Shown here: in pieces, positions 1-64,000 of the stretch | How the letters are laid out: the number at the start of each line of letters is the position of its first letter | Numbering within the stretch: position 1 is the first letter of the stretch | Position numbers and translations under genes: made by a program | Notes under the pieces: model-generated | The model's input: only the letters and a program-made list of their open reading frames with translations | Told to the model about the DNA's origin: nothing | The model's database searches: none | NCBI GenBank assembly: GCA_951406725.2 | Contig: OX597815.1 | Span: 11,036,001 to 11,100,000, forward strand | Source of the DNA: Octopus vulgaris | Taxonomy: Eukaryota | Length of the DNA stretch: 64,000 bases | Direction: 5' to 3'

Positions 1-37
<37 letters not shown>

Positions 38-189
38 ATTTTATTTGTTAGGGAAAAAAATTCCGGCATAACAGGGGTTCAAATTATTCTCAATGAAGAA
101 ATATATATTTTCATTTAGAGATAGTAGGCCCCTTCATCTCACCATATAAAAAAGAATTTTTATTTTAAATACTTACTATTTTATAACTT

Positions 190-284
190 GGCTACACGTG
201 TTTCATGAGGTACATTCACCGGTTCTTAAACCACTCCGTGTTTTGCTGGAATCCTTCTTAAAATGTGACCCCAATCATCAGGCC
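190..284 (-). ncRNA. Type I hammerhead ribozyme motif (left arm)
   Basis: Minus strand: GGC-CUGAUGA-UUGGGGUCACAUU...AAUGUACCUCAU-GAAA-CACGUG-UA-GCC; stem I ggc/gcc, palindromic stem III ACACGUGU, GUA site. Confidence 0.8.
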
Positions 285-1262
285 CTTTTATCACTTTATC
301 ATCGTTCAATACTATAAACTATATTTTAATTTTTTAAAACCCATAAGTATGTGTAAAATAAGTACGTGTAAATTTGGTTCGCTAGACCCTACAGTACAAG
401 CCATAATTCAGATAAAAATTCAAATAAAAAATTACAAAAATAAAATAAGAAAAAAATACGAAAAATTTACAAAATCTATGTTAGTAATATATAGGGTTAA
501 AAATAAACTATATACTTGTGATAATATAAAATGATATAAAATGAAAGGAATTGCAAAAAAATATATACGAATAAAAATAAAAGGGATGGGAAGAAAAATA
601 TATACGAATAAAGATACTAATAAACATGGAAGCAATGATGAATAAAGATTTTCGAATAAAAGCTATAGTACAAGTTACGAACTGCAAAATTTACAAGCGA
701 TACGAATGATAACTTCTAAAAAATAAAATATACTAAAAGTAACTTGATGGTAACGTAAAGGAAAATATACAATTCACCGATGGCTCCATTATCATACAAT
801 CGGTGAATTGTATATTTTCTTTTACGTTACCATCAATTTATTTTTATTTTATTTTATTTTATTTTTTGAAGTTATCATTCGTATTGCTTGTAAATTTTGC
901 AGTTCATAACTTGTACTATAGCATTTATTCGAAAATCTTTATTCATCATTGCTTCTATGTTTATTAGTATCTTTATTCGTATATATTTTTATGCCATTCC
1001 TTTCATTTTATATCATTTTATATTATCACAAGTATATATTTTATTTTTAACTCTATATATTACTAACATAGATTTTGTAAATTTTTCGTATTTTTTTCTT
1101 ATTTTATTTTTGTAATTTTTTATTTGAATTTTTATCTGAATTATGGCTTGTACTGTAGGGTCCAGCGAACCTGATTTACACGTACCTATTTTACACAAAC
1201 TTATGGGTTTTAAAAGATTAAAATATAGTTTATAGTATTGAACGATGATAAAGTGATATAAG

Positions 1263-1357
1263 GGCCTGATGATTGGGGTCACATTTTAAGAAGGGTTCCA
1301 GCAAAACACGGAGTGGTTTAGGAACCGGGAAATGTACCTCATGAAAAATGAGTAGCC
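1263..1357 (+). ncRNA. Hammerhead motif, mirror copy with mutated stem III
   Basis: ggc-ctgatga...cctcat-gaaa-aatgag-ta-gcc. Confidence 0.65.
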
Positions 1358-1438
1358 AAGTTATAAAATAGTAAGTATTTAAAATAAAAACTCTTTTTTA
1401 TATGGTGAGATGAAGGGGCCTACTATCTCTAAATGAAA

Positions 1439-1513
<75 letters not shown>

Positions 1514-1605
1514 GTCTGTCTGTACGCCTGTCAGTTTGTCTGCCTGCCTTGTACACCTGCCTGCCTGTTTGCTAGTCTGTCTGTCTGTCTATCTACCTAC
1601 CTATC
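1439..1605. repeat. (TATC)n/(TCTG)n microsatellite
   Basis: Direct reading. Confidence 0.95.
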
Positions 1606-1735
1606 TATATATTTTTTTGTTCATGCATTCTCTATGATGCACCTCTGTCAGTCATATACCCGCTGTCCAGATTCATTACATATTATCACTGCTTCATTTT
1701 TTACTCACATTTACCCATGGATTATGATAGCTTTC

Positions 1736-2118
1736 GGAGGCGCAATGGCCCAGTGGTTAGAGCAGCGGACTCGCGGTCATAGGATCGTGGTTTCGATTCC
1801 AAGACCGGGCGTTGTGAGTGTTTATTGAGCGTAAACACCTAAAGCTCCACGATGCTCCGGCAGGGGATGGTGGTGATCCCTGCTGTACTCTTTCACCACA
1901 ACTTTCTCTCACTCTTACTTCCTGTTTCTGTTGTACCTGTATTTCAAAGGGCCGGCCTTGTCACTCTCTGTGTAACGCTGAATATCCCCGAGAACTACGT
2001 TAAGGGTGCACGTGTCTGTGGAGTGCTCAGCCACTTACACGTTAATTTCACGAGCAAGCTGTTCCGTTGATTCGGATCAACTGGAACCCTCGTCGTCGTA
2101 ACCGACGGAGTGCTTCTC
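1736..2118 (+). mobile_element. tRNA(Arg)-derived SINE family A (similar to octopus OR-type SINEs), full length
   Basis: A-box tggcccagtgg, B-box ggtttcgattcc, anticodon-like tcg; TSD tatgatagc(t/c)ttc at 1723-1735 and 2119-2131. Confidence 0.9.
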
Positions 2119-3889
2119 TATGATAGCCTTCAGCGAATTTACTTTCCCTTATCTAATATGTCAACCAACGAAAACAGCCATCTTTTTCCCACTGCTGTGA
2201 AAAAATCCTTCCTGGTATTTCTCCTTACTTTTCATTTTTGATTTCTTGATCTTCTATTCTTCTAAATTGTTTTTCTTTTTTAAATTCACCGCCTACCTTG
2301 TATGTTACCGTCTTCCACTATTCCTATTGTGGTCTTCGGATCTAGTCTATTTAACCTTATCGGACGCCTATTGTCACCCATCATCTGCACCCGTCAAGCA
2401 CAATCCCATTTTTACCATTGTGTAAGTTTGACAATGTTATCATTTTTTACTTTTTCTGAAATTCATTTTGTTGATTCATGATATCTCCTCATTACTCTAA
2501 ATATAATGCGTTCATGTCTATATTTAGCTGTTCTTAGCTTGTCTGTATTTTTTGTCAGTTTCTACGTTTTTATATCATATAAAATTTGCAGGATGATGCA
2601 TTGGTTGTTAACTGACCTAATATTGACCTTCAATTGCTGGCCTGCCTACATTAGAAAAAGTTCCATCACTACGGTATTTATCAATGCTGTTTACGCCATC
2701 TTCTGTCATAGACCTGTTGACACAAAATTTTCCTTATCGAATAACAAATCACTATATGTCACAATATATTCACACTGCCTACCAATTTCCATATAGATTA
2801 TTCCGAAGAAAATGCAAGCAACAATACAACTAACAAACAACAGTAACAAACGAAGAAGACAATATTGAAATGAGGCAGTATCTTGTCGGTTTTTCACACG
2901 TCGTATCACAATTGTGGTTCTCCTTATGTCTGCGAGAAACGCTTAATGCTATGAAAAATGCAAGCTAACTTCTACGCCGCCACTCCATCCTACGCAAATT
3001 ACAAGCAAAATTCCTTACACCAAACTTTATCGTCTTTAATAAAGAAAGAACACATTTGGTAATGCATTCTTAGATTCGCAATTCTCCCAGTGAAGGATTG
3101 CTGAATTATTGCTGAAACATCTTCAGTCTTGGGTTTTCTCACTCAGATCTTACCTGGGACTAAAGAACAGCTATACAATGTTACTTTTCTAATTGTCGTA
3201 ACCATCCCGTCCTGTTGATAGATATAATATATCTAGGATTACCTTATCTAGTGTGTTTTACCTTGTGTAAATGTAGGTCTACTCTCATTCAACAACATTG
3301 ATCAAAAGTGTTCCAGATGTGGCCATCGCCGTGCCTTCAAACTTATTGTATCTATTACTACATTATGTAATGTCTGAGTCCTAGTTTATGTTTTGTATCA
3401 GGCCAACTTTAACCAAGTAGATCTGTGATCAACGGCGTTCCAGCCATGATAACACCATCATTTATTCAGAGAAGGTATTAAAATATATATTATCCAATGT
3501 GTTTTTCCCTATTTTTAAAACGGTGTGGAATCATTTGAGAGTTTAGGAAAGATTCGGTTGCTAATTCTAGCATATCGAGCTACCCGACAGAAACTTCTTC
3601 CTTGGTTCAATTATATTTCTAGACATATTTATCACCAGTATTATCGTTAGTGTTTTTGTTTTGCTGCAGGTGAACGCTGATCGAACAAACTTATCGTCAA
3701 AAGCATTCCGGCTACGATTATCCCGTCTGTTCGACTCTCCAGGTTTATATTAAATACTAACACGATCTTTCCTTTTGAAAGACAGATGAGGAATATGGGA
3801 GGTGATAATTGCTATATTTAGAAAGTAATTCGATCATGTAAAGGCTTCCTCGTGTTTTGATATCATTAATGTTTGGTGTTTATACAATT

Positions 3890-4020
3890 TAGTTCAAATT
3901 CCGCCGTGGTCAACTTTGCCTTTCATCTTTTCGGGGTCGATTAAATAAGCATCAGTTACGCACTGGGATCGATGTAATCAACTTGATCCATTCCTCCAAA
4001 TTTGAGGTCTTGTGCTTCCA
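3890..4020 (+). mobile_element. SINE family C fragment (Deu/Nin-like core)
   Basis: gcctttcatcttttcggggtcgattaaataag. Confidence 0.8.
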
Positions 4021-4219
4021 AATTTGAGGTCTTGTTTGGTGTTTAAATGTGTCTAACAGGGATTATAGAGATTTTTGAAAAGTTTTTCTTTTAGGTAAAT
4101 TCAGTGATTTTTTTTTGTCATTTGGTGACAAGTAATTAGCAAACTAACTCATTAAGAAAATCTTTATCATTAGCATTACTTCTCAGATAAGTAATTTATA
4201 TTGGTATATATATATGTAT

Positions 4220-4779
4220 AAAAATTATTTATAAAAAATACAAAATGGGACAAGAACGCAAAACACACAAAGAGACGACACAAAAAACGGACGGGTCATT
4301 CGAAGCCTCTAATCTTCAGTCAGGAACCGGATCATCTTCGCAATTTCGGTTGATTAATCCTGAGATCGCTCCGATCCGGCCAGCCCCAAGGAAAAACTAA
4401 GCTACGAGCATTAGATTTCTTGGAAAAAGGATCGAATGTATACGAAACAAGGACAGAAAAACGGACGATGCCACACGAATATAAATACAAAAAATAAAAA
4501 TAAAAAACAAGAATAGTAATAACAGGACAAAATCAGCGGGTGTCTTACGACTTTAGACAGTTTAACTTATCTTAGCTGGTATTGTCGGTATTGTCGTGGC
4601 GGCGGTCAAAGGCCGAAAGGCTAGTTGACCAGCGGTCACGTGAGAGGAGAGAAGAAGAGAGAGAAAAACAGGGGGCAAAGGAATCAAAGAGAGAGAGAGA
4701 AAAAAGAGGGACGAAGGCACCAGGGGGGGGGGAGAAAGAAGGAATTAAAGAGGGGAGAAGAAACAGAGTGTGTCAAGGG

Positions 4780-4785
<6 letters not shown>
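4220..4785 (-). mobile_element. PLE pseudo-LTR-like fragment between (TA)n runs, with degenerate HHR-like cores
   Basis: Minus ctgaaga...cttcgaa (4300-4319) and ctcagga...ccgaaa (4344-4364); T-rich 3' end like 41920-42125 and 62526-62690. Confidence 0.45.
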
Positions 4786-4819
<34 letters not shown>

Positions 4820-5460
4820 ACATTATTCTGATCTTCATTTGACAACTATGAGCAATGCTTTCCAGGAACAATACCCGTAATTTATAACTTTACTCTTCAT
4901 CGATATTCTTTGCTAACAGCCCAAGACGGTATTGTGTGCTTTCTTGAATATTTACAGAAATCCATTATGTCTACATATTTTCCTGCGATTCGTTAATATT
5001 TCATCAGCCATCGAGTACATAAATGAATCTTAAATTTGAAGTTACCAGCAGTGTAGTAGTTTAAGTTGTTTGATAGTAGTGAGTTGGAAAAGTTAGTTGT
5101 TTTATGTAGAAGAAAACCTTAATATTCTTTCCGTAAAAGTAACCTATGTCAAAGGATTTTGCACCGAAATGGTGGCGCCAACATGGTCGAACCAAATTAG
5201 TAGCTCTGTCTAATATATTTTGGTAAGTATTCCACACTACATTCCGTCTAAGCTCTGATAATAGAGCAGCGGAATTTTTTTTCGCACTTTCATTATCTCG
5301 AGTCAAAATTTCCCGGGGAGGTAAACGTAGTCATCTCGTTTATTCTATTGAAAGTATTGAAAAAGAACACAATAAAAAGTAAAACATTGCAGAAAATTAA
5401 TCCTTTACTATTTTTCTAAATATAGCAATCAATTCTGAAGTATATTAGTACCGTTGATAT

Positions 5461-5842
5461 GGAAGCACTCCGTCGGTTACGACGACGAGGATTCCAGTTT
5501 ATCCGAATCAACGGAACAGCTTGCTCTTGAAATTAACGTGTAAGTGGTTGAGCACTCCACAGACACGTGTACCCTTAACGTAGTTCCCGGGGATATTCAG
5601 CGTGACACAGAGAGTGACAAGGCCGGCCCTTTGAAATACAGGTACAACAGAAACAGGAAGTAAGAGTGAGAGAAAGTTGTGGTGAAAGAGTACAGCAGGG
5701 ATCACCACCATCCCCTGCCGGAGCCTCGTGGAGCCTTAGGTGTTTTCGCTCAATAAACACTCACAACGCCCGGTCTGGGAATCGAAACCGCGATCCTATG
5801 ACCGCGAGTCCGTTGCCCTAACCACTGGGCCATTGCGCCTTC
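5461..5842 (-). mobile_element. SINE family A, full length
   Basis: Reverse complement of 1736-2118; TSD taccgttgatat. Confidence 0.9.
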
Positions 5843-5999
5843 GCTACCGTTGATATACATATAAGAGAAGTCCATTCATCTACTCAATCTATTAATCTTG
5901 ATTGTGTTTTAAATTGTTCTGCAAACTTTCGTGTTGAGTGAAATTTATTATCCAGTTGATATCTCAAGTCAACAAGATAGTTCACGAATTAGATAAATT

Positions 6000-6294
6000 T
6001 TACGGCTTCTTCAGAGCGAACTGTCTGAGGCTACCTAACGGAATATAACATTAAGCAGAGGTGGACGAAGATAATATAACGCTATATATTATAGGGCTTT
6101 TACAAAAGTATGCAAACACTTAGACAGAAAAAAAAAACATAAAAAAGACGTCAGAAAAAGAAGGAAAGAAAAAGAGTAAGAAGAATATTTAATCAAACAG
6201 TTTTATATAAATTTGATGATATTCTGTCATCTTATTCATTCTTCCAGGGCGTGATGTTAATAACCCGCAAACATATTTCTCTTCATACATTCTG
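6000..6294 (-). mobile_element. Penelope-like 3' fragment (end of GIY-YIG ORF plus 3' region)
   Basis: 6175-6294 closely matches 10200-10320; RMYEEKYVCGLLTSRPGRMN. Confidence 0.75.
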
Positions 6295-6301
6295 CGCACA
6301 C

Positions 6302-6361
<60 letters not shown>

Positions 6362-6661
6362 ACACACACACGAATTTTACTACTTAGATGAATATAATTA
6401 ATTTCCCTACTTTATCAGCTCTTTTTTTTTCTCCACTTCAATGACAGATAATTGTATTAGACGATACTTAACTCTTTTGTAAGCTGCTATATTCCTAAGA
6501 TGGTGAGCTGGCGGAATCATTAGCAGTTTACGCAAAATAATTAGCAGCGTTTGTTCTGGCTGTTTACATCCCGAGTTCAACTACTTATAATTTCATTTTT
6601 AACACCTTACAAATCTCTTTCCTCATTCTAGGTTGGTATCAAAAAGGTCCCGGACTAGATA

Positions 6662-6866
6662 TACTCTTTTTACTCTTTTACTTGTTTCAGTCAGTTGACT
6701 GCGGCCATGCTGGAGCACCGCCTTTAGTCGAGCAAATCGACCCCGGGACTTATTCTTTGTAAGCCCAGTACTCATTCTATCGGTCTCCTTTTGCCGAACC
6801 GCTAAGTGACGGGGACGTAAACACACCAGCATCAGTTGTCAAGCAATGCTAGAGGGACAAACACAG

Positions 6867-6901
<35 letters not shown>

Positions 6902-7240
6902 CATATATACGACAGGCTTCTTTCAGTTTCCGTCTACCAAATCCACTCACAAGGCATTGGTCGACCCGGGGCTATAGCAGAAGACACTTGCCCAAGATGC
7001 CACGCAGTGGGACTGAACCCGGAACCATGTGGTTGGTTAGCAAGCTACTTACCACACAGCCACTTCTGCGCCTATGACGGGCTTCTTTCAGTTTCCGTCT
7101 ACGAAATCCGCTCACAAGGCATTGGTCGGCCCGGGGCTATAGCAGAAGACACTTGCCCAAGATGCCACACAGTGGGACTGAACCCGGAACCATGTGGTTG
7201 GTTAGCAAGCTACTTACCACACAGCCACTCCTGCGCCTAT
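6662..7240 (-). mobile_element. SINE family B (tRNA head plus CORE-like ccttgggcaagtg) with duplicated 5' head
   Basis: Homologous to 54852-55289; ~165-bp head tandemly repeated (6911-7075, 7076-7240). Confidence 0.85.
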
Positions 7241-7284
7241 GTTTAATAAAAAATAACTTATTTACCTAAGTTTTCACATCATCA

Positions 7285-8010
7285 TTTCCTTCGAAATAGT
7301 AAACTTGCGGAGCTGCGTTTTGATCTTGGGGAAGAGATAGAAGTCCACAGGTGCTAAATCTGGCGAACAGGGTGGGTGTTGAAGCAATACTATGTTGTTT
7401 TTGGTGAGAAACTCACGAGCTCGGAGAACTCGGTGGCAGGATGTGGTGGAAGCACTCCGTCGGTTACGACGATGAGGGTTCCGGTTGATCCGAATCAACG
7501 GAACAGCCTGATCGTGAAATTAACGTATAAATGGCTGAGAACTCCACAGACACGTGCACCCCTTAACGTAGTTCTCGGGGATATTCAGCGTGACACAGAG
7601 AGTGACAAGGCCGGCCCCTTTGAAATACAGGTACAACAGAAACAGGAAGTAAGAGTGAGAGAAAGTTGTGGTGAAAGAGTACAGCAGGGATCACCACCAT
7701 CCCCTGTCGGAGCCTCGTGGAGCTTTAGGTGTTTTCGCTCAATAAACACTCACAACGCCCGGTCTGGGAATCGAAACCGCGATCCTATGACCGCAAGTCC
7801 GCTGCCCTAACCACTGGGCCATTGCGCCTCCGGCAGGATGTATTGTCATCGTGAAAAGTCCAATTGTTCGCGCTCCACAGATCATGTCGGTTTCACCGAA
7901 TATCTTCCTCCCTCAGACGCTTCAAAACGTCGAAGTAAAACTCTCGATTGAAGAATCCTCAATGCACAATACCGCAGATGTAAAAAGAAGAAAAAAAACC
8001 GATGTGCATG
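7285..8010 (-). pseudogene. Mariner (D,D34D) transposase remnant split by a SINE
   Basis: Rejoined peptide WTFHDDNTSCHRVLRAREFLTKNNIVLLQHPPCSPDLAPVDFYLFPK; 34 residues between the catalytic Ds. Confidence 0.85.
7445..7831 (-). mobile_element. SINE family A inserted in the mariner remnant
   Basis: 10-bp TSD ggcaggatgt at 7435-7444 and 7832-7841. Confidence 0.92.
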
Positions 8011-8129
8011 CTCTTGACTGTTTATTAAATATATTGAATATATACGCAGTATTGATCTTGAGTTGTAAATTCTATAAATGCAGATATAATGATCTAGTGT
8101 TATGTTATGTATATTTATAATGTAGGAAA

Positions 8130-8620
8130 GATTTATATTTAAAATGATGACATCTTATGATTAGTTCCTCATGCCGATTAATCACTTTTGATTTAGTTTT
8201 ACTAATTTTATTAATGTGGAATACCTCAAATACACAGGGCCCACATCATCTACCGCCACATTTATACCGTAGTGTATTATATACAATAGACCAACCAATT
8301 TTATATTCAATATTTTTATCTGTGCGAGAATGTATGAATTTAGCTAGAGATGTATTATTAGCATTTTCTTTATATCTAAATGTATATGTGTGATTATTCA
8401 ATCGAAGTTTGAATGAGGGAGAGGATGCACCAATGTAGAGATGTTCTTTACGAGGGGCAGTTCTAGAGAAATTATATGCTATATTTTCTCTGAGGCATTG
8501 GTTATTAATGGAACACATGGATTTATTTCGACAGTTACAAAATGTAGAATTTTCTAGATTATTAGTAGGTGTAATAAGTTCAGCTACATTATTAGTAATA
8601 ATATTGTTACTGGAATGTCT
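8130..8620 (-). pseudogene. Penelope-like (Nematis-type) GIY-YIG endonuclease remnant
   Basis: CNCRNK...NQCL...LYIGASSPSFKLRLNNH...TSLAKFIH...WSIV. Confidence 0.8.
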
Positions 8621-8624
8621 TGCT

Positions 8625-9207
8625 ACTGGCAAAGGTTTGCGCTTATACCACTTGTTGGAACAAGCTAACCCATATTTCTTGCAGATATCCCAGTGTATAG
8701 GCACTGCTACTCTGTCGTGGTGCTTTTTGTACTCCTTTTGGGCTTGTTTTGAGCATCCACTAATTAAATGTCAAACTGTCTCAGATGATTTTCGACATAG
8801 TCTACAGAAAGGTAACACTGTTGTCATATTAATGCTACACTTGATTGAATTATTTCGTGAAGCTTGTTCTTGAGCAGTAAATATCAATCCTCCGGTCTCC
8901 TTAAAAAATCAACGACTTAACCATCTCCAGGATTCTTCATCAGTTTCATCCGATGCTTGTTGGGAAAAGTCTCCTTGTAGAACTTTCTCTCTATAGTTGA
9001 TGAGCTTTTATTTATTAGTCCTCATATTGCAACACTGATTACCTTCTCCCTCAGTGTTGCCTGCAACATCCTTTCATCACTGTTCCTCAAATAGGTAGGC
9101 AAAAACTTGTTCTCTTTCACAACTTTATCTTCTCTTCCAATCATTTCACTTCCATCTTCCTTACTAGATAAGTATAGTCTTGCTCCTTTACTTCCTGTAT
9201 GAAGGCG
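8625..9207 (-). pseudogene. R4/Dong-type non-LTR retrotransposon C-terminal remnant
   Basis: CRLCRKSSETV...ISGC...KEYKKHHDRVA, IHWDICKKYGLACSNKWY (CCHC knuckle region). Confidence 0.75.
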
Positions 9208-9211
9208 CCCA

Positions 9212-9237
9212 TAGTAGTAGTAGTAGTAGTAATGATG

Positions 9238-9310
<73 letters not shown>

Positions 9311-9311
9311 G

Positions 9312-9340
<29 letters not shown>
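9212..9340. repeat. (AAT)n microsatellite
   Basis: Direct reading. Confidence 0.95.
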
Positions 9341-9342
<2 letters not shown>

Positions 9343-9897
9343 GCCCTGATGCAGTACCAGGCAGTGGCTCTCATGGCTTCTGATCTTAACTGATTGGAAG
9401 TGCTATCATGTACATTGTTTTGTCTTGGTATAAAAGATGAGCTACAGCAAATATTCTGCTCAATACCACAGATTTGCTTGTCAGTTGTTTGACCTTAACC
9501 AGTTGAGCATGTCCCTTAGTGGCTGACGATATATGCATCTCTGATCACGAGCAGAAGTAGTGGGGGAGCATCATAGCCATGTGTTGAGAGGGATTCTTTG
9601 GGGTTTGAATAGTTCACCTCTGGAAACATGGGTGGTTCTTTCAACATCCTTAAACAACCCTTATTCAGGGACCTTTTGAGCGGGATGGGCTACTCAACCC
9701 GAAGAAAATTCTAACTGGGCCCCACCTGCAAGGTCATGCGCTGTTTATCTTGATATGAGATCACCATGTCGCGCACATATGGTTGTGATACATGTGCCTG
9801 GTGTACCCTTATCAGACGGGTAGTCATGATGGGTATATTGGGCTTCGTATATTTTACCCCAGTGTCACTTTGATGGCATGCACTGCTCTCTCACTCA
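9341..9897. mobile_element. Unclassified ~560-bp insert flanked on both sides by (AAT)n
   Basis: Higher GC block with sharp borders at (AAT)n; no ORF. Confidence 0.45.
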
Positions 9898-9924
9898 ATA
9901 ATAATAATAATAATAATAATAATC

Positions 9925-12041
9925 AAGACGAAGAGCGCGATTTGGTTGTAAGATATTTTATTAGTTGAACGACATTTCAACAGTACGACATTTCAACAGT
10001 CAAGTTCAAAATACGAATTAATAACTATTCAAAATTACAGAAAATTTAAACGTAAAGTATGAACGAGATCAATCAGCGTCCATACGTTGATGGAATGACA
10101 TCATCAGTTTTTAAGTTAAAATCTTATAACAGGCGAAAAGAAAAAGACAGGAAAAAGAACAGAAAAAAGAAGACGACAGGAAAAAAGAAAAGAAAAGGAG
10201 AGAAAGAAGAATATTTAATCAAACAGCTTTGGATAAATTTGATGATATTCTATCATCTTATTCATTCTTCCAGGGCGTGATGTTAATATCCTGCAAACAT
10301 ATTTCTCCTCATACATTCTGAGAAGTGAAAGTGAAGCAGATTCAGAATATTTTCTCGAGAATATGCATTTTCAAGTCTTCTTCAAAATTGCAGCCGCTTG
10401 AAACGAAATGTTCAGCAAGTTCTGTCGGACTACTGTTATTGTGCCTAACGTCGAATCTGTGCCCATCAAACATTTCATTTAATTGTTCTGTTGTGCAACC
10501 AACATAAATTGTGTTTCGTGCATTCTGCAGCGTACACCAAATGGGAATCTTTACACGTTCCAAATTCTGCATAAATCATAACATGTCTATTAGGATTTCT
10601 GATGGAATTCACTTTACTCATGTTGTTGCATAATGAACAGGGCTTACCTTTCTTGCGGCGGTTTTTTAAGGTAAAGCGTGCAGATACTCCAATGTTCGTT
10701 TTCTTGGAGTCAGAAATAGAGGTCAATAATTCTTTTATGTTCTTATTCCGTCTAAAGGCTACAATAGGCGGTTGAGGAAATATCTGTTTGAAGCAAGGAT
10801 ATTTTTTCGCCACATGCTGGTAACTTTCATGCAACACTTTTGAAATACCAGCGAAATGTCAGTGCCAGTTAATCACTAAAAGAATTCTGTCATCTATTGT
10901 ATTGTGTTTGTTAAAATTATGCGTGAAGGTTTGACTATTCTTCGCTAATCTTAGCTATTTCATTTGCTATTTCCTTTAATCGTGATTCACTGTAACCGAG
11001 TTTGACATTATGACATACAAAAGCATTTGCATGTTTCCAGTAAACCCCTGTATCAGCACAAATTCCGTTTTATCCGAAAAAATTGGGAATTCGGATTTGA
11101 CCGAATAAGATGATGCGGAGGAAAGGAGCGGCGATGGAGATAAATATAGGATGACGTGGGCTTGCAAAATAACTCTGTCGCTATTCTGCCTCCAGAAAAC
11201 TTGCCTTTTGTGTCCAAAAATTCAACGCTGAAAAAACTAGACGTAAATTTTATGTTGGACTTAACGTCATAGTTTCTAGCATAACAGTCACAGAAATGCA
11301 AGACATCCATTAAAGTATCCTGTAATGCTTCCCAGACAAAAAATACGTCGTCAATGAACCGTAACCAGAGTATTGATTCATGACCATGAAGGGATTTGAA
11401 TGCCATCCGTAACTGTCTCGAATTTCGTCATGAAAACATTAGCGAAATTAACTGCCATGGGGGTACCCATGTCGCAACCCTTTGGTGGCAAAATATTTGT
11501 CTAAACTTCATTGTGTTACTTTCTAACACAAACCTCAATAATCTACAGAGAAAATTTGATGGAATACTTTTGTTTGACCGCTTTTCAAAGGCATCCATGC
11601 ATACTTCTACCCCTTCATTGTGGTCAATATTGGGATATAAGGAAGAAGCATCCATGGTTACCAAAAATCATCATTTCTCAATACGGCCTCGGTGCTTGAA
11701 AAAGTTGTTGATTTTAGATGCAAAATCAAAGGTATCCCGAATATAGGAACTTGATCGTTTTGCGACGGGGAGTAGGAAGCCATCCGGCCATTCCGAAATT
11801 TTGACCGTCAAACATTCATATCCGCTACAAATTGGGCGCATTGGGGGAAATCTTTCGAACTTTTTGTGTATTTTAGGGAAACCATAAAATACAGGTGTTC
11901 TCCTTTCTGTCCTTAAAATCTTAGATTCAGCCTTATTAACGAAATTGTTTTCCTCCATTCCCAGAATTATTTTGTCAAGTTCCTCTCTGTAATTGGGGTT
12001 TGGATCGACAGGTAATTCTTCATATGAAGTTTTGTCATTTA
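9925..12041 (-). pseudogene. Penelope-like retroelement (Neptune-type) RT + Zn linker + GIY-YIG, frameshifted and 5'-truncated
   Basis: FYGFPKIHK...PPMRPICS; TMDASSLYPNIDH; WLRFIDDVFFVW; KPT; PPIVAFRRNKNIKELL; KPCSLC; LVYAAEC...YVGCTT. Confidence 0.92.
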
Positions 12042-12289
12042 CTACAAAGATTAGGAGAAAATGAACTAAAAAAATGGAAAGCTACCAAAATAGGATACCG
12101 GGAAAGAATGCACAAATTTGAACAGAGAAAGACATGCTCCCTAACACGGAGTAAAGTCTTCCAGATCAAAACGATTTAATCGCGAAAAGGCTGTGGCTAT
12201 CCTTGTTAGAAATGAAGATTTTCTTAATAGCAAAAGAGTATGAACGTGACTACGCTCAGCACACGAAAAACAAAAAGCAGAACAAGAAT

Positions 12290-12522
12290 ACCTATTTCTT
12301 TATTACCCACAAAGGGCTAAACACAGAGAGGACAAACAAGGACAGACATAGGTACTAAGTCGATTACATCGACCCCAGTGCGTAACTGGTACTTAATTTA
12401 TCGACCCCGAAAGGATGAAAGGCAAAGTCGACCTCGGCGGAATTCGAACTCACAACGTAACGCAGACGAAATACCGCTAAGCATTTCGCCCGGCCTGCTA
12501 ACGTTTCTGCAAGCTCGCCGCC
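12290..12522 (-). mobile_element. SINE family C
   Basis: atcgaccccgaaaggatgaaaggcaaagtcgacc core. Confidence 0.88.
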
Positions 12523-13441
12523 CAGAACAAGAACACCGATTAGTAGAGGGACCAACAACTCCCCACAAAAGAAACAGCTATCCAGATGAAAGTCTATTTG
12601 GTTTTGTAGAAGAAAGAGGTTTACAGAATAAGAAAGCAGCCTACTACTACAATTGAATGAAGCAGGAAATAGCGAAAAGAAGCTACTAGTTCTGAGCAAA
12701 ATTGATGGGGGAAAGTTATATAAAGTAAGGGAAAAAGATGGATATCAAAAACATCACAGACTTAAACGACCTTATATATTGTGCAGTCTGTCGCTGTGCA
12801 CGCACTTGGGGGTTAAAACTGAGAGAAAAACGAAAGACAAAACCCCATGGCTGGAACAAAAGCTTGAGAATTAAGCTGAACAGCTCAAAAGAGATCTTGG
12901 ACAGATAAATGCAATCATAGAGAAGACAAGGGGAAGGAGAAAAATAGGAACGAACTGTAAAGAAAACACAACATAAGACAGAACAAATGCAAGCAGTTAA
13001 GACCTAAAACAAAAGAATCAAAGCAGTGTCGGATAGAAAAAAAGATACCAGCTGAGAACAAATCAGTTCCAGTAAAATAGACCCTCCAAGAACAACGAAT
13101 GAAAATTCTATAAACAGTTGAACAATGAAAAATATCATCAGGGTAATTATATAACATGCTGAAGGAGCAAGAAAATTCTGGGCAGAAATCTGGAGCAAAG
13201 AAGTTCAGCATAATAAAAAAAAAACAGGCTGGTTACGGGAATTTAAAAGACAAATGGAAGATGAAGTGACAGAAAAGAGTATAACAATCACGGATACGAA
13301 AGTAAAAGAGATGACTAAGAAAATACCAAACTGGAAAGCTACCGGACCAAATGGTGTCCAATGCTTCTAGCTAAAAAAAAACCTCCCAATATACACACTT
13401 ATATACAACCGTTTTTTATTGACTGCATAGAAAAAAGAACA

Positions 13442-13708
13442 AGTGAGAAATTTGACAAGACAGTCATTCACCGGCTGACACTCGCTGACGATACATCGAA
13501 GAGGTCAGGGAACAGAAGAAAGAAGAAGAAAGAAGACATGCACCCAACACCAGAGCTGAAGACACCTCCGAAAGGGGGGGGGGGCGCCACGGCAAAACGG
13601 TAGAGGAGTAGGGGACGAAACCGGACGTGGTTCCTCCTGATGATGTCTTGAGCTAACTGGATCCTATAAAGGGGCTGTTGTGGTAGCAGACCACGAAACA
13701 CGGTTGTA
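13442..13708 (+). mobile_element. 267-bp multi-hammerhead insert interrupting the R4 RT frame
   Basis: R4 reads DCIEKRT|IP.WMTKGRT across it; ctgacga 13485, ctgaaga 13556, ctgatga 13637; gaaa 13617 and 13695. Confidence 0.65.
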
Positions 13709-14310
13709 ATTCCCCTGGATGACAAAAGGAAGGACAGTGCTGATCTGATACTGAAGAACGAAGAAAAGAGAATGGGTACTCAGCTATTATAGACCTATTG
13801 CTTGCTTACAATTACTCTGGAAACTATTTACTGGCCTCATAGCAAATGAAGAGTATAATGTTCTGGAAAAGGGAACCTACTGCCAGAAGAGCAAAAGAGA
13901 TGTAAGAAGAAATCAAGAGGAACTGGTGATCTGCTATACATAGATATATCAAATGAGGTACGAGTAAGGTGGAATAATTTAGTTGTTGGGTGGATAGATT
14001 ACAGGAAGACCTAGGACGATGTTTCTCAAAGCTGATTCTTGGAACGACTGAGGACGCTCAGAATCAATGAGAAGATAAACAGCTTTCTGAGAAAACAATG
14101 TGAGAATAAGAAGTAGAACTGACGTGCAAATGAATCGCTAGGTTACGTGAAAATAAGCAAGAACATTTTCCATTCCTCTTCATCATTGCGCTAATTCCTC
14201 TGACAGGTATAGTGAGAAAATCCAGATCTTCCTATGAGTTTACCAGAACCAAGATAAAAATTAACCACTTATTTTATATGAACGACCTCAAGACATTTAC
14301 AAAAAAAAAT

Positions 14311-14447
<137 letters not shown>

Positions 14448-14454
14448 TTTATTT

Positions 14455-14856
14455 TATTTTATTTTATCTAGTTTCAGCTCACGAGCTGTGGCCATGCTGG
14501 GGCACCGCCATTTGGTGTTGCTACATGATTTTACTTCACGAATGCTTTTTAGCAATTGCCATTTGGTGCATGAGAGAGTTCGATGCAGCTGCCCACATCT
14601 GCACCTCCTGCTGTGAAGTTGGTTCATCTGGGACACCTGACAGGAAAAGATCCAGTTTTATTTTAAAGACATCTGCATCCACCCCATGCAGGTCTCTCAG
14701 GTTCTTCGGGAGGATATTGAAGAGCTGTGGGCCTCTGAAGCCCAGGCTATCACAGTGTCTTGTCCTACATCTTGATGGCAAATTTGGAGTCCTTGGCACT
14801 ATGCAGTGGCGCCCAGTTCTAGTATTTGTGTAACTTTCAATGCCAAAGTTTGGGAC

Positions 14857-14857
<1 letters not shown>
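14455..14857 (-). pseudogene. CR1-group LINE 3' end inside (AAT)n
   Basis: SLGFRGPQLFNILPKNLRDL...FKIKLDLFLSGVPDEP...SNSLMHQ. Confidence 0.8.
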
Positions 14858-14916
<59 letters not shown>

Positions 14917-15510
14917 GGGTAAAATTAATTAATTAATTAGTAATTAATAATTCCACCAAGTAGTGTTCAGCATGTTAAAAGGACCGTTTTCGGTAAACTT
15001 AATCATTACTTTTTATATTTATGAGTATAATTATAATTTAGGGTTCAGCAAAAAGAATTATACGTTGTCTGGGAGATTCTTCTTATAGTAGAAGAAATAG
15101 CAGCTATTTCTAAAAGTTCGGAATGTGGCAAAAATGGATTCTTTAATCCAAACAATGATAATATTCAATAAAGACATCAGAACGTAATTTGCTGTAGATA
15201 AATGTGCAGTACTATGAAGAGAGGCCGGAATAAATTTACAACAAGACAACACCATTCGATGATTATAGAATGAGGGATGCAAATACCTCGGAATACTGCA
15301 AGACAATAAAATAATGGGAAAGAGAAACTCACCAAAGAATACAAAAGGAGAATTAAGAAGGTGCTAAAAATAAAATTAAATGGAGCGAACATCATTTAAG
15401 CCATAAATACATGAGCAATGACAGAACTGAAATCAACAAAGATTGAGCTGCAGAACTTTGAAGAACCAGAATACTGTTAACAATGCGCAAGACACTCCAT
15501 TCTAAAAGTA

Positions 15511-15748
15511 ATACCTATTTCTTTACTACCCACAAGGGGCTAAACACAGAGGGGACAAACAAGGACAGACAAACGGATTAAGTCGATTACATCGACCCCA
15601 GTGTGTTACTGGTACTTAATTTATCGACCCCGAAAGGATGAAAGGCAAAGCCGACCTCGGCGGAATTTGAACTCAGAACGCAGCGGCAGACGAAATACCG
15701 CTAAGCATTTCGCCCGGCGTGCTGACGTTTCTGCCAGATCGCCGCCTT
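15511..15748 (-). mobile_element. SINE family C, full length
   Basis: TSD ttctaaaagtaatacc on both sides. Confidence 0.9.
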
Positions 15749-16934
15749 CTAAAAGTAATACCGATTGACTTTATCTGTCAAGAAGGCAAAGTGATAGAGG
15801 ATTACTAAACGCGGAAGATATTGTTGGTACAGCGATACTGGGGTTGAAAAAATATGTTGTACAACAAAAAAAAAAAAAAGAATGCTTTCGGCATCAAGAG
15901 ATACTAAAAAAATGGCTGAAGCAATAAGAGAATTCAAAGAAAAGAAGGAAGAAAATCAGAATGTACAAATGAGAAGAAATGGAAGCGACTGGCCAATCAT
16001 ACAACAAATAGGAAGTGTTAGAAGTGAAGCCCACAGGCTTTGGTTGACTGACGAGAACATGAAACGAGAAACAACTGAGGAACAAGCCCTTAGGAAAATC
16101 TGATCAAGGCAAAGATCGACAAAATTCAGCCAGACAGCAAACGCAGTGTCTGCAGGAAAGGAGACGAGAGTATCAATTACATTTTGAGTGAGTGCAGTAC
16201 AATAGCACAAAAAGGATACATGTGCAGACATGACTGCAGGCAAAAGAGTGCATTGGGATGTTAGCCGAGTGTGTGGCTTCAAAACAACAGAAAAGTGGTA
16301 TGTAAAGTGGTATGAACACAAACTAGTGGCTGTGGTAGAAAATGATAATTACAAGATCTTGTGTGATTTCCCGACAACGACTGAACATATTACTGAAGCA
16401 AGAAGACAGGATATGATGATGTTAGGGGACAAAAAATGTGTAAGATCATAGGTTTTGCAATTTACTATGATAGCAGAGTCAGTGCCAAATAAACTGAAAA
16501 AATTGAGAAATATTAGGATCTAAGCAGAGAGTTAAGAAGACTGTAGAAGACGGAGACTGCAACTGCTCCTGTAGTAATTGGTGCACTTGGCACAACACCA
16601 AAAATGCTATATAAAAGACTGAAAGCTACTGGAATTGAAATTCGCATTGTCAACTGCCAGAAAAGTCCTAACTACTCCAACGTTCTGCAAGAATCTTCAG
16701 AAAAATTCTTCGAGATTAGCTGAGACTTGTTGTCACCAAATCTCACGATAAAAAATACATCTGCTAACTAAATTAGCACGCACTAGCGTGACAACAACAA
16801 CAACAACAACAACAACAACGATCCTTTTTAATGCATTTTTTGCTATTTTTTGGCTATAACTCTCTAAAATGCTTTATAGTTATTGCCTTACGATCCCGAG
16901 CAACGCCGATTGCGATACTGCTAGTAGTGCTATA

Positions 16935-17103
16935 TAAAACCCTGAAAGCTAGAATTGAAATTCGCATTGTCAACTGCCAGAAAAGTACCCTCCAACTTTC
17001 TTGAGATTTTCTGAGACTTGAGATTTTTGTCACCCAGAATCTCAGGATAAAATACCTGCTAACTAAATTAGCACGCACAAGCGTAACAGCAACAACAACA
17101 ACA
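16935..17103 (+). repeat. Second copy of the R4 3' end with (CAA)n tail
   Basis: ctgaaagcta..gaattgaaattcgcattgtcaactgccagaaaagt repeats ~16619-16800. Confidence 0.8.
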
Positions 17104-17254
17104 GGACTATAACTTTTAGTGGAGGGCAGGAGTAAACCAACCTAATAATGATTTGAACCAGTGTTTTGTTGTATGAACCACGGGACTATAACTTTTAGTG
17201 GGGGGCAGGAGTAAACCAACCTAATATTGATTGGAACCGGTGTTTTGTTGTATG
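17104..17254. repeat. 79-bp tandem duplication
   Basis: ggactataacttttagtgg at 17104 and 17183. Confidence 0.9.
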
Positions 17255-17457
17255 GAAACTTTTACATTCCCTCGTTTCTGTTGTTGAAATATTAGAATTG
17301 TAAAAATGCACTTCTGGAAAACGAATGATTGCATATGAAGTAAATATTTAGAAGTTGCAGAAAAGTTTGCGAGAAATATGTAGAGAAGAAGAGGATAAGA
17401 ACGAAGGGGATGTGTTTCAGCGATGTAGGATGCGCGACAATCTAGGCATTAGAGTAT

Positions 17458-17900
17458 TCATCATCATCGTTCGACCCTGGTCGAGAGAATGGAATTTACT
17501 ATGTTACGCCAGACTTCACGGTCCGTCGTGGCATTACGGAGGTCTTGTTGCTGGATGCCTGTATCCCTGGAGATTACATCAGGGTAGGAGAGTGTGCGCC
17601 CTCTGGTATTGCGAGTAGATGGCTTCCAGAGGAGAAGAGTAGAAATTGCCTCGTTTTCAGCTCTACAACAATGTCCAGCAAACTTGACTCTCCTGCATTT
17701 CACAAGAGATGATACAGGTGGTGTCATATATTTGCATATTTGCATTTTGGTTGGATGACGCTTCCACGAGAGATTTTGAGCTCTCATAAGGAGGCGAGTG
17801 TAGGTTCCATCCAACCGCCTCTCAAGCTTCTTTGATAACATCCAGGTTTCTGAGCCATATAGTAGAATTGGTTCGACTGTGGCTTTGAAGATTTCAAGAG
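17458..17900 (-). pseudogene. RTE/RTE-X LINE 3' fragment with (TGA)n tail
   Basis: YGSETW.LSKKLERRLDGTYTRLL...FAGHC...DREVWR. Confidence 0.85.
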
Positions 17901-18142
17901 TATTAAAGGAGATGCAACGTGTTTAATTATTTAGTGAACGCCTGGCGAGGAAGAACTCCTTTGTACATTATGTACTTTTTCTAATAACTAACAGTGCCAC
18001 AAGGAAATCTTTGGAAAGATGGAAAATTATTCTCATTAACTATTTTCATGTTTTTGGTCCTGAGAGTTGAGCAACTTGAAAAAAATCCAAACAAGCGTAT
18101 TGAAAAGCATATGAAACACTGATTTATATACTTATTTACTCA

Positions 18143-18528
18143 TTTACTCTCTTTTACTTGTTTCGGTCATTTGAGTGTGGCCATGCTGGAGCACCACCTT
18201 TAATCGAGGAAATCGACCCCAGGACTTATTCTTTGTAAGCCTAGTACTTATTCTATCGGTGTCTTTTTTCCGAACCGCTAAGTTACGGGGACGTAAACAC
18301 ACCACCATCGGTTGTCAAGCGATGTTGGGGGTGGGGCAGACAAAGACAACACACTGACAAAGTACAGCAGGGATCGCCACCCCCTCCCCTGCCGGAGCCT
18401 CGTGGAGCTTTAAGTGTTTTCGCTCAATAAACACTCACAACGCCCGGTCTGGGAATTGAAACCGCGATCCTACGTCCGCGAGTCCGCTGCCCTAACCATT
18501 AGGCCATTGCGCCTCCACGCACGCACAC

Positions 18529-18574
<46 letters not shown>

Positions 18575-18765
18575 ACACATATATATATATATGCACGCAC
18601 ACACTATGTATGTTTATACATATATACAACGGACTTCTTTCAGTTTTCGTCTACCAAATCCACTCACAAGGCTTTGGTCGGCCCGAGGCTATAGTAGAAG
18701 ACACTTGCCCAAGGTGTCACGCAGTGGGACTGAACCCGGAACCATGTGGTTCGTAAGCAAGCTAT
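18143..18765 (-). mobile_element. SINE family B interrupted by a partial SINE A (18359-18516)
   Basis: Homology to 54852-55289 and to 1736-1890. Confidence 0.8.
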
Positions 18766-18894
18766 ACAGTTGTTTTAAAAGAAATGTATAATGCTTTTCA
18801 TAGTTCTCCCATAATCATAGAGGTCGTAGATTATCTGGAAAGCCCAAATTACACTTATTGACTATTTTTACCTATTTGGTGAGATAGATGGTTA

Positions 18895-19400
18895 GTGTTC
18901 GAAAGCGTTTATGCATACAAAGCGAAAATAGCTCTGACTTTAGTTTAAAAAGAGATATTGACAAACAATATTTCACCTGATTCTCGTTTCTTAATCGATC
19001 GAATGCTAACGTATTTAAAACATCTTCCCGACAAAACAGTTGAACATCTTTTCATACCCTCTTTGTATGTCTTATACTGTGGGAGTTGGAGATTGGGATG
19101 TATTTTGTCTTAATACCAGAATCTGCCAAAACTTTATCATAATTATAAAAGATACGGCCCAGATCTTCTTCATCAAAATATATATTGCTAATCCACTTGA
19201 TAAAATGAGTAATTTGCCCTTTCCAAACAACATACTTCTTAAGTGACAACTACCATTATAGGAAAAACCAGAAGACTATTGATTTCTTTTTATAAATAAT
19301 TAAACATTCTGCGTTTCTCAATATACTTAAACAATCTATTATTTTAGTGATGCTTTGATTGTTCTCGATTAACCAGCTGATCAATAAAACAGATTGGTTT
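18895..19400 (-). pseudogene. Highly decayed, internally deleted Nematis-type PLE remnant
   Basis: ISNIYFDEEDL...YDKVLADSG and KSELFSLCMHKR resemble Nematis thumb and C-terminal motifs. Confidence 0.45.
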
Positions 19401-19476
19401 CCTTCTTTAATATCTTAATGATTAAATTGTCTTAGCAGGCGGCGAACTAGCAAAATCGTTAGCACGCCGGACTGCA

Positions 19477-19515
19477 GTCAGACGACGGCTAAACTGGCTG
19501 AAATTTCGAGATCAC
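19477..19515 (+). ncRNA. Hammerhead-like motif with one core substitution
   Basis: gt-cAgacga-cggc taaactg gct-gaaa-tttcgaga-tc-ac. Confidence 0.5.
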
Positions 19516-19548
19516 GGTCAACAATATCCTTGTTTAAGAATTATACAC

Positions 19549-19665
19549 ATTTATATATATAGATCAAAGCAGTTTGATTCAAACTAGTTGGTACTCTTGA
19601 GTTTCAAGCGTGATGCTAGTCGTCAGCCGCTTTGAATCAAACTGTTTTGATTTATACATGTAAAT
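19549..19665 (-). ncRNA. Type I hammerhead (19590-19628) closed by a 35-bp hairpin
   Basis: Minus: GG-CUGACGA-CUAGC AUCAC GCUU-GAAA-CUC AA GAG-UA-CC; arms 19549-19583 and 19631-19665, 31/35 identical. Confidence 0.75.
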
Positions 19666-19731
19666 CTCAGTAAATTAATTGATTGCCTGTCTTTTGTTTG
19701 TCCACTAACTCGTGTGTGTATGCGCGTGCGC

Positions 19732-19767
<36 letters not shown>

Positions 19768-19769
<2 letters not shown>

Positions 19770-20088
19770 CGTGATCGACCAGGCTATTAGATATGACCGA
19801 CCAGGCTATCAGATATTGCTACATATCGCTGGTCACAATGCGCTTCGCATTGTTTTAGCCTTCAAATGACGCTACCCCGCAGGCTAAGTGATTAGGCCAA
19901 CAGAAGAAAAAGTGAGAGAAAGTTGTGGCGAAAAAGTACTGCAGGGATCGCCACCCCCTCCCCTGCCGGAGCCTCGTGGAGCTTTAAGTGTATTCGCTCA
20001 ATAAACACTCACAACGCCCGGTCTGGGAATCGAAACCGCGATCCTACGACTGCGAGTCCGCTGCCCTAACAATTAGGCCATTGCGCCT

Positions 20089-20090
<2 letters not shown>
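19768..20090 (-). mobile_element. SINE family A head with alternative 3' half (variant 2)
   Basis: Same as 44275-44566. Confidence 0.85.
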
Positions 20091-20133
<43 letters not shown>

Positions 20134-20299
20134 CATATGCACGCACACACTATGTATGTTTATATATATATCTTCCGCACACCTTTTGGCTTACACACAC
20201 TCTCTCTCTCTGTCTCTGTCGCTCTCTTTCTCTTTCTCTCACATACGCTTAATACATCACAGTAAAAAGTAGGTTCGACGAGAAGGATCGAATATTCTT

Positions 20300-20905
20300 T
20301 TCTGCTCTTGGCACAAGGCCCGAAATTTTGAGGGAGGGGGCCAGTCGATTAGATCGACACCAGTACGCAACTGGTACTTAATATATCGACCTCGAAAGGA
20401 TGAAAAGCAAAGTTGACCTCGGCGGAATTTGAACCCAGAACATAAAGACAGACGAAATAACGCTAAGCATTTCACCCGGCGTGGTAACGTTTCTCGTTTC
20501 TATTCTAGGCACAAGGCCCGAGATTTAAGGGAAGGGTGTCAATCGATTAGATCGACCCCTGTACGCAACTAATACTTAATTTATCGACCCCGAAAGGATG
20601 AAAAGCAAAGCTGACCTCGGCGGAATTTCAACTCAAAACGTAAAGTCAGACGAAATAACGCTAGGCATTTCACCCGGCGTGGTAACGTTTCTCGTTTCTA
20701 TTCTAGGCACAAGGCCCGAGATTTAAGGGAAGGGTGTCAATCGATTAGATCGACCCCTGTGTGCAACTAGTACTTAATTTATCGACCCCGAAAGGATGAA
20801 AGGCAAAGTTGACCTCGGCGGAATTTGAACTCAGATCGTAAAGACAGACGAAATACCACTAGGCATTTCGCCCGTTGTGCTAACGTTTCTGCCAGCTCGC
20901 GGCCT
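20300..20905 (-). mobile_element. SINE family C tandem trimer (variant tail)
   Basis: Three ~198-bp units with cacaaggcccga...gaaaggatgaaa. Confidence 0.85.
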
Positions 20906-21357
20906 TCTACAAGTATCGAATATTAACTAAACTGTGCTGTCTTTCGTCAATAGTACAAATCCTTGCTAGAGCAGAGGTCGGTCAAGGTTACCTTTGACCA
21001 TAGTCCTACTGAATCAAGACTGATATAAGGTTAAGCAACAGTAATCCAAAGCAGTAAGCAGGTATATTTAGGAATCAATTGGTTCTTTCAATTTTCCATG
21101 AATACTTTTAATGGGGCTTAGCTTTCATAGAAAGTGTGTGTATGTGTGAGTGATTGATAGGATGTGTGTGTGTGTGTGTGTGTGTGTGTTGAGTTGGCAG
21201 TAACATTGTGCTACATATCAATCATACTGATGTGACGGCAGCGTACACCAACTTGGGGTATGGGACCTATTGTTCTATAATAAAGTGTAGCATGTTGCTT
21301 TGCTTGCATAAATTGACTAACAACGAATAAAATAAATCCAAATACTTAACTGGTTCT

Positions 21358-21812
21358 GGATCATTTCGGTTTGAACTGCAGTTTTTTCTAGCGGTGTCAT
21401 ATGAAATTGTCACCCATGATTATGACCCTAGTATCGATCTATTGCATTTCAATCTGTTTTAGGGCTAGGGTTAATTAGGGTTAGTTAGGGTTAGGGATAG
21501 GGTTAGGGTTAGGGGTGGGGTGAAGGGTATCTTTTTTTCTTCACAAATGTAAATAAACCCAATCTGTTTCTTAAACGAGGGACATTCATACGGCACAGAA
21601 TGTCTTTTTACCTCAATAGACGTCATTGATTGGTTGAAATTGCAGAAACTGAAGAAAAAAAACAACAAATATCTTACAAACTATAGAATTTTCTCAATAA
21701 AGCCAAGAGAAAAAGATGTTTTATAAACACATTCTACCAGTATACGAAGTTTAAAAGTGTTTAGTTACGTGGAAATTATTTTTAAAAACTGCCGGTCAAA
21801 CCGAAAAGATCC
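21358..21812. mobile_element. MITE with ~28-bp TIRs and internal TTAGGG run
   Basis: ggatcatttcggtttgaactgcag ... ctgccggtcaaaccgaaaagatcc; same family as 24392-24800. Confidence 0.88.
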
Positions 21813-22661
21813 CTCGAATATTTGTGCCAAATTACTGTTCTTATAACGAGTGAATCAATTGATTATTTGGAGATAATCGGGTAGCAATTAATTGTTTTCA
21901 TTTTATTAAGGCGTTGGACAAAATACCTTCCAGTATTACGACTAAAGGATTAAGTTTAAATTTCACCGAGGTCGATTTTCTCTATTATTCCTCCGAAGTG
22001 ATTAAATTAACTGAGATCCGTTTAATCGACTAAAGCACTCCCACAGAATTTCAGATATTGTGACTATGTTAAAAATATTGATATTCTAATTCATTTAAAA
22101 ATTATGTTAGTCCATCAGAGTGGAATAACGTGGATTGAAAAATATTATTTTAAAATAATCTTAGACAATTGCTGTTATGAATTCACCATCTGTTATTAAA
22201 TATCACTGGAATAACAACAAGAACATATTCGCAACAAGATAAAATGTAATAGAATTTTTGTCTTACAATGTTACGTTGTTAAAAATATTCTTCTATTTAT
22301 AATTGACTGTATTTCATACTTGCTGAAAAATAATGCTTGAAAGGTTGCGTTATTTAAAGAAATTGTGAGGATTAGCTGAGAAAAAGAAAGCATTTTAAAA
22401 ACGTTTTTTGGTTATAATACTCGGAGAAGGAGGCGAATGACATTTACAAACATTTTCGCATGATTTACAGAAAGAGAATTCTTCGCTGTGGAAGTTACGA
22501 CTGATTCTTGAATCCAAGCACAATTATCACTAATATCGTCTAAGCTGTACATGATATTCTTATCTTGCTAGAATCACAAAAATTCATGAACTCCTTTGCC
22601 AAACGGTTCCAGCATTTACTGCAGTTGTCACATATTGGACACAGACATAATCAAGACAGAT

Positions 22662-23183
22662 GAAGGCGGCGAGTTTGCAGAAACGTTAGCACGCCGGGCG
22701 AAATGCGTAGCCGTATTTCGTCTGCCGCTACGTTCTGAGTTCAAATTCCGCTGAGGTCGACTTTGCCTTTCATCCTTTCGGGGTCGATAAATTAAGTACC
22801 AGTTACGCACTGGGGTCGATGTAATCGACTTAGTCCCTTTGTCTGTCCCTGTCTGTCCCCTTTGTGTTTATCCCCGTGTGGGTAGTAAAGAAATAGATAT
22901 TTCGTCTGTCGTTACGGTCTGAGTTCAAATTTCGCCGATGTCGACTTTGCCTTTCATCCTTTCGGGGTCGATAAATTAAGTACCAGTTACGCACTGGGGT
23001 CGATGTAATCGACTTAGTCCCTTTGTTTGTCCTTGTTTCTCCCCTCTGTGCTTAGCCCCTTGTGGGTAGTAATGAAATATATAAACAAGACAGATAAGGT
23101 GGCGAGCTGGCAGAAACGTTAGCACGCCGGGCGAAATGCGTAGCCGTATTTCGTCTGCCGTTACGTTCTGAGTTCAAATTCCG
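22662..23183 (+). mobile_element. SINE family C dimer plus partial third copy
   Basis: aaggcggcgag...ggggtcgataaattaagtacc repeated. Confidence 0.88.
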
Positions 23184-23559
23184 TATTGCATGTATTCATA
23201 GGTAAAAGCCATGCTGTCACCTGCTTTGATTCCACCATCTGATACTTGTTTGTCTTCATCCGACGCTACACATTTGTCCGGGTGTCCATTTGAAATATAT
23301 TCTATAACTATAAGTCTCTTACTCCTTGGTCTATCACGGAGATCATGAAAAGCACAAGGAATACTGTTCTGCTTTCCTAAATATCAAAACCTCAGGAAAT
23401 TTTACTAATTTCATAACAGCCATATGTTATTTTCGGTATTAGAATTTTCACCAAAGTTTTGTTCAGTTATCTCAGTTAGCCAATTTTAAAAACAAGTCAG
23501 GATTGCACCACCTGTTGCGGGTTTCCGTCAGCGAAACCCGTTATTATTTATTAGTTTTA

Positions 23560-24132
23560 CATTTTAGCACAAGGCCAGCACTTTCGGGAAAGTGAGTAAG
23601 TCGATTACATCTATCTCAGTGCTTAATTAGTACTTATTTTTATCGAGAAAAGGCAAATTCGACCTCGGTGGGATTTGAACGCAGAACGTGCCGGCATGCT
23701 AACAATTCTTATTTCTTTATTACCCACAAGGAGCTAAACATAGAGAGAACAAACAAGGACAGACAAAGGGATTAAGTCGATTACATCGACACCAGTACAA
23801 AACTGGTACTTTATTAATCGACCCCGAAAGGATGAGAGGCAAAGTCGACCTCAGCGGAATTTGAAATCACAACGTAACGGCAGACGAAATACCTATTTCT
23901 ATTTCTTTATTACCCACAAGGGGCTAAACACAGAGGGGACAAACAAGGACAGACATAGGTATTAAGTCGATTACATCGACCCCAGTGCGTAATTGGTACT
24001 TAATTTATCGACCCCGAAAGGATGAAAGGCAAAGTCGACCTCGGCGGAATTTGAACTCACAACGTAACGGCAGACGAAATACCGCTAAGCATTTCACCCG
24101 GCGTGCTAACGTTTCTACCAGCTCGCCGCCTT
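23560..24132 (-). mobile_element. SINE family C multimer
   Basis: Repeated core. Confidence 0.85.
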
Positions 24133-24391
24133 AACGACTTTTATTTATTAAGAATGGATAAACGCTATTTATGCTATTTTTTAAGAATCAATACTATATT
24201 GTGATTCACGCTGTTTTGCAACCTGTAATAATTTTATTTTGGTTTGGCAAACCACTGCACGCATCAACAACAGTTTTGTTCAACGATTTCTATAGACTGG
24301 AGCGTCAGCTGTGATTTAACTTTAAGGTACCGGGTGATGTTTCATAATGAAGGCGACAATTACACCATTTCTAGAGGTCCGCTTAAGTTCC

Positions 24392-24800
24392 GGATCTTTT
24401 CGGTTTGAACGGCAGTTTTTCTAGCGGTGTCATATGAAATTGTCACCCATAATCATGACCCTAGAATCGATCTATTGCATTTCGATCTGTTTTAGGGTTA
24501 GGGGTGGGGGAAAGGTATCTTTTTTTCTTCACAAATGTAAATAAACCCAATCTGTTTCTTAAACGAGGGACATATTCATGCGGCACAGAATGCTTTTTAA
24601 CTCAATAGACGTCAGTGATTGGTTGAAATTGCAGAAATTGAAGAAAAAACACAACAAATACCTTACAAACTATAGAATTTTCTCAATAAAGCCAAGAGAA
24701 AAAGATGTTTTATAAACACATTCTACCAGTATACGAAGTTTAAAATTTTTTAGTTACCTAGAAATTATGTTAGAAACTGCCGTTCAAACCGAAAAGATCC
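24392..24800. mobile_element. MITE, TIR ggatcttttcggtttgaacggcagttt, 8-bp TSD (Merlin/hAT-like)
   Basis: TSD taagttcc at 24384-24391 and 24801-24808. Confidence 0.92.
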
Positions 24801-25884
24801 TAAGTTCCTAGCAACAAGTTTGTTGTTTACAGACACCATCTATTAGGAGAAATCGTTCTCCGATACGATGTACTACGGCGAAATGCCATGTTCACAATCG
24901 AGTGTACAGGAACAGGGTAAGAATTAATGCACTCATCAATATTATTATTTCATTTAGATTACAAATAAGCTAAAAGATATACCAATTAAAATGAATGTAA
25001 TATGAATTTCAAATGGTATTTTTTTTTGCTGTGAACTTATTACTGGGCAGAAAAGAAGGGAAATAGTAAGTTCTTTCCAATTACGTAATTTTTCTATTTT
25101 GAAGAATTTTCCAAAATATTCATAATTTTTATTTTTCACACGAGAAAGAGTTTTACATTATATTATTTTTTTTATTACTATTACCTTTTTAAAAAATTAT
25201 TTAACCATATTAAAAATTGTGGAATATAGTGTGCACCTTAGCTTATGTTTATTTCATTCTGTTGCTTTTAAACGTTTTTAAATACGTTGTCCTCAATTAC
25301 TAGGAGGGGAAGAAGAAGAGGAAGGGAGAGTATTTTGTAATATCACATAGGTAACCAGTACATTAACGCCGCCCCACTCCATGCAAGCAACATATTTATT
25401 TACACTTTTCATTTTTTCAGTTAATCAATTCTCTCATTTTTACTTGAAATTAGTTGTATCTCATGAAAAAATATAGAATTCTGTGATGATTATTCAACCG
25501 ATTGACATAAACTAATTCTAAAAAAAACAATTTTTAACAAATAGCAGTAAGTAACACACAAAAGTAATCGAAATAAAGGACAGTGGTGATGGTCGACTGT
25601 AGAGGAACTTCGTCACAGAATACTAGTCAATAAATTTAGCCAACATGTGAACTCTAGCGTGGTTGCTCACCTTGCTAGAAATAGCAGCGAAATTCTTTCA
25701 AATCATATTGACAGTCTTTAAAAGAAAGGACACGTGTATGATGTAGTCCATATAAACGAGAAGATGGGATAGGCGGGCCCAGAATGTATTTGACCATAGG
25801 TTTACTCCATCAAGATTCACGTAGCTCCTCCTCCTCAACAACAACAACAACAACGACAGCAGCAGCAGCAGCAACAACAACAGT

Positions 25885-26255
25885 GGAGGTGCAATGGCCC
25901 AGTGGTTAGGGCTGCGGACTCGCGGTTTCGATTCCCAGGCCGGGCGTTGTGTGTGTTTATTAAGCGAAAACACCTAAAGCTCCAAGAGGCTCCGGCAGGG
26001 GGTGGTGGCGACCCCTGTTGCACTCTTTCGCTCCAACTTTCTCTCACTCTTTCTTCCCGTTTTTTGTCCCCGACTTCCTACGCAACCGCTGAACCAGGAT
26101 GAGCATTCATCCATTCGCCGATGCTCTCGGTGTCGGGTGGTTGACCTGCTTTCTCTTCTGCGGGTCTTACGAATAGCAAAGGACCACGTTTCGGACTTCT
26201 CCCACTACAGACGGGACGAAGACCGCTTCGCTCAACAAACAAGCAAACAAACAAG
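25885..26255 (+). mobile_element. SINE family A head with a third 3' half ending in (CAAA)n
   Basis: Head matches 1736-1915, then diverges after actttctctcactct. Confidence 0.75.
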
Positions 26256-26722
26256 CAGCAACAACAATTTCTGGAAGTGAGATTGAAATACTGTGCAGTA
26301 AAAAGAAATAACTGTTACAGTTCCGGGTAGGATCCTTCTTTGAACAAACATTGTTGCAATAAAAATGACTATTATGAGAAACGTTTCTGTGAAGATAGTG
26401 AAATCACCAAGTGAATTATATGCGGAACAAAATATTTCTCTATGGGATTTTAACTAAATACAAAATGAAAACAAAAAACAATCAGTTAATGCTTCAACGA
26501 AAGGTCACTCTATTGTGTATATTATTCTTATCTCAATTTCCTTTGTATCTCGTTTTACTTCAGTTGCTTTGGTAAACTGGAGCATCTCTGGTCAGGGCTG
26601 ATAGGAATCGGTGAGAAGATTCTGTATTTGATATCGATGCTTCGTAAGTTTACTAATCTAATACTTATTCATAGACACTCACTGATAAATGCTTCAAAGA
26701 AATGCTACTATTAGATTAACAT

Positions 26723-26773
26723 TCGCAAATAATACATTTTCGCTATTCAATTAACAAACTCATCAGATCTCGC
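26723..26773 (-). ncRNA. Isolated hammerhead-like motif
   Basis: Minus: AGAU-CUGAUGA-GUUUGUU..AAUAGC-GAAA-AUGUAU-UA; stem I imperfect. Confidence 0.45.
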
Positions 26774-26959
26774 TTTCTAATGATTATTTATTTCGGACAC
26801 ACGATAAATTACGATCTAGTCTGAGAAGTTAAAATTAAGATAACATTGGTCCAAGATAATTATTTAATACAATTACGTGAAAAGTTTACAATTAGTTAGA
26901 TTTTAGATAATTACTAAAACTGAAAACAAAACAAAACAAGAAAACAAAAAAATAGTTTT

Positions 26960-27162
26960 CAAATTTTGGTACTAGGGCTGCGAGGAAACGGGCAAGTCGA
27001 TTACATCGCCCCCAGTACTCAACTGGTACTTATTTTAAACAACCCCAACAAGATGAAATGAAAAGCCGACCTCGGCAGAATTTGTACTCAGAACGTATAG
27101 ACGGACGAAATGTCGGCATGCATTTTGTTCGACCTGCTAACAATTCTGCCATCTCGCTGACT
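26960..27162 (-). mobile_element. Diverged SINE family C
   Basis: gtcgattacatcgcccccag...ccgacctcggcagaattt. Confidence 0.75.
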
Positions 27163-27909
27163 TAATTATGCCCCCACCCAAAAGTTTTAAAATGTAACTC
27201 GTTTCCCAGTTATACTCGGGAACGATTACGACTCGGTAGCATACATTGTGTTTTCTTTCATTGTTTTAGGTGTCTACGTAGTCGAAAGCAGACCAAGATA
27301 CTCTTGTTTCACCCAACTTTCACCCAAGGGAATCAGTTCACACAAGCTTTACTTCTTAAACAGACACAATGACTTATCTGCATATTATACGCTGCTAATG
27401 GTCTTGAATGGATTTTGACACCTAATGCGCTTTCAGTTCAAAGAAAAACGTATCGCTGAAAGCTGCTAATCTTTAAAGTAAACTAAATGCAGCGCAACCA
27501 CGGTTATCATCGCAAAAGTGACAATTTAATTGATGCTTCAAAAAAAAAAAAAACACGTCCAGTAATATGAATACATTTTCCCGTCCAAAGGAAAATAGAA
27601 GTGCATTATGAATAATTAATGATGATTCTTCGTATGTGTATGCGTATGCGTATACATACATCAGAATATCATAGTATGGATCAGACCGTCAGATGCTGTT
27701 ATACACCGCTGGTCACAATACGCTTCCAATTCTTCTTGATTGCGTGAATTTATTTTCCATCTTAACTCCACTTTCGTGGAGACCTTCCAAGTGGCCTCTG
27801 CCGATCTCTTGGATAGTTGTTAGTTGTCGGAGCACTGCATCCTTCAAAACCTCCATGCTTCCTGAGATTCGCCAACACTACACCTGATTTTCTCCCCTCC
27901 GTACAATAA

Positions 27910-27941
<32 letters not shown>

Positions 27942-27942
<1 letters not shown>

Positions 27943-28895
27943 ATGCACAGATCAATCTGTTTCCTGTGAACCTTGCGACATGTCCGGTTCAGCAGGACTC
28001 GTGCGTTTGATACTCTGCGATAAAATCGTCCACTCCGCTCCGTTCTAGAATTATCTCATTTCGAATGTTCTCTAAATGATATTCCTAGCACAGATCTTTC
28101 CATGGCCATTTGTGTCGTAGCCAGTCGATGTTCAATACCCTTCGTAGTAGCCCACGTCTCACTCGCATATAAGAACGCAGATAGGACTGTGCTATTGAAG
28201 AGTCTAGAATGTATGGTATGGTATTATCTAGCTTTGTTTTGAGCACATTCTTTATCGAGTTAAAGGCCCTCCATCTTGCCCTTATTCTCTTTGAGAGTCC
28301 AGCATCCATATCTCAGCGCATATTCACGGTGTACCCTGAGTAGATGTACCCTTTTACCTCCTCGATTTCACTTCTTCCCACCTCAAATGGGCCTTGTGCT
28401 ACGTTTTCTGACTGCATATATTTTGTTTTCATGTGGCTCATTTTAAGACCTACTGCTTAGCTGTAGGTCTTAAGTGCAAACGTGCGCTACACCAGGCAGG
28501 ACGACCCACGATAATCTTCCCCTTATACGCTACTCCTTATAGAGGGTGGGGAAGCTTTCTGACGCACGCGGGTACTGGTAAATTTAGACCACTATAACAA
28601 AGGTTCGTGTGTCATATTGCTAACTAGAGGCGATGGCTACTTGGAGCTAATCAACGGCAGCATTCGTCCTATTTTTCGTGCTGCGTTGTTAGTTTGGTGA
28701 TAACTATTAATATCCAGTACCGCTGCCGTAGTCTCCTTTAGAGAGACTTAGAAATATTATTATTTCTATTTTTGAAAACCAGTGTGTGTATGCCACTGAA
28801 TTTTAGGTAAAGAATCCTTCAAACAGACGGCCAGTAGCGACGCCTGTTGGGTTCGGTTATTCTACATTGATAGCAAGGGGAAGCGGCTGACCTCC
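27942..28895 (-). pseudogene. RTE LINE remnant (RT C-terminus plus probable 5' UTR)
   Basis: VGLKMSHMKTKYM...YIYSG...KRIRARWRAF; (TAA)n tail. Confidence 0.65.
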
Positions 28896-28898
28896 CCT

Positions 28899-28996
<98 letters not shown>

Positions 28997-29030
28997 TTCA
29001 ATTGTTCTTTTTGAAATTATTTTTTTCTCA

Positions 29031-29069
<39 letters not shown>

Positions 29070-29079
29070 AATATATACA

Positions 29080-29970
29080 GTGAGAAAAATAAGTTCAAAA
29101 AGAACAATTCAAAAGAGAAATAAAAATGGTTTCTAATAAAGTTTCATCATATTCAGAAAGAAACAGCCAGAGCAAGTAACAAGAATATGAAAATAATACT
29201 TGAGCAATATCGTTACAGGGATAAAGATATACCAGAAACAATTATAACAAAATCAAGGAAAAGATGTTGAATTAAATTAGATTTAATACAAACTTGGATT
29301 CAATACATACGCGCGTTTCAAAAGACAATATAGATATGTAAGAAAAAATTATAATCATAGTAATCATAATTAAATTTATGCATTATCATTCTCATCAGTG
29401 TGAGGAATTTTTGGAAGGACATGAAAAAAATAAAATAAGATACAATAAGGGAGAATGCAGATAGGGTAATAGGGAAAAATCGGATATTTAGGAACAAGTT
29501 GTAAAAAGAAAAAAACAACAGTAATTATAATAAAGAGAGAAACGAAAGAGAAAAAAAAAAGACATATTAATGTGTATGCAAGTCTATTTGTGCAGTAAAC
29601 TATAACATAAAAATAAAAATCTATTGGTTATATTTAAAGAAATAGTAACAGGTTGAGACAAAGTATAATGTACACAAGGTCACGTGTGTATAGTAGAATA
29701 TAACGCAACAGAAAAAAAAAACATAAAGAGTTATACCATTTTTGATGTCCTTCAAAAAATTTCTGACACTGATGAAAATGACAATGCATGAATTTAATTA
29801 TAATGACCTTGATTATAATGTTTCTTACATATTTGTATTGTCTATTGAAACGTGCGTATATATTGAATCCAATTTTGTATTAGATAGAATTTTGATTCAA
29901 CATCTTTATCTCCTCCATTTTTAAATACTTGTTTATGGTATATTTATACCTATAACGATATTTTCAACTA
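29080..29970. mobile_element. Foldback element: arms ~29197-29428 and 29739-29970, HHR in each arm
   Basis: Minus 29305-29401 ACA-CUGAUGA..GAAA-CGCGCG-UA-UGU; plus 29766-29861 aca-ctgatga-aaatgacaatgc..gtattgtctatt-gaaa-cgtgcg-ta. Confidence 0.85.
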
Positions 29971-30002
29971 TAAATATATGTATATAATTTATATCTAGAT
30001 AA

Positions 30003-30037
<35 letters not shown>

Positions 30038-30039
<2 letters not shown>

Positions 30040-30283
30040 AAATATTGAATTTCTAAATCTCTCGTAGAGACATGTACGGTGGTGGGGCTATAGAATGGTT
30101 GTATACTGTCAATCTAACAAGAACGTGACAGTAGGGGGTACACCACCGCTGTATAGCCCTAGGAAGCATCGAACGCCTCCTGAGTGTGTGTGTGTGTGTT
30201 CGATGCTTCCTAGGGCTATACAGCAGTGGTGTACCCTCTACTGTCACGTTCTTGTTAGATTGACAGTATACAACCATTCTATA
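30038..30283. mobile_element. Young foldback: 86-bp arms 30089-30174 and 30198-30283, 51-bp one-sided tail, in (TA)n
   Basis: Only 2 mismatches between arms. Confidence 0.9.
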
Positions 30284-30295
30284 TATATATATATA

Positions 30296-30827
30296 TTAGA
30301 AGAAATGAGGAACTCAGAAATCTGGATGGTTTCATATTTACAGATATTTATTAGTATGTTACATGTTTTTATAAATCATATATCATATATATTAGCGCTT
30401 TCTTCCACTCTAGTGGAGTCTTCAAATTGAACTTTTGCAGGAATTTTGACTCTTTTTATAGTATTATTGAGTGTGTAGGGGTGGGGAGAGATATAAGATA
30501 GCACAAGAGGGTGAGGAATGGGGAGAAAGTAAGAGAGAGCATGTGTGTATGTGTGTATGTGTGTTTGTATCTGAATGAGGTGTTAAAGGAAAAGAGAAGG
30601 AAAAGAAGAAGGAGAGAAAGAAGAAAAAAATTGTTGATACCTTTGCAGCGTTTCAATAGTAATTCTTGGCTTTTGTAAACACATTTTTTTCTTCTTTCTC
30701 TCCTCCTCCTTCCTTTCATTCCCCTTTCCCATATGACACTCCTTTCAGATACACAGACACGCACACACACACGCACGCACGTACGCACACACTCGCACGC
30801 ACGCATCACGCACACACACACGCACAC

Positions 30828-30869
<42 letters not shown>

Positions 30870-31112
30870 GCACACACACACGCACGCACACACACACGCA
30901 CGCATACACACACGCACACACACACGCACGCACACACACACGCACACACACACACACGCACACACACGCACACACACACACGCACGCACACACACACACA
31001 CTCACACGCATGCACGCACGCACGCACACACACACGCACACGCACACGCACACACACACTCTCTCTCTCACAAGACAATGATAAAAACGAAATCCTGACA
31101 ATTTTTTGAAAA
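30296..31112 (-). mobile_element. Truncated relative of the 34975-37091 foldback; minimal HHR at 30391-30427
   Basis: Same terminus ttagaagaaat..ctcagaaa; minus UUGAAGA-CUCCAC UAGA GUGGAA-GAAA-GCGC-UA. Confidence 0.8.
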
Positions 31113-31222
31113 TATTGGTAAACGAATATTAGTTTCTTATGATTTAGAGATTTTCAATAAACATGCACCTTATTATACTGAAGCCCTCTGAGAGGCAGGA
31201 TATAATAATAGTATTAATTTTT

Positions 31223-31255
<33 letters not shown>

Positions 31256-31484
31256 TAAAGGATTATAATTTTAATGATTTTTATAATAGTAAATAGTAAA
31301 ATTTAAAATTATCATAAGATTTATTTAGATAATTATGCTCTTAAAAATAGATATTACGATAATACAAATCATAAGAATAATAATAGAAGAAAAAACAAAA
31401 ATGAAATTAAGAATAAGACTAATTTTAATTCAATGAATGATAATAATAATTTTGATAATATCAAAAAGAAATTAAATAATACTA

Positions 31485-31515
<31 letters not shown>

Positions 31516-31523
31516 TAATAATG

Positions 31524-31587
<64 letters not shown>

Positions 31588-31604
31588 TAATAATAATAAT
31601 AATA

Positions 31605-32242
31605 AATACATAACAAAATAAATACATAACAAAAATACAGATAAATACATAACAAAAACACCAGGACTTACAAACACATATCACATACAAAAAATTGCAC
31701 TACTAGGCACTGCACACATCCTATGCAGAACACTTTCCATACAATAACCATCAGAGCATCACAACAAATCACAGCACATACCTAGTCGGAAGCACTCCGT
31801 CGGTTACGACGACGAGGGTTCCGGTTGATCCGAATCAACGGAACAGCCTGCTCGTGAAATTAACGTGTAAGTGGCTGAGCACTCCACAGACACGTGTACC
31901 CTTAACGTAGTTCTCGGGGATATTCAGCGTGACACAGAGAGTGACAAGGCCGGCCCTTTGAAATACAGGTACAACAGAAACAGGAAGTAAGGGTGAGAGA
32001 AAGTTGTGGTGAAAGAGTACAGCAGGGATCACCACCATCCCCTGCCGGAGCCTCGTGGAGCTTTAGGTGTTTTCGCTCAATAAACACTCACAACGCCCGG
32101 TCTGGGAATCGAAACCGCGATCCTATGACCGCGAGTCCACTGCCCTAACCACTGGACCATTGCGCCTCCACAAAGCACATACCTAAGGCACACAGAGCTG
32201 CGCTCGGTAGTGAAGTGAAAGCACGATATAAAAATAAAACTA

Positions 32243-32245
<3 letters not shown>
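31605..32245 (+). mobile_element. R4/Dong 3' end inserted in (AAT)n
   Basis: QKIALLGTAHILCRTL; flanked by (AAT)n. Confidence 0.75.
31788..32169 (-). mobile_element. SINE family A, full length
   Basis: TSD agcacataccta. Confidence 0.9.
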
Positions 32246-32273
<28 letters not shown>

Positions 32274-32557
32274 TAAATAATAGGAATAAAATTTGGTTGA
32301 TTGTTCCTTATGGGGCTCAAGTTAAAACTAATATTATTAAATATATTTTAAATGTAATTGAACAATTCATTCGGGATAAAAGAAAATATATAAAATTTTC
32401 TTTAGAAATAATTTGCATTTTGTATATTTGTTAACGATAATTTAGATACGTACATTTATTTAATTATTCTTATTATTATAAGTTTGGTTACTATGTGAAT
32501 TAGGTTGTAAAATCTTTTAGTATAGATAAAGTTTTTTTATATTTTGTACTATTGAAT

Positions 32558-32627
<70 letters not shown>

Positions 32628-33210
32628 TCGCAAATAATTTTATAAACGACTAGTAATACGCTTTTAGTTTTGGGATTTTTTAATTTTTAATTTTTTATTT
32701 CATAAATATTTTCGGAATGTATAATATTTATTTAATAAATAATGGATTAATTTATTTCTTTATATGTTTGTTGATTGAAAAAATATGGATCTCTTATTGC
32801 TATATTTGTTAATCATAATTTAGATACGTACATTTATTCAATTTGATTATTTTATAATTATTATATGTGAATTATAACCTAAAAGTATTAAGTGTGATTG
32901 TTTTGTAAAATAGTTTGTTACGTAAAATATTAGAGTATAGCTAGTGAATAGATATTCTATAGTTTGTTAATGTTATTCTCAAAGCTAAAATATATCTTCA
33001 TATATAAATACATTTTTCTATATATTTACTCTATTTTTTACCTTAGGTTTTTAACATGATAAATGTATTATAGACATCTGGTCCTACTTTTTAAATTTCA
33101 AATTTAGTTAACAGAGTTTCTTCTATAAGAACAATCATGATTTTATTTCTTTAAGAAATATTGTTTAATTCTATTTGATTATTTATTTAACTATTATTGT
33201 TATTATTGTT

Positions 33211-33312
33211 GACCTGAGGAGTGACTATACCTTTAAATTGATTTGTTTTTCAATTAAATTTAAATTTAATTGTAATTCGAATTTAAATTATAACCATGAA
33301 ACGTATGTATTC
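33211..33312 (+). ncRNA. Hammerhead motif with long stem II in PLE 3' region
   Basis: gac-ctgagga-gtgactata...tataaccat-gaaa-cgtatg-ta-ttc. Confidence 0.6.
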
Positions 33313-33452
33313 TTTTTATTTACTATATATTGTTTATTCATTTTTTGTACTTTTTTGTGATCTAGTTATGTTTTATAATATATTTTATTTTTTCTTCATG
33401 ATTTGCTTTATGTCTATCATTGTTTGAATTGCACAATAGTTGTTTTTCACTA

Positions 33453-33504
<52 letters not shown>

Positions 33505-33810
33505 GGTTCAACAAGGCATATTTACTGGAAAATAGCAATCGATACAAATACGACGCTATTGTATAGCTTCACTGGGTATTGACTAGCAAAGACATGTGTG
33601 TGCAACAAACATGAAAAATTTGTTATCTCCAGGAAGAACATTCGATAAATGGACAACCTAGAATCAGATAATGCAAGACTGGTTTCTAACTCTTCAAATA
33701 CGTTTGACAACGTATAATTCTACCCTTATGTATAATTCTACCTTTATAGGGCTTTATTTTACTGGAAAGTAATACATTTGTATTGCAGTATTATTTTCAT
33801 AATAAATATA

Positions 33811-34712
33811 TATATTATCCGAATTTTATAATATTAAGTATCCATCACGGCTGGTCTTACCAATCGGTTTTGCACAAAGCATACAAGGGAGTGTTAAGCA
33901 ACAATCCAATTATATAACTGAACACTCATCAGAGATAGCCGATGAGGACGGGATTATGGCGACCGATCTCTATTGTTGGAGCTGGATTAGCATAACCGGT
34001 CAGCGATTGCTGTAAAAAAAGTGGTGAGACGAAATAGGGCCCAAGGTATCCGGCCAGGAGTTATGTCTCTTTCTTGGGTATGCTGTAAAGTGAGGAAAGT
34101 GTGTATTATTGATGTGGTATCCCTGCGGGGATGGAGTATGTGGATGTGTAACAGTGTCATATATATAGTTTTTTTCTCTGAGGATGTAGGTATACGTAGC
34201 TGTTTTCGATGGTCTGTTTTCTTTTTGTAAAGAATAAAGTCGAGGCTTTTTTTCTATATTAGTGCGCGATGTGTAATGTACATGTGTGGTGTCTGTGTAT
34301 ATGTGGGGGTAAAATTTGCATATTATACAAATGACACCGCTACACATATAACACACCCCATCCCCGCAGGGATACCACATTAATAATATACACTTTTCCT
34401 ACTGCATGATAACTCTTGCCAGCTTCACATCATATCCAACATATGACATAGCTCTTAGCCCATTTCCCTGAGTCCTTTTCCATTTCACCATTTATTTACA
34501 GCAGCCGCTGACCGGTTGTATTAATCCACCTCAAACAATATCGACTATCTCTGATGAGTGTAGCATTATATAATTGTATTGTTATCTAAAACTCCATTGT
34601 ATTCTTTGCACGAAACCGATTGGTAAGACCAGATGTGCTGAATATTTAATACTATAAATTTCGGATAATATACCTACTCTACTGACAGTTATATGATCCC
34701 TTAGATGACTCA

Positions 34713-34716
<4 letters not shown>
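33811..34716 (+). mobile_element. Foldback element: arms ~33811-34165 and ~34330-34672, tail to 34716, HHR at 34548-34628 (+) and 33855-33935 (-)
   Basis: tct-ctgatga-gtgtag...ttgcac-gaaa-cc gatt gg-ta-aga; atgtggtatccctgcggggatgg mirrors ccatccccgcagggataccacat. Confidence 0.85.
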
Positions 34717-34775
<59 letters not shown>

Positions 34776-34938
34776 ATATAATTAATATTATCAAAGTGTA
34801 ATCTGAAATATTAGAAATTGACATTACCAGTGGCCTAGCATGTAAAAATTTTTTGGATAATTTTCGAAATGAAAATGTCCTCTCTAGCGTGTAGGTAGTC
34901 CTATGATGGCTACCTCTTGTGTGTTTAAATGTACACTG

Positions 34939-34942
<4 letters not shown>
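34776..34942. mobile_element. Deleted relative of the 43922-44240 element, in (TA)n
   Basis: Shared tatcaaag..agtgg.cta.c.tgtaaaaattt and ttaaatgtacact termini. Confidence 0.65.
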
Positions 34943-34974
<32 letters not shown>

Positions 34975-34980
<6 letters not shown>

Positions 34981-35912
34981 GAAATAAGATGCTCAGAAAG
35001 CTGAATGGGTTTATATTTACAGATATTTATTATGTCACATGTTTTTATAAATCATAAATTAGCGCTTGCGTCCACTCTAGTGAAATCTTCAGATTGGATT
35101 TTTCAGGACTTTTGTCTCTTTTTATAGTATTATTGTGTGTAGAGGGGAAGATAGTACAAGAGAGTGAAGAATCGGGAGAAAGTGAGAAAGAGAGTGTGTA
35201 TGCGCGCGCACGTGCTTTTGTATCTGAAAAAAGTGTCAATGGAAAAGAGAAGGAAAGGAAGAAGGAAGAGGGAAAGAAGAAAAAATGTGTTTACTTTTAT
35301 ACAGCCGGTCAGTTCTTTCAGTAGAATGTGATTCTTGGCTTTTAGAAAGGTGGTTACTCCGAGGGGGGTAAATGGTATTTTTCAAAAAATTGTCTGGATT
35401 TCTTTTTACCATTGTCTTGTGAGTGTGTGTGTGTGTTTGCCTGTGTGTCTGTATGTGGGTGTCTGTGTATCTGAAAGGAATGTCAATGGAAAAGAAAGAA
35501 GGAAGAGGGAAAGAATAAAAAAAACGTGTTGACATCTTTGCAGCTGGTCAGTTCCTTCAATAGAAAGTGATTTTTGTCCTTTTAAAATGGTAAAACTCAA
35601 GTGGCTACTCCAAGGGGATCTCTTGGCTTTCAAAAAAAATTTTGTCTGGATTTCTTTTCATCAATGTCCAGTGAGAGAGAGTGTGTATGTGTTTTGTGTG
35701 TGTGTGTGGGTGTGTGCATGTGTATCTGAAAGAAGTGTCAATGGAAAAGAGAAGGAAAGAAAGAAGGAAGAGAGGAAGAAGAAATAATTGTGTTGACATC
35801 TATACCACTTTTCAGTTCTTTCAATCCAATGTTTGATTCCCGTGCTGGTATGGGTTGGAGAATCTGGATGGAAGATTGTTTCTATTTATGTATATGGACA
35901 TATGTACAGTAC

Positions 35913-35944
<32 letters not shown>

Positions 35945-37088
35945 GGTTTAATACAATTTACTTTACAAAATTGGTCCTTCATTTAGTACAAATTAATATA
36001 GAAATATTTTCAGACAATCAGTTTGCGGGAGAACTTTGTTATGAAGTATTTTTCCATATTTTTCCTGAAGGAGGTGTCATTCTTTAGGCATTTATAGAAG
36101 GGAAATATCTTACATCCAGATTCTCCAACCCATACCATCACGGGAATCAAACACTGGATTGAAAGAACTGAAAAGTGGTATAGATGTCAGCACAAGTATT
36201 TCTTCTTCCTCCCTTTCTTCTTTCTTTCCTTCTCTTTTCCATTGTCACTCCTTTCAGATAAACAGCACCCATACACACACACACACGCACACACGCAAAA
36301 TAAAAAAAAAACACATACAGACTCTCTCACTGGACAATGATTAAAAGAAATCCAGACAAAAGAATTTTTTTGAAAACCAAGAAACCCCCTCGGAGTAGCC
36401 ACTTGATTTTTACCATTTTTAAAAGGGCAAAAGTCACTTTCTGTTGAAGGAACTGACAGCTGCAAAGATGTCAACACATCTTTTCTTCTTTCTCTCTTCC
36501 TTCTTTCTTTCTCTTTTCCATTGACACTCCTTTCAGATACACAGACCCCCCCCACACACTCTCTCTCTGTCTCTCTCTCTCACACACAAGACAAAGGTAA
36601 AAAGAAATCCAGACAATTTTTCGAAAATAACATTTAACCCCTTGGAGTAACCACCTTAGTTTGCCATTTCTAAAAGCCAAGAATCACTTTCTATTGAAAG
36701 AACTGACCAGCTGTATAAAAGTAAACACATTGTTTTCTTCTTTTTCTCTTTCTTCTTCCTTTCCTTCTCTTTTCCATTGACACTTCTTTCAGATACAAAT
36801 GCACACACACACACACACACGCACACACAAGCACTCTCTCTCTCTCACTTTCTCCCCATTCCTCACCCTCTTGTATTATCTTATATCCCTCTCCACCCGT
36901 ACACACTCAATAATACTATAAAAAGAGACAAAAGTCATGAAAAAATTCAATCTGAAGACTCCACTAAAAGGGACGCAAGCGCTAATATATGATTTATAAA
37001 AACATGTGACATAATAAAACCATCCATATTTCTGAGTATCTTATTTCTTCTTATATATAATACCTGCACATCATCTCCAAACCTTCTA

Positions 37089-37091
<3 letters not shown>
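34975..37091 (+). mobile_element. 2.1-kb foldback: arms ~34975-35885 and ~36095-37055, three internal subrepeats per arm, minimal HHR motifs, ~40-bp tail
   Basis: agaagaaataagatgctcagaaa mirrors tttctgagtatcttatttcttct; HHR-like 35058-35094 (-) and 36950-36986 (+). Confidence 0.9.
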
Positions 37092-37141
<50 letters not shown>

Positions 37142-37744
37142 CATAATCGCTGCTCAGTTTACAAGCTGATAAGCTAATTCGTGTATTGCTAATTTGAAAA
37201 ATGTCAGATTCTGATTTAAACATAGCACGGAAACCAAAGCAAAGTAATTTACAACATAGATGTATATCTTTGAAATTAGATATATTTAATAATTTCGCTT
37301 AGATTAAATTATCTGATTGTAATTAAATCTGGTAAACATTTGTCTGGCAACATTTAGTTTTCTAACAGAACTTAAAGATTACAGGCATACGCATACACAC
37401 GCACAAACTATATGTAGCTATATTTAATGATATTGCAATTTATATTGTAAAACAAGTTTATCTTAAAATACTAGTCAACACAAATTGTTTCACATTATAC
37501 AGAACTGCATAATGACGAAATGTGAATTTACAATTATAGCACTTGAGACTGTTTGCAGCCTTAAAAAAATGTTTTGCTGCCAGGAAAAACTTGTTGAAGA
37601 CTAGATCTCCTATATTCCTGCGCTGCTTTTTCTACCAGGTCTGCAGAGGGATGGGCTATGCTACGTCTAGGCGTGCCCAAGACATAACATATTCTACGAC
37701 GGTGTCCCAACAATATAATAAGGCGGTCCAAGACAAAACAACGC

Positions 37745-38600
37745 TACACATATACATGCATACAAACATACATACATACATACATTCATACAAACATACA
37801 TACATACATTCATACATACATACAAACAAAAATACATACATACATACATACATTCATACATAATCCATACATTCATACATTCATACATACACACACATAC
37901 TTACATACATACATACATACATGCATACATACATACATACATACATGCATGCATACATACATACATTCATACATACACACACATACATACATACATGTAT
38001 GCATACATACATACATGCATACATACATACATACATACATACATGCATACATACATACATACATACATGCATACGTACATACATACATACATTCATACAT
38101 ACATACATACATACATGCATACATACATACATACATACATACATACATACATACATACATACATACATACATACATACATACATACATACATTCACACAT
38201 ACATACATACACACATACATACATACATACATACATACATACATACATACATACACACACACATACATACATACATACATACATACATACATACATACAT
38301 ACATACATACATACATACATACATACATACATACATGCATACATACATACATACATGTATGCATACATACATACATGCACACATACATACATACATACAT
38401 ACATACATGCATACATACATACATACATACATACATGCATAGTACATACATACATACATTCATACATACATACATACATACATACATGCATTCATACATA
38501 CATACATACATACATACATTCATACATACATACACATATACACACATACATACATACATACATACATACATACATACAGAACACACACATACATATATAC
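37745..38600. repeat. (CATA)n microsatellite array
   Basis: Direct reading. Confidence 0.95.
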
Positions 38601-38637
38601 AACTTCGATTACATTGACATAAAATAGGAAGATATAA

Positions 38638-39098
38638 TACCTATTTCTTTACTACCCGCAAGGGGCTAAACACAGAGGGGAGAAACAAGGACAGACAAAC
38701 GTATTAAGTCGATTATATACGACCCCAGTGCGTAACTGGTACTTATTTAATCGATTTTCCCCTCCGTACTAGTTTATACGGAAATAATAAACCAAATGAG
38801 TGCATTGACACTTCAGAACTACCTACATTGGCAGAGGTAACCTTCGATTACATTGACATAAAATAGTGGCAGACAAAATACCTATTTCTTTACTATCCAC
38901 AAGGAGTACAAACAAGGATAGACAAAGAGATTAAGTCGATTATATCGACCCCAGTGCGTAACTGGTACTTATTTAATCGTCACCGAAAGGATGAAAGGCA
39001 AAGTCGACCTCGGCGGAATTTGAGCTCAGAACGTAACGGCAGACGAAAAACGGCTACGCATTTCGCCCGGCGTGTTAACGATTCTGCCAGCTCGCCCA
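38638..39098 (-). mobile_element. SINE family C copies with a local duplication
   Basis: Core sequence; cttcgattacattgacataaaatag repeated at 38603 and 38842. Confidence 0.8.
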
Positions 39099-39544
39099 CC
39101 ATTAGATGAAATAAGCTTTCACTCAGCAACAGGTATAACCGGTGGTGGTACTTTTCCAGAGATTTCTTTTGCCTGTGCACGCTTCTCTCTGATTTCACGC
39201 ATCACCGAATTCATGCAATGAATTGTGAGAGAAAAGCTGATTACGACCTCAAAATAATGTCTTACTCTTTGACACTCGGCATAGCCTTCTCCATCTGGAA
39301 AACAGCTACATCCCACACCACTACACCTTTATGACTGTGTACTGAAAAAAGCCTTCGACCATTTCCTATCCAAAGGGTTTTTTAAACCCAATATTTACAC
39401 GCTGTTGCTTATAGCTTTATCTACTTCGAGTTCAAACTTTAAAAATTAATTATTTTATTCTCTCGGAGTTTCTGAATATGTACTTGTGTGTGTATGTGTG
39501 CATGCCTGCGTGTGTGCGTGCGTGTGTGTGTTTGTGTGTGTGTG

Positions 39545-39753
39545 TGTGTATTTATTTATATTCATCTGCATATATCATGCTTCCATATATATGTGTTTCT
39601 ATGTACGTGTGTGTGTGTGTATTTATTTATATTCATCTGCATATATAATGCTTCCATATATGTGTTTCTATGTACGTGTGTGTGTATGTGTATGTGTATT
39701 TATTTATATTTATCTGCATATATCATGCTTCCATATATGTGTTTCTATGTACG

Positions 39754-39760
<7 letters not shown>
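39545..39760. repeat. ~70-78-bp minisatellite, 3 copies, in (TG)n
   Basis: tatttatttatattcatctgcatatatcatgcttccatata x3. Confidence 0.85.
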
Positions 39761-39813
<53 letters not shown>

Positions 39814-40667
39814 GTTTATTCAGATTATGCTGGAAAGCATATTAAGATGTGGCTGATGTGTGAGTAAAATTCTTGAAAGTTCTCGGATGTTTTCGTGATC
39901 TTGTGGACTTCATATAGAAGTTTATTGTTGTTAAACGCAATCTCTTATATTACTTCGACCTCCCTGTCTTTATGCATTCATCCATGAATTCTGCATAATC
40001 TTCAATTTGTCAGTTATTATTGTCTCTCAATTAACCATCTGTGTAATCACTTTTATATTATTTGCTTTTATTTTATAAATTTCATGTTATTTTATTTTTA
40101 CTTTATCTGTTATTTTTACTTTATCTCTTGCCTCTCTTTTTTGTCTTCTTGTTATCTTATTTGAATTAAGGATGGTTAATTCGTCATTTTCTACCAAGCG
40201 CTTTTACTTGATTAACATAAGGGTGATTTTATGCGAAGAAAACTTTTTCGTAATAATAACAGCACAATATATTTCGACTAGGCTGCTCATCTTTTACTGA
40301 CTAAATCAATGTTTCTTAGCTCAGCTCTGACCCTCGGTATAAGGAGTGCATATAAGGATTGAATTTTATGTGTATAAACAAAGTTGAACTATTGATGTGA
40401 CTATAAATGCTGCGGTGATCTGCTGAGGCTAGCTTTCATTATTTACATCAATGTATGAATAAATTACATTAATTTATGATGATCATTAATTTATGTAATG
40501 GTGAGCATGCGTATTCATGCAAACATGTACGCATAACTTCTTGCAAACTGAAATGAATACTGCGTCAAGCAGTTTGCGAAATGGTCATATCCTAAGGCAA
40601 TCACGTGGTTGAATAAATAAATATATAATCAAGTCTCAAACCTCTTAACGTTATGCTTTTTAAATAT

Positions 40668-40669
<2 letters not shown>

Positions 40670-40723
<54 letters not shown>

Positions 40724-41031
40724 TTATACATACATACCCACAAACGCAGTTGCACGTGCGTGCACACACACATGCACACACATACATACACACACACACA
40801 CACACATATATATTTATACATACATACACACACACACATATATATTTATACATACATACACACACACACATATATATTTATACATACATACACACACACA
40901 CATATATATTTATACATACACACAAACGCAGTTGCACGTGCGTGCACACACACATACACACACACACACACATATATATTTATACATACACACAAACGCA
41001 GTTGCACGTGCGTGCACACACACATACACAC

Positions 41032-41063
<32 letters not shown>

Positions 41064-41379
41064 ATATTTATACATACACACAAACGCAGTTGCACGTGCG
41101 TGCACACACACATACACACACATACATACACACACACACACACACATATATTTATACATACACACAAACGCAGTTGCACGTGCGTGCACACACACATACA
41201 CACACATACATACACACACACACACACACATATATTTATACATACACACAAACGCAGTTGCACGTGCGTGCACACACACATACACACACATACATACACA
41301 CACACACACACATATATATTTATACATACACACAAACGCAGTTGCACGTGCGTGCACACACACATACACACACATACAT

Positions 41380-41415
<36 letters not shown>

Positions 41416-41542
41416 TTATACATATATACACACAAACACAGTTGCACGTGCGTGCACACACACACATATATATATATATATTTATACATACATACACACA
41501 AATGCAGTTGCACGTGCGTGCACACATACACACACATACACA
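40670..41542. repeat. Minisatellite, ~84-bp unit with cagttgcacgtgcgtgcac core, 9 cores
   Basis: Cores near 40748, 40929, 40999, 41087, 41171, 41255, 41339, 41439, 41505. Confidence 0.9.
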
Positions 41543-41919
41543 TGGAGATCGGCCATCAAACTGTGGAACTAAAAGCTATGACAATCCCCTCCAACTTGAC
41601 ACTATAGCATATTACCAAAGTTCCTAGCATCCGCTTAAGTAAGGAACCAATATTGTAACAGATTCGGACACCGCAACAGAAGAGAAAGACACGTGCTCTA
41701 CATGAAAGATGGATGTGTTTTTCAGATGTATCTGGACGTAATTTTATTCCAATGAAATTACATCACGGCAAAGGACACAAATAAGAGGTACGGTGTCCAA
41801 TTACTTTATACATAAAAACAAACTACAATTAACCATAGCTTGAGAACTGTAGAAATGAAAGTAGATTCAATGATAATGCATTAATCTGGCCACAGCCTAT
41901 TGGCTGTCTCGTAAAAGGG

Positions 41920-42125
41920 TGTACTGTGTACCGTTGGCGATTTTTTTCCTCTGTCTTCCCTTCTCTGGATCTTTCCTTCTCCTATGTTTCCGACGAAGAG
42001 CTTCGCTCGAAACGTTAAACCGTCCGTCTTTCCTTCTTTCCCGAGCGTCCAATAATACTATATTTGTTCCACGTCCTCGCGTTGATGTGTCTTTTTTTGT
42101 GCTTTCTTGTTTGGATTAACTTTAT
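41920..42125 (+). mobile_element. PLE pseudo-LTR fragment with minimal HHR-like motif (41987-42019)
   Basis: ttt-cCgacga-agagc ttc gctc-gaaa-cgtt-aaa. Confidence 0.6.
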
Positions 42126-42407
42126 ATATACACATACATGCATACATACATACATACACATATGTATATACTCGCACACACGCATACACGCACACCTCAT
42201 CTATATAATTATCGAACAATGAGAACGAGTGCTCACCAAAAAATTTATGGATACAGATTATTTGTGTATTAAAGCTACCACTGGTTTCATGTGGTTTACC
42301 TCATCAATTGTCAAGTCTATCGCATGAAAACATTGGTGTTCGTTTCTATAGAGATATTTATATATATATGTGTGCATCCTTATCTAGACATACATATCAA
42401 TCATAAC

Positions 42408-42728
<321 letters not shown>

Positions 42729-43120
42729 GTGTGTATATACTCTTACTCAGGGACATATGCACACGTGAATATACATAATACACACACACATATTATTATC
42801 ATGATTATATGTGTGTGTGTGTGTGTGTGTGCGTGTGTGTGCATGCGTGCTGTGTGCATGTGTGCTGTGTGCATATATTCACGAATTTGTGTCAGTTCGG
42901 CATCGTCGCACTGTGAAGAATTTCACATCGAATTCATGAAATACTGAGTTATAACGTAGTGTGTGATATATAAGGCCAATGTATTTTATCATAACCCCTC
43001 TTAGACCCAAGACTGGGAAAAGAACAACTATGTGGAAGTGGGACTAAAGCTGCTATTCAAAGAACCAGGCTTCTCCCACTCTGTGTCATAATGATTTTGC
43101 TTAAAATTACGTTAAGGGCT

Positions 43121-43162
<42 letters not shown>

Positions 43163-43166
<4 letters not shown>

Positions 43167-43558
43167 CGAATTTACAGAAAACAAAAGACGAAGACAGGTG
43201 TAGGGACAATAAACAGGTGTAGTATTAGTTTGATGCTCGAGAAAATGGAAAAGTCTTTTACGTTTCGAGCCTACGCTCTTTGACAGGAAGGAATAAGAGG
43301 AAAAAATGGGGAGAGAATGAAAAAAAAAAAAGAAACGGAGAGAAAAACTGTGTAGAGTTCAATGGTCCAGCATGTCGCCTTTGGAACATTAAAACTTGAA
43401 GCATATGTAAAGTTATAGATAATAGCGTGTAAATTTTGGTTTAAAAACTTATTGGATAGAAAAGCTCAAATGCTGCCCATCAACATTACATACATATGCA
43501 TGTGTTCGCATCTCTCTATCTGTCTGTCTGTCTGTCTCTCTGTCTGTCTCTCTGTCTG

Positions 43559-43612
<54 letters not shown>

Positions 43613-43803
43613 GGTGTGTATATATATATATATTTTTTTTTTTTCTCTCCTTGTTTCTCTCTTTGTTTTTTTCTGTGTCCCTTTCTGTAGAAGAGCGTAG
43701 GCTCGAAACGTAAAAGACTTTTTTCAATTCCTGAGCGTTATACTAAGACATCTGTTTGTTTTGTACACCATCTGTCTTCATCTTTTGTTCTTTTCGTGAA
43801 CTC
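43163..43803. mobile_element. Inverted pair of PLE pseudo-LTR-like arms (~43163-43345 and ~43630-43803) with HHR-like motifs, bounded by (TA)n
   Basis: cttt-ctgtaga-agagc gtag gctc-gaaa-cgta-aaag at 43681-43716; mirror at 43255-43290. Confidence 0.75.
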
Positions 43804-43921
43804 TCCCTATATATATATATATATATACACACATACATGCATATGTATAAAGTATATGCATTATGCATATGTAGCACACACACTCATACCTACGTGTATG
43901 TATGTATGTATATATATATAT

Positions 43922-44237
43922 GTAATTATATCAAAGGGAAATGGAGATTAATTAAAATTTACATTTCTAGTGGTCTAACGTGTAAAAATTTAGTCCAAAG
44001 ACTATGTATTAGTCATAAAATACAGCGTACATTTAAACATATGAGTAATCCACTGGTTGAATTAAACACGCTAGAAAGAACAGCTAGGTTCTATAACCAC
44101 AAAATTATGGATAAAATTCGACTGGAACGAAATGAAAAATAAAAACATTTTACCATCTAGTAATAGAACCTAGCTGTTCTTTCTAGCGTGTTGAATCCCA
44201 TGAGTGAATTCCTCATATGATTAAATGTACACTATAT

Positions 44238-44240
<3 letters not shown>
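43922..44240. mobile_element. Foldback: arms 44021-44094 and 44163-44236, ~100-bp one-sided tail, in (TA)n
   Basis: Perfect 30-bp IR aacacgctagaaagaacagctaggttctat. Confidence 0.85.
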
Positions 44241-44274
<34 letters not shown>

Positions 44275-44280
<6 letters not shown>

Positions 44281-44566
44281 ATCACGTGACCGACCAGACT
44301 ATCAGATGTTGCTACACATCGCTGGTCACAATGCCTTCGCATTGTTTTAGCCTTCGAATGACGCCACCCCGCTGGCTAAGCGAGCAGGCCAACAGAAGAA
44401 AGAGTGAGAGGAGGAGTGGTGAAAGAGTACCACCTCCTGCCGGAGCCTCGTGGAGCTTTTTATGTGTTTTCGCTCAATAAACACACACAACGCCCGGTCT
44501 GGGAATCGAAACCGCGATCCTACGACCGCGAGTCCGTTGCCCTAACCACTGGGCTATTGCGCCTCC
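44275..44566 (-). mobile_element. SINE family A variant 2
   Basis: Matches 19768-20090. Confidence 0.85.
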
Positions 44567-45091
44567 ACGTGATGGTCACGTGATATATATTATAGTTTTC
44601 TTATTTCAGTCCGTTATATAGTTAAACTTCTACACATTTGCATACGCGAACACCGACCCGCATAATAACCACACGAGCACGCGCACGCATACACACATAA
44701 TTTTGTTCCTATGATACGTATATAGAAAGCGTAATGGCATATGATGTTGTAAATATCTGCATGACCTTAGATAAAACCAAAAGAAAAAAACAACAACTTC
44801 CACAACAACTTAATGACGACAGAATAAACAGCTGCAACTGTATAATAAAAGTAACATTACAATGTGTGCTTATGTGTGCCTGTGTATATGTATACGTGCG
44901 TTTGTTGCTCTTAAACCCCACAAAAAAATGTTGTAGGTTTGGCTTTTGTTTCAAAGATTTTTCGCATTCTCATATGAGATCTAATTCCTCATAATCACAT
45001 CTTAGGGAGGTCTAGAAATATTGATGATATTTTTGGTAAAGTTAACTGGAACACATAGTATAACAGTTGGTCCTAGACATACACAACTCCT

Positions 45092-45968
45092 TACACATAC
45101 ATACAAACGTACATACATACATACACACACACATACATACATACATACATACATACATACATACATACATAAACACACACATGCATACATACACACACAC
45201 ATGCATACATACATACATACATACATACATATTTACATACATTCATAAATACATACATACATACATACATACATACATACATACATACATACATACATAC
45301 ATGCATACATGCATGCATACATACATACATACATACATACATACATACATAAATACATACATACATACATACATACATACATACATACATACATACATAC
45401 ATACATACATACATACATACATACATACATACATACATACATACATACATACATACATACACATACATACATACATACATACATACATACATACATACAC
45501 ACACATACATACATACATACATACATACATACATACATACATACATACATACATACATACATACATACATACATACATACATACATACATACATACATAC
45601 ATACATACATACATACATACATACATACATACATACATACATACATACATACATACATACATACAACATACATACATACATACATACATACATAATACAT
45701 ACATACATACATACATACATACATACATACATACATACATACATACATACATACATACATACATACATACATACATACATACATACATACATACATACAT
45801 ACATACATACATACATACATACATACATACATACATACATACATACATACATACATACATACATACATACATACATACATACATACATACATACATACAT
45901 ACATGCATACATACATACATACATACATACATACATACATACATACATACATACATACATGCATACAT
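45092..45968. repeat. (CATA)n microsatellite array
   Basis: Direct reading. Confidence 0.95.
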
Positions 45969-46508
45969 GGTGGCTGCCTTCTCATTATCGAGTATGGCCA
46001 TTGCACGAAGCTTAATCAATGTTGTTAATGTGCAATGCCTGTGTAAGAAGATTTTTTAAAGTGAGGAAAGGCTGTGCACTGAGTCAATCTCACTCACTAA
46101 GCAACAGCAACCATAATTCGAAAAGAAGAACAAGTTAACATCATCGGTAACCACTGAGCCGCAGGTTTTATGTCGGCGTTATCCCAGTTACCTGAGTTAC
46201 CTTCTCCTAGAAGGATGTCCTAGGAGTCCTTCACTCCCAATGGTTTAACCGCGCGATCGGGTATTCAGTCCGATTATTTCTATGTCCCCGCGCATGATAC
46301 AGCCTTAAGATATTTATTGGATGACCGTTGACTCTCAAGAGTTGCTCCACCCTTTGACGGACTCTGTTTTTCATCCCGCAGGGTGTCCAATAAACACCCT
46401 CCTCACCAAGCAAGCTTGGTGGGTTGCCGGTTTAGTCGCCGACGATCCGACCATGCAACAGGTTGTATTGGGTTACATGTTACCAGTAGCACTCAAAAGT
46501 GACCTGAC
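45969..46508 (-). mobile_element. Non-coding ~540-bp retroposon-like insert (RTE-UTR-like) within (CATA)n
   Basis: Both borders at (CATA)n; higher GC; minus ggcgactaaaccggcaaccc. Confidence 0.45.
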
Positions 46509-46589
46509 ACATACATACATACATACATACATACATACATACATACATACATACATACATACAAGTACAAACGGATTTTGTTGTTTGGG

Positions 46590-46880
46590 GCAGAAAAGAA
46601 AGAGTATGTACTGTTATAGAGGTCCTCTGTCAAGTAGATGTCCTTCGAAAATGAAACAAAAAGAGGATAAATATGGACAACTGCCTCGAAACTTCAAGAT
46701 CCTATACTAAGATTATAAATTCACTTTTCTACCAATTATAAATGGTGCAACTTTGTTTTTGAGCAAATACCTATGTGGAAATCTAGATAAGGTTGGGTTT
46801 TCAGAAAAAGAAATCACATTACAAATACAAACTGCAAGGGGAACAGTAAAAATCTGCAAGACTTTTCTCAAGTTTATAAT
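46590..46880 (+). pseudogene. Restriction-like endonuclease C-terminus of an RLE non-LTR element
   Basis: KEDKYGQL...YKFTFLPIINGA...GTVKICKTFLKF. Confidence 0.55.
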
Positions 46881-47567
46881 ATGAATTTGATTTTGTTATC
46901 AATATTCCAAGGACATAGTTTGTAAGGAATCACTCCCCCACTTCTTTACAAGAAGATTACTAATAATTAGGACTAGTAAGGACTATTAACATATACACAC
47001 ATACACATACGTACATGTATATTTGATATAGTAAGTATTTTCATCTGAAATTGTGTTTTAGACCACCAATATTGTCCAGTGTAATTGTTGTTATTACAGC
47101 CATAAAAACTCATACACGCATATATTGACTTTTATTTTATGGTTATTTAGTGATATGGAGTGCAGTGGACCGGTGAGGTTTCCCTGAAAGATTTGATCGA
47201 TAACCTGTTTTTAGACCTGTTCGTGCAACACCGAAGCATTAGCAGATGCAATATATCACTAGGTATCAAAGTGTTTCGTATATATTTTTATAAATGTAAT
47301 CAAGAATTTCGTTCCGTTACATCTCGGTCCTGCTTGAATCCCGCTACGTGCCTTGTACTCTGTCCTAGAGTTGTACCAATGTCTTTTACTTGTAATTTTG
47401 CTGACAGATACTGCGCAGAACCACGTCATCCGCTTATGGCTACGCACACACACATACACACAGTATGTGTGTGTGTATATATATATGTATATAAAAATAT
47501 GTGTATATATATACACACACACAATAATGCACACGCTCACGCACACACACATATATATACACACACA

Positions 47568-47604
<37 letters not shown>

Positions 47605-47813
47605 TCAGTCCCTTACCTTATTATTATTATTATTAACTTCTTATAATCATCAATAATAATGACCTTTTTGACTCGTAATACTCTAAATGTATATTTTTGT
47701 CACTACCTATCATAAATAGTCTCTTTATACCTGCAATATGCATTTTCGTTGACTTTTCTTATTTTACCCTGCCACTTCCACGTGTATTTTATATTTTTTT
47801 CAAAACATATTTC

Positions 47814-47849
<36 letters not shown>

Positions 47850-47855
<6 letters not shown>

Positions 47856-48025
47856 TTCGAGACAAAACCACTATTTTGCAAATCAAACAAGGAAAGACTT
47901 AATCAATACATAAAAAAATTTTAATATAAAGTAAATAAATCGCCACTATAATATTTTACTATAAAATTGGATTTATTCCTAAATCTGATTTTTTTCCCTG
48001 TAATTTTGGATTTATTCCCTAATAT

Positions 48026-48030
<5 letters not shown>
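47850..48030 (+). mobile_element. Deleted relative of the 61351-61986 element
   Basis: Shared gcaaatcaaaca start and ggatttattccctaatatt end; in (TA)n. Confidence 0.75.
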
Positions 48031-48070
<40 letters not shown>

Positions 48071-48169
48071 GAGAGAGAGAGAGAGCTATCTATCTCTCTA
48101 GATAGATATAAATATATACATGTCCACATACATGCATACATATGTATATAGAAATAAAATTATGAGCAA

Positions 48170-49160
48170 CAACAGTATAAAACTTAGAAAGTCAAGACAT
48201 GATACGTTCGAATTTGTCTTTGAAAATTCAACTTTCCGACTCGAATTACATGATAGTTTTGTAAATTCTTCTGGAAACTTCAGAGGAATACGTACTACCT
48301 GTTTCATAATTAAAATGAATAGGCTTTGGGCTCAATTTAATTTGCAGTTGTACATGTTGAGAAAGATTAATTAGAAAATTGGTCAGCTCCATGAAAACAC
48401 GCAGCGAGATAATTGTCTTCTCGAGTCACATTTGAAATTTATCATTTTGTATTGCACGTTTCTATAGTTTTACTTACGTATTTATTGTTGAACATTTCAG
48501 TGTTATCTTTGAAAGGGAAATATTTTTGTTCTCTTGCAGTAAATGCCAATCAGATTCATTTAAAAATATAATTTGCAAATTTGTATGAAAGAATTCGTGA
48601 AGATCAGAGATTAATTTGTCTTACTTGTTTGACAAAAACATATTTCTTTTTAATATTTCTTAGTCGTTGACAGAGTTCCTCTCTTTTATAATTACTGCAT
48701 TTTGTCTTCACTAAAAGGTCGTTGAATTCGAATCAGTTATCGTGACATAGGTTTGCGAATAGACGGTTTATTCCTCTTTACAAAACGTTTACTGAAGCAG
48801 ATAAATCAATGCTGATATCTCGAAGACACCTAAGTTGTTCACTCTTTTAACAATCGACAGAGATTTAAGTCCTCGTGTATCTTATTTTCAGACGAATATC
48901 TGCCAATATTGAGTCATATTTGTAATATCGGCCGATTCGTCGAACTGCATCACAAGTTAGAACGTCTTTTAATACTTTCAATTACACAAAATGGTAATTG
49001 ATAATTTCTGATATTCTATTACATACTGTATCCTTTAACAGCGAGTTTTATTATTATTATTATTATTATTATTATCTCCTGCGCTTAGAGCAGTATAAGA
49101 ATAATTTCCATGGTTCTGCCTGCCTTTAACAACACAAGATTTTCACGAAAGGCCTCTGGA
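48170..49160 (-). pseudogene. hAT (Buster/Charlie-type) transposase remnant
   Basis: SLLKDTVCNRISEI; MQFDESADITNMTQ; NRLFANLC; EEFTKLSCNSSRKVEF. Confidence 0.75.
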
Positions 49161-49657
49161 GCCTTAGTTTTATAATTAAGTATGGGGCTTCATATGATGC
49201 TCCTAAGTATTTCCTAAGTATGTTTTATAAACTGATTTAATGCTTTCGAAGATTTTAGAAATCTTAAAAGACGGTAAAGATTTGGGGACATAGAAACTAT
49301 AACAAGTATCAAGCTATACTTTAAAAGTAGTAAGTTACATACTTTCATTCACTAAATATACCGAACAAACTGAGCTTATGGTCGGTGCCTCTTCGTATTT
49401 AAGACCCCAAATGATCTATATTGCACAAAAAAAATTCGTTATAGTGTTTCTTCTTTGTGCAGTATTGTTCAGTTCTTACAGTTTTACTAAGCTTCGAATT
49501 TATATTACTTTATCAGGCCCTGCAAAAATAATTGTTTCAATTTAGTTGTTTGCCATATTTTTGTTTGACAAATTTGACCATAGGGAGGTATTTTCATTTC
49601 AATGTAATACGGTAATACGGTAAACACTGTAGAGGCAATAAAAATATAGAATAATTA

Positions 49658-50111
49658 CACTGGTCAACAGCCAATTTTCATCAAGGATATTATATGGTGT
49701 TTTATATGTAGTTTTGTCTGCAGATTTAAAAAATGTAATCAGTTTCCTTCTATCAGGCACAGTTTTTCTGATGAGACAACAGAGGTATATAACTCCCATC
49801 AGCAGTATTGCTACACGTAAACATCTTATACAGGTAAATTCCATGTCAAGGCATTGCAAGAACAGTCCTGATATATTTTGTCATGTCTGTGGTTCATTTA
49901 CCACCAAAGCTCAGCAACGTGTCATCACAAGTGAAGTCAATATTTTACACTTTGACGAAACACTTCTTTCTCTAAGAGAAAGAAGTGTTTTACATACACG
50001 AACGAACGTAAAACCCAGGTGGCCAACAATTACCAAACACTACATACATTACAAATCATTATAAAATCAAAAGTTCATTATACGAAACTCACAAAATGTG
50101 TGTTGACAGTG
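49658..50111 (+). mobile_element. Chapaev-like DNA transposon deletion derivative
   Basis: Termini cactggtcaaca / tgttgacagtg, preceded by TTA; MSRHCKNSPDIFCHVCGSFT zinc-finger N-terminus. Confidence 0.7.
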
Positions 50112-50154
50112 AAATATAGAAAGATATCAAGCAACAACAACAGCAATATCAATA

Positions 50155-50389
50155 TCTATTTCTTTACTACCCACAAGGGGCTAAACACAGAGAGGACAAA
50201 CAAGGACAGTCAAACAGATTAAGTCGATTACATCGACACCAGTACGTAGCTGGTACTTAATTAATCGACCCCGAAAGGATGAAAGGCAAAGTCGACCTCG
50301 ACGGAGTTTGAACTCAGAACGTAACGGCAGACGAAATACGGCTGCGCATTTCGCCCGGCGTGCTAACGTTTCTGCCAGCTCGCCGCCTT
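50155..50389 (-). mobile_element. SINE family C
   Basis: Full core and head. Confidence 0.88.
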
Positions 50390-52027
50390 AACAGCAGCAA
50401 AAATATCATCCCTGCAACAACAACCACCACCAAAAACAATTGAAACAACCACAAGGGTAGCAAAAACCTCAAAATAAAACGAAACAAAAGACATCAAACA
50501 ACAACAACAGCAACATCAATAACAACAACGACAATTACCGTAGCAGTGAAGAAAACAATTAACTAGTTGCTAGCAATAACAAGAACAACTGCAAAAAATT
50601 AACAACATTATCATGAACCAATGAGTCGAGTCCCATTTTAATTGAACGAATTAATCTTTCTCAAATCCTTCTAAATTATCGTAAGCTATAAGAGATATTG
50701 TATAAGATAGGCATCGATACACTGTGCGTCTATAATATACAGGAAACTCAAGGCTAGAATGCATTTTGATCAAATGGGTTCAGGGCAGACCTTGCGTCCA
50801 ATAATAATAACAATATTGTTGAAGGTTCAAAGGAGGCCCCTGTACATAATCGCCCAGTCTGCAATAAACAGCGACCAAATCTTTCACAAATCAAATCCTA
50901 CCATGTTAAGAAAGGAAGGACACTTTAGACAATGTAGTCTAAGAAATAACAAGCAAGATGGCCACTACTGGAACGCTTTTGTTCCTAAAAATGAGGAGCT
51001 AAACAACACGATCAAGAATATAGTTGGTCGATGGTCCTCAGTAAATATTGATACATATTTTATCGATCTAGAAAGGAGTTACATACAAATTCGACCAAGC
51101 ACCATTAGAACTCAGAATGTGAAAAAAAAAAAAAATAGAAAAAAGTGAAATACCCAAAGCTCTATTTCTTCTGCACCCTCGACACAAAGCCAGAAAATTT
51201 AGAGAGGGTGGGTCCAGCCCTTTTAATACTTGGCTCCAGTATTTAACTGATACCTGGTTTAATCAACTCGGAATGATGAAACGTAAAGTTGATCTAAGGC
51301 GTTTTACCTATTTCTCAACCTATTCTGCCATGGCATTTTTAATAAACAGCTTTGTGTTAATAAGGATATTGGAGTGGAAGAATAGCTATAAATATTATTC
51401 AAATCTTTCTCAAGTTACATCATAAAAACAAAATGCAGATCTTAGATAAGGCAGACAGAAAAAACTGGATAGCCATCATTGGAGTGCCTTTGATCAGCTA
51501 GATGATCGACCAGTACTGACCTAGGGCTAAACAACAAACAATTCTACTGCAAGGCAGAGACTACACATTTTGAGAAAAGGTGCAATAAATTGAATCGACC
51601 CGTGTACTTGACTGTCTTTATTGTGTCAGCCCAAGAAGTATGAACGGCGAAGTTGAACTCAGCGAGATTGGAACTTAGAACTTAAAGAGCTGGAACAATC
51701 AACACAGGGCCTCTGTCAATTCTGCCAAACGATATCTGGCATACATATGTTAGGGTAAGATATAGTTAAGTTATTTAACACAACTATTTTACTGGAACTT
51801 TAATGTATTGACCCCGAAAAGGAAGCGAGAAAAAAAGGAAAAAATACAAAGTCATTGTCCGCGGAATTCAAACTCAGAACGTAAAAAACCAAAAATGAGG
51901 CAGAAAGCAACACATTTTTGTGGAAGGTGTAGAATCCACTGAATCAATTCTAGTACTTCGTTGAATTAACCAGGAGCTATGAAAAGCAAATTAGACCCAG
52001 ACTGAATTTAAACTTAAAACGTTAATA

Positions 52028-53112
52028 TATTTCTTTACTACCCACAAAGGCCTAAGCATAGAGGGGACAAACAAGGACAGACAAAGGGATTAAGTCAATT
52101 ATAGCGACCCCAGTGCGAAACTGGTACTTTATTTATCGACCCCGAAAGGATGAAAGGCAAAGTCGACCTCGGCGGAATTTGAACTTAGAACATAACGGCA
52201 GACGAAATACTTATTTCTTTACTGCCCACAAGGGGCTAAACATAGAGGGGACAAACAAGGACAGACATAGGTACTAAGTCGATTACATTGAACCCAGTGC
52301 GAAACTGTTACTTTATTTATCGACTCCGAAAGGATGAAAGGCAAAGTCGACCACGGCGGAATTTGAACTCACAACATAACGGCAGACGAAATACTGCTCG
52401 GCATTTCGCCCGACGTGTTAACGATTCTGCCAATGTTAATAATAACAATACTACGTGCATAAGAAACTCTTTGTGACAATATAGCGTATGTGCAGAGCAT
52501 CGGACAAAATGCTTAGTGGTATATTTCCCGATTAGCTATGTTCAGAGTTCAAATCCCGCCGACTTCAACTTTACCTTTCATCCTTTCTGGGTTGATAAAA
52601 TAAAGCACCAGTCAATACTGAGGTCGATGTAAGAAAATAATCTTCGATCCACGGCCAAAAAATTTCTGGACTACTGCCAAAATTTGAAAGAGATATCATC
52701 ACTAATGTTATAATCGTTTCTAAAGCAGAGGGCAGCGGGCTGGCTGAATCGTTAGCACGCAGCGGCGAAATGCCTAGCGGTATTTCGTCAGCCGCTATGT
52801 TCTGAGTTCAAATTCCGTCGAGGTCGACTTTGCCTTTCATCCTTTCGTGGTCGATTAAATAAGTACCAGTTACGCACTGGGGGTCGATGTAATCGACTTA
52901 AAACTTATGTCTGGCCTTGTTTGTCCCCTCTATGTTTAACCCCTTGTGGGTAATAAAGAAATAGGTATTTCGTCAGCCGCTACGTTCTGAGTTCAAATTC
53001 CGCCGAGGTCGACGTTGCCTTTCATCCTTTCGGGGTCGATTAAATTAAGTACCAGTTGCATACTGATGTCAATGTAATCGACTGGCCCCTCTCTCCCCAA
53101 ATTTCGGGCCTT
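52028..53112. mobile_element. SINE family C cluster (minus dimer 52028-52432; plus copies 52480-53112)
   Basis: Repeated core in both orientations. Confidence 0.85.
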
Positions 53113-53647
53113 GAGCCTAGAGTAGATTAGAATCGTTTCTAAAGCATAGGCACAAAACTAGAGTACTTTTGCGGGGCAAGGAGTTGGGATATTAATCTAT
53201 TACGTCTACCCTGTTACTTTTGTTTGATTGGAATAAATGTAACAGGAAGCATGAAAGACAAAGTTTATCTCAGCTGTATTTGAATGCAGAGTTTAAAGAG
53301 CCGGCGCAAATATCGCAAATTATTGTGCCTTACGCTGTAAGATTTCTAATAACAGTAATAAGAATAATGGCTTATTTTCTTTCTATTCATTGTTTTTTCA
53401 TCAGTGAAATAACAGTATCAAAACACTATCACCGACTAACTAAGCAGAAAATTCACATTGCAAATACATTACACGACTTACAAAACACCGAGATAACAAT
53501 ATTATAAAGAGAAAACTAAATTCCACAACAAAACTAAACAGACGGGGTTTACAAAAACAAGTGTACACCACTTAAAGGCAATACTGAACACATCTCGAGA
53601 ACGCATTCGAAAGTACAAGGGAACAGAAAGAAAACTATTGAAAACCC

Positions 53648-54370
<723 letters not shown>

Positions 54371-54722
54371 CCTTTTTACTATAGGTACTATGGGGTGGAG
54401 ACAGTTGATTCCATCAACCCAGTGCTTAACTGGTACTTTATTTATCGACCCCGAAAGAATGAAAGGCAAAGTCCATCTCGGCGGAATTTTGAACTCAGTA
54501 CACTTTGATCTTAGCCAAAAGGCGCAGAAGCGATAATAATAATAAGAAGAATGACTTCATTTATTTGCCACAAGGGCGAAGGATGAAGGGGAACAATATA
54601 AAGACAGACATAAAGTGTTGGGGCTGATATATAATGAAAGGATTTTTAAAAAATAAGATAAGGAAGAAAGTATACACGGTATGCACTGAAAAAGAAAGGA
54701 TGTATGCATAGCAACACAAAGG

Positions 54723-54849
<127 letters not shown>

Positions 54850-54851
54850 TA

Positions 54852-55289
54852 TAGGCGCAGGAGTGGCTGTGTGGTAAGTAGCTTGCTAACCAACCACATG
54901 GTTCCGGGTTCAGTCCCACTGCGTGGCACCTTGGGCAAGTGTCTTCTGCTATATAGCCTCGGGGCGACCAATGCCTTGTGAGTGGATTTGGTAGATGGAA
55001 ACTGAAAGAAGTCTCTCGTATATATGTATATATATATATATATGTGTGTGTGTATGTGTGTGTGTTTGTGTGTCTGTGTTTGTCCACCAAATCTAGCATT
55101 TCTTGACAACCGATGCTGGTGTGTTTACGTCCCCGTAACTTAGCGGTTCGGCAAAAAAGAGACCGATAGAATAAGTACTGGGGCTTACAAAAAGAATAAG
55201 TGCCGGGGGTCGATTTGCTCGACTGAAAGGCGGTACTCCAGCATGGCCGCAGTCAAATGACTGAAACAAGTAAAAGAGTAAAAGAGTAA
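54852..55289 (+). mobile_element. SINE family B, full length
   Basis: tggctgtgtgg A-box, gggttcagtccc B-box, ccttgggcaagtg core, (gtaaaaga)n tail. Confidence 0.88.
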
Positions 55290-55307
55290 TAATAATAATA
55301 ATAATAT

Positions 55308-55536
55308 ATCTTTACTACCCACAAAGGGCTAAACACAGAGGGGACAAAGAAAGACAGATAAAGGGATTAAGTCGATTACATCGACTCCAGTGCGTAACTG
55401 GTACTAAATTTATCGACCCCGAAAGGATGAAAGGCAAAGTCGACCTCGGCGGAATTTGAACTCGGAACGTAACGACAGACGAAATACGGCTACGCCTTTT
55501 CGCCCGGCGTGCTAACGTTTCTGCCAGCTCGCCGCC
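55308..55536 (-). mobile_element. SINE family C
   Basis: Full copy. Confidence 0.88.
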
Positions 55537-55814
55537 AAAAATTAAATAAAATAATAATAATAATAATAATGATAATAATAATAATAATAGTAATGATAAT
55601 GATAATAACAATAACGATGATGATGATGATGATAAATATCTAAACAAGATTGAATCGCTTACCTGGCTCCTGTCATCAACTGTATAAACAGGTCCGTTAT
55701 AGTTCTCTCTCTATATATATACTCACTCGTTTCTAACAGACACACAAACACGGCTCGCTCCAATAAAACTAACCAAACACGGAACTGACTGCAAACTCTC
55801 GTCTATTCACATTA

Positions 55815-57005
55815 CGACGGTGGCAGCTATGGCTGGTGTTTGTGACTGCGGTCGTAATGTGTTGGTCGATGTGGTAGCGGCGGCATCAATGGTCCTAGTG
55901 TTAATGGTTATGATAATGGTGGGCGTGGTGGTAGTGTTGTTGGCGTTGGCGGTGAAGGGGGGTCGTTGATGGCGGTGCTGGTGCTGGTGGTGGTGGAAAA
56001 ATATTAGCCTGATGGTTGTGTGGTGGTGGTGTTGTTGGCGTTGGCGGTGAAGGGGGTCGTTGATGGCGGTGCTGGTGCTGGTGGTGGTGGTGGAAAAATA
56101 TTAGCCTGATGGTTGTTGGTGGTGGTGGTGGTTTTGCTATTGTTGTTGAAGGTGGTGAAGGTGGTTGCAGGTGGTTTTGCTGTTATTGTTGTTGATAGTG
56201 GTGATGGTGGTATGATGATAGATGTGGTGTTGTTAATAGTGTTGATGGTAGCGTTGTTGAGAATTCAATAATGGGACCTCATAGCGCTAGTGGTGGTGTT
56301 GGTAGTGTTGGTGGTGTTGTTGGAGGTGGTGTTGGTGGTGGTGATGTTGGTGGTGTTGGTGGTGGTGTTGGTGGTGGTGGTGTTGTTGTTGTTGGTGGTG
56401 TTGTTGTTGTTGTTGGTGGTGTTGTTGGTGTTGGTGGTGGTGTTGTTGGTGGTAGTGTGATGGTGGTGGTGGTAGTGATGATGGTGGTGGTGGTGGTGTT
56501 GGTGGTGTTGATGGTGGTGGTGGTGGTGGTGGTGGTGATGTTGGTGTTGGTGGTGTTGGTGGTGGTGTTGTTGTTGGTGTTGGTGGTGTTGGTGGTGGTG
56601 ATGATGATGGTGGTGTTGTTGTTGGTGGTGGTGTTGGTGGTGGTGGTGTTGTTGGTGTTGGTGATGATGGTGGTGGTGGTGGTGTTGGTGATGTTGGTGG
56701 TGGTGGTGGTGGTGGTGGTGGTGCTAGTGGTGTTGTTTGGGATGATAGCAGTGGTGGTGGTAGTAGTAGTAGTAGTGTAGATCATAGAGGTGGCAGTGGT
56801 TATAGTGACAGTAGTGATAATGGTGGTGGTAGTGGTGGTAGTGGTGGTAGGGATGGTGATAATGGAAGTAGTAATAATGGTAGCGATGGTGGTGTTCGTG
56901 ATGGTAGAGTTGCTGTTGTAGTTTGGGAGTAAACCTGATAATAGTTGCGGTGGTGCTTGAGGTAGTGGTTGTGTTTGTTGTAGTAGCGGAACTAGTGCTA
57001 GTGCT

Positions 57006-57085
<80 letters not shown>

Positions 57086-57235
57086 AGAGAGATGGCGGTG
57101 GTGGTGATGGCTGTGTAGACGGTAGTAATGAGAGTGGTGATGGTGGTAGCGGAATCGTTGCAGTTAAGGTAATGGTGGCGGTAGCGGTAATGGTGGCAGA
57201 GGTGGTGCAGAGTTTATTGCTATCGCTCGTGTTGT
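55815..57235. repeat. (GGT/GTT)n low-complexity tract with a ~95-bp duplication and (GA)n
   Basis: Direct reading; ggaaaaatattagcctgatggttg twice. Confidence 0.85.
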
Positions 57236-57502
57236 GGAACAATTAATTTAAACGAAACTACCCCACCCCACAAATATAACTTCTTAATAACCCCTCCCTA
57301 TACTACCTCTATTCGCCTCCTATAACTCTCTCCCTCCCCCCTCTCTCTCTCTCACACACACACGCAGCGTGCGCGAACACACACACTCCTTCTCTCTCTC
57401 TCTCTCTCTCTCTCATCATTTTCTTGTTCACGATTAATACAAATATTTTCTTTATTAAAACAAATACTTTCATTCCTCTCTTAACATATATCTTTTGTTC
57501 GC

Positions 57503-57855
<353 letters not shown>

Positions 57856-58707
57856 CGTCTATAGTTCCTTGCGTGTAAGATATGTGGGTGGGTAGCATAT
57901 AGTAAAGAAACATTATCTAATGTAGAACTCAAAACAGATATAGAGTATATAAACATACATATACATAACATACATTCATACACACATATATTACATAAAT
58001 ATGTATGTACACATACATATGTACATATACATATATGTGTGTATATGTATATGTGTTACGTATGTATGTATGTATGTATGTACGTATGTATGTATGTATG
58101 TATGTACGTATGTATTTATGTATGTATGTATGGATGTATGTATGTATCTATCTATCTATACGCACACACACACATATACGCGTATACTATAAAAAATACA
58201 TAGATGTTTCAAACCCATGATTCTTCATAAGAGGTTTATCTGTCATGCCTCTCCCAAAACATAACAGCTGTATATCATCTTAGTCCCCAAATCACTTTTA
58301 CGAAATACTAGCTCTACAAATAAATGGAAGACAATCTAATCTATTTCTGCACCAACATTCGCAAATCTTTCGACACCTTGTGAGTAATAAATAAAAAAAT
58401 CTTGACTTCAATTTTGACAGTTAAAAGAGACGCACAACAAATCTCATGTCTACTGTTCATCATATACACAGCAATTGAACAATATAATGGAAACGCCACT
58501 TTCCGTTGGTCATATGACATGTTCAAAACTGTTCGAGTTTTATGTATGTTCATATGCATTATGTATGTCGTATACTTCATGATATAAGACTCTGTTTTTC
58601 CTTTTTGTATATATATATATATACATATATTGCTCGTATATATATATATATATATATACGTCTTCGCTACGTAAGGTTGGTAGTTTATTTATGATGTGTT
58701 CAGAATC

Positions 58708-58765
58708 AGTTCTGCTGACGATCATTAGACGTAAGTTGTATGTGAAATCACGGTGATACAGAACT
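58708..58765 (+). ncRNA. Type I hammerhead ribozyme, near-canonical, in a 230-bp (TA)n-flanked element (58659-58890)
   Basis: AGUUCUG-CUGACGA-UCAUUAGAC GUAA GUUGUAUGU-GAAA-UCAC G GUGA-UA-CAGAACU; perfect 7-bp stem I. Confidence 0.85.
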
Positions 58766-58914
58766 AAATTCATTTTTTAAATGTCTTGCTTTGAAAAACT
58801 GCATTTGGGTATGATTAGTATAATTTTGGTAGTAATGACTTTGTCCCTCCTAGTGTGAGGCATTTATGTGTAATAATGCCCTCTATACAATATATATATA
58901 TATATATATTGCTC

Positions 58915-58957
<43 letters not shown>

Positions 58958-58960
<3 letters not shown>

Positions 58961-59792
58961 GAGCAAAACGCTCCGCTCCAATGGACGGTGCTGAGTTGTC
59001 AAACATTTAAACCAAATTTTCTCAAAACAACTTGTCCGACCGTCCCATAGGCCTCCCCTTTCAGAAACACAGATTTAACCTGAATTTGAGACACCAGCAA
59101 AAGAAGAAATAAATATAGACTTTTTTCGATTCCAAAGAAAAACGATTTTATTCACACAAATATGCAATTGAAGAGTTTAAAGTACCTGTAATTATAAGGC
59201 TGTTGACTGGGGGCACACAAACATGGTTTAAACAGTAAGCTTGGTAGGAAAGGAACGTGCCTTTAAGCAGTACAAAAATAACAAAAAAAGGAAGGTGCAG
59301 TTATGTACAGGTTGACGAAAGAAAAGCAGGACAAAAACGATGCATGCTAATGGGTTAGCTGGAGGTAAATCTAGATGGTTAAGGCAACCCCCCCCCCAAA
59401 AAAAAAACCCAAATAGACTTTCGTTCTTTTATGCCAAGTCTGAAGAAAATATCTCTCTTGCATCTTACTTTTTTTGGACTCTTAAATATACTGCATTTTG
59501 TGGCATTATTTCAAGCCAGCCGACTTTTTTTGCGCAAACTGCCCGTGCATATTTCTCGCGTTCGCGTAGTATCGATAGCAACGGCTGATGTACTTGCGTG
59601 TACAAATGCACGTTCCCAAGGCTTTATCGATCGCATTCTCACCTGGAATCGATTTTTGTAAATTTTTCAAGACTTATACACGCCTTGATACCATCAGTAT
59701 CTACATATCAAATTTGAGCGCAATCGGATGGAGGATGCCCGAGATCTTAGAAGACACACACACAGACAGACAGAACGGATTTTATATATAAT
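58958..59792 (-). mobile_element. Non-autonomous Helitron-like element
   Basis: caaatttgagcgcaatcggatg...acacacagacagacag...ttttatatata end as in Lep1/DINE-like Helitrons; acgag resembles the actag (CTAG) terminus. Confidence 0.55.
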
Positions 59793-59869
59793 ATATATAT
59801 ATATATACTCATATATATATGCACACACACACGCACACACACACACATATATTATATATATATTTATTC

Positions 59870-59905
<36 letters not shown>

Positions 59906-59927
59906 ATATATTATATTATATTATATA

Positions 59928-60009
<82 letters not shown>

Positions 60010-60385
60010 AGTGATCTACCTGATTTCCAAAGAAGGAAAATTGCTGTAGCGTGGATAACTGGAGTTTTAGTCCAAAACTGCTGAATTGCGTAATATTTTG
60101 AGAAGTAATGTTTCAAAGACCATGTTGGCATTCGAAGATAGAGATAAAACCAAGTCTGGCAAGCATGATTCTTGGCAGAATGCAAAGTTCACTGAGAGAA
60201 ACTGCAGAATTTGAGGCGGGAAAAACCGCATCGATCTACGACAGCGAAAGTAACAGCAAAGCTAAACCACTATCTAAATCACTAGGGTCACCCAAAAGTT
60301 TTGCCGTTAACTCCATAAAGAAGGGGACCAAGGAAGGCATGCGGTTGCTAATCCCTTTCCTGTCCACCATCGACATTTAGAAACG
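60010..60385 (+). pseudogene. Tc1 transposase N-terminal (paired HTH) remnant
   Basis: DLPDFQRRKI...TAELRNILRSNVSK...GKHDSWQNAKFTER resembles DLSDFERGQI...SGRKPKLSER. Confidence 0.65.
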
Positions 60386-60395
60386 AAAAAAATAT

Positions 60396-60776
60396 GGAAG
60401 CACTCCGGCGGTTACGACGATGAGGGTTCCGGTTGATCCGAATCAACGGAACAGCCTGCTCGTGAAATTAGCGTGTAAGTGGCTGAGCACTCCACAGACA
60501 CGTGTACCCTTAACGTAGTTCTCGGGGATATTCAGCGTGACACAGAGAGTGACAAGGCCGACCCTTTGAAATACAGGTACAACAGAAACAGGAAGTAAGA
60601 GTGAGAGAAAGTTGTGGTGAAAGAGTACAGCAGGTATCACCACCATCCCCTGCCGGAGCCTCGTGGAGCTTTAGGTGTTTTCGCTCAATAAACACTCACA
60701 ACGCCCGGTCTGGGAATCGAAACCGCGATCCTATGACCGCGAGTCCGCTGCCCTAACCACTGGGCCATTGCGCCTC
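60396..60776 (-). mobile_element. SINE family A, full length
   Basis: TSD-like agaa(a)cgaaaa. Confidence 0.9.
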
Positions 60777-61005
60777 AGAACGAAAATAATAACAGCTTCC
60801 ATAACCAGATTCAGAAACCAGTTCTTTCACACATATATATTATACACATGTAATTTGCACTATTTTTATTTCTTTTGATTATATACACTCCCAGTCTGTC
60901 TCTCTTTTCCTTCTCTCTTTGCATATGTATATGTGCGCGTGTGTATGTGTGTGTGCATGTGTGTATATGCGTGTAAGTGTGTGGTTATAAATATGAGTAA
61001 ATATA

Positions 61006-61222
61006 TGAGGGGGCGATGAAAAGTTCCTGGCATTAAGGGCATCGCGAAAGGCCATGCTGGAGGCCCAACTTTCCGAGTTCTTTTACAGGGTTTCGAAAAA
61101 CTGAAGGATCACTGCAATAAGTGTGTGAATTTGAGAGAGGAATACGTTGAATGAAATCATAATTAAGTGATCCTCCTGTATTTTCTATTATTCAAAGCCA
61201 GGAACTTTTCAACGTTGCCTCA
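61006..61222 (+). mobile_element. Mariner-derived MITE with TA TSD
   Basis: TIR tgagg...tgaaaagttcctggc / gccaggaacttttca...cctca; KLKDHCNKCVNLREEYVE*. Confidence 0.85.
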
Positions 61223-61303
61223 TATGTGTATGTATGTATGCATGCATGTATGTATGTATGTATGTATGTATGTATGTATGTATGTATGTATGTATGTATA
61301 TAC

Positions 61304-61350
<47 letters not shown>

Positions 61351-61356
<6 letters not shown>

Positions 61357-61659
61357 TATATTAAATTAGAGATAAAACTACTATTAGGCAAATCAAACAG
61401 TAAAAAACATAAACCAAAACATAGAAATAAAATAAATTAATATAATATACAAACTATATAAAATATAAAATTCAAAATTTAAACTAATTAAATATTTTTA
61501 ATCTTATATTAAACTTTTTTTAATACTTTTTGATAGTTATATATATTTATATAAAAAAAGTAAATAAATATATAATTAAAACAGTAAAAAAATAAAAAAT
61601 AAAAAAATAAAAATAAAAACAAAAATAAAAAATAAAATATAATAATAAAAATAAATATC

Positions 61660-61718
<59 letters not shown>

Positions 61719-61986
61719 TCATAAGTATAAATTAATATTTAAAAAATTATTCAAATTTTAACTTTGAATTTAATTAATTTAAATTTTGAATTTTATATTT
61801 TATATATTTTGTATATTATATTAATTAATTTTATTTCTATGTTTTGGTTTATGTTTTTCACTGTTTGATTTGCCTAATAATGGTTTTATCTCTAATTTAA
61901 TATAAATATATATATTTATACTGTAAAATTAGATTTGATCCTAAATCTAATTTTTCTCTGTAAGTTTGGATTTATTCCCTAATATT
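61351..61986 (+). mobile_element. AT-rich foldback: arms ~61351-61492 and 61769-61909, tail to 61986
   Basis: ttaaattagagataaaac mirrors gttttatctctaatttaa. Confidence 0.85.
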
Positions 61987-62088
61987 ATATATAAATATAT
62001 ATTATATATAAATATATATTATATATAAATATATATTATATATAAATATATATTATATATAAATATATATTATATATAAATATATAAA
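61987..62088. repeat. 17-bp minisatellite, ~6 copies
   Basis: atatataaatatatatt repeats. Confidence 0.9.
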
Positions 62089-62194
62089 TCCTTAAAAATG
62101 TTTTAGCCCGAAGGCCGCGGCTATGCTGTGGCATAAAGTATTTTTTATTTCACAGTAGCAGCCAAGATTTCCAGGTATGCGAATAAAAATCCAA

Positions 62195-62480
62195 GAGTTT
62201 AGCAAGGCAATAGATAAGATCCCGGCTACATATTTTTCATAGAGAACGGAATCTCGGAAGTGGGAAATTTTCAAGCGTGGTATTTTCAGCAGGTTACACT
62301 TCCAGTGAAGGGTATCTTGGTTAAATAAAGTTTACATGTGAACTTATTTTAATCAGGATACCCTTCACCGGAAGAGTAGCCTGCGGTATACACCTTGCTT
62401 GGACATTAACCACTTCCGAGGTTCCACTCGCTATGAAACATATGTAGCCCAGATCTTATCTACTGCATTCCTTAATTCTC
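62195..62480. mobile_element. Loopless 286-bp palindrome with degenerate HHR in each arm
   Basis: Centre aagtttacatgtgaactt; right arm gaaa-catatg-ta-gcc; left arm (minus) cugcuga. Confidence 0.8.
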
Positions 62481-62525
<45 letters not shown>

Positions 62526-62528
<3 letters not shown>

Positions 62529-62690
62529 AGTAGACGAAGCGGAGTTGGCTGAAGAAGAGGAATTTCCCTTGTGTTGAATGTCTTGTACCCTGTTTTTTCG
62601 TTGTTTAAAATAAATGTCCGTTTCCATGATTCTGTTTTCATGTTTTCGTTTCTCATTGTGTTCGACGTTTTTTTTGTGTCCTGTACCTAT
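62526..62690 (+). mobile_element. PLE pseudo-LTR-like fragment
   Basis: ctgaagaagagg..ccct followed by a T-rich tail; flanked by TA runs. Confidence 0.4.
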
Positions 62691-62819
62691 ATATGCATGT
62701 ATATATACATATAGATGTAGGTACGTACATATATGTATGTATATATGCATATGATTTATTTATTATTTTGTTATTATATGATGGAACGCCACGCATCCTC
62801 TTCCAAGTAAGTTTTATCT

Positions 62820-62955
62820 GTATATATATGTATGTATGTATGTGTGTGTGTATGTATGTATGTATGTATGTATGCATGTATGTATGTATGTATGTATGTT
62901 TGTATGTATGTATGTATGTATGTTTGTTTGTTTTGTATGTATGCATGCATGTATG

Positions 62956-62989
<34 letters not shown>

Positions 62990-63343
62990 TGCATGCATGC
63001 ATGCATGTATGTATGTATGTATGTATGTATGTATGTACGTATGTGTGTGTGTATGTATGTATGTATGTGTGTGTGTATGTATGTATGTATGCATGTATGT
63101 ATGTATGTACGTATGTGTGTGTGTATGTATGTATGTATGTATGTATGTATGTATGTATGTATATATGTATGTATGTATGTATGCATGTATGTATGTATAT
63201 ATATATGTATGTATGTATGTATGTATGCATGTATGTATGTATGTATGTATATATGTGTGTATGTAAGTATGTATGTATGTTTGTATGTATGTATGTGTAT
63301 GTATGTATGTGTGTACGTATGTATGTATGTATGTATGTATGTG
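62820..63343. repeat. (TATG)n microsatellite
   Basis: Direct reading. Confidence 0.95.
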
Positions 63344-64000
63344 TGGCTTTGTTTCCTTTCTTACTTTCTTACTGGTTCTCTCTCTCTTTCTCCCTCTCTC
63401 TCTCAGCCCCGTCATTCTCTTTTTTCCGTACACACACCAACCCAATCATAACAGTGTTGCATCCATGCGATCGATTTCACCCGACCTTCTATGCATCCCT
63501 CATTAATTTAATCTACCCATACACAAACATCTATTTCACCCCCAGCTCCTTTTCCGCATACACACATGCATCCACCGATCATGTAACCAGATCCGTGCAT
63601 ATATCCTCTTATCCAAACGTCAATCAATGTCCTAGTTTCCAGTACAACCACTGGCACATTCGCTCATCCAATCCTTATCCAATTACTCACACATCGATCC
63701 ATGTACTCACACAATTACTCCATGGACTTATCCAATTACTCACACATCCATGTACCCATCTACATATATATATATATATTTACGAAAGTAAAATTACATA
63801 ATATGGTAATAGTGAAACATTTATGTGAATAATACATATTTTCATTGCTTTTTCTTTTGTCTTGCTCCATTTCGTTTTGGTTGTTTTGGCAAATTTTTCT
63901 AGAGAACATTTCTTAGTGGTAAGATCATAGCGGATCTATTTCTAGCATATGGGTGTCCACATAGTGGTTTCCCTCTAATATGTGTGTGTGTATATATATA

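Follow-up and report, generated by a model that had tools for sequence, protein, structure and literature searches.

A split hammerhead core, predicted to self-cleave, in the 3′ UTR of HERO-like LINEs of Octopus vulgaris

Results

The stretch of DNA analyzed (the window) comprises 64,000 nt of Octopus vulgaris contig OX597815.1 (assembly GCA_951406725.2, positions 11,036,001–11,100,000 of the forward strand); coordinates below are those of the window. At the locus of interest, one LINE is nested in another:

13155–13441, plus strand: left-flank host, the RT N-terminal region of a decayed R4-like RLE LINE, resembling R4-5_BX by eye (PMC7650587 supplement)
13442–13713, plus strand: 3′ UTR tip of a 5′-truncated HERO-like LINE (family A); right junction uncertain within 13711–13714
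13709–13713, plus strand: ATTCC, family A's fixed 3′ end; beyond it the unit runs on TCAGATAC into its own 5′ start
13714–14300, plus strand: right-flank host, the same R4-like LINE as on the left (WMTKGRT..YRPIACL..)

The insert (272 nt, counted to ATTCC) breaks the decayed R4-like RT frame and is richer in GC than its flanks (0.47–0.54 versus 0.33–0.40), as an earlier note on this DNA had observed. The same note correctly recorded three CTGANGA words, which lie at 13485, 13556, and 13637, and the lack of a visible target-site duplication. It placed the right junction at 13708, after a GTA taken to be a hammerhead cleavage site. In 30 family A copies, this one included, the bases following GTA are A (30/30), T (29/30), T (29/30), C (28/30), and C (30/30), after which host bases match the continuation of the unit with falling frequency (T in 24/30, C in 15/30). 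Uninterrupted host sites, anchorable at 12 of 19 loci, read D-C-I-E-N-G-T-P-x-W, without an Ile codon. Because the bases after GTA are fixed and the host sites lack Ile, ATTCC must belong to the element and the apparent "IP" of the interrupted frame is accidental. The element thus ends at about 13713, 5 nt further than proposed and 111 nt past the cut predicted below. Since the true junction lies away from 13708, an outcome the earlier note had itself named as refuting its reading, the insert is not the cDNA of an RNA 3′ end cleaved there.

Decayed pieces without a Pfam match, which we take to be a Penelope-like RT and a GIY-YIG domain with a C-terminal position of the endonuclease, lie elsewhere in the window (10342–12081, minus strand).

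A search of the source genome (G000) with the insert returned 1931 first-look candidates, so paralogues, which the earlier note had suggested looking for, are plentiful; among 40 candidates scored, 39 were other copies with 94%–96% identity. Thirty loci were fetched. Their 5′ ends are ragged, their 3′ end is fixed, and their insertion sites show no relatedness beyond about 6 bases. The window insert is a solo copy; its relatives extend upstream into the RT-RLE ORF of a ~3.9-kb unit (~3.85–3.92 kb in family A). Longer copies contain a single upstream ORF (ORF pieces from L031–L036) in which RT is accompanied by what we take to be a C2H2-type finger, a CCHC-type finger, and an RLE-type end. The RT matches Pfam RVT_1 with an E value of about 1e-6, just under the cut-off, and the Pfam search gave no match for the RLE domain of this ORF. 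The combination of RT, CCHC finger, and C-terminal restriction-like endonuclease in one ORF is that of the HERO clade, and the RT motifs resemble those of HERO-1_BF and HEROTn, and not those of R4-5_BX, in the supplementary sequences of PMC7650587; the grouping is by likeness of the RT, judged by eye. HERO-like relatives were found in fish, lancelet, sea urchin, mussel, and coral, and a metagenomic relative, L037, is 61% identical at the protein level. The viral contigs searched contain no relatives, and the prokaryote genome contigs yielded only two short fragments lacking the 3′ UTR.

The insert is therefore the broken-off tail of a high-copy HERO-type LINE nested in a decayed R4-like LINE. 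The earlier note had read it as retrozyme-like. What stands of that reading is a retrotransposed RNA with a hammerhead core; the identity as a retrozyme is ruled out, as the insert is the tip of the 3′ UTR from a family of RLE LINEs that is autonomous. Indeed, it is not a non-coding tandem unit of 170–400 nt, carries no type-I hammerhead, and has boundaries that are not set by the cut. Short, internally deleted, non-autonomous units of about 0.33–1.4 kb do occur in family A (L162, L167, L175, and L178) and family D (L131); these retain the junction and the motif, and L178 is a partial tandem of a ~330-nt, retrozyme-sized unit.

The insert contains the parts of one hammerhead core in an unusual order. 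Written 5′ to 3′, with the cut marked by a slash, the order is IIa, P1a, then IIIa-UH/Ia (block S), IIb-GAAA-IIIb (block G), P1b, and Ib-CUGANGA (block C). The predicted cut in the window lies between 13602 and 13603.

13580–13585, plus strand: place of the stem II 5′ strand (IIa); here a G run, GGGGGC, and GGCCCC in intact copies and L037
13588–13593, plus strand: P1a, 5′ strand of the bridging helix, with one private mismatch (13592)
13598–13609, plus strand: block S, with stem III CGG, U16.1 at 13601, H17 = A at 13602, and stem I GAGGAG(U)
13611–13623, plus strand: block G, with the stem II 3′ strand, GAAA (13617–13620), and stem III strand CCG
13624–13629, plus strand: P1b, 3′ strand of the bridging helix
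13630–13643, plus strand: block C, with stem I GUUCCUC and CUGAUGA (13637–13643); stem II does not follow A9
13645–13691, plus strand: 3′ hairpin, with a hairpin at the same place recognized by eye in L037 and family D

In the window copy stem II is decayed: the G run stands in for IIa, and there is one private change each in IIb and P1a, the stem II 3′ strand in block G being GGGGAC (A13615 private) where the family has GGGGCC. A full IIa is missing in most of the 29 other family A copies compared; the source genome contains 35 exact matches to the intact 51-nt core, versus none for the reversed control. The 5′ strand of stem II beside the G run is hypervariable in family A (window 13574–13587, compared in L002–L030), the rest of the sequence being ~96% identical; possible causes are a hot spot of mutation, slippage of RT at the fold, and an effect of assembly. 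The private C-to-A change creates a 5-bp downstream stem II (13612–13616 with 13645–13649) with a one-base bulge. This accidental, plain type-SGC fold (Eckert et al., 2023) occurs, among the descriptor matches, in the window copy only.

The earlier note had proposed several hammerheads in the insert, and this did not hold: a single core, with GAAA at 13617 and CTGATGA at 13637, is conserved, and of the three boxes L037 retains this one alone. In its motif 2, stem I is out of register, with C opposite A at the second pair, and the CTGAAGA box is missing in L037. In its motif 3, three unpaired bases separate the supposed stem II, which is the 3′ hairpin listed above, from GAAA, and L037 has GAAG there. 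The suggestion that other copies might continue into a GAG-like stem I strand also failed, as complete copies continue ATTCCTCAGA, a non-pairing repeat of the 5′ stem I strand. The 3′ hairpin possibly serves in binding of RT. In family A, the end and junction (TTCCTC, window 13710–13713 plus the continuation) repeat the stem I 3′ strand, which is not seen in the other families; by pairing with the GAGGAG strand in competition, this repeat could act as an off-switch.

A protein search of the source genome revealed three further HERO-like families, B, C, and D. Family D is young, has a 3.7-kb unit, and retains intact open frames of 1099–1175 aa; its copies often end in long (TA)-rich repeats (L084, L086, and L088), and L088 contains an inverted pair of family D copies with the same 3′ flank, as in Penelope-like insertions. 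In three fish proteins (P0061, P0077, and P0079) the C termini read into the 3′ UTR and, by back-translation only, look compatible with the motif being present in fish HERO elements. The window itself holds a second, independent copy of the rewired core:

4313–4385, minus strand: rewired core of family E; predicted cut between 4364 and 4363

Family E (window 4200–4780, minus strand) is an unrelated, pyrimidine-rich, non-coding repeat of ~800 bp in which no ORF was found. It gave 4782 first-look candidates, ends in (TA)n, and forms pseudo-LTR-like partial tandems. Its core has the same rewired order as that of family A, built from different stems.

We compared one representative from each of seven lineages, families A–E of the source genome and L037 and L040 from metagenomes. 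When each strand was paired with its own partner, stem II (with the upstream partner) formed 35 of 35 pairs, stem I 35 of 35, stem III 21 of 21, and P1 35 of 35; these full scores are partly by construction, since helix registers were chosen by a pairing-maximizing parser. When partners were permuted among lineages, only 4 (stem II), 2 (stem I), 4 (stem III), and 1 (P1) of 5040 permutations reached the own-pairing score; the lineages are related, A and L037 having stems I and II in common. The canonical downstream stem II paired at only 13 of 35 positions, a score reached by 656 of 5040 permutations, and its first pair is C-C or U-C in all seven lineages, whereas the upstream one is G-C in all seven. 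The G10.1-C11.1 pair is invariant in 7/7, and spacings are nearly fixed. Stems I and III, which flank the cut, show two to four pair types per column, i.e., covariation. A, L037, D, and E keep all 13 core positions, and the representatives of B, C, and F keep 12 each.

Controls and failures were as follows. An S-G-C core descriptor found two matches in the real 64 kb versus one, not a full one, in 3.84 Mb of shuffled window. Parsing of shuffled sequences gave no motif in 60 attempts in each of three of the seven sets. No anchor or parse was obtained for 11 of 17 family B loci and two of three family C loci, and two more family B parses were poor. In two HERO-like metagenome loci with 3′ sequence, L038 and L043, the motif is absent by eye and by descriptor; L043 is maybe cut short. 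Nested folding of the insert gave a z score of −2.28, from which no support is drawn because pseudoknots are outside its reach.

The fold thus has the core bases of a hammerhead (CUGANGA, GAAA, and U-H at the junction), and its stem II, instead of beginning 0–2 nt after A9, uses a partner upstream. Block order S-G-C and a bridging helix are those of type-SGC, with the difference that block C (Ib-CUGAnGA-IIa) is interrupted. Rfam gave no gathering-score match in the window, and at relaxed E values no hammerhead was found in the insert region or in six motif loci, where the matches lay on microsatellites; the types I, II, and III models of Rfam expect circularly permuted orders, and the order here is S-G-C. 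We conclude that the tail of this HERO-type LINE very probably carries a conserved, functional double-pseudoknot fold with a complete hammerhead core.

We next consider how genomic copies are laid out. Of 30 family D loci, 17 begin within the unit; the 13 that extend to unit position 1 all continue, across a single fixed junction, into the 3′ end of the element itself. The same continuation is found in family A at 24 of 28 start-covering loci (18 independent events). The four exceptions (three independent) begin 4–8 nt beyond the junction, possibly at a linear 5′ end. In 10 of 13 cases in family D and 16 of 18 in family A, the predicted cut lies within the upstream piece; no piece starts at the cut. 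Such partial tandem, or pseudo-LTR, layout is that of Penelope-like elements.

Eighteen family A loci were examined, 11 of which have both ends. In these 11, ends belonging to one locus shared 14.3 minor alleles per kb, versus 4.7 across loci (permutation p = 0.023), a signal that comes mostly from two loci, L202 and L201. Ends belonging to one locus also differ less from each other than ends across loci do (p = 0.010). Within-locus identity in family D is uninformative because its copies are almost identical.

In sequencing run X1, which like X2 we guess to be RNA and know as contigs, one contig of an internally deleted family D unit joins its own ends, spanning both the cut and the junction. 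This contig (~1.25 kb, L089:747–1738 joined to 4222–4507) has a depth of 76, versus about 3–46 over the deleted part, and the same joint is present in X2. The joint lacks GT-AG ends and is missing from the 30 genomic family D loci checked. The X1 contig may represent circular RNA derived from HERO, or a tandem; tandem DNA would give the same picture. The X1 and X2 contigs are neutral on cleavage, since contigs do not show the ends of molecules.

Discussion

The closest relative of the fold in terms of architecture is the type-SGC hammerhead, exemplified by HRIMA-1 and its variants, which cleave in vitro at 0.007–0.19 per minute and have reportedly not turned up in any known organism's genome (Eckert et al., 2023, PMC10085705). 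As that ribozyme is described in the available part of this source, the two have in common the S-G-C order, a short linker between stems I and II, a helix bridging the far ends of these stems, and the full core. In contrast to type-SGC, IIa and the bridging strand here lie 5′ of block S, as if the molecule were circularly permuted and opened between A9 and G10.1; this opening is why the stem II partner lies upstream. Eckert et al. assume that CUGAnGA can be separated from adjacent stems by at most 1–2 nt (PMC10085705), and a one-base bulge at the link between A9 and stem II is known (PMC4209133). Another comparison is offered by the PK hammerhead, in which long-range pairing likewise takes the role of helix II and the core is unchanged (Zhan et al., 2024, PMC11300833). 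In its crystal structure, A9 still sits on the G10.1-C11.1 pair in a loop stem; the block order is classical, and one loop has its stem built from A9, G10.1, C11.1, and G12. The core described here, in contrast, is interrupted after A9 and follows a non-circular order. The A9/G10.1-opened order was not found in print, a demonstrated precedent for an open A9/G10.1 link was not found in the literature searched, and that literature yielded no type-SGC report beyond Eckert et al.; the supplements of PMC10085705 may hold eukaryotic examples. Self-cleavage at the UH site is thus likely but unproven, because type-SGC kin cleave and helix II is replaceable by a pseudoknot, but a demonstrated open link was not found. 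Judged from sequence, we predict that the rewired core probably does cleave itself at this site.

Among retroelements, Penelope-like elements (PLEs) offer the nearest parallel: their copies are 5′-truncated, form partial tandems joined head to tail, and have a hammerhead in the terminal repeats, and a circular template has been proposed for them (Cervera and De la Pena, 2014, PMC4209133). In the account of PLEs in that source, they have a telomerase-like RT, a GIY-YIG endonuclease, and minimal type-I, often dimeric, hammerheads, in contrast to the RT-RLE LINE with a monomeric, four-helix, rewired core described here; family A has neither the telomerase-like RT nor the GIY-YIG endonuclease. Naiad and Chlamys PLEs are reported, on the basis of descriptor searches, to be without hammerheads (bioRxiv 10.1101/2021.04.23.441226, in the part available), and a split core would escape descriptors. 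Animal non-LTR retrozymes are also hammerhead-bearing retroelements, with circular RNA, and are similar in size to the short family A units (Cervera and de la Pena, 2020, PMC7229834; bioRxiv 10.64898/2026.07.22.740005). They are described as non-coding tandem repeats of 170–400 nt with type-I hammerheads (PMC7229834), whereas the insert is a piece of a LINE that codes for protein, and its core is not of type I. For LINEs of the R2 group and others, the sources consulted cite HDV-like ribozymes located at the 5′ end. The literature searched, mainly open, described neither a 3′ ribozyme nor a pseudo-LTR or circular template for HERO, and no paper found in it linked HERO with hammerheads.

Directly supported by our data are the identity of the element, its fixed 3′ end, four covarying helices, the core bases, and head-to-tail run-through; the steps that follow are inferred. 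A locus built as a 3′ piece followed by a full unit would be transcribed (step 1). The two ribozymes in the transcript would cut at their UH sites, freeing one unit with 5′-OH and cyclic-phosphate ends (step 2), which stems I–III, along with P1, would hold together. The ends could then be ligated by the ribozyme or by a host RtcB-type ligase (step 3). The endonuclease would nick a target with a likeness of a few bases to the RNA at the boundary of ATTCC and TCAG, and reverse transcription would begin inside the circle, 111 nt past the cut (step 4); a start inside the circle would explain why copies end there and not at the cut. An early stop would be usual, leaving fragments like the 272-nt window insert, and RT would sometimes pass its own start, giving partial tandems (step 5).

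The layout of copies leads us to lean, with modest confidence, toward a circular (or multimeric) template for copying of the element; circular RNA, as the earlier note supposed, may be involved. Taken together, our preferred reading, held on balance rather than firmly, is that the HERO-like 3′ UTR fold likely cuts the RNA of the element and that the unit is circularized and copied round by the element's RT. A circular template had been proposed for PLEs as a model (PMC4209133).

Several other explanations were weighed against this one. The ribozyme might cut while copying proceeds from a linear template, either a tandem read-through transcript or a single RNA whose ends are base-paired but not ligated (a nicked circle), across which RT jumps from 5′ end to 3′ end. 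R2 RT is known for template jumping, and run-through, the fixed junction, and shared alleles are all accounted for equally well. Upstream starts that repeat (unit position 3368 in three family D loci, two of them probably duplicates, and tail position 1098 in two family A loci) also fit, as they may be transcript starts. On the other hand, the upstream pieces range from about 20 to 1677 nt, and arrays of more than two units were not seen in the stretches fetched. Moreover, R2 jumps usually add bases, whereas the junction and cut site have neither gained nor lost bases in the copies displayed. We regard a linear template as possible but unlikely.

A non-catalytic RNA derived from a hammerhead, such as a pseudoknot in the 3′ UTR to which RT binds, as in R2, with tandems arising independently, would agree with the invariable retention of sequence past the predicted cut in integrated copies and with the open A9/G10.1 link, and RNA ends are in any case not visible in contigs. 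Against it, CUGANGA, GAAA, U-H, and G10.1-C11.1 are kept in seven lineages while every stem changes, which is the pattern expected of selection on catalysis and makes a non-catalytic role less likely, and the core is also kept in family E, which is non-coding and has no HERO ORF. This explanation seems to us decidedly unlikely.

Tandems could instead stem from insertion into the 5′ end of older copies of the element, with the ribozyme merely trimming or degrading transcripts. Target bases do resemble the unit's own continuation, and RLE elements are often site-specific (PMC4640811, in the part available). Yet the 30 insertion sites are unrelated beyond about 6 bases while 37 of 41 start-reaching loci have an upstream piece, and the ends of a single locus resemble each other more than expected. 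We consider self-insertion very improbable. Finally, next to no weight can be given to the retrozyme with several hammerheads that the earlier note saw as cDNA of an RNA self-cleaved at GUA 13708: it draws on the three CTGANGA words and on the existence of short non-autonomous family A units, but the element continues to ATTCC, longer copies reach the RT-RLE ORF, and motifs 1–3 lack stem I, motifs 2 and 3 not being kept in L037.

Returning to the preferred reading of a cutting fold and a circularized unit, its broadest form would be that HERO LINEs cut, circularize, and roll round their own RNA by means of a core split at A9/G10.1, that this module has spread to unrelated non-coding repeats, and that such ribozymes are invisible to descriptors and Rfam. 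We offer this as a tentative proposal, giving it slightly less than even weight. The earlier note was wrong in details, yet it fell on a real, unusual, and directly testable motif. If the motif cleaves, it would be a seventh natural wiring of the hammerhead core, one excluded by the block model of Eckert et al. as set out in the available part of their paper, and the first non-circular permutation from animal genomes that we found reported. Current ribozyme searches would then be missing thousands of copies per genome, and reports of retroelements without hammerheads would need rechecking. A circular template, if true, would amount to a life cycle that is new for an R2-group LINE, a member of a class in current use for genome writing, and would provide a simple coding system in which to probe the circle model of PLEs.
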